Origin: Candidatus Methylomirabilota bacterium
GTDB lineage: Bacteria > Methylomirabilota > Methylomirabilia > Rokubacteriales > CSP1-6
DNA: 64,000 bases
NCBI GenBank assembly: GCA_035315345.1
Contig: DATFYA010000187.1
Location: forward strand, 3,436 to 67,435
Direction of reading: 5' to 3'
A program made the position numbers and the translations under genes. Shown piece by piece: positions 1 to 64,000 of the stretch. The notes beneath the pieces are model-generated. The model made no database searches. It was not told the origin of the DNA and was given only the letters and a program-made list of their open reading frames with translations. Numbering within the stretch: the first letter of the stretch is position 1; the number at the start of each line of letters is the position of its first letter.

Positions 1-1079
<1,079 letters not shown>

Positions 1080-1085
1080 TCCGCC

Positions 1086-1928
1086 ATGCGCGAGATCCAC
1101 GTCTCCTCCATCGTCGACGCGGTCAAGAAACTCTGCATGGAGGCGAACTATTCGCTGGAGCCCGACATGCTGCGGGCCTTCGCGGGCGCGCTCGAGAAGG
1201 AGCGCTCCCCGGCGGGCCGGCAGGTGCTGCAGATCCTCCAGCAGAACGCGGAGCTGGCGCGGACGAAGAAGATCCCGTACTGCCAGGACACCGGCTTCGT
1301 GGTCTGCTTCGTCGAGCTGGGGCAGGACGTGCACGTGACCGGTGGCGGCCTCTACGAGGCGATCAACGATGGGGTGCGGCAGGGGTACCAGGAAGGATAC
1401 CTGCGCGCGTCGATCGTCCGCTCGCCCTTCGACCGGGTGAACACCGGCGACAACACGCCCGCGGTGATCCACCTGGACGTGGTGGCCGGGTCGGAGCTCA
1501 AGATCTCGATCATGGCCAAGGGGGGCGGCTGCGAGAACCGCTCGAAGTACAAGATGCTCACTCCCGCCGAGGGCGTGGAGGGCGTCAAGGAGTGGATCCT
1601 CGAGTGCATCCGCACCGCCGGTCCCGACGCCTGCCCGCCGCTCATCGCGGGGGTCGGCGTCGGCGGCACCTTCGAGCAGGCGGCACGGCTCAGCAAGAAG
1701 GCGCTCTTCCGCGAGCTGGGCGCGTCCCACCCGGATCCGGCGGTGGCCGCGATCGAACGCGAGGTCCTGGACCGCGCCAACCGACTCGGCATCGGCCCGC
1801 AGGGCTACGGCGGCGACACCACCGCGTTCGGCATCCACATCCTCACGTACCCGTGTCACATCACCAGCCTCCCGGTCGCGGTGACCATCGAGTGCCACGC
1901 GCACCGGCACAAGGAGGCGGTGCTGTGA
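1086..1928 (+). CDS. Fe-S class I fumarate hydratase, alpha (N-terminal) subunit
   Basis: Track ORF. KKIPYCQDTGFVV and MAKGGGCEN motifs of the fumarate/tartrate Fe-S hydro-lyase alpha subunit. Confidence 0.88.
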   Translation: MREIHVSSIVDAVKKLCMEANYSLEPDMLRAFAGALEKERSPAGRQVLQILQQNAELARTKKIPYCQDTGFVVCFVELGQDVHVTGGGLYEAINDGVRQGYQEGYLRASIVRSPFDRVNTGDNTPAVIHLDVVAGSELKISIMAKGGGCENRSKYKMLTPAEGVEGVKEWILECIRTAGPDACPPLIAGVGVGGTFEQAARLSKKALFRELGASHPDPAVAAIEREVLDRANRLGIGPQGYGGDTTAFGIHILTYPCHITSLPVAVTIECHAHRHKEAVL

Positions 1929-2506
1929 TCACGACCGGGACCGACGGGATCAAGGAGGTGACGCCGCCGCTCAGCGACGAGGACGTCGCCTCGCTGAAGG
2001 CGGGCGACCGCGTGCGGATCACCGGCGTGATGTACACCGCCCGCGACGCGGCCCACGCGCGCTTGCTGCCGCTGATGGAGGCGGGGACGCCGCTGCCCAT
2101 CGACGTGCGCGGCCAGATCATCTACTACACGGGCCCCTCGCCGGCGCGCCCGGGCCACGTGGTCGGCTCCATCGGCCCGACCACCGGCGGGCGCATGGAC
2201 AAATTCACCCCGAAGCTGCTGAGCCTGGGCCTCAAGGGCACCTTGGGCAAGGGCGCCCGCTCGCAGCCGGTGAAGGACGCGCTTCGCCAGCACAAGGCGG
2301 TCTACTTCGGGGCGATCGGGGGCGCGGGCGCGGTGCTCTCCGCCTTCGTGAAGAAGCTCGAGGTGGTGGCCTACGAGGACCTCGGCACCGAGGCGATCCG
2401 CCGGCTCGAGGTCGCGGGATTTCCCGCCATCGTGGTCAACGACTGCCACGGCGGCGATCTCTACCAGGATGGCATGAAGGCTTACGCGAGGGAGGAGCGG
2501 TCATGA
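1925..2506 (+). CDS. Fe-S class I fumarate hydratase, beta (C-terminal) subunit
   Basis: GTG 1925 within track ORF 1592..2506, overlapping the upstream stop (GTGA). GVMYTARDAAHARL...GPTTGGRMD...AIGGAGA pattern of the beta subunit. Confidence 0.85.
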   Translation: MITTGTDGIKEVTPPLSDEDVASLKAGDRVRITGVMYTARDAAHARLLPLMEAGTPLPIDVRGQIIYYTGPSPARPGHVVGSIGPTTGGRMDKFTPKLLSLGLKGTLGKGARSQPVKDALRQHKAVYFGAIGGAGAVLSAFVKKLEVVAYEDLGTEAIRRLEVAGFPAIVVNDCHGGDLYQDGMKAYAREERS

Positions 2507-3324
2507 ACGGGGCAACCGCGCAGAGGCAGGGCGGACGCATCCTCGGGGAGGCGCGCGCGCCGATCGCGGCCGCGACGCTGCGCCGGGATTCGTGGTGGGC
2601 GCTGCCGGTGACGGTGGTGGTGGTGCTGCTGGCCTTCATCATCTACTCGACGTGGGCCGCGTTCCAGAACGCGCACTACTTCGCGGACCCGTACCTGTCG
2701 CCCTTCTATTCCCCGTGCATCACCAAGGCCTGCCTGCATCACAGCTTCGGCTCGTGGACCGTGCCGGACGTGTCGCTGCCGATCGTCGGCGTGCTGTCGC
2801 CCGCGTTCCTGATCCTGGCCGGCCCGGGCCTCTTCCGGCTGAGCTGCTACTACTACCGCAAGGCCTACTACCGCTCGTTCTGGCTGGCTCCGCCCGCGTG
2901 CGCGGTGCGGGACACCAAGGCCGGCTACACCGGGGAGACCCGCTTCCCCCTGTTCCTGCAGAACTTCCACCGCTACATCTGGTACGTCGCGGTGCTCTTC
3001 ATCGGGATGCTCACCTGGGACGCGATCCTCGCCTTCCGCTTCCCGGACGGCTTCGGCATCGGGGTCGGCACCATCGTCATGTGGATCAACGTGCTGTTCC
3101 TGGCCGGGTACACCTTCTCCTGCCACTCCTGCCGCCACGTGTGCGGCGGCCACGTGGACGTCTTCTCCAAGGCCCCCGCGCGGTACGGAGTCTGGAAGTT
3201 CTTCACCCGGCTCAACGAGCGGCACCCGATGTTCGCCTGGCTCTCGCTGTTCAGCGTGGGCCTGACGGATCTCTACATCCGGCTGGTCTCGATGGGGATC
3301 ATCCGCGACTGGAGGATCATCTGA
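2503..3324 (+). CDS. sdhC: succinate dehydrogenase/fumarate reductase cytochrome b membrane anchor (single-subunit b558-like type)
   Basis: ATG overlaps the upstream stop. About 5 hydrophobic, His-containing segments. Sits directly upstream of sdhA/sdhB. Family call rests on position and hydrophobicity. Confidence 0.7.
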   Translation: MNGATAQRQGGRILGEARAPIAAATLRRDSWWALPVTVVVVLLAFIIYSTWAAFQNAHYFADPYLSPFYSPCITKACLHHSFGSWTVPDVSLPIVGVLSPAFLILAGPGLFRLSCYYYRKAYYRSFWLAPPACAVRDTKAGYTGETRFPLFLQNFHRYIWYVAVLFIGMLTWDAILAFRFPDGFGIGVGTIVMWINVLFLAGYTFSCHSCRHVCGGHVDVFSKAPARYGVWKFFTRLNERHPMFAWLSLFSVGLTDLYIRLVSMGIIRDWRII

Positions 3325-5126
3325 TGGCGACCGTCGAATACGAGACCCACGAGCACGACGTCCTGGTCATCGGCGCGGGCGGCGCCGGGCTGCGGGCGGC
3401 CATCGAGGCGGCGGCCCAGGGCGTGTCGGTCGGGCTGGTCTGCAAGTCGCTCCTCGGCAAGGCCCACACCGTCATGGCCGAGGGCGGGATCGCCGCCGCG
3501 ATGGGCAACGTGTGGCCGGAGGACAACTGGCAGGTCCACTTCCGCGACACCATGCGCGGCGGCAAGATGCTGAACAACTGGCGCATGGCCCAGCTTCACG
3601 CCCAGGAGAGCCCGGAGCGCGTGCTGGAGCTCGAGCGCTACGGCGCGCTCTTCGACCGGACCAAGGACGGGCTCATCTCGCAGCGCGACTTCGGCGGCCA
3701 CCGCTACGCGCGGCTGGCCCACGTGGGCGACCGCACCGGGCTCGAGATGATCCGCACGCTCCAGTACCACGCGATCCACCAGGCCATCGAGGTGTACATG
3801 GAGTGCAAGATCGAGCGCCTGCTCAAGGACGGCGACCGGGTGTGCGGGGCCTTCGGCTACTGGCGCAACACCGGCAAGTTCGTCCTCTTCAAGGCCAAGG
3901 CCATCGTGCTGGCCACCGGCGGCATCGGCAAGGCGTGGAAGTACACCTCGAACTCCTGGGAGTACAGCGGCGACGGCCACTCGCTCGCCTTCTGGGCGGG
4001 CGCGGACCTCATCGACATGGAGTTCGTGCAGTTCCACCCGACCGGGATGGTGTGGCCCCCCTCGGTGCGCGGCATCCTGGTGACCGAGGGCGTGCGCGGC
4101 GACGGCGGGACGCTGAAGAACACCGCGGGCGAGCGGTTCATGTTCAACTACATCCCCGAGTTCTTCAAGGCCGAGACCGCGGACAGCCAGGAGGAGGCCG
4201 ACCGCTGGTACCAGGACAAGAAGAACAACCGGCGGACCCCGGATCTCCTGCCGCGCGACGAGGTGGCCCGCGCCATCAATTCCGAGGTGAAGGCGGGCCG
4301 CGGGACCGTGCACGGCGGGGTGTTCCTCGACATCTGCACGCGGCGCGACGCCGATTACATCCGCAAGCGCCTGCCCTCGATGTACCACCAGTTCAAGGAG
4401 CTGGCCGGCGTCGACATCACCAAGGAGCCGATGGAGGTGGGGCCCACCATGCACTACGTCATGGGCGGGGTGCGGGTGGACGCCGACTCCACCGCGGCCA
4501 CCGTGCCCGGCCTCTTCGCGGCCGGCGAGGTGGCGGGCGGGCTCCACGGCAGCAACCGCCTCGGCGGCAACTCCCTCGGCGACCTGCTCGTGTTCGGGCG
4601 CCGGGCCGGGCTGCACGCCGCGCTCTACTGCAAGAACCTGGGCGGTCGGCTCACGGTGGACGGCGGTCAGGTGGAGTCCATCGCGCGCACCCTGCTCGAG
4701 CCCTTCACCCGCTCGGGCAGCGAGAATCCGTACACCATCCAGGCCGACCTGCAGGACACCATGCACAACCTGGTCGGCATCATCCGGGTCGAGGCCGAGC
4801 TCCAACAGGCGCTCGAGAAGCTCGCGGTGCTCAAGCAGCGCGCGGCCCGGGTGCACGTCGACGGCGGCCGCGTCTACAACCCGGGCTGGCACGTGGCGCT
4901 GGACCTGGCCTCGCTCCTGACCGTGTCGGAATGCTGCGCGCTCGCCGCGCTGGAGCGCAAGGAGAGCCGGGGCGGCCACACCCGCGAGGACCACCCGTAC
5001 ACCGACGACACCTGGGGGGCGGTCAATCTGGTCTCCCGGCAGCAGGGCGACCGGATCGATCTGCGGCGCGAGCCGCTGCCCCAGATGCCTCCCGAGCTGA
5101 AGGCCCTCGTCCAGGAGAGGCAGTGA
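3324..5126 (+). CDS. sdhA: succinate dehydrogenase/fumarate reductase flavoprotein subunit
   Basis: ATG 3324 within track ORF 2592..5126 (ATGA overlap). HDVLVIGAGGAGLRAA FAD fold, FHPTG, HYVMGG, RLGGNSL motifs. Confidence 0.93.
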   Translation: MATVEYETHEHDVLVIGAGGAGLRAAIEAAAQGVSVGLVCKSLLGKAHTVMAEGGIAAAMGNVWPEDNWQVHFRDTMRGGKMLNNWRMAQLHAQESPERVLELERYGALFDRTKDGLISQRDFGGHRYARLAHVGDRTGLEMIRTLQYHAIHQAIEVYMECKIERLLKDGDRVCGAFGYWRNTGKFVLFKAKAIVLATGGIGKAWKYTSNSWEYSGDGHSLAFWAGADLIDMEFVQFHPTGMVWPPSVRGILVTEGVRGDGGTLKNTAGERFMFNYIPEFFKAETADSQEEADRWYQDKKNNRRTPDLLPRDEVARAINSEVKAGRGTVHGGVFLDICTRRDADYIRKRLPSMYHQFKELAGVDITKEPMEVGPTMHYVMGGVRVDADSTAATVPGLFAAGEVAGGLHGSNRLGGNSLGDLLVFGRRAGLHAALYCKNLGGRLTVDGGQVESIARTLLEPFTRSGSENPYTIQADLQDTMHNLVGIIRVEAELQQALEKLAVLKQRAARVHVDGGRVYNPGWHVALDLASLLTVSECCALAALERKESRGGHTREDHPYTDDTWGAVNLVSRQQGDRIDLRREPLPQMPPELKALVQERQ

Positions 5127-5884
5127 TGGCAAAGACCTTCACGATGCGGGTGTTCCGCGGCGACGCCGCCGGCGGCGACTTCAAGGAGTACACCGTCGAG
5201 GGTGGCGAGGGGATGGTGGTGCTGGACGTGGTCCACCGGATCCAGGCCACCCACGCCCCCGACCTGGCGTGCCGGTGGAACTGCAAGGCGGGCAAGTGCG
5301 GCTCGTGCAGCGCGGAGATCAACGGCAAGCCGCGGCTGATGTGCATGACCCGCATGGACATCTTCGAGGAGAACGAGGTCGTGTCGGTCGCGCCGATGCG
5401 GACGTTCCCGATCATCCGCGACCTGGTGACCGACGTCTCCTACAACTACGAGAAGGCCAAGCAGGTGCCGCCGCTGCGCCTGAAGCCCGCGGATCCGGAC
5501 GGCCGCTACCGGATGATGCAGGAGGACGTGGAGCGCGGCCAGGAATTCCACAAGTGCATCGAGTGCTTCCTGTGCCAGAACGTCTGCCACGTTATCCGCG
5601 ACCACGAAGGCCTCAAGAAGTCCTTCTCGGGCCCGCGTTTCTTCATCAAGATCGCCGGGCTCGAGATGCATCCGATGGACACCCGCGACCGGACCGACTT
5701 CGTGCGCGAGCAGGCCGGGGTCGGGTTCTGCAACATCACCAAGTGCTGCACCGAGGTCTGCCCGGAGCACATCCACATCACCGACAACGGCATCATCCCG
5801 ATGAAGGAGCGGATGGCCGACAACTTCGACCCGGTGGTGTGGGTGCTGCGGAAGATCAGGGGCTCCAAGAAAGCCGCGCCCTGA
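5126..5884 (+). CDS. sdhB: succinate dehydrogenase/fumarate reductase iron-sulfur subunit
   Basis: ATG 5126 (ATGA overlap) within track ORF 3512..5884. CRWNCKAGKCGSCSAEING, CIECFLCQNVC and CNITKCCTEVCP cluster motifs. Confidence 0.9.
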   Translation: MAKTFTMRVFRGDAAGGDFKEYTVEGGEGMVVLDVVHRIQATHAPDLACRWNCKAGKCGSCSAEINGKPRLMCMTRMDIFEENEVVSVAPMRTFPIIRDLVTDVSYNYEKAKQVPPLRLKPADPDGRYRMMQEDVERGQEFHKCIECFLCQNVCHVIRDHEGLKKSFSGPRFFIKIAGLEMHPMDTRDRTDFVREQAGVGFCNITKCCTEVCPEHIHITDNGIIPMKERMADNFDPVVWVLRKIRGSKKAAP

Positions 5885-5888
5885 CCGC

Positions 5889-7058
5889 ATGAAGATCCAC
5901 GAGTACCAGGGCAAGGCCATCCTCAAGGCCTACGGCGTCGCCGTGCCCGCCGGCGACGTGGCGGACACCCCCGCGCAGGCGCGCGCCATCGCGCAGCGGC
6001 TCAATGGCCGAGTCGTCGTCAAGGCGCAGGTGCACGCGGGCGGCCGCGGCAAGGCGGGCGGCGTGAAGCTGGCCGACGATCCGGCGGGCGCCGAGGCGGC
6101 GGCCGGGCAGATCCTCGGCATGATGCTGAAGACGCCGCAGACCCCGCCCGAGGGCATCAAGGTGCTGAAAGTCCTCGTCGAGGAGGCCTCCCCGATCGCC
6201 AGCGAGCTCTATCTCTCGATGACGCTCGACCGAGGCAAGGGCACCCACGTGGTGATGGCCTCGCGGGCCGGCGGCATGGACATCGAGGAGGTCGCGGCCA
6301 CCCATCCGGAGAAGATCCTCCGCGAGTGGACCGACCCGGCGCTGGGCCTGCAGGCCTTCCAGGCGCGCAGCCTCGCCTTCGGGCTCGGCCTCTCCGGCGA
6401 CCCCCACAAGCAGGGCGTGGCCTTGATCGCCAACCTCTTCCGCGCCTACCTCGACAAGGATTGCTCGCTGGCGGAGATCAATCCCCTCGTGGTCACCCGC
6501 GACGGCCGGGTGATGGCGCTCGACGCCAAGCTCAACTTCGACGACAACGCGCTCTACCGCCACAAGGACGTGGTGGCCATGCGCGACGTCAACGAGGAGA
6601 CGCCGCTGGACGTCGAGGCCTCGAAGTACAGCCTCAACTACATCAAGCTGGACGGCAACGTCGGCTGCATGGTGAACGGGGCGGGGCTGGCCATGGCCAC
6701 GATGGACATCATCAAGCTGGCCGGCGGTGAGCCCGCGAACTTCCTCGACGTGGGCGGCGGCGCCTCCCCCGAGCAGATCGAGAACGCCTTCCGTATCCTG
6801 TCGTCGGACCCGAGCGTGAAGGCGGTCTTCATCAACGTCTTCGGAGGCATTCTTCGAGTGGACCGGCTCGCCGAGGGGATCATCGCCGCGGTGAAGACGC
6901 TCGGCCTCAAGCTGCCGGTGGTCCTGCGCGCCGAGGGCACCAACGTCGAGCAGGGCAAGAAGATGCTCGCCGAGTCCGGCCTCGCGCTGGTCATGGCCAA
7001 CGACATGGGCGAGGGCGCGAAGAAAGTCGTCGAGCTGGCCCGGAGCTCGCGCCCGTGA
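5889..7058 (+). CDS. sucC: succinyl-CoA ligase (ADP-forming) beta subunit
   Basis: Track [21 protein letters not shown]-terminus and overall SucC pattern. Confidence 0.95.
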
Positions 7059-7933
7059 GCATTCTGGTCAGTCGCGCGACGCGCGTCCTGGTGCAGGGAA
7101 TCACCGGCAAGGAGGGCGCCTTCCACGCGGCCCGCTGCAAGGAGTACGGCACGCAGGTGGTGGGCGGGGTGACGCCGGGCAAGGGCGGCACCATCCACGA
7201 GGGCTTCCCGGTCTGGAACACGGTGGAGGAGGCGGTGCAGGCGACCGGCGCCGATTGCGCGCTGATCTTCGTGCCCCCGCCGGCAGCCGCAGACGCCATC
7301 ATGGAAGCGGCGGACGCGGGGATCCCGTTGGTCGTCTGCATCACCGAGGGGGTGCCGGTGGCGGACATGGTGCGGGTGAAGGCCTTCCTCGCGCGCACCG
7401 CGAGCCGGCTCATCGGCCCGAACTGCCCGGGCCTGATCACGCCGGGCCAGGCCAAGATCGGCATCATGCCCGGCCACATCCACAAGGTGGGCCACGTGGG
7501 GGTGGTCTCGCGCAGCGGCACGCTCACCTACGAGGTGGTCCATCAGCTCACCCAGCGCGGGCTCGGGCAGTCGTCGTGCGTGGGCATCGGCGGCGATCCG
7601 GTCACCGGCACCACCTTCATCGACGTGCTGCGGCTCTTCCAGGCCGATCCCGAGACGACCTCGATCATGATGATCGGGGAGATCGGCGGCACCGCCGAGG
7701 AGGAGGCCGCCGCCTTCGTCAAGGCCCACGTCACCAAGCCGGTGGTCGGGTTCATCTGCGGCCAGACCGCGCCCCCCGGGCGCCGCATGGGCCACGCCGG
7801 CGCCATCATCGCCGGGGGCAAGGGCACCGCGGCCGAGAAGATGGCCGCGATGGAAGCCGCCGGCATCACCACCGTCAAGAGCCCCGCCGACATGGGCGCC
7901 ACCGTCGCCCGCGTGGTGGGCAAGAAAGGGTAG
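7055..7933 (+). CDS. sucD: succinyl-CoA ligase alpha subunit
   Basis: Start overlaps the sucC stop. [22 protein letters not shown]-terminus, GHAGAII phosphohistidine loop. Confidence 0.95.
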
Positions 7934-7945
7934 GGACTCTCCGCG

Positions 7946-8371
7946 ATGGCCGTCCAGCGCACCCTCACCATCATCAAGCCGGACGCCGTCGCCAAGGGCG
8001 TCGCGGGGCAGATCATCGCCCGGTTCGAGAAGGCGGGCCTCCGAGTGCTCGCGGCCAAGCTGATCCAGCTCACCGCCGCGCAGGCGGGCGGCTTCTACAT
8101 CGTGCACAAGGAGCGCCCGTTCTACGGCAGCCTCTGCGCGTTCATGACCCAGGGTCCGTGCATGCCGATCGTCCTCGAGGGCGACCACGCCATCGCGCGG
8201 CTGCGCGAGCTGATGGGTGCCACCGATCCGGCCAAGGCCGACGCGGGGACGATTCGCAAAGACTTCGCGTCGTCCATCGAGGCCAACGCGGTGCACGGCT
8301 CCGACTCGCCCGAGTCGGCCGCCTTCGAGATTCCCTACTTCTTCTCCGCGCTCGAGATCTTCTCGAGGTAG
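7946..8371 (+). CDS. ndk: nucleoside diphosphate kinase
   Basis: Track [14 protein letters not shown] and NAVHGSDS active-site motif. Confidence 0.95.
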
Positions 8372-8381
8372 CCGCGAGGCG

Positions 8382-8906
8382 GTGCACTTTCCGGCGTCGC
8401 TCGGCCGGAGACAGCGGCTGGTCGCCGGGGTGATCGGCATCGGCCTCGGCTTCGGGCTGCCGTTCCTCCTCTCGGTCGCGATGGTCGCGGCCTCCGGCGA
8501 GCTGAGCCTGCTCATCGTGCCGCTGCCCTTCCTGGGCGCGCTCTGGGTCATCCAGGGCCTGGCGCCGATCGGTTACACCCTCGAGGCGGAGGGCATCCGC
8601 ATCGAGCGGCGCTGGGTCCGACGGCTCATCCCCTACGATGGCATCCTCGGCGGCGACCGGCGGCGGCGTCCGATCGGCGGTCTGCTGGCGACCGGCGCCA
8701 ACAACCTCTTCGGCTCGCACGGGACGCGCTGGAATCCGCGCGTCGGCTGGCACTACCTCGCCATCACCGACACCGAGCACCTGGTGTTCCTCGAGACGCG
8801 CGGCGGCCTGGTGGTGCTGTCGCCCAACGACCCGGACGAGTTCCTGAGCGCGCTGCGCGCGCGGCTCCCCGCCGGCGCTCCCGCATGGCCGACCCGATCG
8901 TCGTGA
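8382..8906 (+). CDS. membrane protein with C-terminal bacterial PH-like domain (hypothetical)
   Basis: GTG 8382 within track ORF 8217..8906. Two N-terminal hydrophobic helices followed by a roughly 100-aa soluble domain. Family assignment is tentative. Confidence 0.55.
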   Translation: MHFPASLGRRQRLVAGVIGIGLGFGLPFLLSVAMVAASGELSLLIVPLPFLGALWVIQGLAPIGYTLEAEGIRIERRWVRRLIPYDGILGGDRRRRPIGGLLATGANNLFGSHGTRWNPRVGWHYLAITDTEHLVFLETRGGLVVLSPNDPDEFLSALRARLPAGAPAWPTRSS

Positions 8907-9316
8907 CCGACGCGGTGCGGGTCCCGGCCTCCGCGTTGACCGCGCGCGCGGTGCGCGCCTCGGGCCCGGGCGGACAGAACGTCAACAAGGTCGCGACGCG
9001 GATCGACCTCCGCGTGGATCTGGAGGCCATCGAGGGGCTCTCCGACGCGGCGCGGGCGCGCCTGCGCGCGCTGGCGCGCCGTCGCACCGACGCGGAGGGC
9101 CGTCTCGTCGTCACGAGCCAGGCCACGCGCACCCAGGCCCGCAACCTGGAGGATGCGCGCGCCCGGGTGGCCCACCTGATCCGCGCGGCCCTCGTCGCCC
9201 CCCGTGCGCGCGTGAAGACCGGCCCGTCCGCGGGCGCGCGACGCCGGCGGCTGGCCGGCAAGAAGCAGCGTGCAGAGGTGAAGCGCTGGCGGCGGCGTCC
9301 GGCCGCCGACGACTAG
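8885..9316 (+). CDS. arfB: alternative ribosome-rescue factor / peptidyl-tRNA hydrolase ArfB
   Basis: GPGGQNVNKV GGQ motif and a basic C-terminal tail (KKQRAEVKRWRRR). Confidence 0.85.
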   Translation: MADPIVVTDAVRVPASALTARAVRASGPGGQNVNKVATRIDLRVDLEAIEGLSDAARARLRALARRRTDAEGRLVVTSQATRTQARNLEDARARVAHLIRAALVAPRARVKTGPSAGARRRRLAGKKQRAEVKRWRRRPAADD

Positions 9317-9717
9317 TGCACGCTGCCCGCGAGCGTCGCGCTCAGCGCGAGCATCGCGAGTACCACGAGGGCGATCAGCGCGTATCGGCGATCGCCGGTG
9401 CACCAGAAGGCGGGCAGGGCGGCGGCCACCGCGACCGCGGGCGTGACCATCAGGATCACGAGACCGAGCGCGCTCAGCGCGAGCGGATCGATCGGCCGGC
9501 TCGCGAGGCCGCCCGTCACTTGCCGGACCGAGACGAAGACGCCGGGGGGATGGCCGGCGGGCCGCCGGGTGAGGTCCAGCACGTGGTGGCGGAAGCCACC
9601 GTGCGCCGCGTAGAGCACGAGCCCAAGCAGCACCACCCCGATCCCGAGGAGCCCGCCGAACAGGAGGATCCGCGAGACCAGGTGCTCGACCGAGAACGTC
9701 GCGCGGAGTCGGCTCAC
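9313..9717 (-). CDS. small membrane protein, DUF1634-like (TauE partner)
   Basis: The last 134 codons of the spurious 900-aa track ORF 9313..12015. GTG 9717 overlaps the TauE stop (GTGA). Hydrophobic 3-4 helix protein. Has a 4-nt CTAG tail-to-tail overlap with arfB. Confidence 0.65.
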   Translation of the reverse strand: MSRLRATFSVEHLVSRILLFGGLLGIGVVLLGLVLYAAHGGFRHHVLDLTRRPAGHPPGVFVSVRQVTGGLASRPIDPLALSALGLVILMVTPAVAVAAALPAFWCTGDRRYALIALVVLAMLALSATLAGSVH

Positions 9718-10562
9718 GGGAGGTGGAGGCCGAGCCCGCGGACGATCATCGAGAGCGCCAGGTAGACCACGACGGGCAGGAACAGCTTGCGCACGGTGGT
9801 GTTGCGCAGCCGGGCCATCACGGTGGTGCCCAGGTAGGCGCCGGCGAGCACGCCGATCGCGACCGGCGCCGCGATGAGGGTATGGATGTCCCCGCGGCTC
9901 CAGTAGATGCTGGCGCTGGCCGCCGCGGTGAGCCCGATCATGAAGTTGCTGGTCGCGGTCGAGACCTTCATGGGCAGCCGCATCAGGTAATCCATCGCGA
10001 GCACCTTGAAGGCGCCGCTGCCGATGCCCAGCATGCCGGACAGCAGTCCAGCCCCGAACATCGCGCAGAAGCCCTGCACGACCCGCTGCGCGCGATAGAC
10101 CACCTCGCGCTCGAGACGCAGGTCGTGGTACGTGCCCTCGAGGTCGAAGCGCAGGGCCAGCGGATCGTCGGGCGGGCTCTCGGGCAGCTCGTCGCGCAGC
10201 TGCTTCACCGTGGTGTAGGCGGAATAGGACAGGGCGAGGCCCAGGATCAGCTCGAGGGCCCGCGTCGGCACCACGCCGGCCAGCAGCGCGCCCACGAGCG
10301 CCCCGCTGATGGTGGCCATGACCAGGAACAGCCCGATGCGGAGATTGCTCAGGCCGGTGCGCAGGTAGGAGGCGGCGGCGCCGCTCGACGTCGCGATGAC
10401 CGAGATGATGCTGGCGCCCATCGCGTAGTGCAGGTCGACGCCGTAGAACACGGTGAGGATCGGAATCAGGAGAATGCCGCCGCCGAGCCCGAGGATGGCG
10501 CCCACCGCGCCGGCGCCGATCGACGTGAAGAGCACGGCGAGCGAGAAGACGGTCAGACTCAT
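9714..10562 (-). CDS. sulfite/anion exporter TauE/SafE family permease
   Basis: Track ORF 9714..10568. ATG 10562 preferred over TTG 10568. Multiple hydrophobic segments with repeated G-rich (LGLGGGILL, GIGSGAF) motifs. Confidence 0.85.
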   Translation of the reverse strand: MSLTVFSLAVLFTSIGAGAVGAILGLGGGILLIPILTVFYGVDLHYAMGASIISVIATSSGAAASYLRTGLSNLRIGLFLVMATISGALVGALLAGVVPTRALELILGLALSYSAYTTVKQLRDELPESPPDDPLALRFDLEGTYHDLRLEREVVYRAQRVVQGFCAMFGAGLLSGMLGIGSGAFKVLAMDYLMRLPMKVSTATSNFMIGLTAAASASIYWSRGDIHTLIAAPVAIGVLAGAYLGTTVMARLRNTTVRKLFLPVVVYLALSMIVRGLGLHLP

Positions 10563-10626
10563 GACCAAACCATGGTAGACCGCGTTGACGCGCGGCGCTA
10601 TCGAATGGTCGCCCGTGCTTTCCTGC

Positions 10627-10639
10627 TAGAATCGCCGCA
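10627..10639 (+). promoter_or_regulatory. candidate -10 box (TAGAAT) placed for a leaderless CoA-ligase mRNA
   Basis: TAGAAT at 10627-10632 lies exactly 6 nt before ATG 10639. There is no Shine-Dalgarno sequence, and the -35 region is poor (AATGGT). Confidence 0.25.
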
Positions 10640-12192
10640 TGACCGCGGCCATCGAGGTGCCCGAGCGCTTCAACGCGGCCGCGCACTTCCTCGATCGCCA
10701 CGTCGCCGAAGGCCGCGGCGGCCGTACCGCCTTCCGGTTCGACGGCCGCGCGGTCACCTACGGAGCGATCGCGCTGCGGGCCAACCGCCTGGGCAACGCG
10801 CTCCGGTCGCGCGGAGTCCAGATGGAGCAGCGCGTGCTGCTGGCGTTGCCGGATCGGCCCGAGTTCGCCGAGGCGTTCTGGGGCGCGATGAAGATCGGGG
10901 CGGTGCCGGTGCCGGTGAGCGAGTCGCTGCCCGCCGAGGAGCTGGCGTTCCTGCTCGCGGACAGCCGGGCCCGCGCGGTGGTCGCCTCGGAGACGGCGGT
11001 CGCCGCGATCCTCCCCGTGCGCTCCCGCTGTCCCGCCCTCGAGGCGGTGATCGCGGTGGGCGGCCGGCGGCGCGCGGCCCTCGAGTACGAGCGGCTGCTG
11101 GAGCGCGCCTCGCCGGAGCTCGAGCCGGCCGAGACCAGCCGGGACGACGTGGCCCTGTGGGGCTACACCTCGGGCTCCACCGGCCGCCCCAAGGCCGCGG
11201 TGCACCTGCATCACGATCTCGTGCACTCGGCCGAGCTGGTGGGCCGCGGCATCTTCGGCATCGGGCCCGACGATCTGATCTTCTCGGCGTCCAAGCTGCA
11301 CTTCGCCTTCGGCCTGGGCAACTCGCTCTACTTCCCGGCGCTGGTGGGCGCGGCCTCGCTGCTGGTGCCCGAGCGGCTCGAGGCGGAGCGGATCTTCGAG
11401 CTGATCGAGGCCGAGCGGCCCACCGTGCTCTTCGCGGTGGCCACCGTCTACCGACGGCTGCTCCAGGTGGCGGAGGCGGAGCGGCGCTTCGACTGCTCGT
11501 CGCTGCGGCTCTGCGTCTCGTCGGGCGAGGCGCTGCCGCCCGCCCTCTTCCACGGCTGGAAGTCGCGCTTCGGCCACGAGCTGCTGGACGTGCTCGGCTC
11601 CACCGAGGCCCTGCACGACTACATCGCCAACCGGCCGGGCGAGGCGCGGCCCGGCTCGAGCGGCCGGATCGTCCCGGGCTACGAGGCGCGGCTGGTGGAC
11701 GACGCCGGTCGTCCGGTGGCGCCGGGCATGGTGGGCCAGCTGCTCATCAAGGGCGATTCCACCGCGCCGTGCTACTGGAACCGTCACGAGCGCACCAAGG
11801 CCACGATGCTGGGTGAGTGGCTGCGCACCGGCGACATGTTCTACGCGGACACCGACGGCTACTACTACTTCTGCGGCCGCGCCGACGACATGCTGAAGGT
11901 CGGCGGCATGTGGGTCTCGCCCACCGAGGTCGAGGCCTGCCTGGGCGAGCACGCGGCGATCGCGGAGGTGGCGGTCATCGGTCGGGGCGACGCCGACGGG
12001 CTCACCAAGCCGCATGCCTACTGCGTGCTGCGGGAGGGCGTCGCCGACACCGACGCGCTCGCGGCCGAGCTGCGGGAGTCGGTGCGCGCGCGGCTGGGCG
12101 GCTACAAGTCGCCGCGCTGGATCGACTTCGTGGCGGAGCTGCCCAGGACCGCCACCGGCAAGATCCAGCGGTTCGCGCTGCGCCAGCGGTAG
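10639..12192 (+). CDS. benzoate-CoA ligase family aryl/acyl-CoA ligase (AMP-forming)
   Basis: Track ORF. ERFNAAAHFLDRHV N-terminus, YTSGSTGRPKAAVH, WLRTGDMF, DDMLKVGGMWVSP motifs. Confidence 0.8.
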   Translation: MTAAIEVPERFNAAAHFLDRHVAEGRGGRTAFRFDGRAVTYGAIALRANRLGNALRSRGVQMEQRVLLALPDRPEFAEAFWGAMKIGAVPVPVSESLPAEELAFLLADSRARAVVASETAVAAILPVRSRCPALEAVIAVGGRRRAALEYERLLERASPELEPAETSRDDVALWGYTSGSTGRPKAAVHLHHDLVHSAELVGRGIFGIGPDDLIFSASKLHFAFGLGNSLYFPALVGAASLLVPERLEAERIFELIEAERPTVLFAVATVYRRLLQVAEAERRFDCSSLRLCVSSGEALPPALFHGWKSRFGHELLDVLGSTEALHDYIANRPGEARPGSSGRIVPGYEARLVDDAGRPVAPGMVGQLLIKGDSTAPCYWNRHERTKATMLGEWLRTGDMFYADTDGYYYFCGRADDMLKVGGMWVSPTEVEACLGEHAAIAEVAVIGRGDADGLTKPHAYCVLREGVADTDALAAELRESVRARLGGYKSPRWIDFVAELPRTATGKIQRFALRQR

Positions 12193-12990
12193 ATGCGCGT
12201 CGTGGTCGAGCGGCTGTCCAAGATCTACGCAGATCGCCGCGGACGCGAAGTGGCCGCCCTGCGCGGCGTCGATCTAAAGGTGGACTCGCAGGAGTTCGTC
12301 GCGCTGCTCGGACCCTCCGGCTGCGGCAAGTCCACGCTGCTCGGCATCATCGCGGGGCTCCTGCCCGCCACGTCCGGGCAGGTCTACTTCGAGGGCGAGG
12401 CGCGGCCCGGCCGGCCCACGTCGGCGACCGTGTTCCAGGAGTTCGCGCTCTTCCCCTGGCGCACCGTGCAGGCCAACGTCGAGTTCGGGCTCGAGGAGCT
12501 GGGCGTCGCCGGAGCCGAGCGTGCCGAGCGGACGCGGCGCTACCTGGCCATGACCGGCCTCGCCGGCTTCGAGGGCAAGTACCCGCACCAGCTCTCGGGG
12601 GGCATGCGCCAGCGGGTGGGCATCGCGCGGGCCCTCGCGGTCGAGCCGGCAGTGCTGCTCATGGACGAGCCGTTCTCGGCCCTGGACGCGCAGACCCGCA
12701 CCCTGATGATGGAGGAATTGCTGGCGATCTGGGCGCGGACGCGCCAGAGCATCCTCTATGTCACCCACAACATCCAGGAGGCCGTGTTCATGGCCGACCG
12801 GGTGATCGTGCTGTCGCGGCGTCCCGGCGAGGTGCTCGACGTGGTGCCGATCGGGCTCGCGCGCCCGCGCCGCGAGAGCCAGCAGACGGACGCCGCCTTC
12901 GCCCAGGCGGCCGCGCGCATCTGGGCCCTGATCAAGTCGCAGGCCCAGGCCGCCCTGCTCGAGAGCGCGCCGGCGGAGCGCGCCGGGTGA
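12193..12990 (+). CDS. ABC transporter ATP-binding protein (NitT/TauT nitrate/sulfonate/bicarbonate family)
   Basis: GPSGCGKST Walker [16 protein letters not shown] signature, [11 protein letters not shown] Walker B. Confidence 0.9.
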
Positions 12991-13787
12991 TGGCGGTGGA
13001 GCGGCTGGTCGTGGTCGATCGCGCCGCGTTCCTCCGCCGGCCCGAGCACCGGACCGTGCGCGTGCTCGCGCTGGCCGGCCTCGTGCTGCTGTGGGAGGCG
13101 GTCACCCGCACCGGGTGGGTGTCGTCGCTGTTCCTGCCCGCCCCGTCCGCGGTGCTGGCCGAGGGCTACGACATGGCGCGCTCCGGCCAGCTGTTCGTGC
13201 ACCTCGGGACGAGCCTGGCGCGGCTGGCCTGGGGCTTCGGCATCGGCGCGGCCGCCGGCATCGGGGTCGGGGTGGCGGTGGGATTCTTCTCGCTCGCCGA
13301 CGCGGTGGTGCAGCCGATCATCGCGGCCACGTTCCCGATCCCCAAGATCGCGCTGCTGCCGCTGCTGATCCTCTGGCTCGGCATCGGCGAGGCGTCCAAG
13401 GTCGCGGTGGTGGCGCTCGGCGTCTTCTTCCCGATGGCCATCAATACCTACGCGGGCGTCCGCCAGGCCGATCCGCTCCTCATCCGCGCGGCGGTCTCGT
13501 TCGGCGCGGGACGCTGGAGCGTCATCAGGAAAGTCGTGCTGCCGTCGGCGCTGCCCATGGTGTTCGCCGGCCTCAAGCTGGGCGCCGGCATCGCGCTGCT
13601 GCTGCTGGTGGCCGCCGAGCAGATCGCGGCCGACGCGGGCATCGGCTTCCTGATCTTGCAGTCCGGCAACCTGATGGAGACGACCCGGCTCATGGTCGGC
13701 ATCGTGGTGCTCTCGCTGCTGGGCGTGTGTTCGCACTGGGCGCTGGGCGGCCTCGAGCGCGCGGTGATCCGGTGGCGCCACTCGTGA
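12990..13787 (+). CDS. ABC transporter permease (NitT/TauT family)
   Basis: ATG 12990 (ATGA overlap) within track ORF 11817..13787. Hydrophobic, with the EAA-like region ADPLLIRAAVSFGAGRWSVIRKVVLP. Confidence 0.85.
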   Translation: MAVERLVVVDRAAFLRRPEHRTVRVLALAGLVLLWEAVTRTGWVSSLFLPAPSAVLAEGYDMARSGQLFVHLGTSLARLAWGFGIGAAAGIGVGVAVGFFSLADAVVQPIIAATFPIPKIALLPLLILWLGIGEASKVAVVALGVFFPMAINTYAGVRQADPLLIRAAVSFGAGRWSVIRKVVLPSALPMVFAGLKLGAGIALLLLVAAEQIAADAGIGFLILQSGNLMETTRLMVGIVVLSLLGVCSHWALGGLERAVIRWRHS

Positions 13788-13816
13788 ACTCGCGACTCGA
13801 TCGGAGGACGCTTCGC

Positions 13817-14857
13817 ATGCGCGTGATTCGACTGCTCGCCCGGCCGCTCTTCCTCCTCGCCCTCGCCGCCGGCGTCCTCGCCGGGCCGCTCGCCCAGGCT
13901 CAGCCCAAGCCGGCGCCGGTGAAAATCGGCGTCCTCAAGCTCACCTCCTCCGCGCCCGTCTTCGTGGGGGCGGAGAAGGGCTTCTTCCGCGAAGAAGGAA
14001 TCGAGCCCGAGCTGGTGTACTTCCAGGCCGCCGCGCCCATCGCCATCGCGCTGGCCGCGGGCCAGCTGGACGTCGGCGCCACCGGGCTCACCGCCGCCCT
14101 CTACAACATCGTGCTGGGCGGCGAGAAGCTGTGGATCGTCGCCGACAAGGGCCGCGAATGGCCCGGCTATCCGCTCGTGGCGATCGTCGTACAGAAGGAC
14201 CTCTGGGAGAGCGGGCTGCGCTCCATCCGGGACTTGAAGGGCCGGCGGATCGGCGTGACGCAGCTGGGCTCGACGTTCCACTACCACATCGGCAACATCC
14301 TGGAAAAGGACGGGCTCTCGCTGGCCGACGTGAAGATCGTGCCGCTGCAGGCCATGGCCGCCACCATGGAGGCGCTGAAGGGCAAGCAGGTGGACGCCAT
14401 CCTGGTGCCGCAGCCGTTCCCGGGCGCCGCCGAGGCGCAGGGCTTCGGCCGGATCGTGGCGTGGGCGGGCGATCTCTACCCGTGGCAGATCGCCACGATC
14501 TTCTACTCGGGCAAGTTCGCGGGCGACCGGGCGCGCGCGGTGGCGTTCATGAGGGGCTACGTGAAGGCCTCGCGCTATTACTTCGACGCGGCGCTGATCC
14601 AGAAGGACGGCCGCACCGTGCCGGGCGTCCACTACGACGAGGTCGTCGACATCACCGCGCGGTACACCGGCGCGCGGCCCGAGATCATCAAGCTCGGCTT
14701 TCCCTACCAGGACCGCAACGGCCGGCTGCTCGTGCCCGACATCCAGCGGCAGATGGCCTGGTGGGCCGCCAACGGGTTCATGAAGAAGCCGCTGCCGTTG
14801 GCCGGGATCGTCGACACCTCGTTCGTGGAGGAGGCCGTGAGGGCGCTCGATCGCTGA
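13817..14857 (+). CDS. ABC transporter substrate-binding protein (NMT1/SsuA/TauA-like)
   Basis: ATG 13817 within track ORF 13091..14857. Signal peptide MRVIRLLARPLFLLALAAGVLAGPLAQA, then the KIGVLKLTSSAPVFVGAEKGFF pattern. Confidence 0.8.
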   Translation: MRVIRLLARPLFLLALAAGVLAGPLAQAQPKPAPVKIGVLKLTSSAPVFVGAEKGFFREEGIEPELVYFQAAAPIAIALAAGQLDVGATGLTAALYNIVLGGEKLWIVADKGREWPGYPLVAIVVQKDLWESGLRSIRDLKGRRIGVTQLGSTFHYHIGNILEKDGLSLADVKIVPLQAMAATMEALKGKQVDAILVPQPFPGAAEAQGFGRIVAWAGDLYPWQIATIFYSGKFAGDRARAVAFMRGYVKASRYYFDAALIQKDGRTVPGVHYDEVVDITARYTGARPEIIKLGFPYQDRNGRLLVPDIQRQMAWWAANGFMKKPLPLAGIVDTSFVEEAVRALDR

Positions 14858-14874
14858 ATCGGCGCGGGTTTGCG

Positions 14875-14904
14875 TTGCGCCGTCCCGGTGGATGCTGCTA
14901 TCAT
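14875..14904 (+). promoter_or_regulatory. candidate sigma70 promoter with extended -10 (TTGCGC-18-TGcTATCAT)
   Basis: TTGCGC 14875-80, TG 14896-97, TATCAT 14899-904. The -10 box ends 10 nt before GTG 14915, implying a leader of only a few nt. No SD is present. Confidence 0.35.
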
Positions 14905-14914
14905 TTCCCCCGAC

Positions 14915-16426
14915 GTGAGTGCCCCGTTCGGGAAGGTCCTCATCGCGAATCGCGGCGAGATCGCCGTGCGGATCATCCGGGCCTGCCGCGAGCTGCACAT
15001 CAAGACCGTCGCCGTCTTCTCCGACGTCGATCGTGAGTCGCTCCACGTCCTGCTGGCCGACGAGGCCGTCGGCATCGGCCCGGCGCCCGCGGTGGAGAGC
15101 TATCTCGTCATCGACCGGCTCATCGCGGCGGCCCGGAGCACGGGTGCCGACGCCGTGCATCCCGGCTATGGATTCCTCGCCGAGAACGCGGCGTTCGCGC
15201 AGGCCTGTCAGGACGCCGGGCTCACGTTCATCGGCCCGCCGCCCGCGGCCATCCGCGCGATGGGCGACAAGATGGCGGCGCGCCGGCTGGCCATCACGAT
15301 GGGCGTGCCGGTGGTGCCGGGCACCGAGCAGCCGATCGCCGACGACGCGGAGGCCGCGCGGGTGGCGGGACGGGTGGGCTACCCGGTCATGCTCAAGGCC
15401 GCGATGGGCGGCGGCGGCAAGGGCATGCGGCTCGTGCGGGCCCCCGGCGAGCTGGCCGGCGCGCTGCGCGCCGCGCGCGCCGAGGCGGGTGCTGCGTTCG
15501 GCGATGCCGCCGTGTACATCGAGCGCTTCGTGGAGGAGCCGCGCCACATCGAGATCCAGGTCCTGGCCGACGCCCACGGCGGCATCGTGTACCTGGGCGA
15601 GCGCGAATGCTCGATCCAGCGTCGGCACCAGAAGCTGGTGGAGGAGAGCCCGTCGTCGTTCGTGACCCCGGAGATGCGGCGGCGCATGGGCGAGGCGGCC
15701 TGCCGGGTGGCCGCGGCGGCCGGCTACGTCAACGCCGGGACCGTGGAGTTCCTGGTCGATCGCGAGCGCAACTTCTACTTCCTCGAGATGAACACCCGGC
15801 TGCAGGTCGAGCACCCGGTGACCGAGCTGGTGACCGGGCGCGACCTGGTGAAGGACCAGCTGCGAATCGCCGCTGGTGAGAAGCTGGGCTTCGGCCAGGA
15901 CGACGTCGCGCTCTCGGGCTGGGCGATCGAGTGCCGGATCAACGCCGAGAATCCCTACGCCTCGTTCATCCCGTCGCCCGGGCACGTGGCCGGGCTGCGG
16001 GTGCCCGGCGGCCCGTGGGTGCGCGACGACACCGGGGTCTACGCCGGCTGCACGATCCCGCGCTTCTACGACACCCTGATGGCCAAGCTGATCGTCTGGG
16101 GGCCCGACCGCGAGGCGGCGACCGCGCGCATGGCGCGGGCGCTCGAGGAGTACAAGGTCGTCGGCGTGCAGACCACGATCCCGATCCTTCAGCGGATCAT
16201 CGCGCATCCGGACTTCTCGGCCGGACGTCTGTCCACCGGGTTCATGGAGCGCCTGCTCGCGGCGGACCGGCCGGAGGCCGCCGGCCGCCACCGCCGGATC
16301 GCGCTGATCGCGGCGGCGCTCACCGCCTACGAGCGGGCCGGCCGTCCGGGCCCGGCGAGCGCCGCGTCTGCCCCCTCGTCGAGCGCGTGGCGGCAAGCGC
16401 TGCGCCCGGGCTGGAGTGAGCGGTGA
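14915..16426 (+). CDS. biotin carboxylase (ATP-grasp) with C-terminal extension
   Basis: GTG 14915 within track ORF 14870..16426 gives VSAPFGKVLIANRGEIAVRIIRA. MLKAAMGGGGKGMR and EMNTRLQVEHPVTE motifs. About 50 extra C-terminal residues relative to a typical AccC. Confidence 0.9.
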   Translation: MSAPFGKVLIANRGEIAVRIIRACRELHIKTVAVFSDVDRESLHVLLADEAVGIGPAPAVESYLVIDRLIAAARSTGADAVHPGYGFLAENAAFAQACQDAGLTFIGPPPAAIRAMGDKMAARRLAITMGVPVVPGTEQPIADDAEAARVAGRVGYPVMLKAAMGGGGKGMRLVRAPGELAGALRAARAEAGAAFGDAAVYIERFVEEPRHIEIQVLADAHGGIVYLGERECSIQRRHQKLVEESPSSFVTPEMRRRMGEAACRVAAAAGYVNAGTVEFLVDRERNFYFLEMNTRLQVEHPVTELVTGRDLVKDQLRIAAGEKLGFGQDDVALSGWAIECRINAENPYASFIPSPGHVAGLRVPGGPWVRDDTGVYAGCTIPRFYDTLMAKLIVWGPDREAATARMARALEEYKVVGVQTTIPILQRIIAHPDFSAGRLSTGFMERLLAADRPEAAGRHRRIALIAAALTAYERAGRPGPASAASAPSSSAWRQALRPGWSER

Positions 16427-16920
16427 AGTTCGTGGCCCAGGCCGGCGGGGCGATCACCCCGATCGAGGTGACCGGGGAGGCGGGGCGCTACACCATCGTC
16501 CTCGACGGCGCGACCCTCACGGTGGACGCGCGCCGCGGCGGCGAGGGCATCTGGTCCATCCTGCTCGACGGCGCCTCCCACGTGGCGGAGGTGACGGATC
16601 AGGACGGCACCTGCGCGGTGGACGTCGGCGGCGAGCGCTACGCGATCCGGGTCGAGGAGGAGTCGCGCTACATCATCCGCACCCGCGGGGCCGGCGGGGC
16701 CGAGCCCGGGCAGGTGCTGAAGGCGCCGATGCCGGGCAAGGTGACGGTCATCCAGGTCTCGGTGGGGCAGTCGGTGGCTGCCGGCGACGGGCTCATCGTG
16801 CTGGAGGCCATGAAGATGGAGAACGAGTTCAAGGCGCAGGTGGCGGGCACGGTGAAGGAGATCCGGGTGGCGGCCGGCCAGCCCGTGAACCCCGGCGACG
16901 TGCTGATGGTCATCGAGTAG
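16423..16920 (+). CDS. biotin carboxyl carrier protein (biotinyl domain) with about 90-aa N-terminal extension
   Basis: GTG overlaps the upstream stop (GTGA). C-terminal VLEAMKMENEF biotinylation motif. Confidence 0.85.
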   Translation: MKFVAQAGGAITPIEVTGEAGRYTIVLDGATLTVDARRGGEGIWSILLDGASHVAEVTDQDGTCAVDVGGERYAIRVEEESRYIIRTRGAGGAEPGQVLKAPMPGKVTVIQVSVGQSVAAGDGLIVLEAMKMENEFKAQVAGTVKEIRVAAGQPVNPGDVLMVIE

Positions 16921-16930
16921 CCGAGACGCC

Positions 16931-17668
16931 GTGGCCCCCGCGATCGAGTTCCGAGGCGTCAACAAGTGGTTCGGCGACCACCACGTGCTCACCGACGTGG
17001 ACCTGAGCGTGGACGCCGGCGAGGTCATCGTGGTCTGCGGGCCCTCCGGCTCGGGCAAGAGCACCTTGATCCGCTGCGTGAACCGGCTCGAGCCGATCCA
17101 GAAGGGCGAGATCCGGGTGCACGGCCAGGCCATCTCGGGACAGGGCGTCAACCTGGTCAAGCTGCGCGCCGAGGTGGGGATGGTCTTCCAGTCCTTCAAC
17201 CTCTTCCCCCACATGACGGTGCTGCAGAACATCATGCTGGCCCCCCGCAAGGTGAAGGGCCTGGACGCGGCGGCGGCCGAGAAGATCGCGCGCGGCCTGC
17301 TGGAGCGTGTGCGCATCCCGGACCGCGCGGACTACTATCCGGCGAACCTCTCGGGCGGCCAGCAGCAGCGGGTGGCGATCGCCCGCGCGCTCGCGATGCA
17401 GCCGCGGATCATGCTGTTCGACGAGCCCACCTCGGCGCTCGATCCCGAGATGATCAACGAGGTGCTGGACGTCATGACCGACCTGGCCCGCGAGGGCATG
17501 ACCATGATGGTGGTCACCCACGAGATGGGCTTTGCCCGCCGGGTGGCCAGCCGCGTGGTGTTCATGGACTACGGGCGCGTGGTGGAGGTGCAGGAGCCGG
17601 AATCCTTCTTCGCCGCCCCCCAGTCGGACCGGGCGAAGGACTTCCTGTCCAAGATCCTGTCGCACTGA
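16931..17668 (+). CDS. polar amino acid ABC transporter ATP-binding protein
   Basis: GPSGSGKST, LSGGQQQRVAIARAL, MLFDEPTSALDPE. GlnQ/HisP-like. Confidence 0.9.
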   Translation: MAPAIEFRGVNKWFGDHHVLTDVDLSVDAGEVIVVCGPSGSGKSTLIRCVNRLEPIQKGEIRVHGQAISGQGVNLVKLRAEVGMVFQSFNLFPHMTVLQNIMLAPRKVKGLDAAAAEKIARGLLERVRIPDRADYYPANLSGGQQQRVAIARALAMQPRIMLFDEPTSALDPEMINEVLDVMTDLAREGMTMMVVTHEMGFARRVASRVVFMDYGRVVEVQEPESFFAAPQSDRAKDFLSKILSH

Positions 17669-17694
17669 ACCAACCCAATCCAAGGAGGACGTGA

Positions 17695-18558
17695 ATGCAA
17701 CGACTGATGGGACTCGTGATGGCGCTGGCGCTGCTCGTGGCCGGGATGTCCCCGGCGCTGGCCCAGCAGAAGAGCACGCTGGACAAGATCGGGGAGACGG
17801 GCACGCTCACCATCGGCACCCGCACCGGCTCGCCGCCCTTCGGCTACGTGAACTCGAAGAACGAGTGGGTGGGCTTCTCGATCGACCTGGTGGAGGAATT
17901 GATCAAGCCCGCGCTGGAGAAGAAGCTCGGCAAGCCGATCAAGGTGGAGAAGAAGGAGAGCACCCCGCCCACCCGCATTCCGCTGATCTCCTCGGGCGCG
18001 GTGGACCTCATCGCCGAGACCATGACCGACACCCGGACCCGCCGCGACAGCGTGGACTTCTCGCTCACGTTCTTCGTGACCGGCGCGCAATTCCTGGTCA
18101 AGAAGGGGAGCCCGATCAAGGGCATCAAGAACATCGACGGCAAGCGCATCGCGGCCCAGCAGGGCTCGACCAACGCGCGCATCATCCGGGAGAAGGCGTC
18201 CAAGGCGGTGCTGCGCGAGTTCCCGGACCAGCCCGCCGCCTTCCAGGCGCTGGTGCAGGGGCAGGTGGACGCCTACACCAACGACGGCATCCAGCTCGCA
18301 GGGCTCAAGGCCAAGTCGCCGAACCCGGCGCAGTGGGAGATCGTCGGCGACATGTTCTCCTACGAGCCCTACGGGATGGCGCTGCGCAAGGGTGACTCCG
18401 ACTTCCGCAACGTCGTCAATGCCGGGCTGATGGAGGGCATCGAGTCGGGCAAGTTCTTCGAGATCTACGAGAAGTGGTTCGGGCCCAACGGCGAGCTGCC
18501 GTACCCGATGTCTCCGCAGGTGCGCTCGTTCATGCTGCTGCAGGTCGTCCCCAAGTAG
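17695..18558 (+). CDS. polar amino acid ABC transporter substrate-binding protein
   Basis: AAGGAGG RBS 7 nt upstream. Signal peptide MQRLMGLVMALALLVAGMSPALA. Family 3 SBP pattern (LTIGTRTGSPPFGY). Confidence 0.85.
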   Translation: MQRLMGLVMALALLVAGMSPALAQQKSTLDKIGETGTLTIGTRTGSPPFGYVNSKNEWVGFSIDLVEELIKPALEKKLGKPIKVEKKESTPPTRIPLISSGAVDLIAETMTDTRTRRDSVDFSLTFFVTGAQFLVKKGSPIKGIKNIDGKRIAAQQGSTNARIIREKASKAVLREFPDQPAAFQALVQGQVDAYTNDGIQLAGLKAKSPNPAQWEIVGDMFSYEPYGMALRKGDSDFRNVVNAGLMEGIESGKFFEIYEKWFGPNGELPYPMSPQVRSFMLLQVVPK

Positions 18559-18565
18559 TCTCGTT

Positions 18566-18662
18566 CCCTCTCCCCGGAGGGGAGAGGGCAGGGTGAGGGG
18601 CTGGCGCCGGCGTGAGTCCGCCCACCCTCACCCCGGCCCTCTCCCGGGAAGGGAGAGGGAGG
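18566..18662. repeat. REP-like element pair in inverted orientation (hairpin CCCTCTCCCC-N3-GGGGAGAGGG plus GGGTGAGGGG box)
   Basis: Left copy at 18566-18600 and an inverted copy at 18621-18659, in the spacer between the SBP and permease genes. The same motif family recurs at 62588-62680 and 63696-63835. Confidence 0.8.
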
Positions 18663-18669
18663 TGGGCGC

Positions 18670-19392
18670 GTGAACTACAAGTTCAACTGGTCGGTGCTGT
18701 GGACCGGCGAGTCCGGTCAGTGGCTGCTGAGCGGGCTCATCACCACGCTCGAGCTGTCGGTGGCCGCCTGGCTGCTCGCGGTGACCCTCGGTGTCGTCTC
18801 CGGCGCGCTGCGCACGGTGCGGATGTGGCCGCTCCGCGCCGCCGCGACCCTCTACGTCGAATTCTTCCGGAACGTTCCGCTGCTGGTCTGGATGTTCTTC
18901 TGGTACTTCGCGGTGCCGCCGTTGCTGCCTCAGGCGGGGCAGGACTTCCTGTTCGCGCACGGGCTCGAGTTCTGGGCCGCGGTCTGCGCGCTGGGCGTGT
19001 ACAGCGGCGCCCGCTTCTCCGAGGTGCTGCGCTCGGGCATCCAGGCGATCCCCAGGACGCAGCTCGAGGCCTCGGTGGCCTCGGGCCTGACCACGTTCCA
19101 GGCCTATCGGTACGTGATCCTGCCGGTGGCGCTGCGGCTCATCATCCCGCCCGGCACCAACGAGTCGCTGAACCTGCTCAAGAACTCCTCGGTGGCCCTG
19201 ACCATCAGCGTGGCCGAGCTGACCTTCCAGACGCGCCAGATCGAGACCTACACCGCCAGGGCCATCGAGGCCCTGACCGCGGGCACCCTGATCTACCTGG
19301 TCCTGTGCGTCTCGATCGCCATTTTCATGTCGTGGGTGGAGCGGCGCACCGCGATCCCGGGCCTCATCGTGGGCGGGCGGCCGCGGCGCTAG
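18670..19392 (+). CDS. polar amino acid ABC transporter permease
   Basis: Track ORF (GTG start). Hydrophobic, HisM/GlnP-like (YSGARFSEVLRSGIQAIPRTQLEA). Confidence 0.85.
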   Translation: MNYKFNWSVLWTGESGQWLLSGLITTLELSVAAWLLAVTLGVVSGALRTVRMWPLRAAATLYVEFFRNVPLLVWMFFWYFAVPPLLPQAGQDFLFAHGLEFWAAVCALGVYSGARFSEVLRSGIQAIPRTQLEASVASGLTTFQAYRYVILPVALRLIIPPGTNESLNLLKNSSVALTISVAELTFQTRQIETYTARAIEALTAGTLIYLVLCVSIAIFMSWVERRTAIPGLIVGGRPRR

Positions 19393-19394
19393 CC

Positions 19395-20072
19395 ATGCTC
19401 GACCTCGACGTCATCTGGCGCAACCTGCCGTTCCTGATGCTCCAGGGTTTCCTGGGCATCGGCAACTTCGTGGGCGGCACCCTGCGCCTGGCCATCCCGT
19501 CGATCGTGCTCGGCTTCATCCTGGGCATCTTCATCGGCATCGCGCGCCTGGCCCCGCAGTGGTGGATCCGGCTGCCCGCCACGCTGTACGTGGAGTTCTT
19601 CCGCGGCGTCCCGCTCGTCATGGTGATCTTCTGGATGTGGTTCATCATGCCGATCGTGTTGAAGACGGCGATCCCCGAGTTCGGGGTGGCCCTCACCGCG
19701 TTCGTGGTCTTCGAGGCCGCCTATCTCGGAGAGATCGTGCGCGCGGGCATCCAGTCGGTGCCCCGCGGGCAGGTGGAGGCGGCCACCGCGGTCGGATTGA
19801 CCTCCGCCCAGGGGATGCGCTTCGTGATCCTGCCCCAGGCGCTCAAGAACATGATTCCCTCACTGGTGACCCAGTTCATCGTGCTGTTCAAGGACACCTC
19901 GCTGGCCTCGATCATCGGCTTCATGGACCTGACCAAGGCCGCGCAGGTGGTGAACAACCGCGAGATCCGGCCATTCCCGATCTATCTCTTCATCGCGGTC
20001 GTGTACTGGGTCTGCACGTACTCCATGTCCCGCTACGCGCGCTACCTGGAGAAGAGGATCGGCCCTGCCTGA
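19395..20072 (+). CDS. polar amino acid ABC transporter permease
   Basis: ATG 19395 within track ORF 18612..20072. AAYLGEIVRAGIQSVPRGQVEAA EAA-loop pattern. Confidence 0.85.
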   Translation: MLDLDVIWRNLPFLMLQGFLGIGNFVGGTLRLAIPSIVLGFILGIFIGIARLAPQWWIRLPATLYVEFFRGVPLVMVIFWMWFIMPIVLKTAIPEFGVALTAFVVFEAAYLGEIVRAGIQSVPRGQVEAATAVGLTSAQGMRFVILPQALKNMIPSLVTQFIVLFKDTSLASIIGFMDLTKAAQVVNNREIRPFPIYLFIAVVYWVCTYSMSRYARYLEKRIGPA

Positions 20073-20139
20073 AGTCGTCCTGCCGTCCGGCGTCCGCCTG
20101 CACTGGCGCGAGGCTTCGGCCGATGGGGCGCCCGCCGAC

Positions 20140-20997
20140 GTGCCCGCACCGGCGCGACCGGTGGTGGTGTGGATCCACGGCGGCTCGGTGGAGGACTCGT
20201 CGGTGATGGTGGCCGATCTCGAGCCGTTCGTCGGGCGCGTGCGCGCGCTCTTCCCGGATACGCGCGGCCACGGGCTCTCCTCGCGCTTCGAGCGCGTCGA
20301 GGACTACACCTACGCGCGCAAGGCCGAGGACCTGCTGGCGTGGCTGGACGTCCTCGGCGTGCGCGAGGCGGTCTGGGGCGGCGCCTCCATGGGCGGCGCG
20401 CTTTCGCTGTGGATCGCCGCGCACGCGCCGGAGCGCGCGCGGGCGGTGGTCTCGATCAGCGGACCACCCTACGAGCCCAGCGCCGAGGACAAGACGTGGT
20501 GGGCGCGCCACCGGCCGCTCGTCGAGGCCGGCCGCTTCGAGGACTACTTCGACGCCAACGTGCGCCTGCGCATGGGCGAGGCCGCGCTGGCCCGGCTCAA
20601 GGCGCGGCCGGATCGCTACGCCGAGCTGGCCGCCTCGCTGCGCCGCCACTCGGTGGCCTCGCTGCTGGCCCTGCTCGACGAGACGTACAGCCGCCAGGAG
20701 TGGCTCGCGGACTGCCGGCGCATTCGCTGCCCGGTGCAGGTGATCGCCGGCTCGGAGGACAGCTATCCGACCGTGGCCATGTCCCGCCGCGTCGCCGAGG
20801 CGATCCCCGGCGCGCGCTTCCACGTGGTCGAGGGCGGCCCCCACTTCCCCAACCGCACCCACCGTGCCGAAGTCCAGTCCGTCATCGCCACCTTCCTCGA
20901 CACGCTGGGGTCAGGTCTTGCATTACGACATTTTCTGGGACCTGGTGCGGCCGCCCTTCCCTCGAAATGTCGTAATGCAAGACCTGACCCCGGGTAG
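20140..20997 (+). CDS. alpha/beta hydrolase
   Basis: Track ORF (GTG start). Nucleophile elbow GASMGG and a distal GGPHFP His. In-frame codons from about 20065 (EVVLPSGVRLHW...) resemble the usual N-terminal strand, so the true start may lie upstream at a non-canonical codon. The last ~29 codons and the stop are encoded by the palindromic repeat at 20907-20991. Confidence 0.75.
   Translation: MPAPARPVVVWIHGGSVEDSSVMVADLEPFVGRVRALFPDTRGHGLSSRFERVEDYTYARKAEDLLAWLDVLGVREAVWGGASMGGALSLWIAAHAPERARAVVSISGPPYEPSAEDKTWWARHRPLVEAGRFEDYFDANVRLRMGEAALARLKARPDRYAELAASLRRHSVASLLALLDETYSRQEWLADCRRIRCPVQVIAGSEDSYPTVAMSRRVAEAIPGARFHVVEGGPHFPNRTHRAEVQSVIATFLDTLGSGLALRHFLGPGAAALPSKCRNARPDPG
20907..20991. repeat. 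85-bp perfect palindromic MITE/REP-like element
   Basis: GGGGTCAGGTCTTGCATTACGACATTT (20907-20933) is the exact reverse complement of 20965-20991, with a 31-nt loop between them. A related truncated copy lies at 54871-54911. Confidence 0.9.
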
Positions 20998-21008
20998 AAT
21001 CGGCCGCG

Positions 21009-21533
21009 ATGAACGAAGAGCAGCGGCGGATCCGGAGTTATCTCGTGACCCAGGCGGCCAAGCTGACGCCGGCCGCGATCGTGGAGAAGGTCCAGGCCGC
21101 GATGGCCGATCTGCGGGCCGCCGCAGTCGCGGTGCCGCCCGCGCGGTTCGCGGAGCGGCCGGAGCCCGCGGAGTGGAGCGGCAACGAGGTGATGGCCCAC
21201 GTCGTCGCCGCCGACGGTTACTTCGGCGGCGGGATCGGCCGGCTGCTGCGCGGTCAGCCGTCGGTGGGTCGACCGGAGGGCCGCGGCATCGAGGGCGCGC
21301 CGCTCCGTGCCGCCGAGGCCTGGTACGACCTGCTCGCCAGGCAGCGAGAAGACCTGTTCGCCGCGGTCCGGGCCGCCGATCCCGCCGCGGCGCCGGACCA
21401 GCGTATCGAGCATCCGATGTTCGGCCCGCTCACCTGGCGCGAGACGCTACTGTTCACCCGGCTGCACGACCTCGATCACGCCGGCCAGCTGCAGAAGATC
21501 GGCGCCGCCTTCGCGGCTCCGCGTCCGGTCTGA
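21009..21533 (+). CDS. DinB family (DinB_2-like) metal-dependent protein
   Basis: Track ORF. Four-helix-bundle-like pattern with His residues (EVMAHVV..., RLHDLDHAGQL). Confidence 0.7.
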   Translation: MNEEQRRIRSYLVTQAAKLTPAAIVEKVQAAMADLRAAAVAVPPARFAERPEPAEWSGNEVMAHVVAADGYFGGGIGRLLRGQPSVGRPEGRGIEGAPLRAAEAWYDLLARQREDLFAAVRAADPAAAPDQRIEHPMFGPLTWRETLLFTRLHDLDHAGQLQKIGAAFAAPRPV

Positions 21534-22567
21534 TGCGCGTCGCCATCTCGCTGCGGCTGGCCCAGACCGACTGGGCCGAGGCCAGCGACTACGTCACCGA
21601 GGCCGAGCGGCTGGGCGTCGACTTCGTCTGGTCCGCGGAGGCCTGGGGCCACGACGGCGTCACCCCGCTGGCCTTCGTGGCCGCGCGCACCTCGCGCATC
21701 CGACTCGGCACTGGGATTCTTCAAGCGGGCACGCGCACCCCCGCGCTCCTCGCCATGACCGCGATGAGCCTCAACGCCATGTCGGGTGGCCGCTTCGTGC
21801 TGGGCCTGGGCGTCAGCGGGCCGCAGGTCATCGAGGGCTGGCACGGCATCCGGTTCGACCGTCCGGTGCTACGCATGCGGGAGACGGTCGAGATCGTCCG
21901 GCGCGCGATCCGCGGCGAGCGTCTTGAGTACAAGGGGCGCATCTACGAGCTGCCGCTGCCGGGCGGCGAGGGCAAGGCCATTCGCTCGGCGGCGCCGCCG
22001 CAGCCCGGCGTCCCGATCTATCTCGCGACGCTCTCGCCGCGAAGCCTCGAGATGACCGGTGAGATCGCCGACGGCTGGCTCGGCACCTCGTTCATGCCCG
22101 AGCACGCGCGCGTCTTCACCGACCACCTGGCCGCCGGCGCGGCGCGGGTCGGCCGCTCGCTGGCCGCGCTCGATCTGCAGGCCGGCGGCTTCGTGGCCTT
22201 CGGCGACGACGCGGCCCGGCTGATCCGCGCGCGCAAGCCCGGCCTCGCCTTCACCCTCGGGGCCATGGGCTCGCGCCAGCACAACTTCTACAACGACGCC
22301 TTCCGTCGCGCCGGCTACGAGGAGGTGGCCCGCGAGGTTCAGCGCCTGTGGCTGGACGGGCGACGCGAGGAGGCGGCCACGCGCGTGCCCGACGAGCTGG
22401 TGCTGGAGACCAACCTGCTCGGCACCGACGCGATGGTGCGCGCGCGCTTGCTCGCCTACCGCGACGCCGGGATCACGACCCTGCGCGTGGAGCCGGCGGG
22501 CGAAGGGCTCGCGGCGCGGCTCGCGACGCTCGGCCGGCTGCTGGACCTGGTCCGCGCGGTGGGATAG
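21533..22567 (+). CDS. luciferase-like (LLM class) flavin/F420-dependent oxidoreductase
   Basis: ATG 21533 (ATGA overlap) within track ORF 20864..22567. VDFVWSAEAWGHDGVTPLAF...RLGTGILQ...RFVLGLGVSGPQV pattern. Confidence 0.85.
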   Translation: MRVAISLRLAQTDWAEASDYVTEAERLGVDFVWSAEAWGHDGVTPLAFVAARTSRIRLGTGILQAGTRTPALLAMTAMSLNAMSGGRFVLGLGVSGPQVIEGWHGIRFDRPVLRMRETVEIVRRAIRGERLEYKGRIYELPLPGGEGKAIRSAAPPQPGVPIYLATLSPRSLEMTGEIADGWLGTSFMPEHARVFTDHLAAGAARVGRSLAALDLQAGGFVAFGDDAARLIRARKPGLAFTLGAMGSRQHNFYNDAFRRAGYEEVAREVQRLWLDGRREEAATRVPDELVLETNLLGTDAMVRARLLAYRDAGITTLRVEPAGEGLAARLATLGRLLDLVRAVG

Positions 22568-22618
22568 CATGGCCCCCGGCTCTGCCCGAATGCATCCGCG
22601 ACCCGAGAGGAGTGCCCC

Positions 22619-23800
22619 ATGGATCTGAACTACTCGCCGGACGAGCTGGCGTTCCGTGATGAGGTGCGCGGCTGGCTGCGCGCCAATCTCCCCGACGATC
22701 TTCGCCAGAAGATGGAGAGCTACCAGGAGCTGTCGAGGGAGGAGCTGCTGCGCTGGCACAAGATCCTGGCCAGGAAGGGCTGGGTTGCCCCCGACTGGCC
22801 GCCGGAGTGGGGCGGCACCGACTGGAACGTGGTGCAGCGCTACATCTTCGAGGAGGAGTGCGGCTACGCGGCGACGCCGATGATCGTGCCCTTCGGGGTC
22901 CGGATGTGCGCGCCGGTGCTGCTGCAGTTCGGCACCGAGGCCCAGAAGAAGCGGTTCCTGCCGCGCATCTACCACGGCGAGGACTTCTGGTGCCAGGGCT
23001 ACTCGGAGCCCGGCTCGGGCTCCGACCTCGCCTCGCTCAAGACGCGCGCGGTGCGGGACGGGGACCGCTACGTGGTGACGGGCCAGAAGATCTGGACCAC
23101 GCTGGCCCATCACGCGGACTGGATCTTCTGCCTCGTGCGCACCGATCCCAACACCGGCAAGCGCCAGGACGGCATCTCGTTCCTCCTGATCGACATGAAG
23201 ACGCCCGGCATCACGGTGCGGCCGATCGTGTTGATGGACGGCAGCAAGGAAGTCAACGAGGTCTTCTTCGACGACGTGGCCGTACCGGCGGAGAACCTCG
23301 TCCACGAGGAGGGGAAGGGCTGGACGGTGGCCAAGTACCTGCTGGGCTACGAGCGGATGGGCACCGGCCGCATCGGCGCCTCCAAGCGCGAGCTGGCCCG
23401 GCTCAAGGAGCTGGCCGGCGAGCAGATGAAGGACGGCCGCCCCCTCATCGAGGACGCGCGCTTCCGCGACCGGCTGACCCGGGTGGAGATCGAGCTGATG
23501 GCGCTGGAGATCACCAACCTGCGCTTCCTGGATCAGATGCGGCGCAGCGGCCGGCCCCCCGGTGCCGACGTGTCGATGCTCAAGATCAAGGGCACCGAGA
23601 TCCAGCAGTCCATCACCGAGCTGATGATGCAGGCCGCGGGGCCGCTCGCCCAGGCCTTCCGCCCCGTCGACGCGATGGACTTCGACCACTTCACCGCCCG
23701 CCTGGCGCCGCGGTACTGCAACCTGCGCAAGGCCACGATCTACGCGGGCTCCAACGAGATCCAGCGCAACATCATCGCGAAGGCCACCCTCGGCCTGTAG
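22619..23800 (+). CDS. acyl-CoA dehydrogenase
   Basis: Track ORF with GAGAGGAG RBS. FWCQGYSEPGSGSDLAS and C-terminal IYAGSNEIQRNIIA patterns. Confidence 0.9.
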   Translation: MDLNYSPDELAFRDEVRGWLRANLPDDLRQKMESYQELSREELLRWHKILARKGWVAPDWPPEWGGTDWNVVQRYIFEEECGYAATPMIVPFGVRMCAPVLLQFGTEAQKKRFLPRIYHGEDFWCQGYSEPGSGSDLASLKTRAVRDGDRYVVTGQKIWTTLAHHADWIFCLVRTDPNTGKRQDGISFLLIDMKTPGITVRPIVLMDGSKEVNEVFFDDVAVPAENLVHEEGKGWTVAKYLLGYERMGTGRIGASKRELARLKELAGEQMKDGRPLIEDARFRDRLTRVEIELMALEITNLRFLDQMRRSGRPPGADVSMLKIKGTEIQQSITELMMQAAGPLAQAFRPVDAMDFDHFTARLAPRYCNLRKATIYAGSNEIQRNIIAKATLGL

Positions 23801-23832
23801 AAGGCGACGCGGCGGGCGGGGGGGCGATGTCC

Positions 23833-23989
23833 GGCGGGATCGGGGGGTGGTCGTGGGGGGTCCTCTGACCACGTCCCGCGAGTCCGCGGCGACCGGAATT
23901 GGAGTTCCCAAGCTGGGCGCTGGAAGGGCGGTCTTCACCGGGCAGGAACGGGTCAGCCGGACCCCCCACGACCACCCCCCGACCCCGCC
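23833..23989. repeat. long inverted repeat / MITE-like palindromic element between the two ACAD genes
   Basis: GGGGGGTGGTCGTGGGGGGTCC at 23842-23863 is the exact reverse complement of 23959-23980. Pairing extends outward (23833-41 with 23981-89, 1 mismatch) and inward (TGACC/GGTCA), around a loop of about 80 nt. Confidence 0.8.
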
Positions 23990-24032
23990 CAGCGTCGCGG
24001 CACGCATGAACCGTCCTCGTCAGGAGTGAGCG

Positions 24033-25178
24033 ATGAATTTCGATCTGAGTGAGGAGCAGCAACTGCTGGCGGACAGCCTCAAGCGGTACCTGGCCAACGA
24101 GTACACGATGGACGCGCGGAGCAAGATCGTGGACTCGCCCACCGGCTGGAGCGAGAAGGTGTGGGCGGCGTTCGCGGAGATGGGGTTGCTCGGCGTGCCT
24201 TTCGCCGAGGAGCACGGCGGCTTCGGGGGCAGCGCGGTGGACGTGATGCTGGTCATGGAGGCGCTGGGCGAGGGGCTCGTGGTCGAGCCCTACTGGGTCA
24301 ACGTGGGGCTGGGCGGCCGGTTGATCGCGCGAGCCGGCTCGGAGGCGCAGCAGAAGCGCATCCTGCCCCCGCTGATCCAGGGCAAGCACCGGCTCGCCTT
24401 CGCCCATACCGAGCGCGGCGCGCGCTACGACCTCGGTCACGTGCAGGCGCGGGCCAAGAAGAGCGGCGCCGGCTACACGCTCGAGGGCGAGAAGCGCGCG
24501 GTGCTGGCAGGCGCCTCGGCCGACACGCTGATCGTCTCCGCCCGCACGAGCGGCGGCGCCACCGATCCGGCCGGCCTCAGCCTCTTCCTGGTCGAGCGCT
24601 CCGCGCCCGGCGTGACGGTCAAGGAGTACCGGACCATCGACGAGCTGCGCGCCGCCGACGTGTGGCTATCGGACGTCTCGGTGCCGGCCGCGGCGCGGCT
24701 CGGCGACGAAGGTCGCGCGCTGCCCCTCATCGAGGACGCGGCCGACTACGCCACCGCGCTGCTCTGCGCCGAGGCGGTGGGTGCCATCCGATTCGCCAAC
24801 GAGGCGACGCTCGAGTACCTCAAGACCCGGCGGCAGTTCGGGGTGCCGATCGGCAGCTTCCAGGCGCTCCAGCACCGGATGGTGGACATGGTGATCAGCT
24901 ACGAGCAGGCGCGATCGATGGCGTGCCTGGCCTGCGTGAAGGTCGACACCGCGCCCCCCGCCGAGCGGCGCCATGCGGTGTCGGCGGCCAAGGTCAAGGT
25001 GGCCGACGCCTGCCGCCACGTGAGCCAGGAGGCGGTGCAGCTGCACGGCGGCATGGGCATGACCGAGGAGCTGAAGATCAGCCATACCTTCCGCCGGCTC
25101 ACCATGATCGGGCAGACCTTCGGCGACGCCGAGCACCATCTCGAGCGCTTCGCACGGAGCGAGGTGGCGGGCGGCTGA
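24033..25178 (+). CDS. acyl-CoA dehydrogenase family protein (possibly non-catalytic partner subunit)
   Basis: Track ORF. MNFDLSEEQQLLADSL N-terminus, QLHGGMGMTEE pattern. Lacks Glu at both usual catalytic-base positions, by my manual alignment. Confidence 0.88.
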   Translation: MNFDLSEEQQLLADSLKRYLANEYTMDARSKIVDSPTGWSEKVWAAFAEMGLLGVPFAEEHGGFGGSAVDVMLVMEALGEGLVVEPYWVNVGLGGRLIARAGSEAQQKRILPPLIQGKHRLAFAHTERGARYDLGHVQARAKKSGAGYTLEGEKRAVLAGASADTLIVSARTSGGATDPAGLSLFLVERSAPGVTVKEYRTIDELRAADVWLSDVSVPAAARLGDEGRALPLIEDAADYATALLCAEAVGAIRFANEATLEYLKTRRQFGVPIGSFQALQHRMVDMVISYEQARSMACLACVKVDTAPPAERRHAVSAAKVKVADACRHVSQEAVQLHGGMGMTEELKISHTFRRLTMIGQTFGDAEHHLERFARSEVAGG

Positions 25179-25228
25179 CGACGTCAAAAGTTGACTCGTC
25201 GCCGGGCTTCCACCCATAGTCGTCCGAT

Positions 25229-26380
25229 ATGGACGGGCAGGAACCGACCGGGCCGCCCTCGTTCTTCCGCAAGCCCGCGCCTCCGGGCGGTCCCGCGTCC
25301 CGATCGATAGAGCCCTCCGCCGCGCCACCACCCCCGCCGCCACCGCCGCCCTCGCTCCCGCCGGCGCCCCCGCTCCCGCCGGCGCCCCCGCTCGGCGGCG
25401 AGCCACCCCGGTTCGGGCCGGCGCCCCCCTCCGACTTCGATGGCATTCGCCACCCGGTGTTCCACGGCACCGGAGGCACACTGTTCGGCATCCACGTCGT
25501 CAATACGCTGCTCATCCTCGTCACGCTCGGGATCTACTACTTCTGGGCGAAGACGCGGGTGCGCCGCTACCTGGCCGGGCAGACGGAGATGGAGCTGGAT
25601 CGCTTCGCCTACCACGGCACCGCGAAGGAGCTCCTGCTGGGCACCTTGAAGGCGGTGGTCGTGTTCGGTCTTCCCGTGCTGCTGCTCAATTTCATCCGCG
25701 ACGTCCTGGAGGTGCCCGCCACCCTGAAGGTCATCGCCGGGGTCATCTCCGGCAGCCTCATCTTCGTGTTCTTCCCGGTGGCGGTGGTAGGGGCCCGCCG
25801 GTATCGCCTGAGCCGCATGTCCTGGCGAGGGATCCGCTTCTCGTTCCGCGGCCGGGTCTGGGACATGGTGAAGATCTTCATCCTCGGCACGTTCCTGACC
25901 GGCGTGACCCTCGGGCTGTACTACCCGTTCTTCCTCGTCGATCGCCAGCGCTTCCTCGTCTCGCACTCCTATTTCGGCAGCGAGCGGTTCGGCTTCACCG
26001 GCCGCGGACGGGAGCTGTTCGGGCCGTTCGTGGTCGCGATCCTGCTGACGCTGCCCACGCTCGGGTTGATCTGGGTATGGTACGTGGCGCGCAAGCGCCG
26101 CTTCTTCTGGGATCACACCAGCCTGGGCCCGGCGCGCTTCTCCTGTCACGTGACCGGCGGCGCGCTGCTGGGACTCTGGATGGTCAACGCGATCCTGCTC
26201 GTGGGCACGCTGGGGATCGCGTGGCCGTGGGTGCGCGTGCGCAACATCGACTTCACCTTCCGCTACCTGGCCCTGGTCGGGCCGCTCGATCTCGCCCGCA
26301 TCGAGCAGCAGGCGCAGCAGGCGGGAAGCACCGGCGAGGGCCTGTCCGGCTTCTTCGACTCCGGCTTCGACCTGGCCTGA
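25229..26380 (+). CDS. YjgN/DUF898 family inner-membrane protein with proline-rich N-terminal extension
   Basis: Track ORF. FHGTGGTLFGIHVVNTLLILVTLGIYYFWAKTRVRRY and a second GLYYPFF repeat, typical of DUF898. N-terminal PPPPPPPPPSLPPAPPLPPAPP tract. Confidence 0.75.
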   Translation: MDGQEPTGPPSFFRKPAPPGGPASRSIEPSAAPPPPPPPPPSLPPAPPLPPAPPLGGEPPRFGPAPPSDFDGIRHPVFHGTGGTLFGIHVVNTLLILVTLGIYYFWAKTRVRRYLAGQTEMELDRFAYHGTAKELLLGTLKAVVVFGLPVLLLNFIRDVLEVPATLKVIAGVISGSLIFVFFPVAVVGARRYRLSRMSWRGIRFSFRGRVWDMVKIFILGTFLTGVTLGLYYPFFLVDRQRFLVSHSYFGSERFGFTGRGRELFGPFVVAILLTLPTLGLIWVWYVARKRRFFWDHTSLGPARFSCHVTGGALLGLWMVNAILLVGTLGIAWPWVRVRNIDFTFRYLALVGPLDLARIEQQAQQAGSTGEGLSGFFDSGFDLA

Positions 26381-26428
26381 GCCGCGGCCTCCGATGGGCC
26401 GGCCGTCGCTCCCGCTGCCCGCCCCCTG

Positions 26429-27523
26429 ATGCGCACCGATTGGGAGGGTGTCTACCTCGACGGCCGCACCGCGGCCCGGCAGCCCGCCACCATCCGGCTC
26501 ATGCGCGAGGCCATCGAGATCACGCCGGCGGGCGGGGCGACGCGGCTCTGGCCCTACCGCGAGCTTCGCCAGACGCAGGGTTTCTACGCGGGCGAGCAGG
26601 TACGCCTGGAGCGAGGCGGCGATCTGCCCGAGACGCTGCTGGTGTCCGACCGCGCGTTCCTCGAGAGCCTCCACGAGGCGGCGCCGCACGTGGGCCCGCG
26701 CTTCCACGACCCGGGCCGGCGTCGCGCGCGACTGCGCTGGACCATCGCGGCCGGGGCCGGGGTGATCGCGGCCGCGGTCGCGATCTACGTGTGGGGGATT
26801 CCCGCGCTGGCCGCGCTGGTGGCGCCGCGGGTGCCGGTCACGTGGGAGGAGAGCGTTGGCCGCGCGGCCATCGCGCACCTGGCGCCGCCGGGCCGGCGCT
26901 GTGGCGATGCCGACCTGGCGCGCGTGATGGACGAGATGGTGCGGCGGCTGACCGCGCCCGGTCCGCCGTCACCGTACACGTTCCGGGTGTCGGTGGTGAA
27001 TCGCCCGGTGGTGAACGCGCTGGCCGTCCCGGGCGGCTACGTGGTGGTGTTCCGCGGGCTGCTCGAGCGGACCGTCACGCCCGAGGAGATGGCCGGCGTC
27101 ATGGCTCACGAGCTACAGCACGTGCTGCATCGCCACGCGACCCGGGCCGTCATCCAGGACGCCTCCACCGGCCTCCTGCTCATGGCCCTCACCGGCGACG
27201 TGACCGGCCCGCTCGCCTACGGCCTGCAGACCGCGCGCACCCTCGGCGACCTGCGATACTCGCGGCGCGCCGAGGAGGAAGCGGATACCGATGGCATGAA
27301 GATGATGCTGGCGGCGCGCCTGGATCCCGCGGGCATGATCACCTTCTTCGAGCGGATCCAGAAGGAGGAAGGCGGTGCCCCGCGCGCGCTGACCTATCTC
27401 TCCACGCATCCGCTCGCCGCCGACCGCCTCCAGCGCCTGAAGGCGATGGCCGCGGCCTGGACCGGCGCGCCCGAGCCCCTCGTGCCCGGTGACCGATGGG
27501 CCGACGTGGCGAAGCGCTGCTGA
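26429..27523 (+). CDS. M48 family zinc metallopeptidase with N-terminal cytoplasmic domain and TM segment
   Basis: Track ORF. HELQHVLHRH (HExxH) and downstream EEEADTDG ligand region. TM segment WTIAAGAGVIAAAVAIYVWGIPALAALV. Confidence 0.85.
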   Translation: MRTDWEGVYLDGRTAARQPATIRLMREAIEITPAGGATRLWPYRELRQTQGFYAGEQVRLERGGDLPETLLVSDRAFLESLHEAAPHVGPRFHDPGRRRARLRWTIAAGAGVIAAAVAIYVWGIPALAALVAPRVPVTWEESVGRAAIAHLAPPGRRCGDADLARVMDEMVRRLTAPGPPSPYTFRVSVVNRPVVNALAVPGGYVVVFRGLLERTVTPEEMAGVMAHELQHVLHRHATRAVIQDASTGLLLMALTGDVTGPLAYGLQTARTLGDLRYSRRAEEEADTDGMKMMLAARLDPAGMITFFERIQKEEGGAPRALTYLSTHPLAADRLQRLKAMAAAWTGAPEPLVPGDRWADVAKRC

Positions 27524-27529
27524 CCCGCC

Positions 27530-29161
27530 TCAGGTCTTCGGCGTCCAGGCTTTGAAGCGCTCTCGCAGCACCTTCTTGTCGAACTTGCCCACGCTCGTCT
27601 TGGGCACCGCCTCGATGAAGACCACCTCGTCGGGCAGCCACCACTTGGCCACCCGCGGCTTGAGGTATTCGTAGATCTCGTCGGTGGTGAGCCGGCCTCG
27701 ATGCTCGGGCTTGGGCACGACGCAGGCCAGCGGCCGCTCCACCCAGCGCTCGTGCGGCACCGCGATGACCGCGGCCTCCAGGACTTTGGGGTGGCCCATG
27801 ATGGTGGTCTCCATGTCCACGCTCGAGATCCACTCGCCGCCCGACTTGATCAGGTCCTTGGTGCGGTCGGTGATCTGGATGTAGCCGTCGGGATCGAGGG
27901 TGGCCACGTCCCCGGTGCGGAACCAGCCGTCCTCGGTGAACTGGGCCGCACCCTCGGGGTTGTTGTAGTAGCCGCTCGTGATCCACGGCCCGCGCACCTG
28001 GATCTCGCCCGCGCTCTTGCCGTCCCACGGCAGGACGGTGCCGCGGTCGTCGACGATTCGCATGTCCACGCCCGCGACGGGAGCCCCCTGCTTGGCCCGC
28101 ACCGCGTAGCGCTCGTCCTCGGTGAGCGCGTCCATGTAGGAGCGCGGACGGCACACGCTGCCGAGCGGGGTCATCTCGGTCATGCCCCAGGCGTGCAGCA
28201 TGTAGGCGCCGTACTTCTTGTCGAACAGCTCGATGAGCGAGCGGGGCGCCGCCGACCCGCCGATCGGGATGCAGCGGATCGAGGAGATGTCCCACTGCGG
28301 CTCTTTGTCGAGAATCGCCTGGATGGCGATCCAGACCGTGGGCACCGCCCCCACCACCGTGACCTTCTCGTGGTGGACGATCTCGATGATGTCGCGCGGC
28401 TGCGGATTCGGCCCGCCGAAGATCTGGGTCGCCCCGTTCATGACGCCCGCGAAGGGCACGCACCACGCGTTGGCGTGGAACATCGGCACGATGTGCAGGA
28501 TCACGTCGCGCTCGCAGATGCCGAGCACGTCCACCGAGGACGAGGCGAAGCAGTGCAGGTAGATCGCGCGGTGCGTGTAGACGACCCCCTTCGGATGCCC
28601 GGTGGTGCCGGAGGTATAGCAGATGCCGGCCGCGTCGGTCTCCTCGATGCGCGGCCACGCGGTCACCGGCGGAGTGCCCGTCACGAGCTGCTCGTAGTCC
28701 AGGGCGCCCGCGGGGATCACCGCGTCCGGGGTGTCCTTCATCACGATGATGTGCTTGACGGTCGTGAGGTCGCGCCGGATGGGCTCGAGAAGGTGCCAGA
28801 GGCTGGCGTCGACGATCAGCACCTCGTCGCCCGCGTGGTTGACGATGTAGGTGATGTCCTGGGCGGAGAGGCGGATGTTGACGGTGTGGAGCACCAGGCC
28901 CATGAGCGGGGCCGCGAAGTAGACCTCCATGTGCCGGTGCGAGTTCCACGCGAACGTCCCGACCCGCGCCCCTTTCTGGAGGCCCAATCCCCGCAGCGCG
29001 CCGGCGAGGCGGCAGACACGGTCGGCGTAGTCGCCGTACGTGTAGCGCTGCAGGCCCACCCCCGGCACGCGCGTGGCCATGGTCTTCCGGTGGAAGAGCC
29101 GGCGCGTGCGTTCGAAGAACTGCGTGAGGGTGAGGGGGTAGTCCATCATCAGGCCTCTCAT
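27530..29161 (-). CDS. long/medium-chain fatty acid--CoA ligase (AMP-forming)
   Basis: ATG 29161 within track ORF 27530..29251, with GGGAGGA RBS 10 nt upstream. [13 protein letters not shown]-terminus, [28 protein letters not shown] motifs. Confidence 0.88.
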
Positions 29162-29165
29162 GACG

Positions 29166-30038
29166 TCATCGTCCTCCCAGGTCCTCCGAGGTGGCGCAGC
29201 GAAAGCCCGTGTGGTGATGACCTCGGGCCAGGCCGCGGTGGTCCCCATCATACGAGTAGAAACGGCGGATCGTCACGCGCAGCGCCTCGGCCGGATCGTC
29301 GTGGCTGGCCCCCCGGACCACCCGCGTCGCGCGGAGGGACGACGCCTCTCGGCCGTCGTCGGGCCGGTACGGGTACGGCCGGTACTCGGAGGCCGTCCAT
29401 TCGCGGAGGTTGCCGAGCAGGTCCTGGACGCCGCTCGGCCCCTCGCCGCCCGGCCGGCGGTCGCCGCGGTCGGTGGCGTGGTAGTCCCGGCCGTACACCG
29501 CGAGATCGGGGGCGGGCGGCGCGTCGCCCCAGGGGTAGCGCCGCCGGTCCTCGCCGCGCGCGGCCTTCTCCCACTCGGCCTCGGTGGGCAGGCGCCGGCC
29601 CCGCCAGAGGCAATAGTCGCGCGCGCCGTACCAGGTCACCTCCACCGCCGGGTGATCCTCGAAGCCGGGGTCGGCGACGAAGCGCCCGTCGCGCCGGTGG
29701 ATGCGGGCGTCGGGGTCGTCGTGGTCGAAGTAGTCCAGGCCCTCCGAGCTGCGGAGACCGCGGGCATTCAGGAACCTCGCGAGCTCGCGGTTGGTGACCT
29801 TGTGCCGCTCGAGCCAGAAGTCGCGGACGTACACGCGATGCTGCGGCCTCTCGTCCGGCGCGTCGGTGTCGCTGCCCATCCAGAACGCGCCGGCCTGGAT
29901 GAGCATGATCCCGTCGGCGCGCGCGGCGCGGTCGGTCGATCCCACGAGGAGGAGACCGAGCGCCATCGCCAGCGCGAGAGTCCGGCGCGTCCACGCGGTC
30001 ACGCGCCTACGATAGCGTCCCGCAACCTTTACCGCCAT
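29166..30038 (-). CDS. formylglycine-generating enzyme (SUMF1/FGE-sulfatase) domain protein, exported
   Basis: ATG 30038 within track ORF 29166..30722. N-terminal RRR...TRRTLALAMALGLLLVG (possibly Tat-type) signal. FWMGSD, HRVYVRDFWLERHKVTN, RLPTEAEWEKAARG, GNLREW motifs. Confidence 0.8.
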   Translation of the reverse strand: MAVKVAGRYRRRVTAWTRRTLALAMALGLLLVGSTDRAARADGIMLIQAGAFWMGSDTDAPDERPQHRVYVRDFWLERHKVTNRELARFLNARGLRSSEGLDYFDHDDPDARIHRRDGRFVADPGFEDHPAVEVTWYGARDYCLWRGRRLPTEAEWEKAARGEDRRRYPWGDAPPAPDLAVYGRDYHATDRGDRRPGGEGPSGVQDLLGNLREWTASEYRPYPYRPDDGREASSLRATRVVRGASHDDPAEALRVTIRRFYSYDGDHRGLARGHHHTGFRCATSEDLGGR

Positions 30039-30065
30039 GGCGGATTCGGGTATGGTGAGGGCGCC

Positions 30066-32126
30066 ATGAACTCCCGATGGAGCGACGCCGACGCGCAGGA
30101 CAAGAACGATCTCGATCTCCTCGTCTACGCCTCGCGCCTGATCGGCGCCGAGACCACGCTGGTGGTCTGGGGCGGGGGCAACACGTCGGTGAAGCGCGAT
30201 GAGCACGATCACCGCGGCCGGCCGACACGCGTGCTGCGGGTGAAGGGCAGCGGCTCCGATCTCAAGAGCATCCAGAAGAAGGACTTCCCGGGCGTGCGGT
30301 TGGACGATGTGACCGCGCTGCTCGAGCGCGCGGACATGGGCGATCAGGAGATGGTGGACTATCTCGCCCACGCCCTGCAGGAGCCGTCGAGCCCGCGCCC
30401 GTCGATCGAGACGCTGCTCCACGGGTTCCTGCCCGCCACCGCGGTCATCCATACCCACGCGGACGCGGTGGTCTCGCTCACCAACAACGACCGCAGCCGC
30501 GACGTGCTTCGCGAGGTGTACGGCGACGAGGTCATCGCGCTGCCGTACCGGCGCCCCGGCTTCCTGATCTCGCGCGAGGTCGCCGAGGTGTTCGCCGCCC
30601 ATCCGCGCGCGCGGGCCATCCTGCTGGAGAAGCACGGCACGATCTGCTGGGGCGCCTCGGTGAAGGAAGCGTACCTGGCCACCATCGAGCTGATCAGCCG
30701 CGCCGAGGAGGCGATCGCCCATCGCGCCCGCGGCCGCACGCGCTTCGGCGGAGCCTCATTGACCGGTCCGCCCGTCGAGACACGACGGCGCGTGGCGTTG
30801 ACCGTCGCGCCGCACCTGCGCGGCCTCGTCGGGCGGAGCCGGCGTCAGGTGCTGTTCTTCGACGACTCGCCCGAGGTGCTGGAGTTCGCGGCCTCGCGCG
30901 AGGCCGACGCGCTCTGCCGCATCGGGCCGGCCACGCCGGATCATACGATCTTCACCAAGCGGCTGCCGTGCTTCGCGCCGGTGGACGATCCCGCCGATCC
31001 GGACTCGGTGCGGACGGGCGTGACCGCGGCGGTCGAGCGCTTCGTGGCCGACTACACCCGGTACTTCGAGTCGCACAACGACCAGGGCGCGACCCTGGCG
31101 GATCCGTTTCCGCGCGTGATCGTGGTGGGCGGTCTCGGGCTCTTCGCGGCCGGCAAGGACCGCCGCACCGCGGGGATCGTGGACGACATCTACCACCACA
31201 CCATCTCGGTCCTGGGGGCGGCCACCTCGTTCGGCCACTACGTGTCGCTCTCCGCGCGCGAGGCCTTCGACGTCGAGTACTGGCCGCTCGAGCTGTACAA
31301 GCTCTCGCTGGCACCGCCCGAGAAGGAGCTGGCGCGGCGCATCGCCCTGGTCACCGGCGGAGCCAGCGGCATCGGCCGCGCGGTGGCCCAGCGGCTGGCC
31401 GCCGAGGGCGGGCACGTGGTGGTGGCCGATCTCGACGCGGCGGGCGCGCGCAAGGTGGCCGAGGAGATCGTGAGCGCCAACGGTGCCGGCCGCGCCCTCG
31501 GTCTCGGCATGGACGTGACGGGCGAGGCGTCGGTGCGCGCCGCCTTCGAGGAGGCGGTGCTGGCCTACGGTGGCGTGGATATCGTGGTCTCCAACGCGGG
31601 GACCGCGCATTCCGCGCCGGTCGACCGCATGGAGCTGGCCGACTGGGAGCGTTCGTTCGCGGTGAACGCCACCGGCCACTTCCTGGTCGCGCGGGAGGGC
31701 ATGCGCATTCTGAAAACGCAGGGCCTCGGGGGCGCGTTCGTGTTCGTGGCCACCAAGAACGTGATGTCGCCGGGCAAGGATTTCTCCGCGTACTCGGCGT
31801 CGAAGGCGGCCGAGGCGCAGCTGGCCAAGGTGCTCTCCCTGGAGGGCGGGCCACACGGCATCCGCTCGAACATCGTCAACCCCGACGCGGTCTTTCGCGA
31901 CTCCAAGCTGTGGTCGGACGACGTGCGGCGGGAGCGGGCGCGCGCGCAGGGCATCACCGTCGACGAGCTCGAGGACTTCTATCGCAAGCGCAATATCCTC
32001 GCCCGGCCGATCCTGCCCGAGGACGTCGCGGAGGCGGTGCTGTTCCTGGCCTCCGATCGCTCGGCCAAGACCACCGGCTGCACGATCACGGTGGACGGCG
32101 GCGTGAAGGACGCCTTCCCGCGATAG
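30066..32126 (+). CDS. bifunctional class II aldolase / short-chain dehydrogenase (rhamnulose-1-phosphate aldolase/alcohol dehydrogenase-like)
   Basis: ATG 30066 within track ORF 29160..32126. N-terminal aldolase part (WGGGNTSVK, HTHADAVV) followed by SDR motifs VTGGASGIGRAVA and YSASKAA. Confidence 0.85.
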   Translation: MNSRWSDADAQDKNDLDLLVYASRLIGAETTLVVWGGGNTSVKRDEHDHRGRPTRVLRVKGSGSDLKSIQKKDFPGVRLDDVTALLERADMGDQEMVDYLAHALQEPSSPRPSIETLLHGFLPATAVIHTHADAVVSLTNNDRSRDVLREVYGDEVIALPYRRPGFLISREVAEVFAAHPRARAILLEKHGTICWGASVKEAYLATIELISRAEEAIAHRARGRTRFGGASLTGPPVETRRRVALTVAPHLRGLVGRSRRQVLFFDDSPEVLEFAASREADALCRIGPATPDHTIFTKRLPCFAPVDDPADPDSVRTGVTAAVERFVADYTRYFESHNDQGATLADPFPRVIVVGGLGLFAAGKDRRTAGIVDDIYHHTISVLGAATSFGHYVSLSAREAFDVEYWPLELYKLSLAPPEKELARRIALVTGGASGIGRAVAQRLAAEGGHVVVADLDAAGARKVAEEIVSANGAGRALGLGMDVTGEASVRAAFEEAVLAYGGVDIVVSNAGTAHSAPVDRMELADWERSFAVNATGHFLVAREGMRILKTQGLGGAFVFVATKNVMSPGKDFSAYSASKAAEAQLAKVLSLEGGPHGIRSNIVNPDAVFRDSKLWSDDVRRERARAQGITVDELEDFYRKRNILARPILPEDVAEAVLFLASDRSAKTTGCTITVDGGVKDAFPR

Positions 32127-32128
32127 CC

Positions 32129-33067
32129 ATGGGCTCGGCCGGTCCGCTCGGGTTCGGCGCGTTCCTGTCGATGCACCCGCCCGAGGAGCAGTTCGCCCTG
32201 GCCCAGCGCTGCGAGGCCCTCGGCCTGGACTCGCTCTGGACGGGCGATCACGTGTCCTTCCACAACCCGCTCTACGAATCGCTCACGCTGCTCGCCGCCT
32301 ACGCCGGCATCACCACGCGCATCCGGCTGGGGAGCGGCGTCTACCTGCTCGCGCTTCGCCAGCCGACCGTAGTGGCCAAGATCACCTCCACGCTCGACAC
32401 GCTGTGCGGTGGTCGGCTGATCTTCGGGGTCGGGGTCGGCGGCGAGAACCCGAAGGAGTTCGAGGCGTGCGGTGTCCCGCACAACGAGCGGGGGGCGCGG
32501 GTCAGCGAGGGCATCGACGTGGTGCGGACGCTGTGGCGCGACACTCCCGCCTCGTTCCGCGGACGCTTCACCCGGTTCGAGAACGTCAGCATCGACCCGA
32601 AGCCTCTGCAGAAGCCGGGCCCGCCCATCTGGATCGGCGGGCGGTCCGACGCGGCCCTGGCCCGCGCGGGGCGCCAGGGGGACGGCTGGATCTCGTACGT
32701 GGTCCAGCCGGAGCGCTACGCCCAGAGCCTGGGGAAGATCCGTCGGGCCGCCGAGGCGGCGGGCCGTGGGCTCGATGGCTTCGTCACCGCCCATCTCACC
32801 TTCGTGACCGTCGGGCGCGACTACGAGACGGCGGAGCGCAGCTGGGTACGCACGCTCTCGAGCCGCTACGCGCAGGACTTCGGGCCGCTGGCCCGCAAGT
32901 ACGGAGTGATCGGCACGCCCGATCAGTGTGCCGAGCAGATCGGCCGCTTCGCGCAGGCCGGTTGCCACTACTTCGTGATGAACCCCATCGGGGATCCCGC
33001 CGACGAGCGCGCCCAGCTGGAGATGATCGCGGGCGAGGTCATCCCGCGCGTCCAGAAGGGCGCATGA
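32129..33067 (+). CDS. luciferase-like (LLM class) flavin/F420-dependent oxidoreductase
   Basis: ATG 32129 within track ORF 30968..33067. LDSLWTGDHVSFHNP...RLGSGVYLLALRQP...RLIFGVGVGG pattern. Confidence 0.85.
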   Translation: MGSAGPLGFGAFLSMHPPEEQFALAQRCEALGLDSLWTGDHVSFHNPLYESLTLLAAYAGITTRIRLGSGVYLLALRQPTVVAKITSTLDTLCGGRLIFGVGVGGENPKEFEACGVPHNERGARVSEGIDVVRTLWRDTPASFRGRFTRFENVSIDPKPLQKPGPPIWIGGRSDAALARAGRQGDGWISYVVQPERYAQSLGKIRRAAEAAGRGLDGFVTAHLTFVTVGRDYETAERSWVRTLSSRYAQDFGPLARKYGVIGTPDQCAEQIGRFAQAGCHYFVMNPIGDPADERAQLEMIAGEVIPRVQKGA

Positions 33068-33110
33068 GCGGAGCGCAGCACCCGGCTCTCCGTGCCGGGC
33101 GGAGGCCCGG

Positions 33111-33812
33111 ATGAAGCCGCGCGAATGCCGGTCCGAGGTCACCGCGGTGCGCGCGCTCACGCCCGAGATCATCGAGGTGGACCTCGAGATCATCGAGCCC
33201 GCCGACTTCACGTTCGAGGCCGGGCAGTGGATCTCGGTGCCCTTCGGGCCCAAGATCGTTCGCGCCTGGAGCATGGTGTCGTCGCCCACCCGCAAGGGCG
33301 CCCTGACGCTCGCGATCGACGTGGCCCCCGGCGGCATCGGCTCGCAGTGGGTGCGGGCGCTCGAGCCCGGCGCGGCGGTCTCGTTCAAGGGGCCGACCGG
33401 CGGCTTCGTGTTCAATCGCGCCGATCCCCGGCGCGTCGTGTTCGTGGCCGAGGAGATCGGCATCGTGCCGATCCGCTCCATGCTCACGCACCTGTACGAG
33501 ACCGGCCACGGCCGCCCCACCGCGCTCATCTACTGGGCCCGAAACCCGGGCTGGCTCGTCTACGACGCCGACTTCCGGTCGCTCGCGCGACGCTACCCGG
33601 CGTTCTCCTATCTGCCGGTGCTGCGCGAGCCGCCCGCCACCTGGCGGGGCGAGAAGGGCGAGCCGGCCGAGGCGGTCGAGCGGCTCGTGTTCGGCGTGGA
33701 TCACCTGGTCGTCTACGCCTGCGGCGGCGGCGAGACCATCAACCGCGTGCGCGACGTGCTCGTGAAGAAGGGGATGGACCGGAAGAGCGTGAAGTGGGAG
33801 AAGTTCTGGTGA
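33111..33812 (+). CDS. ferredoxin-NADP reductase-like FAD/NAD(P)-binding oxidoreductase
   Basis: Track ORF. RAWSMVS (RxYS-type FAD motif), GPTGGF, and the VFVAEEIGIVPIRSML NAD-binding strand. Confidence 0.75.
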   Translation: MKPRECRSEVTAVRALTPEIIEVDLEIIEPADFTFEAGQWISVPFGPKIVRAWSMVSSPTRKGALTLAIDVAPGGIGSQWVRALEPGAAVSFKGPTGGFVFNRADPRRVVFVAEEIGIVPIRSMLTHLYETGHGRPTALIYWARNPGWLVYDADFRSLARRYPAFSYLPVLREPPATWRGEKGEPAEAVERLVFGVDHLVVYACGGGETINRVRDVLVKKGMDRKSVKWEKFW

Positions 33813-34228
33813 AGGCGCAGGTCTACCACCTGCTGATCAACGTGCGCGATCCGAAGGTCTCGCTGCCGTTCTACCGCGATCTGCTCGGGTACCTCGAATA
33901 CCGCCCGGTCTACCAGACCGACACGGTGGCCGGCTTCTCGGCCGGGAGCGGCGCCGACATCTGGGTGATGGGAGCCGATCCCGCGCACGTCGGCCACGGG
34001 TTCCACCGGAAGCGCGCCGGACTCAACCATCTGGCCCTCCGCGTCCCGCAGCGAGAGGACGTGGACCGGTTCCGCGACGAGTTCATGGCGCCGCACCGGC
34101 TGCCCTCGCTCTATCAGACCCCGCGCGAGTTTCCGGAGTATCGCCCCGGCTACTACGCGGTGTTCTTCGAGGATCCGGATCGGCTGAAGCTGGAGGTCGT
34201 GCACATCCCGGCCGCCGCGCATGGCTGA
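33809..34228 (+). CDS. VOC (glyoxalase/bleomycin resistance/dioxygenase) family protein
   Basis: GTG 33809 (GTGA overlap) within track ORF 33092..34228. YHLLINVRD...LNHLALRV...AVFFEDPDRLKLEVV beta-alpha-beta pattern. Confidence 0.7.
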   Translation: MKAQVYHLLINVRDPKVSLPFYRDLLGYLEYRPVYQTDTVAGFSAGSGADIWVMGADPAHVGHGFHRKRAGLNHLALRVPQREDVDRFRDEFMAPHRLPSLYQTPREFPEYRPGYYAVFFEDPDRLKLEVVHIPAAAHG

Positions 34229-35873
34229 GCTCAACGGCGGGCACCTGGTCGCGCGTACCCTGCGCCAGGCCGGCGTCGGTCACGTCTTCACGCTCTGCGG
34301 CGGCCACATCCTGCCGATCTACGACGGCTGCCTCACCGAGGGCGTGCAGATCGTGGACATGCGGCACGAGCAGGCCTGCACCCACGCCGCGGACGCCTAC
34401 GCCCGGCTCACTCGCAATATCGGGGTGGCGCTGGTGACCGCGGGCCCCGGCGTCACCGACGCGGTCACCGGCATCGCCAACGCGCAGTCGGCGCGGAGCC
34501 CGGTCCTGCTCATCGGTGGCGCCGCGCCACTCGGGCTGCGCGGGCTGGGCTCGTTGCAGGAAGTCGAGCAGGTGGACCTGCTGCGGCCGATCACCAAGGG
34601 GTCGTGGACGGTATCCGAGACGCGCCAGATCCCGGAGGTGCTCACCACCGCCATCCGCCACGCGCTCACCGGTCGACCGGGCCCCGTGTTCGTCGAGATC
34701 CCCGTCGACCTCCTCATGACCGTGGTCGAGGACCGCCTCGCTCCGATCCCGACCGCCTACGCCCATCGTCGGCCGAGCGCGCCCGACCCCGAGTCGGTGC
34801 AGCAGCTGGCGAGCCTGCTCGGCCGCGCGGAGCGGCCGGTGGTGATGGCCGGCGGCGGCGTCTACTGGGACGACGCGGCCAAGGAGCTGCAGGCGCTGGC
34901 CGAGGAGGCCGGGGTGCCCGTGTTCATGAACGGCGCGGGCCGGGGCTGCCTGCCGCACGATCACCCGCTCGCCTTCGCGCAGGCGCGCGGCTTCGCGCTG
35001 GGCCAGGCCGACGTCGTGCTGGTACTCGGCACTCCGCTCGACTTCCGGCTCGGCTACGGGCGGCCCCCGTCCTTCGCGGAGACGGCGCAGGTGGCGATGG
35101 TGGATTGCGATCCCGCGGAGCTGGGCCGCAACCGGCCGCTCGCCGTGGGGCTCACGAGCCACATCGGGCTCACGGTGCGCGCGCTCGCCGACGCCCTGCC
35201 GCGCGACCTCGCCACCCGGCTCGAGCCGTGGCGGCAGGCGGTGCGGACGAAGGAGGCCGACGCGCAGGCGCGGCTGATGGTCGAGCGGCAGTCCGACGAC
35301 GTGCCGATCAGCCACTACCGCCTGGCTCACGAGATCGCGGCGATGGTGGACGCGCGCACCGCCGTCGTCGGGGACGGCGGTGACGTGGTCGGCTGCGCCG
35401 CCAAGATCGTGTCGCTCTCTCGACCCGGCCAATGGCTCGATCCCGGCCCCTTCGGCTGCCTGGGGGTCGGCCCGTCCTTCGCGATCGCGGCGAAGCTGCT
35501 GCGTCCGGAGCAGCGCGTGCTGCTGATCGCGGGCGACGGCGCCTTCGGGCTCAACGGTATGGAGATCGAGACCGCGGTGCGGTTCGGCCTGCCGATGACA
35601 GTGGTGATCGGCAACGATGGCGGGTGGGGGCAGATCCGCAACCCGCAGCTGTCGTTCTTCGGCGCCGAGCGCGCGGTGGCGACCTCGCTGCCCTTCACGC
35701 GCTACGATCGGATGGTCGAGGCGCTCGGCGGCAAGGGCATTCACGTGACCGAGCCGCGCCAGCTGAGGCCCGCGCTCGAGCGCGCCCTCGATTCGGACGA
35801 GGTGTACGTCATCGACGTGGTGCTGGACCCCGCCGCCTACCGTCGCACCGGTCAGGTGTCCATGGCGATATGA
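34221..35873 (+). CDS. thiamine pyrophosphate-dependent enzyme (acetolactate synthase / oxalyl-CoA decarboxylase / 2-hydroxyacyl-CoA lyase family)
   Basis: Track ORF. GVGHVFTLCGGHI, HEQACTHAADAYAR and the TPP motif GDGAFGLNGMEIETAVRFGLPMTVVIGNDGGWG. Confidence 0.88.
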   Translation: MAELNGGHLVARTLRQAGVGHVFTLCGGHILPIYDGCLTEGVQIVDMRHEQACTHAADAYARLTRNIGVALVTAGPGVTDAVTGIANAQSARSPVLLIGGAAPLGLRGLGSLQEVEQVDLLRPITKGSWTVSETRQIPEVLTTAIRHALTGRPGPVFVEIPVDLLMTVVEDRLAPIPTAYAHRRPSAPDPESVQQLASLLGRAERPVVMAGGGVYWDDAAKELQALAEEAGVPVFMNGAGRGCLPHDHPLAFAQARGFALGQADVVLVLGTPLDFRLGYGRPPSFAETAQVAMVDCDPAELGRNRPLAVGLTSHIGLTVRALADALPRDLATRLEPWRQAVRTKEADAQARLMVERQSDDVPISHYRLAHEIAAMVDARTAVVGDGGDVVGCAAKIVSLSRPGQWLDPGPFGCLGVGPSFAIAAKLLRPEQRVLLIAGDGAFGLNGMEIETAVRFGLPMTVVIGNDGGWGQIRNPQLSFFGAERAVATSLPFTRYDRMVEALGGKGIHVTEPRQLRPALERALDSDEVYVIDVVLDPAAYRRTGQVSMAI

Positions 35874-35883
35874 CCCGGCCGAG

Positions 35884-36903
35884 ATGAAGGTCACGTTCCT
35901 GTGCCCGCACCTGCGCGTCGCGGGCGGCGTCCGGGCGATCCTCATCCACGCCGATCGTCTGGCGCAGCGGGGCCACGAGGTCACGCTGGTCGTGCCGGCG
36001 GGGGGTACGCTCACCGCGGGGTGGCGCAATCGCCGCCCGCGGGGGCCCGACTGGATGCCGGACCTGCGGGCCCGGGTGCGATGGGTGCCCGAGTGGAGTC
36101 CCGCGCGCATCCCCGACGGCGACGCGGTCGTGGCCACCGCGTGGCAGTCGGTCGACGCGGTGGCGGCCGCGTCCGATTCGGCGGGCCGCAAGTTCTACTT
36201 CATCCAGCACCTCGAGAGTCTCTATCACGGTGACGCAGAACGGGTGGATGCGACCTATCGGAGCCCGTTGCGGAAGCTCGTGATCTCAACCTGGCTGGCC
36301 GATGCGATGGCCGAGCGCTTCGACTCGCCGGCGGCGGTGATCGTGACCCCGGTGGACCCGACGCTCTTCCACCCGGTCCCGGTGGACGACGATCGCGCGC
36401 TGCGAGTGCTGATGCTGTTCCACGAGTATCCGTGGAAGGGAGTGGCGGAGGGCATCGAGGCCTTTGCGCGGGTGCGCACGCGCCACCCGCGCGCGATGCT
36501 CGTGGGCTTCGGCGTCAAGCGCCCGAAGTCGCCGCTGCCCTTCGCGGAGTTCCACGAGAACCTGCCGCAGGACCGCCTGGCCTGGCTCTACAGCCGATGC
36601 CCGATCTATCTCTGTCCGTCGTGGGACGAGGGGCTGGGCATGCCCTCCATGGAGGCGATGGCGTGCGGGGCGGCCCTCTGCACCTACGACAACGGCGGCT
36701 CCCGCGACTACGCCATCGACGGCCGGACCGCGCTGGTGGCGCCCCGGCGGGATCTGGACGCCCTGACCCGGGGGCTGAGCCGGCTGCTGGAGGATGCGGA
36801 GCTACGACGGCGAGTGGCGCGGGAGGGGCAGGACTTCGTGAGGACTCAGTTCGACTGGGAGCGCGCTACCGCGCGGCTGGAGTCGATCCTGGCCGCGCGG
36901 TAG
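35884..36903 (+). CDS. glycosyltransferase family 4 (GT-B fold)
   Basis: Track ORF. PSWDEGLGMPSMEAMACG E-x7-E region. Confidence 0.8.
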   Translation: MKVTFLCPHLRVAGGVRAILIHADRLAQRGHEVTLVVPAGGTLTAGWRNRRPRGPDWMPDLRARVRWVPEWSPARIPDGDAVVATAWQSVDAVAAASDSAGRKFYFIQHLESLYHGDAERVDATYRSPLRKLVISTWLADAMAERFDSPAAVIVTPVDPTLFHPVPVDDDRALRVLMLFHEYPWKGVAEGIEAFARVRTRHPRAMLVGFGVKRPKSPLPFAEFHENLPQDRLAWLYSRCPIYLCPSWDEGLGMPSMEAMACGAALCTYDNGGSRDYAIDGRTALVAPRRDLDALTRGLSRLLEDAELRRRVAREGQDFVRTQFDWERATARLESILAAR

Positions 36904-36917
36904 CGGGGAGAATCAGG

Positions 36918-37241
36918 CTAGGCGGAGACTCCGACCTGCTCGACGGCGACGTGGGCCATGCCGGCGCGCCGCGGACGCAGCGTGCGGTTGGTCCACCGCG
37001 CGACCACGTGGCCCAGCGTCTGCTCCTCGATCAGGCCTTCCGACTTCAGCTGCTTGAAGACCTGGGTCCAGCCGGAGCTCTGCTGCGCCAGGAAAAGAAT
37101 CTCGTCGAGGCTCTTCCGCGCCGGCACGGCGGGCGTGCTCTGCGCGTCGTACAGGGCGTGCGCGATCTGCGAATCCGAGGGCATCGCGCTCGGCTCGCGT
37201 CGATACCCGGAGCCGACCAGCAACCGGAGCGTCGTCGTCAT
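36918..37241 (-). CDS. hypothetical protein (107 aa), no family recognised
   Basis: ATG 37241 within track ORF 36918..37289, preceded by GGGGAGGAACGAGCC (SD with 7-nt spacing). G/C-rich third positions. The segment KSLDEILFLAQQSSGWTQVFKQLKSEGLIEEQ might be a winged-helix-like region (speculative). Confidence 0.55.
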   Translation of the reverse strand: MTTTLRLLVGSGYRREPSAMPSDSQIAHALYDAQSTPAVPARKSLDEILFLAQQSSGWTQVFKQLKSEGLIEEQTLGHVVARWTNRTLRPRRAGMAHVAVEQVGVSA

Positions 37242-37536
37242 GGCTCGTTCCTCCCCTGTGGCGATTCCGGCGGAACCCGTCTGGCTCATCGGCCGTGGCC
37301 GCGTTGGTGATGCGGGAGGCGATGGGCTCGGGCGAGCTGACCGGGGTACTCGTGCGGGGACTCCAGGGTATGACGCTCCCGGAGCCCTCCTCGGGCACCG
37401 TGAAGTCCCGCGATGCGGTGCCGGTGGTGACCTGCGCCCGACTTCATCTCGCCGGGCCGGCTTCCACCGGGCCTCGCGCCCTTCACGCTGCTGCCGTCCG
37501 CAAAGTCCGCCATGGCTAATGCCGGTCCTTGCTAGG

Positions 37537-37552
37537 GCAAACTCGGTGCCAG
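37537..37552 (-). promoter_or_regulatory. candidate sigma54 (-24/-12) promoter
   Basis: Minus strand reads CTGGCAC-CGAGT-TTGC, matching the TGGCAC-N5-TTGC core with exact spacing. It faces the small ORF at 37513 and the 107-aa gene. Confidence 0.4.
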
Positions 37553-37691
37553 GCGAAGAACGGTTGGAAACGTCTGCGGCTACCGTGACTTACGAAGCAG
37601 CACGTTCCGGGTCGCCCGGAGGCAGGTGACGAGGAACGCCAGACAGTGTACCGATTTAGGACGCCTCCGGGCTCGCCCGCAGGAACTGCGG

Positions 37692-38480
37692 CTAGCGGGG
37701 CAGCCAGTCCCGCAACGGCTTGACGATCGCGCCGGCCTTGACCAGGCCCTCCCGCACCGCCGCGACGATCTTGTCCGAGCCGGGGCTGTCGCCGTGGATG
37801 CAGATCGTCGCGACGTTCGCGTCGATCACCTTGCCGGTGATGGTGCGGACCTTGCCCTCCATGGCCATGCGCACGGCCTGGTCGGCTGCCTTGGCCGGAT
37901 CGGTGATCAGCGCGTCCTTGCCGAGCTTGCGGGTGACCAGCTGGCCGTCGTCGGCATAGACGCGGTCGGCGAAGCCCTCGGCGGCGATGCGCACGCCCGT
38001 CACCTTCCGCGCCTCCGCGTCGTACTTGGTCATGGCCATCGTCATCAGGATGATCTCGGGGTCCAGCTCGAGCACCTGCTCGGCGCTCGCCCGTCCCAAT
38101 GGCAGATTTTCTTCGAACATGTGGTACTGGATGCCGTGCGGCTTCACGTGCTGGATGCGGGTGCCCGCGGCCTGCGCGAAGGCGGCGAGGGCGCCGACCT
38201 GGTAGCGGTGGATGTCCTTCAGCTCGGCGGGGGACACGTCCATGCGGCGCCGTCCGAAGCCCATCAGATCGGGCAACCCCGGGTGCGCCCCCACCGCGAC
38301 GCCGTGCTGGATGGCCAGCTCCACGGTCCGGCGCATGACGTGCGGGTCACCGCCGTGGAAGCCGCAGGCGATGTTGGCCGAGGTGATGTTGGGCATCACC
38401 TCCTCGTCGTGACCGAGGGTCCAGCGGCCGTAGCTCTCTCCCATGTCGCAGTTGATGTCGATGTGGACGGGCTGGCTCAT
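37692..38480 (-). CDS. pxpA: LamB/YcsF family lactam hydrolase (5-oxoprolinase subunit A-like)
   Basis: ATG 38480 (ATGA overlap with the upstream LLM stop) within track ORF 37692..38798. IDINCDMGESYG, NIACGFHGGDP, VKPHG motifs. Confidence 0.88.
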   Translation of the reverse strand: MSQPVHIDINCDMGESYGRWTLGHDEEVMPNITSANIACGFHGGDPHVMRRTVELAIQHGVAVGAHPGLPDLMGFGRRRMDVSPAELKDIHRYQVGALAAFAQAAGTRIQHVKPHGIQYHMFEENLPLGRASAEQVLELDPEIILMTMAMTKYDAEARKVTGVRIAAEGFADRVYADDGQLVTRKLGKDALITDPAKAADQAVRMAMEGKVRTITGKVIDANVATICIHGDSPGSDKIVAAVREGLVKAGAIVKPLRDWLPR

Positions 38481-39412
38481 AGCTTGGGCAAGACCTCCTT
38501 GGCGATTCGCTCGACCTGCTCCGGCTGATACCGGTACGGGATCAGGATAATCCGATGCACGCCGGTCCGCACGTGGGCGCGCAGCTGCTCGATGCAGTCC
38601 GCCACCGAGCCGTGGATCGCGTGATCGATGGTGGATTCGCTCCAGGCCGCGGTGTCCCACTCCGTGGAGAGCCACTTCCGCATGTCGGCGGTGGTGTCTT
38701 CTCGAGATCGGCCCACGTAGATCGCGAGCTGGTTGGTGGCGGTCAGCCGGGCCGGATCCCGTCCGGCCTCGCGCGCGAAGCCCTTCACCTTCTCCCACGA
38801 CGTGGCGAAGCTCTCCGGGGTGTAGAAGTAGGTGAGCCAGCCGTCACCCACGGTGCCGGCCCGCCGTAGCACCGCGTCCACGTAGCCGCCGACCAGCACG
38901 GGCGGGCGAGGGCGCTGCGCGGTGCGCGGCACCATGACCGCCTCGCGCAGGTTGAACTCGTCCACCTTCAGGGTCACGCGATCCTGGGTCCAGAGCCGCG
39001 TCAGGATGTCGAGGTTGCGCTCGAACTGCCGCCCGCGCTGCTTGAAGGGCACGCCGACCGCGTCGAATTCGCGCGCGTACCAGCCCGCGGCCACCCCGAG
39101 GATCAGCCGGCCCCCCGAGATCACGTCGAGGCTGCCCAGGGCCTTGGCCGCCACTACCGGGTTCCGCAGCGGCAGCACCAGCACGCCGGTGCCGAGCTTG
39201 ATCTTCCGGGTACGGGCGGCGACGGCGCCCAGCATCGTGATCGAGTCCACGATGGGAAACGAGGGCTCCACGCCGAGCAGCACGTGGTCCCAGGCCCAGA
39301 GCGACTCGAAGCCGAGCGCTTCGGCGCGCTCCGAGTAGGCGTAGAGGGCCTGGATATCGGGCACCTCGCCGGGTCCCACGAAGTTGCGAATCGCCAGACC
39401 GAAGTCGGTCAT
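38477..39412 (-). CDS. luciferase-like (LLM class) flavin/F420-dependent oxidoreductase
   Basis: Track ORF. FESLWAWDHV...KLGTGVLVLPLRNP...RLILGVAAGW pattern. Confidence 0.85.
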   Translation of the reverse strand: MTDFGLAIRNFVGPGEVPDIQALYAYSERAEALGFESLWAWDHVLLGVEPSFPIVDSITMLGAVAARTRKIKLGTGVLVLPLRNPVVAAKALGSLDVISGGRLILGVAAGWYAREFDAVGVPFKQRGRQFERNLDILTRLWTQDRVTLKVDEFNLREAVMVPRTAQRPRPPVLVGGYVDAVLRRAGTVGDGWLTYFYTPESFATSWEKVKGFAREAGRDPARLTATNQLAIYVGRSREDTTADMRKWLSTEWDTAAWSESTIDHAIHGSVADCIEQLRAHVRTGVHRIILIPYRYQPEQVERIAKEVLPKL

Positions 39413-39465
39413 CGGGTGCGGTCCTTTCAGGGCGTTCCTGGCGGTCGACCGTTTGGTTGTTCAGG

Positions 39466-39696
39466 CTCTTCAGCTGCGGGGGCCCCGAAATGGCCCCCGC
39501 ACTCCCCCCGTCGGCGGACAATCGTTCTTGCGCCCATAGGCCCACTTGGCCGTCCGCACTCCTCCCGTCGGCGGACAATCGTTCTTGCGCCCATAGGCCC
39601 ACCGGGCCGTCCGCACTCCTCCCGTCGGCGGACAATCGTTCTTGCGCCCATAGGCCCACCTGGCCGTCCGCACTCCCCCCGTCGGCGGACAATCGT
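39466..39696. repeat. hairpin plus 57-bp tandem repeat array (3.6 copies) in an operon spacer
   Basis: 9-bp GC hairpin GCGGGGGCC-N7-GGCCCCCGC at 39476-39500. Repeat units lie at 39491-39546 (56 nt), 39547-39603, 39604-39660 and 39661-39696 (partial). Units 2 and 3 differ at a single nucleotide. Confidence 0.9.
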
Positions 39697-39707
39697 GGGG
39701 GGTGAGT

Positions 39708-40469
39708 TCATCCGATGAATTGGCGGTTGGGGTCGAGCATGCGGAGGATGGAGAGCTCCTGGTCGGTGGGGGGCTTGGTGGTGGTGAGGTCGGGGCTCAC
39801 GAGGACGTCGAATCCGGTGTTGTCGCGCACCTGCTCCAGACTGACGCCCGGGTGCAGGGCAAGCAACTGCACGCGGCGGCTCTTCGCCTCGAAGCCGAAG
39901 ATCCCGAGGGTGGTGATCAGCCGCGAGACGCCGCCGAACAGGAGGCCGTGGCGGGCGCGGGCATCGCCGCCGTCCAGGTAGCCCGGGCTCGTGACGAAGT
40001 CCACCCGCTCGGTGAACCGGCGCTTCTCGTGCACGGTGAGGATCATCACTTCGCGACAGAGCGAGATGATGTCGTTGGCGCCGCCGCTCCCGGGCAGCCG
40101 CACCTTGGGGCGCGCGTAGCCGCCGATCGCGCTGGTGTTGAGGTTGCCGTGCCGATCGATCTGAGCGCCGCCGATGAAGCCCACGTCGAAGAAGCCGCGC
40201 TGGGCGAGCAGGAACGCGTCGCTGATGCCGGGCAGCATCTGGGCGCGGTAGGCCGCGCGCATCTCGTTGGTCGAGATCGGCAGCTCGCCCGGCTTCCACA
40301 TCGGCCCGATCACGCCGCCCTCCACCATCATGGTGAGGCCGGGGGCGTGGGTGCGCTGGGCCAGCACGGAGGCCATCATCGGCGCGCCGACTCCGGTGAA
40401 CACGGTGGAGTTGTCGCGCAGCTCGCGGGCCCCCATCACGGCGAGCAGCTCGTTGGCGGTGACGCTCAT
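39708..40469 (-). CDS. CoA-transferase subunit B (glutaconate/3-oxoacid CoA-transferase family)
   Basis: ATG 40469 (ATGA overlap) within track ORF 39708..40664. FIGGAQIDRHGNLN and LPGSGGANDI motifs. Confidence 0.85.
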   Translation of the reverse strand: MSVTANELLAVMGARELRDNSTVFTGVGAPMMASVLAQRTHAPGLTMMVEGGVIGPMWKPGELPISTNEMRAAYRAQMLPGISDAFLLAQRGFFDVGFIGGAQIDRHGNLNTSAIGGYARPKVRLPGSGGANDIISLCREVMILTVHEKRRFTERVDFVTSPGYLDGGDARARHGLLFGGVSRLITTLGIFGFEAKSRRVQLLALHPGVSLEQVRDNTGFDVLVSPDLTTTKPPTDQELSILRMLDPNRQFIG

Positions 40470-41428
40470 GTGGTGAGCATCCGGGCGCGCGCGGCCGCGT
40501 CGGCCATGCGGACCTCGCCGAAAAGGGCCAGATAGTCGGCGTGACCGCGGGGCGCATACACGTAGCGCTCCAGGTAGTCGGCCACGCCGGCGGCGCCGCG
40601 CTGCTGGATGCTCTCGACGTAGGAGGTGAAGTGGTCGGGCTCGGCGTCGTAGGCGCCGTAGCACTCGTGCGGGTAGGAGCCGTAGGGCACGTGGGCGAGC
40701 GCGTCCACCATGAAGCCCGGGATCACGGTGCGATCCGGATGCAGGCGGATCTCGTCCTCCGAGACGATCTCCTCGGCGGTCACCAGGACGGTCGACGCGG
40801 CGCGGGCGATGTCGGCGTCCATGTGCGGGTAGCCGTCGATCTGGCAGTTCCCGAGCCGGTCGGCGCGCTGCACATGCAGCAGGGCGACGTCAGGGAACAG
40901 GGCGGGCACCGCGTGCAGCGTGCGGCCGGTGTACGGGCATTCCACCGTTTTCGAGCCGCCCACCCCCATCAGATCCGAGCCCAGCATGGTGAGCGACGGC
41001 AGGAACGGCACGCCCATGGCGGCGGCTCGATAGCGGAGACCCAGGCCCAGGTGGCTCCATTCCTCGAACGCGATGCGCCCGGACTCCACATACTCGCGCT
41101 GGATGCGCGAGAGGCCCCACGGGAGCCCGATGCCCATCCAAGAGGTGACCAGCTTGTCCACCGCGCCCGCGACCACGCCCCACTCGCCCTCGTAGCACAT
41201 GAGGTTGCGGGAGAAGGCGAGCCGCCGGGGCCGGCGGCGCAGCAGGGCCCACACCAGCGCCAGCGGGGTGCGTGAGTAGAGGCAGCCGCCGATGGCGAGA
41301 TGGTCGCCGTCCTTGACCAGCGCCACCGCGTCCTCGAGGGGGCCGAGCTTCGGGCCGGCCGACTTGGCCTTGTCCTCGATCCGTCGCCGCGCGGCGTAGA
41401 AATCGTACTCGCGGGGGGCGATGGTCAC
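40466..41428 (-). CDS. CoA-transferase subunit A (glutaconate CoA-transferase-like)
   Basis: GTG 41428 (GTGA overlap) within track ORF 40466..42460. VKDGDHLAIGG..., ALLHVQRADRLGNCQIDG pattern. Confidence 0.85.
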   Translation of the reverse strand: MTIAPREYDFYAARRRIEDKAKSAGPKLGPLEDAVALVKDGDHLAIGGCLYSRTPLALVWALLRRRPRRLAFSRNLMCYEGEWGVVAGAVDKLVTSWMGIGLPWGLSRIQREYVESGRIAFEEWSHLGLGLRYRAAAMGVPFLPSLTMLGSDLMGVGGSKTVECPYTGRTLHAVPALFPDVALLHVQRADRLGNCQIDGYPHMDADIARAASTVLVTAEEIVSEDEIRLHPDRTVIPGFMVDALAHVPYGSYPHECYGAYDAEPDHFTSYVESIQQRGAAGVADYLERYVYAPRGHADYLALFGEVRMADAAARARMLTT

Positions 41429-42483
41429 GCGAGGATCTCCCACGTCTTCTGATAGCGGTCCAGCTGCTGGACGGTGTGGGCGTCCAGGGGATGCTCGCGC
41501 TCGGGGATCTCGACGTGCTTGGTCTCGCCGCACAGCGGAGTGGTGAAGTACCGCTGGCCAGTGTCGTTGATGACGGTCAGCACCGAGGGCAGGCCGGGAT
41601 GACGGCGCGCCAGCTTCAACGCGGCGGCCACGTTGCAGCCGCTCGAGATGCCGCAGAAGATGCCTTCCTCGCGGGCCAGCCGTCGCGCGATGTCCACGCT
41701 CTCGTCCGTGGTGGTGGTGATGATCCCGGTCAGCAAGGACACGTCGAGGTTGCGCGGCACGAACCCGTCCCCGATGCCCTCGATGCCGTGATGACCCCAC
41801 GCGCGCCGGGAGAGCAATGCGCACTCCGCGGGTTCCACCGCGTAGAGCTTGACCTCGGGGTCGCGGCTGCGCAGATAGCGGCCGACGCCGGTCAGGAGGC
41901 CGCCCGAGCCCTGCGAGTCCACGAAGGCGCCGATGCGGCCCCCCGACTGCTCCCAGATCTCGGGGCCGGTGCTGAGGATGTGGGCCTCGACGTTGTCCGG
42001 GTTGTCGAACTGCCCGGGCACCCAGTACCGGCCGGGCTCGGAGTCGCGAATCTGCCGCAGACGCTCCAGTGAGAGATCCACGTCGCTCTCGCCGCCCGGC
42101 GTGAAGACGAGCTCGGCGCCGTAGGCGCGCATGATCTTCTTGCGCTCGTCGCTCATGCCCTCCGGCATCACGATCGTGCACGGATAGCCCTTGACCGCCG
42201 AGACCCAGGAGCAGGCGATGCCCGCGTTGCCGGTCGAGCACTCCAGCACGCGCACGCCCGGCTTCAGATCGCCGCGGGCCTCCGCCCGCTCGAACATGTG
42301 CAGATAGATCCGGTCCTTGAGGCTGCCCGTCGCGCCGTACCACTCGACCTTCACGTAGATCGCCGGCGCGACGTCGCGGGTGACGCGGTTGAGCCGCACC
42401 AGCGGCGTGCGTCCCACCGCGGCGGCGATGGAGGGCAGGGCCTCGCGGTAACGGTTCCACTGCGTGCCGGTCTTCGGATCCAT
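41425..42483 (-). CDS. cysteine synthase/cystathionine beta-synthase family PLP-dependent enzyme
   Basis: ATG 42483 within track ORF 41425..42612. GRTPLVRL, GATGSLKDRI (PLP lysine), STGNAGIA, GSGGLLTGVG motifs. About 40-aa C-terminal extension. Confidence 0.85.
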   Translation of the reverse strand: MDPKTGTQWNRYREALPSIAAAVGRTPLVRLNRVTRDVAPAIYVKVEWYGATGSLKDRIYLHMFERAEARGDLKPGVRVLECSTGNAGIACSWVSAVKGYPCTIVMPEGMSDERKKIMRAYGAELVFTPGGESDVDLSLERLRQIRDSEPGRYWVPGQFDNPDNVEAHILSTGPEIWEQSGGRIGAFVDSQGSGGLLTGVGRYLRSRDPEVKLYAVEPAECALLSRRAWGHHGIEGIGDGFVPRNLDVSLLTGIITTTTDESVDIARRLAREEGIFCGISSGCNVAAALKLARRHPGLPSVLTVINDTGQRYFTTPLCGETKHVEIPEREHPLDAHTVQQLDRYQKTWEILA

Positions 42484-42488
42484 GGTCG

Positions 42489-43040
42489 CTAGCCTCGCGC
42501 GGTCGGTGTCGCCACCCCGACGCCCCGCAGGAACTTGGTGAGTCGGTGCCGGCCGGAGGTGAGCGGCTCGTAGCGCGGCGGGTTGTCGGGACCGCAGCAG
42601 CCGGGCAGACACTCGATCACCGCGTCGTAGTTCGGCTGGAAAAAGGAGGGGATCGAGAGGCGCCGGTTGCCTCGTGCCGTCTCGCGGGGAGGGTTCACCA
42701 CGCGGTGCATGGTCGAGATCCAGCGGTCGTTGGTGAGATCGGCGGCGGTGGCGTCACCGCGGCTGTAGGAGAGGTTCTCGTCGCCCAGCGCGATGTAGCC
42801 GCGGCTCTGCTCGGGCGCCGGGCGCGCCACCGCCTGCTTGGGCGGGACGGGCAGGTCGAAGAAGGCGCGCGATGTCTCGAGCATGCGGGCCACGAGGCGG
42901 TCCGGCACGCGGTGGCCGACGATCGTGAAGAAGCCGATGTCGGTGCAGGCGGTGTCGATCGCGCGCGCCACCGCCGCGCGCTTTTCCGGCGCACCCTCCC
43001 CGAACGCGGTCAGGTCGATCACCGGCACGGTGGTGAGCAT
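42489..43040 (-). pseudogene. 2OG-Fe(II) oxygenase remnant with large in-frame internal deletion
   Basis: ATG 43040 within track ORF 42489..43142. The N-terminal DIOX_N-like part (VPVIDL...IGFFTIVGHRVP...AFFDLP) joins directly to the distal LTNDRWISTMHRV...RLSIPSFFQP segment. The core with the HxD iron-binding motif is absent (183 aa versus about 320 expected). Confidence 0.6.
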
Positions 43041-43050
43041 CGAGAGCCGG

Positions 43051-43746
43051 CTACCGCTCGGCGCGCCGGGTGAACTCGAGCGCGTCTTGCAGCACGTGAT
43101 CGGCGTGAGCGCGGGCCAGCCGCTCGCCGCCCTCGGCGTCACCCGACCGCACCGCCTCGAAGAGGGCGTGGTGCTCGGCCACGCTCGACTCGACCCGCTC
43201 GGGCAGGTAGAGCGACCGGAGACGGAGCACCAGGATCTGCGCGTAGACGTTCTCGAGGAGCCGGGTGAGGGCCTGATTGCGGGCGGCGCGCAGGACGCAG
43301 TCGTGGAAGTCGATGGCGGCGCGCGAGTAGCCCTCCATCTCGCCGGCGGCCGCCGCGCGCTCCATCTCGGCCATCGCGGCCTCGAGGGCGGCGCGCGAGT
43401 CGCCGTCCAGATGGCGGGCGGCCTGGCGCACCGCGAGCGCTTCCAGCGCCCCGCGCACCATGAACAGATCGCGGATCTGGTCCGCGCCGTAGTTGAGGAC
43501 GAAGACGCCGTGGCGCGGCACCGTGTTCACCAGGCCCTCGCTCTCGAGGCGACGCATGGTGTCCCAGACGGGGGTGCGGCTCACGCCCAGGTCGCGGCAG
43601 ATCTGCTCGACGTTCAGCTTGGAGCCGGGCGGGAAGACCTGACTCAGGATGAGTTCGCGCACGGTGCGGTAGACCCGCTCGCCGAGGCTCTCGTGCCGCA
43701 ACCGCGCGATCGACGCGCGCGGGGCGCTCGCTCTCACCGGGGTCAT
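43051..43746 (-). CDS. GntR family transcriptional regulator (FadR/FCD subfamily)
   Basis: Track ORF. wHTH region LNVEQICRDLGVSRTPVWDTMRRLESEGLV followed by an all-helical FCD-type C-terminal domain. Confidence 0.9.
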   Translation of the reverse strand: MTPVRASAPRASIARLRHESLGERVYRTVRELILSQVFPPGSKLNVEQICRDLGVSRTPVWDTMRRLESEGLVNTVPRHGVFVLNYGADQIRDLFMVRGALEALAVRQAARHLDGDSRAALEAAMAEMERAAAAGEMEGYSRAAIDFHDCVLRAARNQALTRLLENVYAQILVLRLRSLYLPERVESSVAEHHALFEAVRSGDAEGGERLARAHADHVLQDALEFTRRAER

Positions 43747-43754
43747 GGAGCCGT

Positions 43755-43824
43755 ATTCTTGGCGCGCCGGTGAGCGATGTCAACCGGGTTTTCATTTGAC
43801 ACGTGACATGAAATGTAGGATAAG
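43755..43824. promoter_or_regulatory. divergent promoter pair with dyad-symmetric candidate GntR operator
   Basis: Minus strand: TTGACA (43783-78), 17-nt spacer, AAGAAT (43760-55), ending 8 nt before ATG 43746. Plus strand: TTGACA (43796-801), 17-nt spacer, GATAAG (43819-24). The dyad TTTCAT-N12-ATGAAA (43790-43813) encloses CACGTG. Confidence 0.4.
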
Positions 43825-43891
43825 GGCGCGGAAATCACCGCGGCACGGCGGTGGTGAACTCAGACCGGTGCCCGTCATAGGAGGTCCAGAC

Positions 43892-45064
43892 ATGAAGCGA
43901 GCAATCCGAGCCCTTTCCCTCGCGCTGGCGTCCGCGCTGGCGATGTGGACGCCGTCCGCGCACGCGCAGGACGCGGTGAAGATCGGCGTGATCGAGCCGC
44001 TGTCCGGCCCGGTGGCCGCCTCCGGCAACTACGTGCGCATGGGCGCCGAGATCGCGCGGGACTGGATCAACGCCAAGGGCGGCGTGCTCGGGCGCAAGAT
44101 CGACCTCCTGATCGAGGACAACAAGTCCGACCCGAAGGAAGCGGCCACCGCGGCCGAGAAGCTGATCGTGCGCGACAAGGTGCCGGTCATCATGGGCGCG
44201 TGGGGCAGCTCGATGACGCTGGCCGCGATGCCGAAGCTCGAGGAGTACGGCGTGCCGATGGTGGTGGAGACCTCGAGCGCCGCGACCATCACCAAGCGCG
44301 GCAACCCGTGGATCTTCCGCATCAGCCCGCCCAGCGAGATGGAGGCGCTCGGCCTCGAGAAGTATCTCAAGGACTTCGGCATCAAGCAGGCCGACTTCCT
44401 CGCGGTCAACACCGACTGGGGCCGCGGCTCGGTCGGCGCGTTCGGCGATCTCCTGAAGCGGTCGGGCGCCTCGGTGGGCGCGGTCGAGTACATGGACCAG
44501 GCCGCGACGGACATGAACGCGCAGATCACCAAGGTGAAGGCGGGCTCGGCCGACACGCTGTTCCTCACCACCAGCGTCGAGCAGATCACGCTCGTGCTGA
44601 AGCAGGCGCAGGAGCAGCGGCTGACCCGCAAGGTCATCACCACCGGCGGCAGCTCCTCCCCGAGCCAGCTGATCAAGCAGGCGGGCGCCGCCGCGGAGGG
44701 CAGCTACCACATCCTCTTCTTCCTGCCCTGGTTCCCGGAGGCGATGCCGGACGGCAAGCTCGCCAAGGCGTTCGTCGACGAGTGGGCCAAGCGCGGCCAT
44801 CCCTTCGAGGGCTTGACCGAGGGCTTCCGCGGCCACGACGGCGTGCTCACCGCGGTGGAGGGCATCCGGATCGCGGGCAAGGCGGAGCCGAAGGCGGTGC
44901 AGGCCGCGCTCTGGAACGTCAACGTGATGGGGCTCAACGGGCCCATCAAGTTCGAGAAGGACGGGCCGGCGGGCAAGGAGAGCGGCCAGAGCAAGCCGAG
45001 CATCTTCATCGTCCAGGTGAAGGACGGCAAGATCGCGCTGCCCGCGTTCGCGGCGAAGAAGTAG
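43892..45064 (+). CDS. branched-chain amino acid (Liv-type) ABC transporter substrate-binding protein
   Basis: ATG 43892 with AGGAGG RBS, within track ORF 43745..45064. Signal peptide, then the KIGVIEPLSGPVAASG...MGAWGSS pattern. Confidence 0.88.
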   Translation: MKRAIRALSLALASALAMWTPSAHAQDAVKIGVIEPLSGPVAASGNYVRMGAEIARDWINAKGGVLGRKIDLLIEDNKSDPKEAATAAEKLIVRDKVPVIMGAWGSSMTLAAMPKLEEYGVPMVVETSSAATITKRGNPWIFRISPPSEMEALGLEKYLKDFGIKQADFLAVNTDWGRGSVGAFGDLLKRSGASVGAVEYMDQAATDMNAQITKVKAGSADTLFLTTSVEQITLVLKQAQEQRLTRKVITTGGSSSPSQLIKQAGAAAEGSYHILFFLPWFPEAMPDGKLAKAFVDEWAKRGHPFEGLTEGFRGHDGVLTAVEGIRIAGKAEPKAVQAALWNVNVMGLNGPIKFEKDGPAGKESGQSKPSIFIVQVKDGKIALPAFAAKK

Positions 45065-45086
45065 CGAGACCGGCGACCGCGGGCGC

Positions 45087-45959
45087 TTGGACCAGCTTCT
45101 CCAGCACCTGCTGAACGGGCTGCTGCTGGGCGCCACCTACAGCCTGCTCGGGATCGGGCTCACCCTGGTCTTCGGGTTGATGAACGTGGTGAACTTCGCC
45201 CACGGTGAGTTCTACACGCTGGGAGCGTACGCCGCATTCGCGGCCCTCACCCTGAGCTCGGTGAATTTCTTCCTGGCCATTCCCGTCGCGATCGTGGTGG
45301 GCGCGCTCGCCGGGGCGATCTGCGAGCGGTGCTTGCTGCGGCCGATGCGCGGGCAGTCCATCGACACGGTGATGCTGGTGATGATCGCGGTGTGGATCGC
45401 CATGCAGAACGCCGAGCTGCTGGGCTGGGGCGGGGTGGCCAAGAGCGTCCCGACCCCGTTTTCCACGCAGCCGCTGGTGCTGGGCGCGGTGTCGGTGGCC
45501 CCGCTGCGCGTCTTCGTGTTCGTGATCTCGGGTCTGCTCATCCTGGGCGCGCACCTGCTGCTGGCGCGCACCAAGCTCGGCCGCGCCATGCGGGCCACCT
45601 TCCAGGACCACGAGACCGCCGCGCTGATGGGGGTGAGCATCGAGCGCATCCACACCATCACCTTCGCCTTCGGCGCCGGACTGGCCGCGGCCGCGGGCGC
45701 GCTGCTCGGGCCGGTGTTCCTGCTCTATCCCTCGATGGGCGATCTGGCTTCGCTCAAGGCCTTCTCGGTGGTGATCCTGGGCGGCCTCGGTAATTTCGCG
45801 GGCGCCGCGCTCGGCGGGCTCGTGCTCGGGGTGGCCGAGGAGCTGGGGGCCGGCTACGTGTCCTCCGGCTACCGCGACGCGGTCGGCTTCCTCATGATCG
45901 TGGCGGTGCTGCTGCTGCGCCCCTCCGGCCTGTTCGCCCGCGCGGAGCGCGTGGGATGA
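45087..45959 (+). CDS. livH: branched-chain amino acid ABC transporter permease
   Basis: Track ORF (TTG start). LLNGLLLGATYSLLGIGLTLVFGLMNVVNFAHGEF pattern. Confidence 0.88.
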   Translation: MDQLLQHLLNGLLLGATYSLLGIGLTLVFGLMNVVNFAHGEFYTLGAYAAFAALTLSSVNFFLAIPVAIVVGALAGAICERCLLRPMRGQSIDTVMLVMIAVWIAMQNAELLGWGGVAKSVPTPFSTQPLVLGAVSVAPLRVFVFVISGLLILGAHLLLARTKLGRAMRATFQDHETAALMGVSIERIHTITFAFGAGLAAAAGALLGPVFLLYPSMGDLASLKAFSVVILGGLGNFAGAALGGLVLGVAEELGAGYVSSGYRDAVGFLMIVAVLLLRPSGLFARAERVG

Positions 45960-46909
45960 CCCGGGTCGGCCTGCTGCTCGGGCTGGCCGTGATCGCGACG
46001 GCGCCGCTCTGGGTGTGGAATCCGTACCAGCTGCACACGCTGATCATGGCCGGCATCTTCGCGGTGCTCGCCCTGAGCCTGAACCTGCTCCTGGGCTACA
46101 CCGGGCAACTCTCCCTCGGCCACGCCGCCTTCTTCGGCATCGGAGCCTACGCGACCGGCCTGCTCACCGTGAAGCTCGAATGGTCGCCGTGGATCGGGCT
46201 CCTCGCCTCCGCGGTGCTGCCGGCGATCGCCGGCTACGTGATCGGCCGCCTCGCGCTGAAGCTGCGCGGCGCGTACTTCGTGCTGCTCACGATCTCGTTC
46301 GCCGGCTGCGTCTCGCTGGTCAGCGTCAACTGGATGGATCTGACCAACGGTCCGCTCGGCATCCCGGGCGTGCCGCCGGTGGAGATCGCGCTGCCCGGCT
46401 TGCCCGCGCTCTCGCTGCGGACGAAAGCCGCCTACTACTACCTCGTGCTCGCCGGGGTGGCCCTCGCCTACCTGGTGTGTCTGGCCCTCATCCGGTCGCG
46501 CGTCGGCCGGGCGCTGGTGGCCCTGCGAGAGAACGAGACGCTGGCCGCCTCGGTGGGCATCGACGCCACCCACTATCTGGTGCTCGCCGCGCTCATCAGC
46601 GCGGGGATGGCCGGCTTCGCGGGCGGCCTCTACGCCCACTACACGCGCTTCGTGAGCCCCGAGGTGTTCCTGTTCACCTATACGGTGACCATGGTCATCA
46701 TGGTGGTCGCCGGGGGAAAGGGGACGCTGGCCGGGCCGGTGGTCGGCGCGGTCCTCTTCACGGTGCTGCCGGAGGCGCTCCGGGCCGCCACCTCGTGGCA
46801 GTGGCAGATGCTGCTCTACGGTGTGCTGCTGCTCGTGGTGCTCTTCTGCATGCCGGCGGGCATCGTGCCGACGCTGCGGGGGGCCCGGCTCCGCGGGAGG
46901 ACCTCGTGA
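45956..46909 (+). CDS. livM: branched-chain amino acid ABC transporter permease
   Basis: ATGA overlap with livH. LLLGYTGQLSLGHAAFFGIGAY pattern. Confidence 0.88.
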   Translation: MTRVGLLLGLAVIATAPLWVWNPYQLHTLIMAGIFAVLALSLNLLLGYTGQLSLGHAAFFGIGAYATGLLTVKLEWSPWIGLLASAVLPAIAGYVIGRLALKLRGAYFVLLTISFAGCVSLVSVNWMDLTNGPLGIPGVPPVEIALPGLPALSLRTKAAYYYLVLAGVALAYLVCLALIRSRVGRALVALRENETLAASVGIDATHYLVLAALISAGMAGFAGGLYAHYTRFVSPEVFLFTYTVTMVIMVVAGGKGTLAGPVVGAVLFTVLPEALRAATSWQWQMLLYGVLLLVVLFCMPAGIVPTLRGARLRGRTS

Positions 46910-47679
46910 CCACCCTCGAGGCCCGGGATCTCACCGTGCGCTTCGGCGGCGTGGCCGCGCTCGCCGGGGTGAGCTTCACGGTGGCCGCGGGCACCGTCAC
47001 GAGCCTCATCGGCCCCAATGGCGCCGGCAAGACCACCGCGTTCAACGTCATCACCGGCTTCCAGCGTCCGACCCAGGGCGTGGTGAGCCACGACGGCCAG
47101 CCGATCACCGGGTGGCGCCCGCATCGCATCGCCGCCCGCGGGCTCGTGCGCACGTTCCAGAAGACGAGCCTGTTCCCGGCCCTCACGGTGCGCGAGAACG
47201 TGCTGATCGGCCTGCACCTGCAAGGACGCGTGGGCGTGGTCGCCGCGCTCACCACCCGCAGGCGGGTGCGCGACGAGGAGCGCCGGCTCGGCGAGGAGGC
47301 CGACCGGGTGATCGACTTCGTGGGTCTCGGGGCGCGCCGCCACGAGACGGCGCCGGCCCTGTCCTACGGCGATCAGCGTCGCTTGGAGCTCGCGGTCGCG
47401 CTGGCGGCCCGGCCGCGGCTCCTCCTGCTGGACGAGCCGGCCTCGGGCATGACCGCGTCCGAGAAGCAGTCGGTGGCCGCGCTCATCGCGAAGATCCGGG
47501 AGCAGGGGATCACGGTGTTCCTGGTCGAGCACGACATGCGGCTGGTCATGGGCATCTCGGATCGCGTGCTCGTGCTGAACTACGGACGGCTCATCGCGGA
47601 TGGCGGCCCGGCGGCGGTCCAGCGCGACCCGGAGGTCATCCGCGCGTACCTCGGATCGGGGGCCCATGCTCACGCTTGA
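46906..47679 (+). CDS. livG: branched-chain amino acid ABC transporter ATP-binding protein
   Basis: GTG 46906 (GTGA overlap) within track ORF 46015..47679. GPNGAGKTT, LSYGDQRRLELA, LLLDEPASG. Confidence 0.9.
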   Translation: MTTLEARDLTVRFGGVAALAGVSFTVAAGTVTSLIGPNGAGKTTAFNVITGFQRPTQGVVSHDGQPITGWRPHRIAARGLVRTFQKTSLFPALTVRENVLIGLHLQGRVGVVAALTTRRRVRDEERRLGEEADRVIDFVGLGARRHETAPALSYGDQRRLELAVALAARPRLLLLDEPASGMTASEKQSVAALIAKIREQGITVFLVEHDMRLVMGISDRVLVLNYGRLIADGGPAAVQRDPEVIRAYLGSGAHAHA

Positions 47680-48370
47680 GGATGTCGGCGTACGCTACGG
47701 ACGCACCCGCGCGCTGGACGGCGTCAGCCTCACCGTGAGCGCCGCCGAGTTCGTGTGCCTCATCGGGGCCAACGGGGCGGGGAAGACGACCACGCTCAAG
47801 GCCATCTCCGGCCTGGTGCGGGCCGCGGCCGGGCGCATCGTGTTCGATGGGCGCGAGATCCAGCGCCTGGCGCCGCAGGAGATCCTGCGCCGGGGCATCG
47901 CGCATTGCCCGGAGGGCCGCCGGGTCTTTCCGTACATGACGGTGGACGAGAACCTCCAGATGGGCGCCTACGTGCGCACCGATGCCGCGGACGTCGCCCG
48001 CGATCGGGAGCGGGTGTTCGCGCACTTTCCGATCCTGGCCGAGCGGCGCCGGCAGCCGGCCGGGACGCTGTCCGGCGGCGAGCAGCAGATGCTGGCGATC
48101 GGCCGCTGCCTCATGGCGCGCCCGCGCCTCATCCTGTTCGACGAGCCGTCGCTGGGACTGGCGCCGACCGTCACCGAGTCCGTGTTCCAGATCATTTCGG
48201 GCATCCAGCGGGAGGGGACGACCGTGCTGATGGTGGAGCAGAATGCCTACATGGCCCTGCAGCTGGCCGGCCGCGCCTACGTCATGGAGACCGGCCGCAT
48301 CACCCTGGAGGGCCCGGCCCGCGACCTCATGCACAACGACCGCGTCAAGCACGCCTACCTCGGCGGCTGA
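47666..48370 (+). CDS. livF: branched-chain amino acid ABC transporter ATP-binding protein
   Basis: ATG 47666 within track ORF 47600..48370. GANGAGKTT, LSGGEQQMLAIGR, ILFDEPSLGLAP. Confidence 0.9.
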   Translation: MLTLEDVGVRYGRTRALDGVSLTVSAAEFVCLIGANGAGKTTTLKAISGLVRAAAGRIVFDGREIQRLAPQEILRRGIAHCPEGRRVFPYMTVDENLQMGAYVRTDAADVARDRERVFAHFPILAERRRQPAGTLSGGEQQMLAIGRCLMARPRLILFDEPSLGLAPTVTESVFQIISGIQREGTTVLMVEQNAYMALQLAGRAYVMETGRITLEGPARDLMHNDRVKHAYLGG

Positions 48371-48400
48371 CGACACGAACGAACGAACCCGCATGAACCA

Positions 48401-48460
48401 CGAACGAATGTCCGCCGATTGGGGGAGTGCGGGGGCCATGTCTGGGCCCCCGCAGCTGAA
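48401..48460. repeat. dispersed single copy (opposite orientation) of the 39.4-kb hairpin/repeat element
   Basis: The reverse complement reads TTCAGCTGCGGGGGCCCAGACATGGCCCCCGCACTCCCCCAATCGGCGGACATTCG. It aligns with 39469-39526 with a handful of substitutions and retains the 9-bp hairpin (48429-37 / 48445-53). Confidence 0.7.
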
Positions 48461-48475
48461 CAGGGGTCACGGTTG

Positions 48476-50827
48476 ATGGGCGCAAAGTATTTTGGTGCAT
48501 CGGTCAAGCGCAAGGAAGACCCGCGCTACCTGCGCGGCGAAGGCCGCTACGTGGACGACATCAAGCTGCCCGGCATGCTCCACGCCGCCTTCGTGCGCAG
48601 CCCGTACGCGCACGCCCGCATCACCGCGATCCGCCCCGAGGCGGCCCGACGGCTGCCCGGCGTCGCCCACGTGTTCACGTTCGCGGACCTGGAGCGCTGG
48701 ATGAAGCCGCTGCCGCTCTTCGGCGCGATCCCCCCGGGCCTGGCCGCGCGCGTGCAGGTGACGATGAGACAGGTCGGTCAGCTCGCCATGTGCCGGGACG
48801 AGGTGCGGCACGTGGGCGAGATCGTGGCCATGGTGCTGGCGTCGAGCCGCGCGGTCGCCGAGGACGGCTGCGAGCGGGTGGAGGTGGACTACGAGCCGCT
48901 CCCGGTGCTGGCCGACGTGATCACGGCCGGCGAGCCCGGGGCGCCCGTGCTCTATCCCGAGTGGGGCGACAACGTGGCGCTCTCATTCAAGACCGGCTTC
49001 GGCGACGTCGAGGCGGCGCTGCGCCAGGCCGATGCCCGGGTGCGGGAGCGCTTCGTCATCCCGCGCTACGTGGGCATGCCCATCGAGACGCGCGGGGTGG
49101 TCGCGCAATGGGATCAGCGCGACGGCAGCCTCACCACCTGGAACGGCACCCAGGTCGTGCACTTCGTCCAGCAGGGTCTGGTGGCCGCGCTCGGGCTGCC
49201 GCCGAGCCGCGTTCGCGTCATCGCCCCCGACGTCGGGGGCGGCTTCGGCACCAAGGCCAACGGCTATCCGGAGGACCTGCTCATCCCCGCCGCGGCGATC
49301 GCGTCACGCCGGCCGGTGAAGTGGACCGAGGATCGGCGCGAGCACATGATGGGCTCGGCGCACGCGCGCGCGCAGGTGCACGACATCGAGATCGCGGCCC
49401 GCCGTGACGGCACCATGCTGGCGGTGCGCGACCGCATCTGGGTCGATCTGGGGGCCTACAACTCCTGGGGCATCGTGCTGCCGTACAACACGGTCGCCCA
49501 TCTGCTCGGCCCGCATCGCGTCCCCAATCTGGACGTGGAGTGCCGCGGGATCGTGACCACCAAGACGCCCAACGCGCCGTATCGGGGCGCGGGCCGTCCC
49601 GAGACCGTCTTCGCGATGGACCGCATCGTGGACTGCCTGGCCCGCGAGCTGCGCCTGGACCCGGCCGAGCTGCGCCGGCGCAACTACCTTGCCCAGGCCG
49701 ACATGCCCTACGAGCTGAACATCCCGTACCGCGACGGCAATCCGCTCGTGTACGACAGCGGCGACTGCAAGGCCTCGCTCGAGGACGCGCTTCGTGCGGT
49801 CGGCTACGAGGCCCTGCGTGCCGAGCAGGCCCGGCTCCGCGAGCGGGGCATCTACCGCGGCATCGGTCTCTCCGGCTACGTGGAGGGCACCGCGATCGGG
49901 CCCTACGAGGGCGCGACCGTGAAGCTCGACGCCTCGGGTCATGCCACCGTGGCCACCGGCGCGTGCAGCCAGGGCCAGGGCCACGAGACCTCGTTCGCGC
50001 AGATCGCGGCGGACGCGCTGGGCATCCCGCTCGAGTGGGTGACCGTGGTGGGCGGCGACACCGCGGCCATTCCGTTCGGGGTGGGCACGTTTGCCTCGCG
50101 CAGCGCGGTGAACGCGGGCAGCTCGATCCACGAGGCGTCGGGCCGCGTGCGCGAGAAGATCGTCACCGCGGCGGCCGCCCTGCTCGAGGCCGCGCCCGCC
50201 GACATCGAGGTCGCCGACGGTGTGGTCTCGGTGCGCGGGGCGCCGGGATCGGCCACGCCACTGGCCGGGGTGATCCGGGCCGCGATCCCGACCTTCGCGA
50301 AGCCCGGTGTGGCCTCGCCCGATTTCGAGGCGACGGTCTATCACCATCAGCCCACCGTGACCTACACGAACGCGGTCCACGTGGCGGTGGTGGACGTGGA
50401 TCCGGGCACCGGCGCGGTGAAGCTCCTCCGTTACCTGGTCGCCCACGACTGCGGCAAGCTCATCAATCCGGTGATCGTCGAGGGCCAGATCCACGGGGGC
50501 GTCGCCCAGGGCATCGGCGGCGGGCTGCTCGAGGAGATGGTCTACGACGAGCAGGCCCAGCTCCTCACCGGCACGTTCATGGACTACCTGGTGCCGACCG
50601 CGATGGAAGTGCCCGCCATCGAGACGGTCCACCTCGAGTACCCGTCGCCCCGCAATCCGCTCGGCATCAAGGGCATCGGCGAGGGCGGCGCCATCTCGCC
50701 GCCGGCCGCCATCGCCAACGCGGTGGAGGACGCGCTGTCGCCCTGGGGCGTGCGGGTGACGCGCACGCCGCTGGGCCCGTCGGTCGTGCTCGGGCTGCTG
50801 GAGCGCGCCGGGGCGAAGCCGGCATGA
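48476..50827 (+). CDS. xanthine dehydrogenase/CO dehydrogenase family molybdopterin-binding large subunit
   Basis: ATG 48476 within track ORF 48419..50827. MGAKYFGASVKRKEDPRYLRGEGRYVDD N-terminus and a PYRGAGRPE active-site loop (not the form I CODH AYxCSFR signature). Confidence 0.88.
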   Translation: MGAKYFGASVKRKEDPRYLRGEGRYVDDIKLPGMLHAAFVRSPYAHARITAIRPEAARRLPGVAHVFTFADLERWMKPLPLFGAIPPGLAARVQVTMRQVGQLAMCRDEVRHVGEIVAMVLASSRAVAEDGCERVEVDYEPLPVLADVITAGEPGAPVLYPEWGDNVALSFKTGFGDVEAALRQADARVRERFVIPRYVGMPIETRGVVAQWDQRDGSLTTWNGTQVVHFVQQGLVAALGLPPSRVRVIAPDVGGGFGTKANGYPEDLLIPAAAIASRRPVKWTEDRREHMMGSAHARAQVHDIEIAARRDGTMLAVRDRIWVDLGAYNSWGIVLPYNTVAHLLGPHRVPNLDVECRGIVTTKTPNAPYRGAGRPETVFAMDRIVDCLARELRLDPAELRRRNYLAQADMPYELNIPYRDGNPLVYDSGDCKASLEDALRAVGYEALRAEQARLRERGIYRGIGLSGYVEGTAIGPYEGATVKLDASGHATVATGACSQGQGHETSFAQIAADALGIPLEWVTVVGGDTAAIPFGVGTFASRSAVNAGSSIHEASGRVREKIVTAAAALLEAAPADIEVADGVVSVRGAPGSATPLAGVIRAAIPTFAKPGVASPDFEATVYHHQPTVTYTNAVHVAVVDVDPGTGAVKLLRYLVAHDCGKLINPVIVEGQIHGGVAQGIGGGLLEEMVYDEQAQLLTGTFMDYLVPTAMEVPAIETVHLEYPSPRNPLGIKGIGEGGAISPPAAIANAVEDALSPWGVRVTRTPLGPSVVLGLLERAGAKPA

Positions 50828-51693
50828 AGGCCGCACCATTCGAGTACGTGGCGCCGGTCACCCTGGACGACGCGGTGGGCGCGCTGGCCGGCGAGGGCGG
50901 GGACGCCAAGGTCCTCGCCGGAGGACAGAGCCTGATCCCGATGCTCGCGCTCCGGCTGGCGCGGCCGACGCTGCTCGTCGACATCAACCACATCGCGGGC
51001 CTCGACGGCCTGCGCGAGTCGTCGGGCACGCTCGAGATCGGCGCGCTCGTGCGGCAGCGCCGTCTCGAGCGCTGGGCCGCGTCGCGCTCCGATCTCTTCG
51101 CCGAGGTGCTGCGCCACGTCGCCCATCCGCCGATCCGCAATCGCGGCACCGTGGTCGGCAACGTGGTCCATGCCGATCCCGCGTCGGAGCTGCCCGCGCT
51201 GCTGCTCTGCCTGGAGGGCGTCGTGGTCGCGCGCGGGCCCCGGGGCGAGCGCACCCTCGCGGCCGATCGGCTCTACCGGGCTCCGTTGACCACCTCACTG
51301 GGCGCCGACGAGGTGGCCACCGCGGTGCGCTTCGCCTTGCCGCCGGCGGGGGCGGGCTGGGGGTTCGCGGAAGTGTCGCGGCGGCACGGCGACTTCGCGC
51401 TGGTCGGCGCCGTCGCGGTTCTGGCCCGCGCGGCCGGCGGGCCGGTCACGCGCGCGCGCCTGGCCTTCTTCGGGGCCGGTGGCACCCCGATGCGGGGCGT
51501 GGCCGCCGAGCGGATCCTGGAAGGCCACGAGCCCACGCCGACCCGGCTCGGTGAGGCCGCGCGGGCGGCGGCGGCCGCGCTGTCGCCGGACGACGACATC
51601 CATGCCACCGCGGCCTACCGGCGGCGGGTGGCCGCGACGCTGGCCGAGCGCACCCTCGCGGCCGCCCTGGCGCGGTGCGGGAGCGGCGCATGA
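50824..51693 (+). CDS. molybdenum hydroxylase FAD-binding medium subunit (CoxM-like)
   Basis: ATG 50824 (ATGA overlap) within track ORF 49540..51693. PFEYVAP...[14 protein letters not shown] pattern. Confidence 0.85.
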
Positions 51694-52169
51694 GCCGGAC
51701 GATCCGGTTGACCGTGAACGGCCAGGAGCACGAGCGCGCCGTCGAGCCGCGCACCACCCTGGCCGACTTCCTGAGAGAGGACCTCGAGCTGACCGGCACT
51801 CACGTCGGCTGCGAGCACGGCGTGTGCGGGGCCTGCACGGTGCTGCTCGACGACGAGCCGGTGCGCTCGTGCCTCATGCTCGCGGTGCAGGCCGACTCGC
51901 GGCGCATCACGACCATCGAGGGCGTGGCGCCCGCCGAGGGCCTCCATCCCATCCAGGAGGCGTTCTGGGCCAAGCACGGACTGCAGTGCGGCTACTGCAC
52001 GCCCGGCATCGTCATGAGCGCCTGCGCGTTTCTCCGCGAGCGCCCCGACCCCTCGCCGGAGGAGATCCGCGAGATGCTGGCCGGGCACCTGTGCCGCTGC
52101 ACCGGCTATCACTTCATCGTCGAGGCGATCGAGGCGGCGGCCCGCGCGCTCAGGGCGGCGGACAAGTAG
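51690..52169 (+). CDS. (2Fe-2S)-binding small subunit (CoxS-like)
   Basis: ATG 51690 (ATGA overlap). [12 protein letters not shown] and QCGYCTPG cluster motifs. Confidence 0.9.
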
Positions 52170-52193
52170 GACGCCATCGGTCGGCCGCGCGGT

Positions 52194-52805
52194 TTACCCG
52201 ACCAGCGACCGCAGGCGCGCCAGGGCGTCGGGGCCGTCGAACTGCAGCGTGCGGAGGCCGATGCGGGCAGCGCCCTCGATGTTGTCGGCGCGGTCGTCGA
52301 CGAAGAGCGCCTGGGGCGGCTCGAGGCCGAGGCGCGCGAGGCAGTGGCGATAGATCCGCGGGTCCGGCTTGGACAGGCCGACCTCGCAGGAGATGACCAC
52401 TGCGTCGAAGAGGCGATCGATCGGTCGCTCGCTCCGCAGCTTTGCCATGACCTCGGGCCCGCTGTTGGACAGGAATGCGGTGCGGCCGCCCCGGGCTCGG
52501 AACCCGGCGGCGAGCGCCCACACCTCGTCGTCGTGGACGAGCCAAGACGCGACATCCTGCTCGATCAGCCAGGCCAGGTCAAGCGCGTCGACGGCGCGGG
52601 CGGAGCCGACTGTGGCGAGCACCCGCTGCCAGTACTCGCGCGCGGGCAGCCCGGCGTCGTACGTCTGGCGATGCTGCCAGTAGGCGGAACGGAGGGTGTC
52701 CGCCGTCGTGCCGATGCGGGCCGCCGCCGGATCGAACCAGCGCTGGTCCTGCGGGCGGCTCAGGACGTTGCCGTAGTCGAGGATCAAGCCGGCCGGACGC
52801 GTCAT
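52194..52805 (-). CDS. HAD family hydrolase (subfamily IA-like)
   Basis: ATG 52805 within track ORF 52194..53453. [31 protein letters not shown] motifs. Confidence 0.8.
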
Positions 52806-52861
52806 CGAACTTCCTTGGGGCCCGATGCTACGCGAAGACGCGCCCGGCCGTTCGCTTCGGT

Positions 52862-53332
52862 TTACCGGACCATGATGCCCCCGAAGGAGCCGTAGCCGTC
52901 CTGCCCGTAGCCGGTGCTGAAGCCGCCGGCGCAGGAGCCCACGACCTTCCAGCTGCCGGGCGACGTCATCGCGCGGAGCTCGCCCGCCATGCACATCGTC
53001 GCCATGGAGCGAGGCGGGCCGCCCGGATCTCGCGGCGCCGGCGGCGGCACCATGTTGCGGTACCGGATGAGGCCGGCTTCCGCGTTGACGAGGCGCTCGA
53101 TGGCCTCCCAGCGGCGGGCCTGCCGGATCTGCTCCTCGCTGAGGGCCGGCTTGCCGATGCCCACCGGGCCGATCCACTCGGCCGCGTCCCGATGCGTGGT
53201 GGGGATGTCGATCTTGTACTGGGTGACCCGGGTAACGCCACGGTCGTCGGTGTATCTCCACTGCGCGTCGGCGTGACCGGCCAGCAGCAGAAGACCGGCG
53301 CCGAGCCCGATCGTCATCGCAAATCGCTTCAT
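52862..53332 (-). CDS. secreted hypothetical protein (DUF4124-like N-terminal region)
   Basis: ATG 53332 with GAGGGAGAGGAT RBS, within track ORF 52862..53446. Signal peptide MKRFAMTIGLGAGLLLLAGHADA, then QWRYTDDRGVTRVTQ. Glycine-rich C-terminus. Confidence 0.55.
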   Translation of the reverse strand: MKRFAMTIGLGAGLLLLAGHADAQWRYTDDRGVTRVTQYKIDIPTTHRDAAEWIGPVGIGKPALSEEQIRQARRWEAIERLVNAEAGLIRYRNMVPPPAPRDPGGPPRSMATMCMAGELRAMTSPGSWKVVGSCAGGFSTGYGQDGYGSFGGIMVR

Positions 53333-53578
53333 ATCCTCTCCCTCTGAGGGTCGTCTCGACCCGGACTTGTGAAGCGTCTTGACCAGGATGGATGGCAAGA
53401 GGCAGGCCACCCCTGGAGACCTGGTGAATCGGCGCGTTACGCTCAACCCGCAATCATTGCGCCGGGAAGTCTCCCCCTATGCCCAGAAGGGAATTTCCCA
53501 TGTTGGCGACTCGGCCGGTGCCGCGAGGGGGCGTGCTACGATGCGGCGACCGAAATTCTGCACAAGGGGGCGCGAGGG

Positions 53579-54361
53579 GTGTCGAGGCAAGACGAGGTCC
53601 TGGTGACTCGCGACGGGCCGGTGATGACGCTCACGTTCAATCGTCCCGAGGCGCACAACGCGCTCACCTGGAACATGTACGACCGCCTCTACGAGACGTG
53701 TGAAGAAGTCGACCGCGACGATTCGGTACGCGTGCTGGTGCTGCGGGGCGCCGGGGGCAAGGCGTTCGTGGCAGGCACCGACATCAGCCAGTTCCAGGCA
53801 TTCGAGCGGGCCGAGGACGGCATCGCCTACGAGCGCGACGGCGACCGACGCATGGCGCGCCTCGAGGCGGTGCGCAAGCCGGTGATCGCACAGGTCCAGG
53901 GCTTCGCGGTGGGCGGCGGCTTCCGCATCACCACGTGCTGCGATCTCCGTATCGCCACGCCGGAGGCGCGCTTCGGCGCGCCGATCGCCCGCACCCTCGG
54001 CAACTGCCTGTCCATGGCCGCCTACGCACGCTTCGTCGACATGTTCGGCCCCTCGCGCGTGAAGGAATTGCTGTTCACCGCGCGGCTGCTCACCGCGGAG
54101 GAGGCGCACGCGGCGGGCTACGTGCAGGAGATCGTGCCGGCGGACCGGATCGAGGCGCGGGTGGCTACGCTGGCGCGCCAGATCGCCGACCACGCGCCGA
54201 TCACGCTGTGGGTCACCAAGGAATCGATTCGTCGGCTCTCCGCGAGCCGGACGCTGCCCGAGGACGAGGACCTGATCGCCGCCACCTACACCAGCGCCGA
54301 TTTCCGGGAGGGCGTACGCGCCTTTCTCGACAAGCGTCCGCCGCGGTGGACCGGCCGGTGA
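53579..54361 (+). CDS. enoyl-CoA hydratase/isomerase (crotonase) family protein
   Basis: GTG 53579 within track ORF 53369..54361. LTFNRPEAHNAL, VLRGAGGKAFVAGTDI, GFAVGGGF motifs. Confidence 0.88.
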   Translation: MSRQDEVLVTRDGPVMTLTFNRPEAHNALTWNMYDRLYETCEEVDRDDSVRVLVLRGAGGKAFVAGTDISQFQAFERAEDGIAYERDGDRRMARLEAVRKPVIAQVQGFAVGGGFRITTCCDLRIATPEARFGAPIARTLGNCLSMAAYARFVDMFGPSRVKELLFTARLLTAEEAHAAGYVQEIVPADRIEARVATLARQIADHAPITLWVTKESIRRLSASRTLPEDEDLIAATYTSADFREGVRAFLDKRPPRWTGR

Positions 54362-54368
54362 GAGCGCG

Positions 54369-54920
54369 ATGATCCGCGGCGTGCCCGGCCGCACCCCGCG
54401 CGTGCACCCGGAGGCCTACGTGGATCCGGCCGCCCAGGTGATCGGCGACGTGACGATCGACGCGGGGGCCAGCGTGTGGCCGTTCACGGTGCTCCGCGGC
54501 GACCAGGACAACTTCGTCAAGCTCGGCCGCAACTCCAACGTGCAGGACAACTCGGTGCTCCACGTCACCCCCGAGTTCCCGTGCATCGTCGGCGACAACG
54601 TGACGATCGGCCATCGGGCGGTCGTGCACGCGTGCACCGTCATGAGCAACTGCCGCATCGGCATCGGCGCGGTGGTGCTGACCGGGGCGGTCGTGGAGGA
54701 GGGCGCGCAGGTGGGCGCGGGCGCGCTGGTGCCGCCGGGCAAGGTGGTGCCGGCGGGCTGGCTCGTCATGGGCGTGCCGGCCAAGCCGGTGCGGAAGATG
54801 AGCCAGGACGAGCTCGACGACATCCTCCGCAACGCCGTCGAATATCTCGACCTCTGGCACCGCGACTATCGGGGTCAGGTCTTGCATTCCGACATTTCCG
54901 GGTCTGACCCCGGGAGCTGA
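54369..54920 (+). CDS. gamma-class carbonic anhydrase family (left-handed beta-helix) protein
   Basis: Track ORF. Hexapeptide-repeat pattern VIGDVTIDAGASVW...VLRGD...IGHRAVVHAC. The last ~15 codons are encoded by the repeat copy at 54871-54911. Confidence 0.85.
   Translation: MIRGVPGRTPRVHPEAYVDPAAQVIGDVTIDAGASVWPFTVLRGDQDNFVKLGRNSNVQDNSVLHVTPEFPCIVGDNVTIGHRAVVHACTVMSNCRIGIGAVVLTGAVVEEGAQVGAGALVPPGKVVPAGWLVMGVPAKPVRKMSQDELDDILRNAVEYLDLWHRDYRGQVLHSDISGSDPGS
54871..54911. repeat. truncated copy of the 85-bp palindromic element
   Basis: GGGGTCAGGTCTTGCATTCCGACATTT matches 26 of 27 positions of the arm at 20907. It is followed directly by CCGGGTCTGACCCC, which closes a short hairpin. Confidence 0.75.
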
Positions 54921-54935
54921 CGTCCTGACCCCCGA

Positions 54936-55724
54936 TCAGGGGACGTTCGGGGTGGCGCCGAGATCGCGGGCGGTCCGGAGATCGGCGGATTGATCGCGCA
55001 GGATCGTGGGGCTCATCACGATCTCCTCGATCACGGTGCGCGCGGGCAGGGTCACGCACAGCAGGATGGCGCGGGCCACGTCCTCGGCCTGCATCATGGT
55101 GGCCCGCGCCGTCTCGTCGGGCACCAGCGGCCGGTTGTCGAGGATCGGCGTGTCCACCTCGGCCGGCATGATGGTGGTGGCGCGGATGCCCTTCTCGCGC
55201 AGCACGGTGTGCACGTGGCCCATCAGGTTGCGGACGCCGGCCTTGGCCGCCCCGTACGGCGCGCCGCCGATGAGCCCGGGCTTCAGCGCGGCCAGCGAGC
55301 TGACCGTGATGATGGTCCCGCCGCCGCGCGCGATCATGCTGGGCAGGACCGCCTGGGTGAGCGCGTAGACGCCGGTCAGGTTCACGTTGACCACGGCGTC
55401 CCACTCGTCCTGGGGCACCCAGCGCACGTTGCGGGCCTTGCTGGAGTGGCCCGCGTTGTTCACCAGCACGTCCACCCGGCCGTACTGGGCCACCGTCCAC
55501 GCGGCGAGCGCGCGCGCCTCCGCAGGCCGCGCCACGTCGCACACGCGGGCCGCCGCGCGGCCGCCCGCCGCGGTGATCTCGCCGGCCACCGCCTCGATCG
55601 GCGCCTTGCGCCGGCCCGACACCACCACCAGCGCCCCCTCGGCCGCCAGCATCAGGGCCGCCGAGCGGCCGATGCCGGTGCCGCCACCCGTCATGATCGC
55701 CACCTGTCCGTCGAGCACTGCCAT
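54936..55724 (-). CDS. SDR family oxidoreductase
   Basis: Track ORF. MTGGGTGIGRS (TGxxxGxG), NNAG, YGAAKAG (YxxxK). Confidence 0.88.
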   Translation of the reverse strand: MAVLDGQVAIMTGGGTGIGRSAALMLAAEGALVVVSGRRKAPIEAVAGEITAAGGRAAARVCDVARPAEARALAAWTVAQYGRVDVLVNNAGHSSKARNVRWVPQDEWDAVVNVNLTGVYALTQAVLPSMIARGGGTIITVSSLAALKPGLIGGAPYGAAKAGVRNLMGHVHTVLREKGIRATTIMPAEVDTPILDNRPLVPDETARATMMQAEDVARAILLCVTLPARTVIEEIVMSPTILRDQSADLRTARDLGATPNVP

Positions 55725-55757
55725 GACCCGTCCCTCCCGTGATCTCGAGGCGGCGCC

Positions 55758-56381
55758 TCAGCGCCACGCCCAGACCGGCTGTTCGAAATGGTCCACGCGC
55801 GTGGGCCGCCCGTGCACCACGACCTCGCGCATCTGGTAGAGCACCGCCGCGGTGGGCGCGTGGATGAGCGTGCCGAGCAGCGGTAGCTGGATCACCGGCC
55901 GATCGCTCTCCGGGATGCTGATGAGCCGCGGCACGTCCGGCCCGTCCAGCTCGGCGAGCGGCACGCGATAGATCCCGGCGACCTCGTGCGGGTTGGCCAC
56001 CAGCTCGTGGTCGGGCTCGGCCCACACCACCACCGGGGTGATGATGAAGCCGGAGCGCGTGCCGTAGTCGTCGAGCACCCCGAGCACGGTGCTCTCGTCG
56101 AGGGTCAGGCCGACCTCCTCCTGTAGCTCGCGCAGGGCCGCGCGCTCGGCGGTCTCACCGGTGTCGACCCGTCCACCCGGCAGTGCCCACTGACCGGTAT
56201 GCCGGCGCAGCGTGGCGGCCCGCCGGGTGATGAGGAAGCAGGCGCGGCCCTCCTCGTCGGGCAACAGCACCTCCGCGACCGCCGCGCGCCGGCGCCCGTC
56301 GTCCGGCAGCGCGCGCCGCTCGAAGGCGGCCAGGTGGGCGCGCGCCCGGTCGAGCAGCGCGCTGTCCAGCCGCGCCGGCAC
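55758..56381 (-). CDS. NUDIX hydrolase, CoA pyrophosphatase-like
   Basis: GTG 56381 (TAGTG 1-nt overlap with the upstream stop) within track ORF 55758..56954. Nudix box GGRVDTGETAERAALRELQEEVGL, preceded by FLITRRAATLRRHTGQWALPGG (CoA-type signature). Confidence 0.8.
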   Translation of the reverse strand: MPARLDSALLDRARAHLAAFERRALPDDGRRRAAVAEVLLPDEEGRACFLITRRAATLRRHTGQWALPGGRVDTGETAERAALRELQEEVGLTLDESTVLGVLDDYGTRSGFIITPVVVWAEPDHELVANPHEVAGIYRVPLAELDGPDVPRLISIPESDRPVIQLPLLGTLIHAPTAAVLYQMREVVVHGRPTRVDHFEQPVWAWR

Positions 56382-57172
56382 TAGTAGGCCGGCAGCTTCC
56401 CGGTCTTGGTGCCGGTCTTGCGCACGATGCCGACTTCCTCGGCGGCCTTGGCCGCCATGTGCCGGCTGTCGCTGGCGAGGGTCACGAACTGATAGCCCTC
56501 GGCGATCATCTTGAGCGCGTAGGTCGCGGTGGCGTTGTGGATGCCCGCGACCACGTTGTGCCGCTTGCACGCCGCCGCGATCTTCTTCTGGGCGTCCACC
56601 ACCGGGGCGTCGGTCTGGTCGAGCCGGGGCTTCAGCCCCATGGCCAGGCTCAGGTCCGAGGGGCCCACGTAGATGGCGTCCACGCCGTCGACGCTCAGGA
56701 TGTCGTCGAGGTTCTTGAGCGCCTCCGCGGTCTCGATCATCGGCATCACGATGGTCTCGACGTTGGCGTGATCGCCGTAGTCGCCCCCCGCATAGAGGGA
56801 AGCGCGCACCGGTCCCCAGCTCCGGTAGCCGCGGGGCGGATACTTGCACGCGCGCACCATCGCCTCGGCCTCCTGCGGGGTGTTGATCATCGGACAGATG
56901 ACGCCGTAGGCGCCCGCGTCGAGGATCTTCATCAGGCGCGCCGGGTCGTTCCACGGCACCCGGGCCAGCGGCACCACCCCGAGCGTCGAGATGCCCTGCA
57001 GCATGCTCACCGCCACCTGGTAGTCCACCACGCCGTGCTGCATGTCGATGGTGAGCGAGTCGAACCCCTGGTGGGCCATCACCTCGGCCGAGAAGCCGCT
57101 CGGAATGGACAGCCAGCCGTTGACCACCGCCTCACCCCTGCCCCAGATCTTCTTCAGCGCGTTCTCTCTCAT
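56381..57172 (-). CDS. HpcH/HpaI family aldolase
   Basis: Track ORF. GWLSIPSGFSAEVMAHQGFDSLTIDMQHG and IETAEAL...VDAIYVGPSDLS patterns. Confidence 0.88.
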   Translation of the reverse strand: MRENALKKIWGRGEAVVNGWLSIPSGFSAEVMAHQGFDSLTIDMQHGVVDYQVAVSMLQGISTLGVVPLARVPWNDPARLMKILDAGAYGVICPMINTPQEAEAMVRACKYPPRGYRSWGPVRASLYAGGDYGDHANVETIVMPMIETAEALKNLDDILSVDGVDAIYVGPSDLSLAMGLKPRLDQTDAPVVDAQKKIAAACKRHNVVAGIHNATATYALKMIAEGYQFVTLASDSRHMAAKAAEEVGIVRKTGTKTGKLPAY

Positions 57173-57187
57173 GGCTCTCCCGATGGG

Positions 57188-58354
57188 CTAGATGACTTTG
57201 TCGTGGCGAAGGGAGGCGATATCGGCGGCGGAGTAGCCGAGCTCGGTCAGGATCTCGTCGTTGTGCTCGCCGGTGTCGGGCGCCGGCGTGCGCACGCGCC
57301 CGGGCGTGCGGGACAGCGTGACCGGCGGCGCCTGCAGGTGCAGCTCGCCGAGCGCCGGATGCGCCACCGGCACCGCCATCTTCAGATGCCGAATCTGCTC
57401 GTTGTCGTACACCTGCTGGACGTCGAGGATCGGCCCCGACGGCACGCCCTTGGCGTTGAGCAGCTCCACCCACTCCTGGGTCGTGCGCTTGCCGAAGGCC
57501 CGCTCCAGCTCGCCCGCGAGGGCCTTGCGGTTCTTCGATCGATCCGGGGCAGTGCGGAAGCGCGGATCGTCCAGCAGCGGCTCGGTGCCCAGCGTCTCGC
57601 ACAGGCGCCGGAACATGTGCTGGCCCGAGGCCGCGATGTTGAGGTGGCCGTCGGCGGTCCGGAACACGCCGGTCGGGATCGCGGTGGGATGGTCGTTGCC
57701 GGCCTGCGGCGGAATCTCCTTGCCGATCAGCCAGCGGGCGGCCTGGAAGTCGAGCATCGTGACCATCGCCTGGAGCAGCGAGGTGTGCACCCACTGACCC
57801 TTCCCGGAGCGCTCGCGCTCGAGCAGCGCCACCAAGATGCCCTGGGCCAGGAAGATGCCGGCGGTCAGATCGGCCACCGGGATGCCCACGCGGACCGGCC
57901 CCTGGCCGGGCAGGCCGGTGATGGACATGAGCCCGCCCATGCCCTGGGCGATCTGATCGTAGCCGGGACGATCGCGATACGGCCCGTCCTGGCCGAAGCC
58001 CGAGATACTGCCGTAGATCAGCCGCGGGTTGATGCGGGAGAGCGTCTCGTAGTCGATGCCGAGCCGCGTCTTGACGTCGGGCCGGAAGTTCTCCACGACG
58101 ACATCCGCATTCTTGACCAGCTTGTGGATGATCTGGATCCCGCGCGGCGACTTCAGGTCCAGCGTGAGCGAGCGCTTGTTGCGGTGGAGGTTCTGGGAGT
58201 CGAAGCCGCGCCGCGGGAAGTCGCCCTCCACGTCCTCGCGCGCGGAGATCTGGACGACCTGCGCGCCCATGTCGGCGAGCTGGCGCACGCAGGTGGGGCC
58301 CGAGCGGGCGCGAGTGAGATCGATCACGGTGTAGGGGGCCAGCGGCAGCGTCAT
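57188..58354 (-). CDS. CaiB/BaiF family (class III) CoA-transferase
   Basis: ATG 58354 (ATGA overlap) within track ORF 57188..58582. VIDLTRARSGPTCVRQLADMGAQVV, VENFRPDV, GYDQIAQGMGGLMSITG. Confidence 0.88.
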   Translation of the reverse strand: MTLPLAPYTVIDLTRARSGPTCVRQLADMGAQVVQISAREDVEGDFPRRGFDSQNLHRNKRSLTLDLKSPRGIQIIHKLVKNADVVVENFRPDVKTRLGIDYETLSRINPRLIYGSISGFGQDGPYRDRPGYDQIAQGMGGLMSITGLPGQGPVRVGIPVADLTAGIFLAQGILVALLERERSGKGQWVHTSLLQAMVTMLDFQAARWLIGKEIPPQAGNDHPTAIPTGVFRTADGHLNIAASGQHMFRRLCETLGTEPLLDDPRFRTAPDRSKNRKALAGELERAFGKRTTQEWVELLNAKGVPSGPILDVQQVYDNEQIRHLKMAVPVAHPALGELHLQAPPVTLSRTPGRVRTPAPDTGEHNDEILTELGYSAADIASLRHDKVI

Positions 58355-59256
58355 CGCGAATCTCCCGGGGCGCTCGCATCGGCGGGCATGATCGCCGAGC
58401 CAGTCTGCGACCTGGGGTTGCGGAGCGGCCAGCGCCCGGCGTCCACCGCGGTGAGGAAGTCGAGCAGGGCGCGGTTGAAGAGGTCGGGGTCCTCGAGGTT
58501 GATGGTGTGGCCGGCCTTCGGGATCACCACCAGCCCGGACGAGCGGATCTTGCGCTTCATGAAGATGGCCGGCTCGAGGCACGGGTCGTCCTCGTCGCCG
58601 GTCATGATCAGCGTTGGCACCTCGAGCCGCTCCATCGCGGCTTCCAGCTCGAAGATGGACGGCCGCGACATCTGCACGCCCCGCATGGTCAGCGCGTGGC
58701 CCCGCGCGGACTGGGCCACGAACTGGTCGTAGAACTCCTGCCAGCCCCGCGGATCCTTGTCCATGAACTGCACGCGGGTCGGGCCCTTGGTGTAGAACGA
58801 GGCGACGCCGGCCATGCCCTCGGTCTCGAAGCGCCGCGCGGTCTCGTCCACGTCGCGGCGGAACCGCTCGCGCTCGCCGGGCACGCTGCCGTAGCCGGCG
58901 CCCGCGACCGTCAGCGACAGCGCGCGCTCCGGATGCCGCAGGCCGAAGTGCAGCACCGCGTAGCCGCCCATCGAGAGTCCGCAGATGTGGGCGCGGTCGA
59001 TGCGGAGATGATCGAGGACGCCCAGGATGTCGTCCGCGGCCTGTTGCTGCGAGTACGCCTCGGGCTTGTCGGGTACGTCCGACGGCGGATAGCCCCGCGC
59101 GTTGTAGGCGATGGTGCGATAGCGCCGGGCGAAGCCGCGCACCTGCAGGTGCCAGCTCTGGTAGTCGCCCGCGAACTCGTGGACGAAGACCAGGGGCACG
59201 CCCTGTCCGGTCTCCTCGTAGAACAGCTTGACTTCGCCGACGTGGGCGAACGGCAT
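58351..59256 (-). CDS. alpha/beta hydrolase
   Basis: ATG 59256 within track ORF 58351..60021. LVFVHEFAGD, nucleophile elbow GLSMGG, distal KAGHTINLE. Confidence 0.85.
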   Translation of the reverse strand: MPFAHVGEVKLFYEETGQGVPLVFVHEFAGDYQSWHLQVRGFARRYRTIAYNARGYPPSDVPDKPEAYSQQQAADDILGVLDHLRIDRAHICGLSMGGYAVLHFGLRHPERALSLTVAGAGYGSVPGERERFRRDVDETARRFETEGMAGVASFYTKGPTRVQFMDKDPRGWQEFYDQFVAQSARGHALTMRGVQMSRPSIFELEAAMERLEVPTLIMTGDEDDPCLEPAIFMKRKIRSSGLVVIPKAGHTINLEDPDLFNRALLDFLTAVDAGRWPLRNPRSQTGSAIMPADASAPGDSR

Positions 59257-59305
59257 GGCCTGGCTCCCGATGGCTGCGAGGGATCGCGCGCGACGCGCAA
59301 GCGGC

Positions 59306-59334
59306 AGTCTACTCCAGGCCGCGAGCGCGCTCAA
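59306..59334 (-). promoter_or_regulatory. candidate sigma70 promoter TTGAGC-17-TAGACT
   Basis: On the minus strand, TTGAGC lies at 59334-29 and TAGACT at 59311-06, about 50 nt upstream of ATG 59256, which has a GGGAG SD. Confidence 0.4.
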
Positions 59335-59357
59335 CCGACCCGTCTCCGTCTCGGGAC

Positions 59358-60395
59358 TCAGAAGGACCAGCCCGCGCCGAGGATGAAGCGCTGGTCGGTC
59401 GTGTCCCGTCCCGGAGCGGGCCGCGAGTCGTAGCGCAGCTCGTAGCGGAACTCGGCGAACAGGGCCTTCCACACGCTCAGGCGCACGCCGGCGTCGGCGT
59501 TCAGCAGGTAGTCCCCGCCCGGATCCTCGAACGCGGGCAGGTACTCGAGCTTGTGGTAGAGGTACAGCGGATCGATCGGGGTCCAGTCCACCGCGTAGGC
59601 CAGCCGCGCGGCCACGAACTCGTGGCTCGGGGCGTGCTTGAAGTTCTCGTAGACCCACGACACACCGGTTTCCGTCAAGAGATTGAACCTGGGCCCCTCG
59701 TACCACTGATAGCCCACGCCGACGCCGGGGGCGAGCCGTACCTCGAGCTCCGCGACCTCGTCGTGCTCGGCCTTGAAGTTGAGGTAGCCGTAGAACTTCT
59801 TGGTGAAGAAATGATCGTACTTCGCCAAGGCCATGGCGTAGTTGATGGTGGTGCTCTTCTCGCCGGTGTCCGGGTCCTCCTGCCGCCCGTAGGAATATTC
59901 CGCGCCCAGGGTGAGCCGGTCGTGAGGCCAGCGCTTCGCGGCGTTGGCGAGGAAGCCGAGCTGCTCGGTCTGGGAGTTGCCGGTGGTCAGCAAGCCGTTC
60001 AGGGACAGCGCGCCCTTCCACTCGGGCAGCGGGGGATTGATGACCGCGATGTCGGTGATGGGCACGGGCTGCGGCGGCGCTCCCGGCGCCGGGCTCGCCT
60101 CGACCTGACGGTCGGGGCCGGCCGCCACCCGCGAGGTCACCGGGGGCTCATCCTCGGCGCCCTTCCGGCCCACCCGCACCGGCTCGTCGGTGGAGAACGT
60201 CTTCACCTTGCTGAGATCGACGGTGACGTCGCCGGCGCCTTCCGTCTTGATCGTCAGCTTGCCGCCGGTGGCGCTCTGGATCTTGCCGGTGAGGCGGTCG
60301 CCGTTCAGGAAGAGGACCTCGTCGGCGAACGATGGAGTGGCCCATACCGCGACGAGACCGACGACGAGGGAGAGAACGAGGGTCAGGCGCGGCAT
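59358..60395 (-). CDS. DUF481-like outer-membrane beta-barrel protein
   Basis: ATG 60395 with GGGAGGA RBS, within track ORF 59358..60935. Signal peptide, LFLNGDRLTGKI N-terminal motif, alternating beta-strand pattern, C-terminal ...GAGWSF. Confidence 0.7.
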   Translation of the reverse strand: MPRLTLVLSLVVGLVAVWATPSFADEVLFLNGDRLTGKIQSATGGKLTIKTEGAGDVTVDLSKVKTFSTDEPVRVGRKGAEDEPPVTSRVAAGPDRQVEASPAPGAPPQPVPITDIAVINPPLPEWKGALSLNGLLTTGNSQTEQLGFLANAAKRWPHDRLTLGAEYSYGRQEDPDTGEKSTTINYAMALAKYDHFFTKKFYGYLNFKAEHDEVAELEVRLAPGVGVGYQWYEGPRFNLLTETGVSWVYENFKHAPSHEFVAARLAYAVDWTPIDPLYLYHKLEYLPAFEDPGGDYLLNADAGVRLSVWKALFAEFRYELRYDSRPAPGRDTTDQRFILGAGWSF

Positions 60396-60471
60396 GGAGT
60401 ATCCTCCCTTGAGAGGTGCGGGGCAGTGCGCAGGACGCATGGCCCGTCCAGGTAACCGGAAGTCGCAGCGT

Positions 60472-60501
60472 TTGACAACCGTGACGAGCGTGGAACACAA
60501 T
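60472..60501 (+). promoter_or_regulatory. candidate sigma70 promoter TTGACA-18-CACAAT
   Basis: Perfect -35 TTGACA at 60472-77 and CACAAT at 60496-501, about 70 nt upstream of ATG 60573. Confidence 0.35.
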
Positions 60502-60572
60502 CGCGCGCGTCGCCTCGGATGATCGCCGCATCGTCCGCCGTCGGGCCGAACGCCCGGGAAAGGCTTCAACCA

Positions 60573-61436
60573 ATGCGCACCACGACCCGACTCCGGCAGA
60601 TGCTCAACGCGCCCGGCATCATCGTCGCGCCCGGCGCCTACGACGGCTTCTCCGCGCGCCTCATCGAGGCGGCCGGCTTCGAGGCGGTGTACATGACCGG
60701 CGCGGGTACCGCCGCGTCGCATCTCGGGCAGCCCGATCTGGGCCTGGCCACGCTGACCGAGATGGCCAATCACGCCGGGCACCTCGCCTCCTGCGTGTCG
60801 CTGCCGGTGATCGCCGATGCCGACACCGGTTACGGCAACGTGCTCAACGTGGTGCGCACGGTGCGGGAGTACGAGAAGGCGGGCGTGGCCGGGCTGCACA
60901 TCGAGGATCAGGTGGCGCCGAAGAAGTGCGGGCACATCGCGGGCAAGCAGGTGATCCCGACCGAGGAATTCTGCGACAAGATCCGCGCGGCCGCCGAGTA
61001 CCGCACCGACCCCGACTTCGTGATCATCGCCCGCACCGACGCGCGCGCGGTCACCGGCCTGGACGACGCGATCGACCGCGGCAACCGCTACGCGGCCGCC
61101 GGTGCCGACGTCATCTTCTTCGAGGCGCCCCAGACCGAGGACGAGATCCGCCAGGTGGCGCGCGAGATCAAGGCCCCGCTGCTCGCCAACATGGTCATCG
61201 GCGGCAAGACGCCCGCGGTCCCGGTCTCCGAGCTGGAGCGGATGGGGTTCAAGATGGTGATCTTCCCGGCGGTGTGCATGGCCGCCGCCGTGCCCGCGAT
61301 GGAGAAGTCACTGGCCTACCTCAAGGAGCACGGCACCGACTGGCAGCCCGGGCCGGTGCTGGCCCCGATGGACATCTTCCGGCGCGTGGGCTTCGACTGG
61401 TGGCACGGCATCGAGGAGAAGTTCGCCGGCCGCTAG
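60573..61436 (+). CDS. isocitrate lyase/PEP mutase family enzyme (methylisocitrate lyase / carboxyvinyl-carboxyphosphonate phosphorylmutase-like)
   Basis: ATG 60573 within track ORF 60519..61436. APGAYDGFSARLIEAAGFEAVYMTGAG, PVIADADTGYGN, GLHIEDQVAPKKCGH motifs. Confidence 0.85.
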   Translation: MRTTTRLRQMLNAPGIIVAPGAYDGFSARLIEAAGFEAVYMTGAGTAASHLGQPDLGLATLTEMANHAGHLASCVSLPVIADADTGYGNVLNVVRTVREYEKAGVAGLHIEDQVAPKKCGHIAGKQVIPTEEFCDKIRAAAEYRTDPDFVIIARTDARAVTGLDDAIDRGNRYAAAGADVIFFEAPQTEDEIRQVAREIKAPLLANMVIGGKTPAVPVSELERMGFKMVIFPAVCMAAAVPAMEKSLAYLKEHGTDWQPGPVLAPMDIFRRVGFDWWHGIEEKFAGR

Positions 61437-61450
61437 ACCGGAGTCCGCTC

Positions 61451-61897
61451 ATGTCCGGGCCCACGAGATACCCCGGCTTGGCTGAGCGCATGAGAGTCCG
61501 CGTGCTGTTCTTCGTGCTCACGTGGCTCACCGGGCTGTTGCTGGCCGCGTCCTTTGCCAGCGCGGCGTATGGCTTCGGGCGCATGGCGGCGCCGGAGCGC
61601 ACGGACGTGATCAGCCTGGCCATCTTCGGGGCGATCGGGCTGCTGTCGCAGGCCGGGCTGTTGCTGGCGCCCTGGGCGGTCACGCGGGGGACGACGCCGC
61701 GGACCATCGCCGCGCTCTTGATGGGACCGTCGGGCGTGTTCCTCAGCATCTTCGCCTACGAGGGGTTCACGCGGTACGCCGCGGGCGCCCCGATCTGGGT
61801 GGTGGCCTGGGCGGCGTATGTCTGCGGCGTGTTCGTCTATGCGGCCGTCTACGTGGCCCTGGCGCGCGGCCGGCTCGGGCGACGCCCGGGGGAGTAG
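61451..61897 (+). CDS. hypothetical membrane protein (about 4 hydrophobic segments)
   Basis: ATG 61451 within track ORF 60926..61897. G/C-rich third positions and hydrophobic helices. No family recognised. Confidence 0.5.
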   Translation: MSGPTRYPGLAERMRVRVLFFVLTWLTGLLLAASFASAAYGFGRMAAPERTDVISLAIFGAIGLLSQAGLLLAPWAVTRGTTPRTIAALLMGPSGVFLSIFAYEGFTRYAAGAPIWVVAWAAYVCGVFVYAAVYVALARGRLGRRPGE

Positions 61898-61940
61898 CCG
61901 CAGGCACCGTATCTGGTAGGGCTCCTTCCGAGGGCCCCAC

Positions 61941-61982
61941 TGTATTTTGTTGTTGCAATATACTAAACAAATGACGTGTAAT
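61941..61982 (+). promoter_or_regulatory. AT-rich promoter/operator island upstream of imuA (candidate SOS operator)
   Basis: By my count, only 11 G/C in 42 nt. TTGCAA (61953-58), 18-nt spacer, TGTAAT (61977-82). Dyads TTTGTT-N14-AACAAA (61946-71) and TTGTT-N11-AACAA overlap the -35 box. Confidence 0.35.
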
Positions 61983-62013
61983 CAGCCCGAGACATCTATA
62001 AAGAGAACGCGGC

Positions 62014-62706
62014 ATGGCTATCCCGATCGAGTCCTCACCTCCGCCAGGGTGGGATCGTGAAGGGATCGACGGCCTGCTCGGCCTGTTCCCGCCGGGTCGG
62101 CTCAGCGAGATCGTCGGCCCCCGATCCTCCGGCGGCAGCAGCCTGCTCCTGGCCCTCATTGCCCGGATCACGACTCGCGGGCAGGTGGCCTACGTGGACG
62201 GGATGGATGCGCTCGATCCCGCCTCCGCCGCGACGGCCGGCGTCGATCTCTCCGCGCTGCTCTGGGTGAAGTGTGCAGGCCGTCTCCGCACGGCGCTGAG
62301 CGCCGCCGATCTGCTCGCCCGTTGTCCCGGCTTCTCGCTGATCGTCCTCGACCTCGACGACCTCGGGCCCGTGCCTTTCGCCGCTCAGATCCGGCTGCAG
62401 CGGGCGGTGGAAGACCGCGACGCGGCATTGGTCGTCCATACTGCACGTCATCGCGAGGGCAGCCCCGCCTCGCTGGTCGTGACGACTCGGCGTCTGGCTC
62501 CCCGCTGGAGGGGACTGCGTCCGCTCACCCGTCTCGGTGGGCTTCGCTCCGAGGTCTCCATCGCCCGCTCCCGCCTCCACCCCTCCTCCCTCTCCCCCCT
62601 GGGGAGAGGGCAGGGTGAGGGGGCTGAGGGTGAGGGGGCTGAGGGTGAGGGGGCTGGAGGTGAGAGAGGTGAGGGGCAGACCTGGGCCCTCGACTGGACC
62701 CTATGA
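62014..62706 (+). CDS. imuA: translesion-synthesis-associated RecA/SulA-like protein ImuA
   Basis: Track ORF. GRLSEIVGPRSSGGSSLLLALIA degenerate P-loop region, followed directly by imuB (ATGA overlap). The C-terminal tail GRGQGEGAEGEGAEGEGAGGERGEG is repeat-derived. Confidence 0.78.
   Translation: MAIPIESSPPPGWDREGIDGLLGLFPPGRLSEIVGPRSSGGSSLLLALIARITTRGQVAYVDGMDALDPASAATAGVDLSALLWVKCAGRLRTALSAADLLARCPGFSLIVLDLDDLGPVPFAAQIRLQRAVEDRDAALVVHTARHREGSPASLVVTTRRLAPRWRGLRPLTRLGGLRSEVSIARSRLHPSSLSPLGRGQGEGAEGEGAEGEGAGGERGEGQTWALDWTL
62588..62680. repeat. REP-like hairpin plus 15-bp tandem repeats embedded in the imuA 3' coding region
   Basis: CCCTCTCCCC-CCT-GGGGAGAGGG at 62588-62610. This is followed by GGGTGAGGGGGCTGA repeated at 62613, 62628 and 62643, then degenerate copies. 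Confidence 0.8.
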
Positions 62707-64000
62707 CCCGCATCGCCTGTCTGCTCGCCGCGACCGATGCCGAGCCCGATGGGTCCGTTCACCGCATGCTGCTCCAGGTCGCGCTGTCCCATTCGCCCCG
62801 CGTGGAAGACGGCGGCATCGGGCGTGTGTATCTCGACGCGTCGGGATTGCATGGCCTGTTCGGTGACGAGCCCCGGCTCGCCGCACGTCTCCGCGACATG
62901 ACCGCGGCCGCCGGGGTGACGGCACGTGTGGGCATCGCGGGGAGCCGGCTCGCGGCCCTGGCCGCCGCACGCCTGGGGCCCGGCGCCGCCGTCGTCGATC
63001 CGGATGGCGACGCGGCCTACCTGGCCGTCGCGCCGCTCTCCCTGCTCGAGCTGTCGAATGAGCTGTCGGCCCGGCTATCCCGCTGGGGTCTCCGCACGCT
63101 CGGGGAGCTGGCCGCCCTGCCGACCGCGGGGCTGTTCGAGCGGCTGGGAGGAGAAGGGGTGCGGCTGCAGCGGTTGGTGCGCGGCGACGACCCGCGCCCG
63201 CTGGTCTCCTGGAAGCCGGCGCTGCTCTTCGAGGAATCGGTCCAGTGCGAGTGGGGCATGGAGACGCTCCCGCCGGCGGTCGAGCGCCTGGGCGAGCTGG
63301 CCGCGCGAGTGTGCGCGCGCCTCGGCGAGCGCGGGCTCGCGGCCGACGGCTTCGAATGGGCCTGCCGCCTCGACGGCGGCCACCTCCACGAGGGCGCGCT
63401 CGCTCCCGCGGTGCCCATGACCGATGGCGCCGCCGTCGCGGCATTGCTCCGCCTCGCGCTCGAGGCGCGTCCGCCCCGCGGTATCGTCCGGGGCCTCACG
63501 CTTCGTGCCCGTCCCGCGCGGATCACGGCGATGCAGGAATCGCTCACCGATCGCTCCCGCCCCAGTCCGCGCCTCCTCGCGGCCACCCTGAATCGTTTGG
63601 TGGGCCTGGTGGGCGCGGACAGCATAGGCGCTCCGGCGCTGCTCGACAGCCATCGCCCCGACGCCGTGGGCCTGGGCGCCTATGCTCCTCCTCCTTTCTC
63701 TCTCTCTTCCCTCCGGGACGCGGGCGCGGCTTCTCCCTCTCCCCTCCGGGCCGCCGACGCGCCTTCTCGCTCTCCCCTCCGGGACGCGGGCGCGCCTCCT
63801 CCCTCTCCCCTCCGGGGAGAGGGTAGGGTGAGGGGTATCGGCGCCCTCGCCCTGCGCCGTCTCCGTCCGCCGGCTCCGGCCGCGGTCACGCTCACCTCGG
63901 GCCGTCCCGTGGCCTTGCGCTCGAGCCGGCTCAGCGGACGCATCGTGGCCGGTGCCGGCCCGTGGCGCTCCTCGGGCGAGTGGTGGAGCAAGCGGCCGTG
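62703..64000 (+). CDS. imuB: Y-family polymerase-like protein ImuB (3' end outside window)
   Basis: Not in the ORF track because there is no stop in the window. My frame-0 translation from ATG 62703 reads MTRIACLLA...RVYLDASGLHGLFG...LSRWGLRTLGELAALP...GPWRSSGEWWS, the typical ImuB pattern. Confidence 0.85.
   Translation, partial: MTRIACLLAATDAEPDGSVHRMLLQVALSHSPRVEDGGIGRVYLDASGLHGLFGDEPRLAARLRDMTAAAGVTARVGIAGSRLAALAAARLGPGAAVVDPDGDAAYLAVAPLSLLELSNELSARLSRWGLRTLGELAALPTAGLFERLGGEGVRLQRLVRGDDPRPLVSWKPALLFEESVQCEWGMETLPPAVERLGELAARVCARLGERGLAADGFEWACRLDGGHLHEGALAPAVPMTDGAAVAALLRLALEARPPRGIVRGLTLRARPARITAMQESLTDRSRPSPRLLAATLNRLVGLVGADSIGAPALLDSHRPDAVGLGAYAPPPFSLSSLRDAGAASPSPLRAADAPSRSPLRDAGAPPPSPLRGEGRVRGIGALALRRLRPPAPAAVTLTSGRPVALRSSRLSGRIVAGAGPWRSSGEWWSKRP
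63696..63835. repeat. 33-bp tandem repeats (about 3.5 copies) ending in a REP-like hairpin, embedded in-frame in imuB
   Basis: Units at 63696-63730, 63731-63763 and 63764-63796. The terminal unit contains CCCTCTCCCC-TCC-GGGGAGAGGG-TAGGGTGAGGGG (63801-63835). Confidence 0.8.

Follow-up and report, generated by a model that had tools for sequence, protein, structure and literature searches.

MIRUs are mycobacterial interspersed repetitive units, reportedly introduced by Supply et al. in 1997. Their units of tens of nucleotides lie in direct tandem in operon spacers, and the copy number varies among strains (summarised in PMC12548453). Rickettsia palindromic elements (RPEs) are small palindromic repeats of ~100–150 nt that reside in spacers and, in frame, in unrelated housekeeping genes, where the inserted peptide falls in tolerant regions of the protein (PMC10969869). 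Pneumococcal BOX elements have the modular organisation boxA-boxB(n)-boxC, with one internal module in variable tandem number (PMC3049150). REP/BIME and REPIN-RAYT systems are based on GC-rich extragenic palindromes (PMC3116915, PMC3733652).

The Rokubacteria/Methylomirabilota are large-genome bacteria, abundant in soil and uncultured. For their interspersed repeats, no description was found in the searchable literature. Here, we analyse a tandem array in a 64-kb stretch of DNA from this lineage (the whole stretch is referred to as the window), together with the palindromic repeat family to which the array belongs and which is apparently undescribed. On balance, we favour the reading that this is a new family of the RPE/MIRU/BOX kind, and that the array is a variable-number tandem repeat (VNTR) produced by slippage and tolerated by translation.

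Organisation of the array in the CoA-transferase/LLM spacer

The spacer (39413–39707, 295 nt) lies in a minus-strand operon between CoA_trans and Bac_luciferase/LLM genes. The upstream gene (39708–40469, minus strand; stop TGA at 39710–39708) encodes a CoA-transferase subunit of 253 aa with the Pfam domain CoA_trans, and the downstream gene (38477–39412, minus strand) encodes an F420-dependent LLM-class oxidoreductase of 311 aa (Bac_luciferase/LLM). The ribosome-binding region of the LLM gene (39413–39442, minus strand) includes AAGGA at 39426–39422. A LamB_YcsF gene follows the LLM gene with an overlap of 4 nt, and all the remaining junctions of the operon are 4-nt overlaps as well, in agreement with the sequence-only reading, which had placed the 295-nt spacer inside an otherwise tightly coupled operon. 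Genes were called with a GC3/GC2 log-odds caller, which gives the same result as the JGI/ENA calls at this locus.

Tandem Repeats Finder, run on the 64-kb window, locates by far the best tandem array at 39497–39696 (period 57, 3.5 copies, 96% matches, 0 indels, score 372). A repeat search finds three copies of 86 nt, in register, 57 nt apart and 97–100% identical, as well as a perfect inverted repeat of 10 nt with a loop of 7 nt (39475–39484 / 39492–39501). Both halves of the unit have 0 occurrences in 100 shuffles. The near-perfect 57-bp tandem array and the GC hairpin that had been noticed from the letters alone are thus borne out, as is the one-nucleotide difference between units 2 and 3.

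The minus (coding) strand gives the best reading of the array, namely 3 × 57 nt, each consisting of a head and a 28-nt spacer, followed by a fourth head fused with the hairpin. Repeat unit 1 (39640–39696, minus strand) is composed of ACGAT, the head TGTCCGCCGACGGGGGGAGTGCGG and the 28-nt spacer ACGGCCAGGTGGGCCTATGGGCGCAAGA. Repeat unit 2 (39583–39639, minus strand) carries the head variant GGGAGGAG and a spacer with a GGCCC-GGT-GGGCC mini-hairpin; repeat unit 3 (39526–39582, minus strand) differs from it by one base. The terminal head (39497–39525, minus strand) ends in GCGG, which is the start of the 5′ arm of the hairpin. The GC hairpin GCGGGGGCC-N7-GGCCCCCGC (39476–39500, no strand assigned) is the near-invariant core of the family. 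The purine-rich tail AGCTGAAGAGCCTGAACAACCAAACGGTCGACCGCC (39443–39475, minus strand), a variant of the family's commonest tail, has the 5′ leader repeated at its end (ACGG-NN-G.CCGC). An nhmmer profile matches continuously from the terminal head to the tail (39525–39443, E = 7.6e-21). Two dyads had been ascribed to each unit; for GGCCC-ACC-GGGCC this does not hold, as the dyad is perfect in the middle unit only.

Several other classes of repeat or leader were considered and rejected. A CRISPR array, already dismissed in the sequence-only reading, is ruled out by the inter-head 28-nt segments, which are alike in every unit, and by the metabolic flanking genes. A type III toxin-antitoxin system (ToxI-like repeat RNA) is ruled out by the identity of the downstream gene, an F420-dependent LLM oxidoreductase, and a riboswitch or regulon leader by the functional diversity of the downstream genes across the family. 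Rfam 15 gives 0 matches at the gathering score in the whole window, and the spacer searched at E ≤ 10 gives only chance-level matches with E > 0.3. Plasmid and phage collections yield no match to the repeat family. Neither a sigma-70-like promoter nor a U-tract terminator is predicted for the spacer on its coding strand; in a scan for intrinsic terminators, the hairpin is present on the minus strand of the spacer, but there is no T-run site.

Copy-number variation and the bridging reading frame

An identical 311-aa LLM protein is found in 11 independent assemblies including the window (at least 10 other samples). The spacers that accompany it are 181 nt (4 contigs), 238 nt (6 contigs) and 295 nt (the window) long, which correspond to 1, 2 and 3 units; the comparison contigs come mostly from short-read assemblies, which can collapse tandem repeats, but the alleles carry allele-specific SNPs, one of them at the left junction, which argue otherwise here. 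Differences between strains at this locus amount to complete 57-nt units, which makes the array a VNTR. Because the copy number differs despite the identical LLM protein, the array is recent and dynamic, as had been suggested from the similarity of its units.

The reading of the array as an assembly artefact or a chance repeat, biologically meaningless, is effectively refuted. Tandem repeats below the k-mer or read length are easily mis-assembled, and short-read contigs predominate in the comparison. However, the same locus is recovered in at least 11 samples with different pipelines and changes in whole 57-nt steps, the 10 further independent assemblies having 1 or 2 units each and SNPs of their own. 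In addition, the family of the unit has hundreds of independent occurrences, and the shuffles give 0 matches. The sequence-only reading had named artefact and lack of conservation as the outcomes that would count against it; neither is what the assemblies reveal.

In the closest relatives of the operon (LLM 85–92% identical), the spacer measures 7, 38 or 84 nt and is unrelated. Therefore, the element is an insertion, and these relatives of the operon are without it. One relative MAG without the element at the LLM junction carries the family at other loci. The 5-nt sequence GATGA flanks the insertion in the window, a single case.

A predicted ORF of 94 codons (39427–39711, minus strand) crosses all the units, the hairpin and the tail. 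Its ATG (39711–39709) overlaps the CoA-transferase stop as ATGA, and its TGA (39429–39427) lies directly next to the AAGGA Shine-Dalgarno sequence, 14 nt ahead of the LLM ATG. As 57 nt correspond to 19 codons, the ORF is 56, 75 or 94 aa long according to the allele, and it is unbroken in 11/11 alleles. An ORF that is ATGA-coupled to the upstream stop thus crosses every array allele, and the earlier statement that none of the ORFs has a convincing start or context fails. The GC3 of the bridging ORF is 0.60, compared with ~0.92 for genes, and the allele SNPs in it are non-synonymous, indicating that the array peptide as such is not under selection. Among the Gly codons of the genes in the window, GGA is used least (73/1850).

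In the mechanism that we favour, a small, non-autonomous, palindromic element would have been inserted at the CoA-transferase/LLM junction of a Methylomirabilota (Rokubacteria-type) operon, and repeated duplication of its 5′ head module together with 28 nt would have formed the array. Slippage during replication, or unequal recombination of one direct repeat with another, would add and remove units. A period of 19 codons is presumably what makes the array tolerable. Ribosomes that end at the CoA-transferase stop could re-initiate at the overlapping ATG, cross the spacer, melt the hairpins and come off 14 nt from the LLM start, so that the downstream genes would stay translationally coupled; the same logic has been proposed for mycobacterial MIRUs and for in-frame RPEs. 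The GC hairpin may be the part recognised by the element's own propagation or by a host factor. Against the coupling model, the ORF ends 14 nt short of the LLM start, without overlap. As for the candidate roles suggested earlier, the VNTR lends support to a hotspot of recombination or slippage, and an mRNA element is consistent with the restriction of the family to transcribed DNA; a protein-binding array would be a further candidate.

Bridging ORFs also occur elsewhere in the family. Under a strict definition, which only ~26% of the sense sites satisfy, they are found at 22/83 sense sites versus 21/205 element-free spacers (p = 0.0009), with 7–10% in shuffles. The period is divisible by 3 in 19/24 head-only arrays. 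Periods of 36 and 42 nt recur and dominate this signal, and one structural cause may underlie both; counted as distinct period values, the fraction is 6/11 (p = 0.12). The head is read in a different frame in the array than in the in-gene sense copies. A read-through extension, in which the upstream gene continues in frame into the element, was counted by hand at 17/38 sites; it is not significant and was discarded.

A dispersed family with a conserved core

The array is not a stand-alone feature. It results from the amplification in place of a single module that belongs to a dispersed, lineage-wide family, its 57-nt unit being derived from the 5′ head of the dispersed element. The family element is ~73–95 nt long and is composed of a leader (ACGG-NN), a head (GTCCGCCGAnnGGGGGAGTGCGG), a 9-bp GC hairpin and a purine-rich tail, the end of which repeats the leader. 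The head pattern is found in 89 stretches of genome contigs, and the canonical head matches are all in ~70%-GC loci from Methylomirabilota/Rokubacteria MAGs. Hairpin-pattern matches are found in soil metagenome contigs as well (at least 119 loci). The family exists and is dispersed. The hairpin, with a stem of 9 bp and a loop of 7 nt, recurs at many loci, and in an alignment of 83 copies the sequences next to the stem are GGAGT (5′) and A[G/T]nTG (3′). The ends of the element are direct repeats (ACGG-NN-GTCCGC at both), not inverted ones; neither clear terminal inverted repeats nor clear target duplications, by which MITEs are recognised, are found.

A single-copy member of the family is present in the window at 48393–48476 (plus strand; element 48404–48465, hairpin 48429–48453), between a LivF-like ABC ATPase gene and a CoxL-like gene. 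There, an ORF of 27 codons begins 22 nt past the upstream stop, and its TGA overlaps the CoxL-like ATG (TGATG). At the orthologous CoxL-like sites L005, L015, L055, L058 and L065, the numbers of heads are 1, 5, 3, 2 and 1, respectively. The sequence-only reading had reported a single diverged copy at 48401–48460; the copy is real, but instead of being diverged it shows the family in its canonical single form. The window thus holds 2 sites per 64 kb, both intergenic. Replication direction as the determinant of orientation is ruled out, since the two copies are 9 kb apart and opposite, each following its own genes. At other loci, copies in opposite orientation are 0.1–0.85 kb apart.

The spacers that bear the core are co-directional in 124 cases, convergent in 10 and divergent in 1, versus 221, 21 and 80, respectively, for element-free spacers of the same loci (Fisher p = 1e-12). 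Divergent promoter regions exclude the family. Sense copies outnumber antisense ones by 49:22 in a first sample and by 54:25 in another, independent one, a sense bias of ~2:1. Judged from gene layout, the family appears almost only in presumed mRNA, that is, in co-directional spacers, at 3′ ends and in in-frame protein linkers. The in-frame copies are in linkers of MutL (L006, L076), of an ABC exporter (L024, L064, L068, L125, L155, L201) and of an ABC-F ATPase (L013, L022, L136, L204), in both orientations, and the order of the Pfam domains on either side is intact. The family therefore resides in frame inside genes. A search with the conserved peptide of the element returns small hypothetical ORFs only, the larger host proteins being absent. 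Gene callers label elements as 'hypothetical proteins' of 29–83 aa.

A REP/BIME-type origin has to be weighed against this distribution. The palindrome would be excised and copied in single-stranded form by a domesticated Y1 (RAYT) transposase, whose sequence requirement would conserve the core, and the array would be a BIME-like cluster. Such an origin is consistent with the 25-nt GC palindrome, with a dispersed and mostly extragenic distribution that excludes divergent promoter regions, with a core that is near-invariant across species, and with occasional head-to-head inverted doublets. However, the doublets number only 2 (L139, L160) among the 119 metagenome loci listed, the copies being mostly single or in direct tandem, and in the genome sample no opposite-strand pairs are less than 800 nt apart. 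No transposase or other mobilising gene is found in the sampled element-bearing loci: E. coli RayT (phmmer, E ≤ 10) has 0 matches to six-frame ORFs from ~0.8 Mb of these loci, and a scan for the HUH..Y motif finds nothing. Moreover, no GTAG/CGTC tag adjoins the stem, in-frame copies in genes are atypical of REPs, and the density in the window is low. We therefore regard a REP/BIME-type origin as rather improbable.

The core is far better conserved than neutral sites. The stem, which is outside the search pattern, is 97.5% identical at orthologous sites versus 73% at four-fold sites, and third codon positions of the in-gene copies match at 10–12 of 12 sites versus 0.67–0.91 in the rest of the gene. 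Such extreme conservation at orthologous sites is unlike the prediction for a purely selfish, decaying insertion, and the main story may lie in a host function or in a mechanism of active homogenisation. As the stem never varies, no covariation of the hairpin is obtainable from the alignment. The sense transcript is more structured than shuffles (z = −2.15); the value for the antisense strand is z = −0.52.

These observations bear on the reading of the family as a host-selected cis-acting RNA (or DNA) signal, with the 34–45-nt core as a binding site or structure within mRNAs. It could be a 3′-exonuclease barrier, a processing site, a U-tract-less terminator or attenuator, or the site of a Rokubacterial RNA- or DNA-binding protein, and the copy number of the head would tune the expression of the downstream gene. 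In accordance, conservation at orthologous sites is far above neutral and extends to synonymous positions inside genes, the family keeps to transcribed DNA, where sense copies prevail 2:1 in two samples, the sense RNA is structured, and the number of heads varies at conserved sites (1–5 at the CoxL-like site and 1–3 at the LLM site). However, one third of the operon copies are antisense, copies are located within coding linkers, the invariant stem offers no covariation, and a U-tract is absent. In addition, the downstream genes are functionally diverse, close relatives are without the element at the CoA-transferase/LLM junction, and Rfam gives no match. Taking both sides together, we consider a cis-acting signal unlikely.

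In a bolder version, the core TGGGGGAGTGC-GGGGGCC-loop-GGCCCCC-GCA (34–45 nt) would be a maintained, RNA-resident signal, with a conserved Rokubacterial protein or the translation/decay machinery as its reader, and not decaying selfish DNA. The 57-nt VNTR and like head arrays would then be heritable, rapidly mutable rheostats of operon expression. Alternatively, a new homing or gene-conversion mechanism would keep the core identical. We give this proposal, in its two forms together, rather little credence.

The element could also be a mobile peptide-coding module or small ORF, NTG-SADWGSAGA[I/M]SGPPQ[M/L]KSLKK-stop, selected for its product; in spacers this would be an upstream ORF or micro-protein, and in proteins a linker peptide. 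The variability of the tail by codon position is 1.69 / 0.38 / 1.46, a triplet periodicity with a permutation p of 0.004, and the loop varies mostly at third positions. The in-frame TAA/TAG is mostly kept in spacer copies and is replaced by GAA in the ABC-F in-gene copies, the frame is common to 3/3 sense in-gene hosts, and the annotation of elements as small proteins by gene callers points the same way. However, the core is conserved at synonymous positions too, indicating that the constraint is on nucleotides. Furthermore, the antisense in-gene copies encode another peptide (GGPEMAPALPQSAD), 1-nt indels in the tail shift the frame, the array in the window is read in another frame with a freely variable peptide, and no evident Shine-Dalgarno sequence precedes the NTG. 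Selection for the peptide is therefore very unlikely.

The 57-nt VNTR and its sister arrays are ready strain-typing markers for metagenomes. The arrays of the family are also a trap for short-read assembly, and for gene calling, since callers turn elements into small hypothetical proteins. More broadly, the family is a test of how small mobile DNA lives inside mRNAs with translational coupling unbroken, and poses the question of what keeps its core invariant.

Comparison with known repeat systems

Our preferred reading, a new family of the RPE/MIRU/BOX kind with a slippage VNTR, draws on parts of several systems. With REP elements the family shares a GC-rich extragenic palindrome, avoidance of promoters, long-term sequence conservation and occurrence in clusters. 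It differs from them in that no RAYT is found near the sampled copies and no GTAG/CGTC tag is present, that copies are in direct tandem and not in inverted doublets, that the density is lower, and that there are in-frame copies in genes.

Like BOX, the family is modular and dispersed, has one internal or 5′ module in variable tandem number, and is located in transcribed intergenic DNA with stable RNA structures. However, the modules are other ones and the sequences are unrelated, BOX being AT-rich and found in Firmicutes, and in-frame insertions in genes are no hallmark of BOX.

The RPEs are matched by small palindromic repeats in spacers and, in frame, in unrelated housekeeping genes, with the inserted peptide in tolerant regions of the protein. 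The elements described here are shorter (~73–95 versus ~100–150 nt), form tandem arrays of a sub-module, have a core that is almost invariant across species, and are intergenic in the window. The relation to RPEs is one of analogy only, the host being of the Methylomirabilota and not Rickettsia, and the lineages being unrelated.

The likeness to MIRUs is one of organisation. In both cases, units of tens of nucleotides (40–100 bp in MIRU-like arrays, here 57 nt × 3.5) are in direct tandem in operon spacers, with a copy number that varies among strains. Both are apparently mobile insertions at gene junctions with an ORF that is ATGA-coupled to the upstream gene, and by comparison with MIRUs this coupling suggests that the insertion does little harm to expression. 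In contrast to MIRUs, in which the ORF overlaps both neighbours, at the preceding stop and the following start, the ATGA overlap is here on the upstream side only, with 14 nt left between the end of the ORF and the following start. In addition, the repeated unit represents a single module within a larger element that includes a strong GC hairpin, the family is also found inside genes, and the host belongs to another phylum. The family thus unites three traits that are usually treated apart: MIRU-like VNTRs in operons, RPE-like residence in frame, in hosts described as essential proteins (MutL, ABC-F and an ABC exporter), and a core that is nearly identical between species, synonymous sites included.

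The tandem array at an operon junction

The array lies in a 295-nt spacer (39413–39707) within a minus-strand operon composed of DIOX_N (42489–43040), PALP (41425–42483), two CoA_trans genes (40466–41428 and, adjoining the spacer, 39708–40469), Bac_luciferase/LLM (38477–39412), and LamB_YcsF (37692–38480). A 4-nt overlap is present at all operon junctions except the one with the array. The sequence-only reading had described a 57-nt tandem array here, and the array is real: Tandem Repeats Finder (TRF) reports 3.5 copies of a 57-nt unit at 39497–39696 with 96% matches, zero indels, and a score of 372, the highest of all tandem repeats in the window, and both halves of the unit are absent from 100 shuffles. 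A repeat search finds three in-register copies of 86 nt at 57-nt steps; at 39475–39501 it also reports an inverted repeat, 10 nt long and perfect, enclosing a loop of 7 nt. Three further tandem repeats in the window (63699–63816, 33 nt x 3.6, TRF score 180; 62612–62675, 15 nt x 4.3; 25331–25393, 18 nt x 3.5) show no sequence relation to the 57-nt unit.

On the coding strand, each unit is composed of ACGAT, the head TGTCCGCCGACGGG[G/A]GGAGTGCGG, and a 28-nt spacer ACGGCCnGGTGGGCCTATGGGCGCAAGA. A fourth head follows the three units; its final bases begin the hairpin GCGGGGGCC-ATTTCGG-GGCCCCCGC, and a purine-rich tail lies 3' of the hairpin. Predictions for the coding strand of the array spacer give neither a promoter nor a U-tract terminator. 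The spacer's sense RNA folds better than shuffled sequences do (z = -2.15; other strand, z = -0.52).

Judged by comparison with relatives, the element at the CoA_trans/LLM junction is an insertion. In three relatives with LLM 85–92% identical (L100–L102), the junction spacers measure 7, 38, and 84 nt, with the element wholly absent; the MAG of L100 has the family elsewhere (L020, L039, L057, and L074). GATGA stands on both flanks of the insertion on the coding strand (39409–39413 and 39708–39712), and excising the sequence between the copies would give an ATGA stop/start overlap, as at the other operon junctions. Being one case, these flanks are a lead only. The same flanks (39409–39418 and 39709–39718) also pair as an inverted repeat (10 nt, 90%), and in the predicted RNA fold this repeat closes off the spacer.

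Within the assembly collection, 51 blocks encode an identical 311-aa LLM protein. We compared the CoA_trans–LLM spacers in the window and in ten listed of these 51 places. The spacer is 181 nt in L090, L092, L093, and L099, 238 nt in L091 and L094–L098, and 295 nt in the window, corresponding to 1, 2, or 3 full 57-nt units. The alleles also vary by SNPs, inside the units and at the left junction, and the same alleles are found repeatedly across unrelated samples and assemblers. These SNP differences and this recurrence make simple repeat collapse unlikely, and the length differences appear to be real variation. The array is shown to be a VNTR of slippage type, built on the head module of a lineage-specific palindromic element that was inserted at an operon junction.

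A modular family, mostly between co-directional genes

In the genome sample (an exact head-pattern scan, one genome per species), 89 stretches were found. Seven are isolated, come from other taxa, and lack the hairpin; the remainder, with head, hairpin, and tail, belong to 20-odd MAGs under the label Methylomirabilota/Rokubacteria. Some element-bearing bins are labelled otherwise, and their loci are all ~70% GC. Among loci L001–L076, MAG records titled Nitrosotalea, Acidoferrum, Limnocylindria, Deferrimicrobiaceae, Verrucomicrobiia, and Dormiibacterota (DATIWG01, DASQAL01, DATLFG01, DATHSW01, DATJIR01, and DATMMH01) carry several canonical copies each, at ~70% GC and with Rokubacteria-like synteny; these six titles look wrong, or the bins contaminated.

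The family consensus is (A/G)ACGG-NN-GTCCGCCGAcTGGGGGAGTGCGGGGGCCATtTCtGGGCCCCCGCAGATGAAGAGCyTGAAGAAGTAAACGG-NN-GTCCGC, and the 3' end of the element therefore repeats its 5' end in direct orientation. A separate metagenome contig scan, anchored on the hairpin, gave at least 119 stretches. Among the matches listed, the invariant part is TGGGGGAGTGC plus hairpin plus GCA, and the head's 5' portion and the tail each occur in several variants. The family is modular. One sub-family has a second tail hairpin, GGGGCGGATCCG-N-GTCCGCCC (L007, L023, L053, L110, L160, and L209), and in further sub-families the head is missing its GTCCGC part, e.g. ..GGCGCGAGAATGGGGGAGTGC. We found no family matches in Rfam, plasmids, or phages, and no paper on repeats in Methylomirabilota.

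The window holds two family sites only, the array site and a plus-strand copy at 48404–48465 with one head, an identical hairpin, and a related tail, in the same orientation to its downstream gene as at the array. The array-specific 28-nt spacer (units at 39526–39696) holds ATGGGCGCAAGA, which is 11/12 identical to ATGGGCGCAAAG, the 12 nt (48476–48487) that open the CoxL-like gene 3' of this second copy; the likeness could reflect a flank captured during copying, or chance.

Among spacers of 60–600 nt in the loci fetched, those with an element core are co-directional in 124 cases, convergent in 10, and divergent in 1, and element-free spacers number 221, 21, and 80, respectively (Fisher p = 1e-12). 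Between co-directional genes, sense copies are about twice as frequent as antisense copies (49:22 in the genome sample, or 27:11 once orthologous sites are collapsed; 54:25 among the metagenome matches listed). The genes downstream have diverse functions.

Tandem forms recur across the family. Whole-element tandems have periods of 73–74 or 87 nt. Head-only arrays 5' of the terminal hairpin are frequent; their periods are 33, 36, 39, 42, 48, and 57 nt and, more rarely, 37, 38, 40, 41, and 47 nt. At the site orthologous to the 48.4-kb copy, which has 1 head in the window, L005, L015, L055, L058, and L065 have 1, 5, 3, 2, and 1 heads, respectively. The period is divisible by 3 in 19/24 head-only arrays (p = 5e-6), and in only 6/11 distinct period values; the periods of 36 and 42 nt, which recur, may be non-independent.

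Possible translation through the element

The stop codon of CoA_trans shares bases with an ATG (39711–39709), giving ggATGA. Among the Gly codons of the window's genes, GGA is the least used (73/1850). The ORF from this ATG extends across every unit (57 nt, or 19 codons) and then the hairpin and tail, and stops at 39429–39427, 14 nt 5' of the LLM ATG and beside its AAGGA. It is unbroken in 11/11 alleles (56, 75, or 94 codons). Its GC3 is just 0.60 and allele SNPs alter amino acids, indicating that the peptide itself is not under selection. At the 48.4-kb copy, a 27-codon ORF runs through the element, its final TGA overlapping the CoxL-like ATG.

Bridging ORFs, which start -4 to +15 nt from the upstream stop and end within 8 nt of the downstream start, are present at 11/41 and 11/42 sense sites in the two samples, compared with 8/99 and 13/106 element-free spacers (pooled p = 0.0009) and 7–10% of shuffles. 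In the reading frame of the in-gene copies, variability of the commonest tail is 1.69, 0.38, and 1.46 by codon position (permutation p = 0.004).

The in-gene copies are in frame, in inter-domain linkers, and in both orientations. In MutL, the element has opposite orientations in two MAGs, sense in L076 (3902–3960; ..SADWGSAGAISGPPH..) and antisense in L006 (4347–4410; ..GGPEMAPALPQSAD..). In an ABC exporter, it separates the membrane domain from the ATPase domain, sense in L064 (4514–4574), L068 (1707–1766), L125, L155, and L201, and antisense in L024 (3761–3818). In ABC-F ATPases, it lies 5' of the C-terminal domain (L013 3884–4121, with 2–3 copies; L022 6655–6736; L136; L204).

With a triplet period and an ATGA-coupled ORF, ribosomes could cross the structured spacer and arrive beside the LLM start. 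Most likely, the array is tolerated through being translatable. Public gene calls P0121–P0156, 29–83-aa 'hypothetical proteins', are the element in one frame (..WGSAGA[I/M]SGPPQ[M/L]KSLK..); element ORFs called as genes probably give rise to spurious small-protein families in soil metagenomes.

Core conservation and known repeat systems

Comparing orthologous sites between different species-level MAGs gives identities of 97.5% in the stem (14 bases outside the search pattern), 83% in the hairpin loop, and 65% in the ungapped tail; four-fold degenerate sites in the flanking genes give 73%. In the ABC exporter, the 12 core codons of the element agree at third positions in 10–12/12; outside the element the third-position score is 0.67–0.91, and the surrounding linker is indel-rich. 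The stem is invariant, and covariation is therefore uninformative on structure. The conservation points to either nucleotide-level selection or an active homogenising process. The near-invariance of the core across species may reflect a host function or homing-like maintenance.

A REP/RAYT mechanism behind the element is not supported by the tests run: no RAYT gene was found in the loci sampled, the GTAG/CGTC tag is absent from the element, and inverted doublets are rare. Among the matches listed, the sole REPIN-like arrangements are head-to-head inverted doublets in the ftsH–folP and ureA–ureB spacers (L160 8859–8971 and L139 652–807), with no transposase-like gene nearby.

The family has some unusual properties: it resides solely in mRNA, has in-frame copies within essential genes, and possesses an ultraconserved core. 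The array itself is an ordinary VNTR of a new small-interspersed-repeat family, and such repeats are of a known kind. The translate-through logic is as proposed for MIRUs (PMC12548453) and for in-frame RPEs (PMC10969869), and the variable-module architecture is like that of pneumococcal BOX elements (PMC3049150).

Follow-up and report, generated by a model that had tools for sequence, protein, structure and literature searches.

A REP-like palindromic element read in frame in two adjacent error-prone repair genes of a Methylomirabilota bacterium

Our analysis of a 64,000-nucleotide (nt) stretch of DNA (here, the window) identified a short palindromic repeat that is carried in frame by two adjacent error-prone DNA repair genes, imuA' and imuB, of a soil bacterium. 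Judged by its sequence and distribution, the repeat in imuA' is one copy of a widespread, interspersed REP-like palindromic element. We consider it likely that such an element was trapped in frame in a linker of ImuA', that one of its arms expanded there as a minisatellite, and that a sister copy came to lie in imuB.

The insert-bearing gene (62014 to 62706, forward strand) was assigned from its open reading frame (ORF), Pfam matches, and gene context. It encodes a protein of 230 amino acids (aa) whose translation ends in ...SRLHPSSLSPLGRGQGEGAEGEGAEGEGAGGERGEGQTWALDWTL*. The original prediction had called this ORF ImuA-type, and the identification held. The product has a RecA fold (Pfam RecA, E = 8.6e-12, 45.5 bits, above the cut-off) and a precomputed match to Pfam PF27531 MT3502_N (Rv3395c/ImuA') on record, and it is directly followed by imuB, an IMS ORF with an ImuB-C-like end, and then by dnaE2, the gene order of ImuA/ImuA' loci. 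Its scores against the NCBIfam models for ImuA' (31.5 bits; cut-off, 65) and ImuA (30.4 bits; cut-off, 150) both fall below the cut-offs. An AlphaFold2 model of ImuA' built with 30 close homologues had a mean pLDDT of 43 and was unusable. The ImuB-like gene (62703 to 64000, forward strand), recognized by Pfam IMS and NCBIfam Pol IV-like matches, encodes a Y-family core plus ImuB-C and is truncated at the window end; at locus L001, the full-length ImuB-like protein has 464 aa and is followed by a 1186-aa PHP/DNA_pol3_alpha (DnaE2-like) protein. The two genes share an ATGA start/stop overlap (62703 to 62706, forward strand), with the ATG at 62703 to 62705 and the TGA at 62704 to 62706. ATGA or GTGA is found in 40 of the 40 complete imuA'-imuB junctions listed, insert-free lineages included, and on this comparison the overlap is an ancestral feature that has been retained, not one that the element created.

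Within imuA', the core of the element is a hairpin (62588 to 62610, forward strand) that reads (S)LSPLGRG. Its 10-bp arms, CCCTCTCCCC (62588 to 62597) and GGGGAGAGGG (62601 to 62610), flank a CCT loop (62598 to 62600), and a CA spacer separates it from a G-rich arm, GGGTGAGGGG (62613 to 62622). This G-arm opens a 15-bp tandem expansion of three good units and two degenerate part-units (62613 to 62676, forward strand), which Tandem Repeats Finder (TRF) reports as 4.3 copies at 62612 to 62675 (85% matches; score, 93). Its codons, GGT GAG GGG GCT GAG (twice), GGT GAG GGG GCT GGA, GGT GAG AGA, and GGT GAG GGG, translate as GEG-AE-GEG-AE-GEG-AG-GER-GEG. The sequence is thus as originally described, with a 10-bp hairpin and about 4.3 repeat units in frame at the 3' end of imuA'. 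In its full form, the element reads CCCCTCACCC-NN-CCCTCTCCCC-NNN-GGGGAGAGGG-NN-GGGTGAGGGG, and the left half, CCCCTCACCC-NN-CCCTCTCCCC, is seen in low-GC contigs. By comparison with this 47-nt palindrome, a C-rich stretch upstream of the hairpin, CCTCCACCCCTCCT (62574 to 62587, forward strand), which differs among orthologues, may be its degenerate 5' C-arm, an assignment of low confidence.

Chance is excluded as a source of these sequences because their counts in the window lie far above expectation: GGGGAGAGGG occurs 7 times (0.34 expected) and GGGTGAGGGG 6 times (0.25 expected), and the 35-nt composite has three exact copies, at 18566, 62588, and 63801, versus none in 100 shuffles. The GGGTGAGGGG at 29128, an isolated match within other sequence, was rejected as a copy of the element. 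One of the three exact copies (18566 to 18600, forward strand) is intergenic and consists of hairpin and G-arm 7 nt past a stop codon; the proposal that the imuA' repeat belongs to the same family as this copy was therefore correct. With an inverted variant copy on the reverse strand (18625 to 18659), made up of a C-arm, CCCTCACCCC, and a hairpin, CCCTCTCCC-GGGAA-GGGAGAGGG, it forms a REPIN-like composite hairpin (-76.1 kcal/mol, z = -4.3).

Beyond the window, exact copies in metagenome contigs number at least 120, and only one of the 80 loci among the matches listed is an imu locus. Most of these copies are situated between ordinary genes, frequently within a few nucleotides of a preceding stop codon, and by a crude test 85 of 104 hairpins fall outside ORFs. 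Their neighbours are unrelated (193 Pfam families, 143 ORFs), and the same 35- to 47-nt sequence is present in contigs of 39 to 75% G+C. The element is thus a dispersed, mainly extragenic palindrome, as expected of REP elements. Neither a GTAG nor a CGTC tag was found in the 35- or 47-nt consensus or its flanks. Related multi-copy palindromes occur on plasmids of Azospirillum, Rhizobium, Klebsiella, Enterobacter, and Leptolinea. At one locus (L059), an IS110-like ORF adjoins a copy.

The second exact copy in the operon (63801 to 63835, forward strand) is located in the linker that joins the polymerase core of ImuB to ImuB-C, where it is read as PSPLRGEGRVRG, in a frame other than that of the imuA' copy. 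Two of the element's three frames are free of stop codons, and those two are the ones used. The imuB copy has also given rise, from its left arm and loop, to a 33-bp tandem array (63699 to 63816, forward strand; 3.6 copies; TRF score, 180) that encodes S/PSPLR(D/A)A(G/D)A units in frame. These units are reshuffled in near-identical strains, with 11 differences in 192 nt versus 11 in the 6693 nt upstream. The imuB copy is located about 300 to 400 nt before the imuB stop codon and occurs in both orientations, being read from the other strand in L018 and L023. A third copy is present at the imuB-dnaE2 junction in L013 and L018.

In a comparison of 41 Methylomirabilota loci, imuA'-imuB carries the element at 23 to 130 times the density of the flanks, which contain about 2 copies per 305 kb. 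At least four to five separate arrivals took place in the operon while the flanks are almost empty, and neutral trapping alone does not explain this pattern. One possibility, though in our view a fairly unlikely one, is that the concentration reflects a landing bias and not selection. Under such a bias, copies would arrive preferentially in SOS-induced, heavily transcribed, or single-stranded DNA, or would spread by local hopping or gene conversion, and they would persist since imprecise loss would break the frame. Unrelated REP families show the same preference for replication and repair genes, dnaE2 among them, a bias that was judged non-fortuitous (PMC3733652). Likewise consistent with it, the element reached the imuB linker and the junction independently, the former in both orientations. 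In L010, the imuA' and imuB copies have a rare left-arm variant in common, CTCTCTCCCC, which hints at exchange between copies, but this was seen in one genome only. Against a landing bias, the 25 Pfam families listed for the neighbours of 80 copies include no transposase family, in a survey that a single-copy gene could escape, and nothing was enriched among the ORFs next to these copies. Nor do the three copies in the window, or the other copies compared, share an obvious target motif on their left side. It would also leave the conservation of the arms after insertion unexplained.

This conservation is seen at the nucleotide level. Across species, the arms are 92 to 98% identical, whereas identity is 57% in the loop and 70% at 4-fold sites of the same gene. 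For imuA', 16 alignable orthologous copies give 94 to 96% for the arms and 58% for the loop; the conservation figures carry an ascertainment bias. The approximately 26 orthologous imuA' sites comprise these 16, 3 with arm indels, 3 decayed, and 4 deleted. Given how much better than neutral sites the arms have been preserved, the element probably either still functions here or is gene-converted. Among six imperfect imuA' stems, three are fully paired on the sense strand when G.U pairs are allowed. The stems are almost invariant, however, and so provide no compensatory evidence for or against pairing.

Folding predictions point to order at a small scale. The hairpin alone has a predicted stability of -20.6 kcal/mol as RNA (z = -2.6) and -11.5 kcal/mol as DNA (z = -3.0), whereas the surrounding 131-nt region folds no better than shuffled sequences (z = +1.7 as RNA and +0.7 as DNA). 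Specific order is therefore confined to the local hairpin, and a single large, specific structure preceding imuB was rejected. Nor does the hairpin stand just before the imuB start, as had been proposed; it ends 93 nt before it, and this distance shifts with copy number. Canonical G-quadruplex motifs (four or more tracts of at least three G's, with loops of 1 to 7 nt) are present at 62601 to 62623 and 62628 to 62653, and with G-quadruplex energies included, RNAfold gives -77.9 versus -64.7 kcal/mol, a gain of 13 kcal/mol for the predicted quadruplex-containing fold. Because the right arm of the hairpin supplies the first two G-tracts, the hairpin and the predicted quadruplex would compete. A search of Rfam returned only sub-threshold matches to generic, miRNA-type hairpins and no known RNA family.

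These features bear on a second explanation, to our minds rather unlikely, in which the element is kept in the imu operon as a cis-acting nucleic acid signal. REP-type hairpins might protect or partition the polycistronic mRNA and thereby set the ImuA':ImuB:DnaE2 ratio, or a hairpin/G-quadruplex switch might tie expression to replication stress; the hairpins would be confined to coding linkers because the overlapping genes leave no intergenic space. Such a signal would be in keeping with the density of copies in imuA'-imuB relative to the flanks, with the occupancy of three sites in the operon, its imuB-dnaE2 junction included, with the conservation of the arms and the G.U pairing in imperfect stems, with the element's typical position elsewhere, just past stop codons, and with the predicted quadruplexes. 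It is harder to reconcile with the deletion or decay of the element in several lineages and the deep lineages that work without it. Ribosomes, moreover, melt hairpins in a translated region, the imuB copy occupies neither the 3' end of its gene nor a fixed orientation, and the 131-nt region is no more structured than its shuffles. A broader claim strikes us as unlikely, namely that mutasome operons do not merely tolerate REP-like palindromes but specifically recruit or retain them as cis-acting nucleic acid elements. Candidate roles may include a hairpin/G-quadruplex that sets subunit stoichiometry on an mRNA devoid of intergenic space or one that couples expression or copy-number change to replication stress. 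If this claim were true, it would explain the long-noted bias of REPs for DNA repair genes, and the instability of the element itself would give the error-prone polymerase complex an evolvable "tuning knob" in the length of the ImuA' and ImuB linkers.

At the protein level, the insert had been taken for a C-terminal tail. Alignment of orthologues places it differently, in that homology does not end at the repeat but continues beyond it to a native C-terminus, QTWALDWTL (62677 to 62703, forward strand), in which W224, D227, W228, T229, and L230 are invariant or nearly so. This C-terminus is conserved beyond the insert in 120 orthologues, and deep orthologues without the insert still end in a Trp-rich sequence, WxIEWRL or WWxA. 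By these comparisons, the insert is internal, situated in a short linker between the RecA-like core and an ancestral C-terminus, xWTLDWTL. With homology on both sides, insert-free orthologues, and intergenic copies elsewhere, it has the properties of an in-frame palindromic insert. Repeat-free orthologues sharing the same tail would have argued against absorption of the repeat into coding sequence; because deeper orthologues lack the insert, this was not the case.

The expansion in multiples of 3 nt that had been proposed is likewise evident among orthologues, which contain from 0 to at least 8 pentapeptide units, the variation in copy number among relatives that characterizes a coding minisatellite. 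Close relatives have ImuA' lengths of 235, 230, 225, 220, 217, and 212 aa, with steps of 5 aa, and proteins that are 95 to 98% identical (P0002 and P0003) have 2 to 4 units. The unit consists of AE, LK, LQ, PK, IN, FQ, RQ, or AG plus GEG, depending on the lineage, and the spacer dipeptide, lineage specific as it is, is uniform inside each protein. The acidic Gly/Glu composition originally noted therefore holds in this lineage and not elsewhere. In L175, L176, L177, and L024, all nested among carriers, in-frame deletions have left arm scars; these apparent "empty sites" of the carrier clade were accordingly rejected as the ancestral state and are secondary deletions.

Such variability leaves little room for the view that the Gly/Glu repeat is a selected protein feature, an acidic tether or DNA-mimic tail that tunes ImuB binding, with an incidental hairpin; we judge this very improbable, and it is already largely refuted. 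In its favour is a yeast two-hybrid result, as cited in PMC11791113, in which mycobacterial ImuA' no longer bound ImuB once its C-terminal 40 residues were deleted. The C-terminal region can thus be important, and the presentation of the C-terminal motif could be tuned by linker length. However, the dipeptide of the unit is acidic, basic, hydrophobic, or polar by lineage, the number of units falls as low as 0, and deletions of the whole insert are tolerated. ImuB also reads the same DNA in another frame, and in some species it is the opposite strand that is read. Codon usage argues in the same direction, since the element keeps codons that are rare outside the inserts (AGA, 0 of 57 Arg; GGT, 5 of 54 Gly). 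Rare codons, a second reading frame, and reading from the other strand together lend support to a foreign, non-coding origin.

A sequencing or assembly frameshift that hides a true imuA' stop upstream of the repeat, a concern raised with the original prediction and suggested by entries frameshifted within the array (P0009, P0013, P0020, P0110, P0115, and locus L027) and by contigs that end in the imuB array (L004 and L005), is excluded, since more than 100 orthologues, of every array length, keep the C-terminus in frame, and positions 62560 to 62710 are 100% identical in six independent contigs from different samples (chosen for their identical protein). The exact protein of 62014 to 62706 is recorded on 20 contigs, and an accident of assembly is likewise excluded.

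Returning to the trapped-element origin, we propose the following course of events. In the ancestor of one Methylomirabilota subclade, the element would have become embedded in frame in the short, variable linker of ImuA'. With two stop-free frames in the element, a conserved C-terminal motif downstream, and an ATGA-coupled imuB start, all surviving states would be in frame, whether the intact element, expansions and contractions, or deletions. The G-rich 3' arm plus 5 nt would have become the 15-bp minisatellite, gaining and losing units most likely by replication slippage or unequal exchange, which the hairpin and the G-rich structure may have promoted, as the pattern of variation suggests. 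The sequence of the linker would be set by the DNA motif and not by selection on the protein; as protein, the insert is probably near-neutral linker material, since it is dispensable. The sister copy, in the other frame, would have settled in the interdomain linker of ImuB and given rise to the 33-bp array. The hairpin may act in mRNA or DNA as REP-type hairpins do at its usual post-stop sites, or its uniformity may be due to gene conversion.

Several known systems resemble parts of this arrangement. Like REP, BIME, and REPIN sequences, the element is a short GC-rich hairpin positioned just past stop codons, and its inverted pairs form larger hairpins, as at 18566 to 18659 and in the Klebsiella araA-araD spacer. 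REPINs are defined by mobilization through a RAYT transposase, but no RAYT was found near the 80 copies here, where a single-copy gene is easily missed, and copy density is low, at the flank value given above. The MIRU-VNTR loci of Mycobacterium are minisatellites of 40 to 100 bp in operons, vary in copy number among strains, and keep reading frames and overlapping stop/start codons, which allows translational coupling. MIRUs, however, lie between genes as small ORFs, whereas the present repeat, which originated from a palindromic element, is intragenic and precedes a conserved C-terminus. Rickettsia palindromic elements, which are also in-frame palindromic inserts, occur where proteins tolerate them, in surface or linker regions, and persist in orthologues. 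They measure about 105 to 146 bp and are restricted to Rickettsia, unlike the present element, which is 35 to 47 nt long and found in very different bacteria, and they are not known for tandem expansion of an arm. Ogata et al. (2000), as cited in PMC3184786, described them as palindromic selfish repeats in protein-coding genes.

A close precedent is the report of Di Nocera et al. (2013; PMC3733652) on GTAG- or CGTC-tagged REPs in frame in replication and repair genes, dnaE2 included. Those are likewise short palindromic repeats, mostly intergenic near the 3' ends of ORFs. A minority of them sit in frame in flexible protein regions, and they have a striking bias for repair genes that extends to dnaE2 of the same mutasome. 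The present element differs in lacking either tag, in residing in imuA' and imuB, which are not in the table of that report, in its orthologous occupancy across many species, and in the conversion of one arm into an in-frame minisatellite. In-frame REP inserts in repair genes are thus already known. The original prediction had not connected the imuA' repeat with the sister copy in imuB, with the enrichment in the operon, or with very different organisms; the points added to it here are the imuB copy in another frame, with its 33-bp array, the third copy at the junction in some relatives, the enrichment, the conservation of the arms, and the 39 to 75% G+C spread.

The locus offers a clean, quantifiable case of non-coding selfish or structural DNA turned into protein sequence, in which two neighbouring genes each read the same 35 nt in a frame of their own and one arm has become a linker of variable length. 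It also bears on the question raised in 2013 of why intragenic REP-type palindromes favour genes for repair and error-prone polymerases, a bias that is measurable here as a 23- to 130-fold enrichment. Several independent arrivals are involved, and unit numbers from 0 to at least 8, in-frame deletions, and both orientations amount to natural "experiments." The arrays are trouble spots for assembly and prone to frameshifts. They could also serve as strain markers in Methylomirabilota metagenomes.

A perfect 10-bp hairpin at 62588-62610 (CCCTCTCCCC, a CCT loop and GGGGAGAGGG) is followed by CA and GGGTGAGGGG (62613-62622), and Tandem Repeats Finder (TRF) identified a 15-bp unit present 4.3 times at 62612-62675 (score 93). 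The ORF at 62014-62706 translates the repeat region throughout, as ...SRLHPSSLSPLGRGQGEGAEGEGAEGEGAGGERGEGQTWALDWTL*, and ends in a TGA that forms an ATGA overlap with the next start codon. Counts of the two decamers in the window are 7 and 6 (0.34 and 0.25 expected), while the exact 35-nt composite CCCTCTCCCC-N3-GGGGAGAGGG-N2-GGGTGAGGGG occurs three times, at 18566 (intergenic), 62588 (in the imuA' ORF) and 63801 (within the ORF downstream of imuA'), versus none in 100 shuffles. These observations bear out the original prediction that a hairpin and tandem 15-bp repeats are read in frame at the 3' end of imuA, and the exact composite at both places establishes that they belong to the same family as the intergenic element at 18566. 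By itself, the hairpin is predicted to fold at -20.6 kcal/mol as RNA (z = -2.6) and -11.5 kcal/mol as DNA (z = -3.0). This stability is specific to the lone hairpin; the surrounding 131-nt region folds no better than shuffles as RNA or DNA, because any C-rich half can pair with any G-rich half. Two canonical G-quadruplex motifs are also present and compete with the hairpin for the same G-tracts; a predicted fold that contains the quadruplex gains 13 kcal/mol in stability. Of all the tandem repeats in the window, the strongest lies elsewhere, at 39497-39696 (57-bp unit, 3.5 copies, 96% matches, TRF score 372); no convincing open frame runs through it, and it belongs to another repeat family.

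The ORF carrying the 15-bp array has a RecA fold (Pfam RecA, E = 8.6e-12), sub-threshold matches to NCBIfam ImuA' and ImuA, and a precomputed Pfam match to MT3502_N (Rv3395c, that is, ImuA'). The next ORF is a Y-family protein of inactive appearance with an ImuB-C-like domain at its end, and on longer contigs with an identical first ORF a 1186-aa DnaE2-type polymerase comes next. Based on these matches, the locus appears to be an imuA'-imuB-dnaE2 mutasome cassette. The polymerase (8092-11652 on contig L001) has a precomputed Pfam Intein_splicing match. The Walker-A-like loop of ImuA' (residues 35-43, window 62110-62140) reads GPRSSGGSS, and its lack of a lysine suggests that the RecA fold is ATPase inactive. 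Orthologs have a second Gly/Ser-rich loop of variable length after ARITT (alignment columns 58-69). Upstream of imuA', an AT-rich block at about 61935-61990 (ctgtattttgttgttgcaatatactaaacaaatgacgtgtaat) is conserved throughout the 22 orthologous upstream regions compared and contains an inverted repeat, GTATyTT-N8-AArATAC, with -35/-10-like hexamers. The block is probably a promoter with an operator, the latter possibly of LexA type.

The repeat had been predicted to form an acidic Gly/Glu tail of ImuA just before the imuB start, and this description is not supported. Across 120 homologs (71 to 100% identity), LSPxGRGQGEG is followed by 0 to 6 xxGEG pentapeptides and then by a conserved xW(T/A)LDWTL end, so the repeat is an internal insert beyond which homology resumes. 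The dipeptide xx is constant inside one protein and dependent on lineage (AE, LK, LQ, PK, IN, FQ, RQ, AG or GQ), leaving no defined acidic character; this uniformity within proteins and difference between lineages marks recent, independent expansions. One fragment (P0214) has at least 8 units, and proteins closely related to that of the window have lengths of 235, 230, 225, 220, 217 and 212 aa, which supports the proposal that a structured repeat was absorbed into coding sequence and expanded in multiples of three. Eight contigs encoding ImuA' relatives (L008, L010, L012, L016, L017, L023, L042 and L050; 44 to 78% identical in the best tblastn segment, 69 to 78% in six) are titled Nitrosotalea (an archaeon), Acidoferrum, Limnocylindria, Verrucomicrobiia, Deferrimicrobiaceae, Dormiibacterota or Binatia. 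These are probably Methylomirabilota contigs that were assigned to the wrong bins in MAG collections.

Among 47 species-level genome loci, the deeper orthologs, of 40 to 60% identity, have no insert. In them, about 10 residues separate ...VLRSR from WxIEWRL or WWxA, and the imuB overlap is retained (ATGA or GTGA). The Trp-rich end and the overlap are therefore ancestral, and the element was gained within one subclade. The proteins without an insert inside the carrier clade are secondary in-frame deletions. In L177 the left arm, ACC CTC TCC CCC, is joined straight to TGG ACC; in L176 CTC CCT CTC remains; and the nearest relatives of L024 (cores 94 to 96% identical) all have the element. The insert can thus be dispensed with. 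The reading frame is intact in every surviving state, which is what a need to retain the C-terminal motif and the coupled imuB start would predict. The imuA' array is frameshifted in five database proteins (P0009, P0013, P0020, P0110 and P0115) and in MAG locus L027 (10001-10636), and contigs L004 and L005 break off within the imuB array; sequencing and assembly are error-prone at these repeats.

The imuB array and its exact copy of the 35-nt element (63699-63838) lie in frame in the ImuB interdomain linker, a variable stretch from the end of the polymerase core (...LLDSHRPDAxxLxxY) to ImuB-C (LALRRLRPP...). This copy is read in a different frame from the imuA' copy (PSPLRGEGRVRG), and in L018 and L023 it is read off the opposite strand as HSGPLPERE. 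One frame of the element contains TGA, and those in use are precisely the other two, both open. In imuA' and imuB, AGA accounts for none of the 57 Arg codons that lie outside the inserts, and GGT for 5 of the 54 Gly codons there; both are nonetheless retained in the element across species. What is shared is DNA, not peptide. A 33-bp array (3.6 copies by TRF), derived from the left arm of the imuB copy, precedes it in the window and differs from that of the near-identical strain L001 at 11 of 192 positions, versus 11 of 6693 upstream; these differences look like units exchanging places. In L010, one rare left-arm variant, CTCTCTCCCC, is common to the imuA' and imuB copies (5332-5354 and 6425-6447), a hint of gene conversion between them.

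Among 16 alignable orthologous copies at the imuA' site, identity is 94 to 96% in the arms, 92% in the G-arm and 58% in the loop; these figures are subject to ascertainment bias, since the roughly 26 orthologous sites include 3 with arm indels, 3 decayed and 4 deleted. The corresponding values at the imuB site are 92 to 98% in the arms and 57% in the loop. Mean identity at fourfold degenerate sites of the same gene is 70%, with only 23% of columns invariant, and both length and sequence are freely variable in the linker residues flanking the element. Selection on the peptide is not what this pattern points to. Kept arms with a free loop point instead to selection on nucleotide sequence or structure, or to homogenization by gene conversion. 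The stems barely vary, and covariation is therefore evidence neither for nor against pairing.

We propose that the array expanded by slippage or unequal exchange, aided by the hairpin or G-quadruplex, with the frame kept through the C-terminal motif and translational coupling. The insert would be near neutral at the protein level, and the hairpin may retain a REP-type role in RNA or DNA. Mycobacterial ImuA' lacking its C-terminal 40 residues lost ImuB binding in a yeast two-hybrid study, as cited in PMC11791113; the variable linker might thus change the presentation of the conserved end.

When at most one substitution per arm is allowed, 37 hairpins fall within 83 kb of imuA' and imuB (plus 100 nt) across 41 loci, versus 2 in 542 kb of flanks, both of the latter being the window's single intergenic pair. 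In carrier genomes only, the counts are 37 in 43 kb versus 2 in 305 kb, about 130-fold, and a looser hairpin definition gives 23-fold; inherited copies are not independent events in these counts. The placement of copies in the operon nonetheless indicates at least four or five separate arrivals: in the imuA' linker; in the imuB linker in forward orientation, including lineages with no imuA' copy (L030 and L032), and in reverse (L018, L023 and L039); and at the imuB-dnaE2 junction (L013 and L018). The junction copies are reverse oriented just past the imuB stop, at about 10340-10398 in L013, with three 15-bp tail units (GGGTGAGGGGTCTAG), and at 7557-7578 in L018. This concentration agrees with Di Nocera et al. 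(2013; PMC3733652), who reported that intragenic REPs belonging to other families cluster in genes for replication and repair, dnaE2 of Opitutus terrae and Sphingomonas wittichii among them, and made the case that this bias is not fortuitous; imuA and imuB are absent from their table. The in-frame palindromic inserts resemble RPE-like or intragenic REP insertions and are a case of that known sort, here combined with a coding minisatellite. What lifts the case above the routine is the strong, repeated association with the mutasome operon, together with natural variation at the scale of a phylum that offers material for testing why such elements favor repair genes.

An exact-pattern scan of metagenome contigs gave more than 120 stretches among the matches listed; of the 80 loci listed, one is an imu locus, and the contigs range from 39 to 75% G+C. 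Low-GC contigs carry a complete 47-nt palindrome, CCCCTCACCC-NN-CCCTCTCCCC-NNN-GGGGAGAGGG-NN-GGGTGAGGGG, in AT-rich spacers; in high-GC contigs the element usually starts a few bases past a stop codon. Tail expansions, often of 15-bp period, also occur outside imu. The neighbors of the listed copies are ordinary and unrelated (193 Pfam families among 143 ORFs), and no enriched transposase was found among these ORFs by Pfam. The element lacks the GTAG/CGTC tag that marks REP superfamilies linked to RAYT transposases (PMC3733652), and an Rfam search found no family for it. Plasmids of Azospirillum, Rhizobium, Klebsiella, Enterobacter and Leptolinea carry related multi-copy palindromes, one of them a REPIN-like dimer in an araA-araD spacer. 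The window pair at 18566-18659 forms a composite hairpin of that kind (-76 kcal/mol, z = -4.3). In L059, an IS110-like transposase ORF (2575-3645) directly adjoins a copy, and in L129, a contig of 45% G+C, a copy lies in frame in a ThiL-like ORF (3382-4332; ...KWVLPLTPTLSPRGRGKGEGIIGIGDD...).

What the first reader, a model, noticed from the sequence alone, without database searches (positions are those of the whole stretch)
63696..63835. 33-bp in-frame tandem repeats derived from the same REP family inside the ImuB linker
Three and a half units of 35, 33, 33 and 39 nt end in the complete hairpin plus box, CCCTCTCCCC-TCC-GGGGAGAGGG-TAGGGTGAGGGG. The units resemble TTCTC.CTCTCCCCTCCGGGACGCGGGCGCGCC. 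They are translated as FSLSSLRDAGAASPSPLRAADAPSRSPLRDAGAPPPSPLRGEGRVRG. They lie between the polymerase-like N-terminal region and the conserved C-terminal GPWRSSGEWW segment of ImuB, which is a region expected to be a flexible linker. Both genes of the SOS mutagenesis cassette thus carry expansions of one repeat family. This raises the possibility of repeat-mediated length variation or recombination within the cassette itself.
Basis: seen in the sequence. Interest (0 to 1): 0.6.

Follow-up and report, generated by a model that had tools for sequence, protein, structure and literature searches.

The report
Variable triplex-motif repeat inside ImuB linker
A short DNA element known from E. coli, where it lies only between genes (BoxC/PIT triplex motif), sits in frame inside two SOS-mutagenesis-type genes (imuA and imuB) of a soil bacterial phylum, and next to it a 33-bp repeat changes copy number between otherwise identical strains.

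Summary
Tandem Repeats Finder reports 3.6 copies of a 33-bp unit at 63699-63816. The array is in frame in imuB and ends in the hairpin plus box at 63801-63835. The same 35-nt element lies in the imuA tail (62588-62622, followed by a 15-bp x4.3 array) and in an intergenic doublet (18566-18659).

The "REP" is not a RAYT-type REP. It is the known BoxC/PIT/TM_ECO G/C-rich intrastrand-triplex motif (Holder et al. 2015), with a 2-nt rather than 3-nt second loop.

The organism is a Methylomirabilota (Rokubacteria) bacterium. Among 83 related imuB loci, 69 carry the hairpin in the same linker, and 54 of 64 carry it in the imuA tail. Stem and box nucleotides are almost invariant, including synonymous sites and the rare codons TCT, GGA and AGG. 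Loops and flanks vary. What is conserved is therefore DNA or RNA, not peptide.

Strains with 0-1 mismatches in 1.65 kb of flanking imuA-imuB DNA carry 0, 1, 3 or 4 extra 33-bp units, so this is a true in-frame variable-number repeat.

The element is about 80-fold denser in the cassette than elsewhere. Why it is kept there is unknown.

The parts
63699..63816 (+). 33-bp in-frame tandem array (3.6 copies) in the imuB linker. The upstream units are degenerate copies of the hairpin in which the right arm has decayed.
   Evidence: TRF; the repeat finder D1; allelic series of 0, 1, 3 and 4 extra units in near-identical strains.
63801..63835 (+). Triplex-motif core in imuB: pyrimidine arm 63801-63810, loop TCC, purine arm 63814-63823, T, third-strand box 63825-63835. 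Translated as PSPLRGEGRVRG.
   Evidence: matches the BoxC/PIT/TM_ECO design.
63684..63842 (+). Hypervariable ImuB linker, residues about 328-380, between the RecA-NT-like motif and the ImuB-C domain.
62703..64000 (+). imuB, 5' 432 codons of a 464-codon gene, cut by the window end. It encodes a catalytically inactive Y-family polymerase homologue.
62014..62706 (+). imuA (RecA-like), 230 aa; its stop overlaps the imuB start (ATGA).
62588..62622 (+). Second triplex-motif core, in the imuA C-terminal tail and read in another frame (LSPLGRGQGEG).
62612..62675 (+). 15-bp in-frame tandem array (4.3 copies of AGGGTGAGGGGGCTG, the third-strand box) in the imuA tail. One unit is absent in the otherwise identical strain L085.
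18566..18659 (.). Intergenic inverted doublet of the same element, between two genes read on sequence features as an ABC-transporter binding protein (ORF stop 18558) and a permease (start 18670); neither was scanned against a family library. The '+' copy is at 18566-18600 and the '-' copy at 18625-18659.

Best explanation
The 33-bp array is an in-frame variable-number tandem repeat. It grew out of a BoxC/PIT/TM_ECO-type G/C-rich triplex motif: a 10-bp hairpin plus a mirror-repeat 'third strand' box. That motif sits in the length-tolerant linker of ImuB, between the RecA-NT-like motif and the ImuB-C domain.

Shown: the motif has occupied this site, and a second site in the imuA tail, through most of the Methylomirabilota ImuB radiation. 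Its arms and box are conserved at the nucleotide level, not the peptide level. The sequence next to it gains and loses whole 33-bp units (imuB) or 15-bp units (imuA) much faster than point substitutions accumulate.

Inferred: unit gain and loss happens by slipped-strand mispairing or unequal exchange. Several direct copies of the pyrimidine arm can each pair with the single purine arm, and the stable hairpin (or triplex or G4) stalls replication and favours misalignment. This is the local instability that Holder et al. (2015) associated with these motifs in E. coli. Only multiples of 3 bp survive because the repeats are inside a gene, and the protein tolerates them because the linker has no length constraint.

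Inferred and weaker: conservation of the core reflects selection on a nucleic-acid-level property (structure or a binding site) that matters for this cassette. What that property does is not known.
For: Identity of the element:
- Table 1 and the consensus in PMC4666352 include CCCTCGCCCCTCCGGGGAGAGGGTTAGGGTGAGGGG. The window has CCCTCTCCCCTCCGGGGAGAGGGTAGGGTGAGGGG.
- The '-' copy at 18625-18659 meets the published pattern exactly.
- Read backwards, the box matches the purine arm at 9 of 10 positions (one A/T difference), so the sequence would allow 10 purine-motif triads. This is read directly from the sequence.

Phylum-wide residence:
- 69 of 83 loci have the hairpin in the imuB linker and 54 of 64 in the imuA tail.

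DNA-level rather than peptide-level conservation:
- In 48 non-redundant loci the stem and box codons have a major-codon fraction of 0.96-1.00.
- They use TCT, GGA and AGG twice. In contrast, invariant residues in the flanks vary synonymously, and the Arg columns that are invariant in the flanks use CGN codons only.
- Variation is confined to the 3-nt loop and the codon after the box.
- The same DNA is read in different frames in imuA, in imuB, and in the inverted upstream copy HPHPDPLPGRERE.

Vertical, in-place inheritance:
- The loops of the imuA and imuB copies differ in 43 of 43 genomes. In the listed linkers, loop variants travel with particular linker types.

Variable repeat number:
- Proteins with 319-320 of 320 identical N-terminal and 79-80 of 80 identical C-terminal residues are 431, 442, 464 and 475 aa long.
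- The linker DNA is 84, 117, 183 and 216 nt, with 0-1 mismatches in 1.65 kb of flanking DNA. L085 also differs by one 15-bp unit in imuA.

Linker:
-.

Enrichment:
- One search gives 8.6 hairpins per 10 kb in the cassette and a raw 0.21 per 10 kb outside. Six of its twelve 'outside' sites lie in cassettes of loci whose cassette bounds were not set; after moving them the outside density is about 0.1 per 10 kb.
- Of the four copy sites outside the cassette, the three whose context was checked are intergenic; L018 2605 was not checked.
Against: - The mechanism of unit change was not observed. Only its products were seen.
- All comparison sequences are metagenome assemblies, and short-read assemblers can miscount tandem repeats. 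Against that, arrays of 132 bp or less are shorter than typical 150-nt reads (my assumption about the read length), and the 464-aa and 442-aa alleles recur in many independent contigs.
- Some lineages have lost or degraded the motif (L001/L005, L002/L007, L036, L014, L072), so it is dispensable.
- In E. coli no triplex was detected in vivo and no promoter or terminator activity was found. 'Selection on structure' therefore has no experimental precedent.
- RNA folding of the array region is no more stable than dinucleotide shuffles (z = -0.25).
- The genome-wide density estimate rests on only about 570 kb of non-cassette sequence.
Confidence: 0.8

Rival explanations
1. Selfish or neutral resident. 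The motif is a mobile or conversion-prone dispersed repeat that repeatedly lands in, or is copied into, the two most permissive spots of the cassette. Its uniformity would then reflect recurrent insertion or gene conversion from other genomic copies, not selection in place. The tandem arrays would be neutral by-products.
For: The family is dispersed and intergenic elsewhere. In E. coli it is gained and lost between strains and no function was found. Several lineages have degraded or lost the cassette copies. The linker tolerates almost any sequence.
Against: Loop sequences differ between the two copies in 43 of 43 genomes, so there is no sign of exchange between them. In the listed linkers, loop variants travel with particular linker types. 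The element is rare outside the cassette, about 0.1 per 10 kb, so independent insertions at the same two codon-level sites in dozens of lineages are improbable. No transposase or target duplication was seen.
Confidence: 0.13
2. Protein-level repeat. The SPSPLR(D/A)AGA units and the PSPLRGEGRVRG motif are selected as peptide, for example as a docking or modification site or as the beta-clamp-binding motif of ImuB.
For: The motif is present in most orthologues. Mycobacterial ImuB has its clamp motif QLPLW just after the polymerase-like fold, and variants such as PSPLWG occur.
Against: Synonymous sites are frozen and rare codons are used. The same DNA is read in three different frames or orientations. 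Unit number differs among otherwise identical proteins. The clamp-motif position is occupied by QESLTD at residues 278-283, which is Q[AG][DE]LF in distant homologues, upstream of the RecA-NT-like segment. Distant ImuBs lack the peptide.
Confidence: 0.04
3. Assembly artefact. The differences in unit number are errors of short-read metagenome assembly, not real alleles.
For: All sequences compared are metagenome contigs. Tandem repeats are a known assembly weak point.
Against: The arrays (33-132 bp of extra sequence) fit within typical 150-nt reads (my assumption about the read length). The 3-unit and 1-unit alleles recur in 7 and 5 different member sequences from JGI and ENA, with different internal unit variants. 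Step sizes are exact multiples of 33 bp with a clean reading frame.
Confidence: 0.03

Closest known systems
BoxC / PIT (potential intrastrand triplex) / TM_ECO G/C-rich triplex motif of E. coli and other bacteria (Holder et al. 2015, PMC4666352; earlier work as cited there)
   Same: Almost the same sequence and the same three-block design: CCCTCNCCC, a loop, GGGNGAGGG, a loop, GGGNGAGGG. Loops vary while stems are conserved. It occurs singly or as inverted doublets. It is associated with small insertions, deletions and rearrangements in its immediate surroundings.
   Different: In E. coli the motif is reported as always intergenic and with no functional association. Here two copies are in frame inside imuA and imuB and are retained at the same sites across a phylum. 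The '+' copies have a 2-nt second loop instead of 3 nt. The published census listed the TM_ECO pattern only in proteobacterial genomes.
REP / REPIN elements mobilised by RAYT transposases
   Same: A short G+C-rich palindrome that is dispersed, usually extragenic, and sometimes found as inverted doublets.
   Different: There is no conserved GT[AG]G head. Copy density is low in the sampled DNA. No RAYT was seen, though this was not searched systematically. There is a non-palindromic third block. So it resembles a REP in general character but is not a member.
In-frame variable-number tandem repeats in bacterial genes (for example surface-protein repeat regions)
   Same: The unit length is a multiple of 3. 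Unit number differs between near-identical strains. The repeat lies in a region without folded structure.
   Different: The gene is a cytoplasmic DNA-damage-tolerance factor, not a surface antigen. The array is seeded by, and ends in, a conserved structure-forming element.
Mycobacterial ImuB architecture: clamp motif, RecA-NT, linker, ImuB-C (PMC11791113)
   Same: The same order of modules can be recognised: QESLTD, then SPRLLAATLNRLVGLVGADSIG, then a variable linker, then the GPWRSSGEWW-containing C-domain.
   Different: In M. smegmatis the linker (residues 388-421) is not described in that paper as a repeat. Here it is built from a DNA repeat element.

Membership tests
BoxC/PIT/TM_ECO triplex motif | 9-nt pyrimidine block CCCTCNCCC | tested here: met
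   CCCTCTCCC at 63801, 62588, 18566 and (minus strand) 18651-18659.
BoxC/PIT/TM_ECO triplex motif | First loop of 3-6 nt, then GGGNGAGGG complementary to block 1 | tested here: met
   The loop is 5 nt by the paper's counting (CTCCG), followed by GGGAGAGGG.
BoxC/PIT/TM_ECO triplex motif | Second loop of exactly 3 nt | tested here: not met
   The '+' copies in imuA, in imuB and at 18566 have a 2-nt loop (CA or TA). The strict published pattern matches only '-' copies such as 18625-18659. Hence 'variant'.
BoxC/PIT/TM_ECO triplex motif | Third block GGGNGAGGG, a mirror of block 2 | tested here: met
   GGGTGAGGG(G) follows in all three window copies. Read backwards it matches the purine arm except for one A/T position.
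BoxC/PIT/TM_ECO triplex motif | Intergenic location (E. coli: 'always located intergenically') | tested here: not met
   The imuA and imuB copies are inside ORFs and in frame. Copies outside the cassette whose context was checked are intergenic.
BoxC/PIT/TM_ECO triplex motif | [quoted passage not shown] | not testable with these tools
   Only the hairpin could be modelled: -27.1 kcal/mol for 63795-63840.
REP/REPIN (RAYT-associated) | Conserved 5' GT[AG]G tetranucleotide at the base of the palindrome (from my knowledge of Nunvar et al. 2010) | tested here: not met
   No GTAG or GTGG head is present; the element starts with CCCTC.
REP/REPIN (RAYT-associated) | High copy number, extragenic | tested here: not met
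   About 0.1 hairpins per 10 kb outside the cassette in 570 kb. Most copies seen are intragenic.
REP/REPIN (RAYT-associated) | A cognate RAYT (Y1 transposase) gene in the genome | not tested
   The window ORFs were not scanned for PF01797, and no whole genome was available.
In-frame VNTR | Head-to-tail units whose length is a multiple of 3, inside an ORF | tested here: met
   33-bp and 15-bp units, with no stop codon or frameshift.
In-frame VNTR | Unit number polymorphic among closely related genomes | tested here: met
   0, 1, 3 or 4 extra units with 0-1 mismatches in 1.65 kb of flanks.
ImuB (inactive Y-family polymerase of the imuA-imuB-dnaE2 cassette) | Y-family fold, C-terminal ImuB-C segment, neighbours imuA (RecA-like) and dnaE2 | tested here: met
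   Pfam IMS and RecA hits and DinB-like PDB hits. In the identical strain L085 a gene of more than 707 aa follows 8 nt after imuB. Its N-terminal sequence, MFVELHARSAFSFLE in translation, I take to be DnaE2; it was not scanned against Pfam.

The most novel reading that the evidence does not exclude
The triplex/G4/hairpin-forming element is kept inside the coding sequences of imuA and imuB by selection, because it acts in cis on the mutagenesis cassette itself. In some lineages a further copy lies directly in front of the dnaE2 start. One possibility is a structure in DNA or mRNA that limits or couples expression of ImuA, ImuB and DnaE2. Another is a replication or transcription obstacle that ties the cassette's expression or stability to replication stress. 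This would give the long-unexplained BoxC/PIT motif its first gene-specific function. It would also make the cassette's own linkers evolvable.
Probability: 0.2. Interest if true: 0.75.

Novelty: new variant of a known kind. Interest (0 to 1): 0.55.

Why it matters
BoxC/PIT/TM_ECO motifs have been known in E. coli since the 1990s. They are described as strictly intergenic, without functional association, and of unknown function.

Here the same element is found in frame in two adjacent DNA-damage-tolerance genes. It is retained at the same two sites through a whole phylum-level radiation, with frozen synonymous sites. It is also about 80-fold enriched in that cassette relative to surrounding DNA.

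This gives a natural system in which to ask what the motif does. Synonymous recoding of the stems would separate nucleic-acid effects from protein effects.

It is also direct comparative evidence for the proposal that these motifs destabilise their immediate neighbourhood. The only differences between otherwise identical strains are whole repeat units next to the motif.

For ImuB biology, it shows that the spacer between RecA-NT and ImuB-C can vary by at least 44 residues among otherwise near-identical alleles that keep an open reading frame; whether function is retained was not tested.

Tried and rejected
- **PSPL[R/W/G]G as the beta-clamp-binding motif.** The idea came from QLPLW in mycobacterial ImuB. 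It is rejected. The clamp-motif position is QESLTD (residues 278-283), which aligns with Q[AG][DE]LF in distant homologues, upstream of the RecA-NT-like helix. The R/W/G variation simply tracks the first base of the hairpin loop.
- **Rfam.** Only sub-threshold miRNA-like hairpin hits; no family.
- **PDB by sequence.** Only DinB/Pol IV hits to the N-terminal half; no ImuB structure.
- **RNA folding of the arrays.** Not more stable than shuffles: z = -0.25 for imuB and +1.29 for imuA. There is therefore no evidence for an unusual extended RNA structure beyond the local hairpin.
- **G-quadruplex.** The purine arm plus box is a four-tract G4 motif. ViennaRNA with G4 energies prefers a G4 only in the imuA array (-55.6 vs -34.8 kcal/mol). 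In imuB the hairpin wins. This remains a possibility, not a finding.
- **Gene conversion or recombination between the two cassette copies.** No support. No imuA-imuB deletion or fusion allele was seen, but the locus search required full-length ImuB, so such alleles would have been missed.
- **RAYT-type REP membership.** Fails on the GT[AG]G head and on copy number.
- **L003 (59% identity).** Its imuB reading frame breaks inside the linker, so it could not be interpreted.
- **AF2 model.** Low confidence for everything after residue 275, including the conserved C-domain. It supports 'no predicted structure in the linker' only weakly.
Full report
**1. The observation**

Tandem Repeats Finder reports one clear array at 63699-63816: period 33, 3.6 copies, 85% matches, no indels, score 180. 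The gap-free repeat finder gives three in-register copies at 63699, 63732 and 63765.

The array lies in an ORF that begins at ATG 62703. This start overlaps the stop of the upstream ORF in an ATGA. The ORF runs off the window end.

Pfam assigns the ORF to the Y-family polymerase family IMS. It assigns the upstream ORF, 62014-62706, to RecA. The identical full-length protein (P0001, 464 aa) is called 'protein ImuB' by JGI.

The array ends in CCCTCTCCCC-TCC-GGGGAGAGGG-T-AGGGTGAGGGG at 63801-63835. A 41-nt stretch there is 93% identical to 62582-62622 in the imuA tail. The same element occurs at 18566-18600, with an inverted partner at 18625-18659. That doublet lies between the stop of one ORF (18558) and the start of the next (18670). 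Chance expectation for these patterns in the window is 0.00-0.01.

The imuA copy is followed by 4.3 copies of a 15-bp unit, AGGGTGAGGGGGCTG.

**2. What the element is**

A full-text search for the arm sequence led to Holder et al. 2015 (PMC4666352). Their 'TM_ECO' motif was earlier called BoxC and PIT (potential intrastrand triplex). Its pattern is CCCTCNCCC-N3-6-GGGNGAGGG-N3-GGGNGAGGG. Their E. coli K-12 Table 1 includes CCCTCGCCCCTCCGGGGAGAGGGTTAGGGTGAGGGG. That sequence differs from the imuB copy by one arm base and one loop base.

It is therefore the third strand of a purine-motif intramolecular triplex.

The paper reports the following:
- The oligonucleotide forms a stable triplex in vitro, but no triplex was detected in vivo.
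- The E. coli copies are 'always located intergenically' and show no functional association with neighbouring genes.
- Earlier work found no promoter or terminator activity.
- Loci carrying the motif show many more small local changes between strains than control loci.

In the window the '+' copies have a 2-nt second loop. The '-' copy at 18625-18659 fits the strict published pattern.

The element lacks the GT[AG]G head of RAYT-type REPs. 'REP' is therefore right in spirit, since it is a dispersed and normally extragenic palindrome, but it is the wrong family.

**3. Organism and orthologues**

The closest genomic relatives are Methylomirabilota/Rokubacteria MAGs. The protein database gives more than 120 ImuB orthologues at 67-100% identity. 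A metagenome scan gave 80 loci with DNA, 669 kb in total.

In all of them the segment between ...LLD(S/T)HRPDA..L..Y and LRRLRPP is hypervariable, ranging from 22 to 62 residues. The window is among the longest.

Sixty-nine of 83 loci have at least one hairpin in this linker. Fifty-four of the 64 loci with enough upstream sequence have one in the imuA tail, always before the conserved C-terminal WTLDWTL.

Different lineages have expanded different parts of the element:
- The pyrimidine arm as 33-bp or 30-bp units, giving (SPSPLRxAGAx)n. This is seen in the window clade, L059 and others.
- The third-strand box as 15-bp units, giving (GEKVR)n or (GSRVR)n in imuB and (xQGEG)n in imuA.
- A second, inverted copy upstream, translated HPHPDPLPGRERE. 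This mirrors the intergenic doublet.

In one subclade a further '-' copy lies in the short imuB-dnaE2 spacer.

**4. DNA or peptide?**

In 48 non-redundant loci that keep the motif, the stem and box codons are almost fixed. CCC, TCT, CCC, GGA, GAG, GGC, AGG, GTG and AGG all have major-codon fractions of 0.96-1.00.

Invariant residues in the 60 flanking codons vary freely at synonymous sites. Typical major-codon fractions there are 0.5-0.9. The Arg columns that are invariant in the flanks use CGN codons only, yet Arg is AGG in both box positions.

Variation within the motif is confined to the 3-nt loop, which produces L/R/P and R/G/W at the protein level, and to the codon after the box.

The same DNA is read as LSPLGRGQGEG in imuA, as PSPLRGEGRVRG in imuB, and as PLPGRERE in the inverted copy. 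What is conserved is therefore the nucleic acid.

The loops of the imuA and imuB copies differ in 43 of 43 genomes that have both. Judging from the listed linkers, loop variants also go with particular linker types. This argues for vertical, in-place inheritance. It argues against homogenisation between copies or repeated re-insertion.

The central purine arm is the least variable block: 2 of 45 and 7 of 52 variants, against 9 and 13 for the pyrimidine arm. That fits a strand that pairs on two faces, but the numbers are small.

**5. Length polymorphism**

The 90%-identity cluster of the window's ImuB contains members of 442, 453, 464 and 475 residues. P0003 has 431.

Members whose first 320 and last 80 residues are identical or differ at one position carry 0, 1, 3 or 4 extra 11-residue units. 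The internal order of unit variants also differs among them.

At the DNA level the linker is 84 nt in L084, 117 nt in L004, 183 nt in the window and 216 nt in L085. The 1.65 kb from the imuA start to the linker shows 0-1 mismatches. The only other difference is one 15-bp unit missing from the imuA array of L085.

Repeat units are thus gained and lost much faster than bases are substituted. The caveat is that these are metagenome assemblies. However, the arrays are shorter than typical 150-nt reads (my assumption about the read length), and the alleles recur in several independent contigs.

**6. Position in the protein**

Distant ImuB homologues were sampled as 149 representatives of 50%-identity clusters. 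They lack any peptide signature of the element, with one doubtful exception. At the same place they have a low-complexity spacer of about 20-90 residues.

Upstream of that spacer they carry Q[AG][DE]LF, which is QESLTD here (residues 278-283). This is followed by a helix-like segment...LxxxLxRLxxLVGxxxxG. That matches the clamp-motif and RecA-NT order described for mycobacterial ImuB, in which a linker (388-421) separates RecA-NT from ImuB-C. The repeat therefore occupies the RecA-NT to ImuB-C linker.

The AF2 model is confident for residues 1-275 and below pLDDT 50 for residues 276-447. This is compatible with disorder in the linker, but it is not discriminating.

**7. Distribution**

In 733 kb (window plus loci) there are 148 hairpin sites. 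Once loci whose cassette bounds were not set are reassigned, about 142 lie in the imuA tail, the imuB linker or the imuB-dnaE2 spacer. Six lie at four other loci. Three of those loci were checked and are intergenic; L018 2605 was not checked.

Density is about 8.6 per 10 kb in the cassette against about 0.1 per 10 kb elsewhere. The family is thus dispersed but sparse, and the cassette is its main address in these genomes. I have no tested explanation for that.

In the spacer copies the purine arm GGGAGAGGG sits 10-13 nt before the dnaE2 ATG, where a Shine-Dalgarno sequence would be. The imuA copy lies 30-100 nt before the overlapping imuB start. A role in translational coupling or occlusion is conceivable for those two. 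It cannot explain the mid-gene imuB copy.

**8. Mechanism and verdict**

Shown:
- The identity of the element.
- Its in-frame residence in two genes.
- Its nucleotide-level conservation.
- The unit-number polymorphism next to it.

Inferred: units change by slipped-strand mispairing or unequal exchange, promoted by a stable secondary structure with several alternative pairing partners. Only in-frame products survive. The linker tolerates them.

Unknown: why the core is conserved.

The element family and the kind of polymorphism are both already known. The new part is the intragenic, phylum-wide, cassette-specific residence under nucleotide-level constraint.

Noticed in passing
window 61940-61982: A strongly conserved AT-rich block, CTGTATTTTGTTGTTGCAATATACTAAACAAATGACGTGTAAT, lies about 30 nt upstream of the imuA start. 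It is present with few changes in nearly all Methylomirabilota loci. It is probably the promoter and operator of the cassette, and a possible LexA-type box, since it contains CTGTAT...ATACT. No repressor site was tested.
   Followed up: partly
L025, L027, L031, L035, L037-L039, L047, L049, L061, L069, L073, L077, L082 (imuB stop +0 to +70): In one subclade a further, mostly '-' oriented, copy of the triplex motif fills the imuB-dnaE2 spacer. It often has tandem 14-16-bp repeats of the CCCCTCACC box. Its purine arm GGGAGAGGG sits 10-13 nt before the dnaE2 ATG, like a sequestered Shine-Dalgarno sequence. The window's own clade has only an 8-nt spacer without it.
   Followed up: partly
L008-L013, L015-L024 and many others, directly after the imuB stop: In a large subclade imuB is not followed by dnaE2. 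Instead an overlapping gene begins ...VTVLVTDMDNTLFDWLEMWQAAFGAMLERL, which looks like a HAD-type hydrolase (DxDxT). It starts in a TGATGG overlap. The family was not scanned, and the location of dnaE2 in these genomes was not checked.
   Followed up: no
window 18566-18659: An inverted doublet of the motif lies in the 111-nt spacer between two genes read on sequence features as an ABC-transporter substrate-binding protein and its permease. As a single strand it folds into one long stem of -76 kcal/mol. The arrangement is the same as the 'palindromic' TM_ECO pairs of E. coli, and its effect on the operon is unknown.
   Followed up: partly
L003 6001-7370: The imuB of this 59%-identical Rokubacteria MAG loses its reading frame inside the linker, and the conserved C-domain is only readable in another frame. 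This is either a pseudogene or a homopolymer sequencing error in the G/C runs.
   Followed up: no
L002 (DATIWG010000035.1): A 286-kb contig carries an 84%-identical Methylomirabilota-type imuA-imuB, yet it is labelled 'Nitrosotalea sp.', which is an archaeon. The contig is probably mis-binned.
   Followed up: no
window 62601-62675 and 63814-63835: The purine arm plus box, GGGGAGAGGG-CA-GGGTGAGGGG, is a canonical four-tract G-quadruplex motif on the sense strand. With the 15-bp units of imuA it becomes a run of more than 10 G-tracts, and ViennaRNA with G4 energies prefers a G4 there (-55.6 vs -34.8 kcal/mol).
   Followed up: partly
L056, about 2890-2984: Upstream of imuA, between the conserved AT-rich block and the start codon, this locus has a direct duplication of about 21 nt: ATAGGTACAGGTCCTCTTCTT twice.
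   Followed up: no
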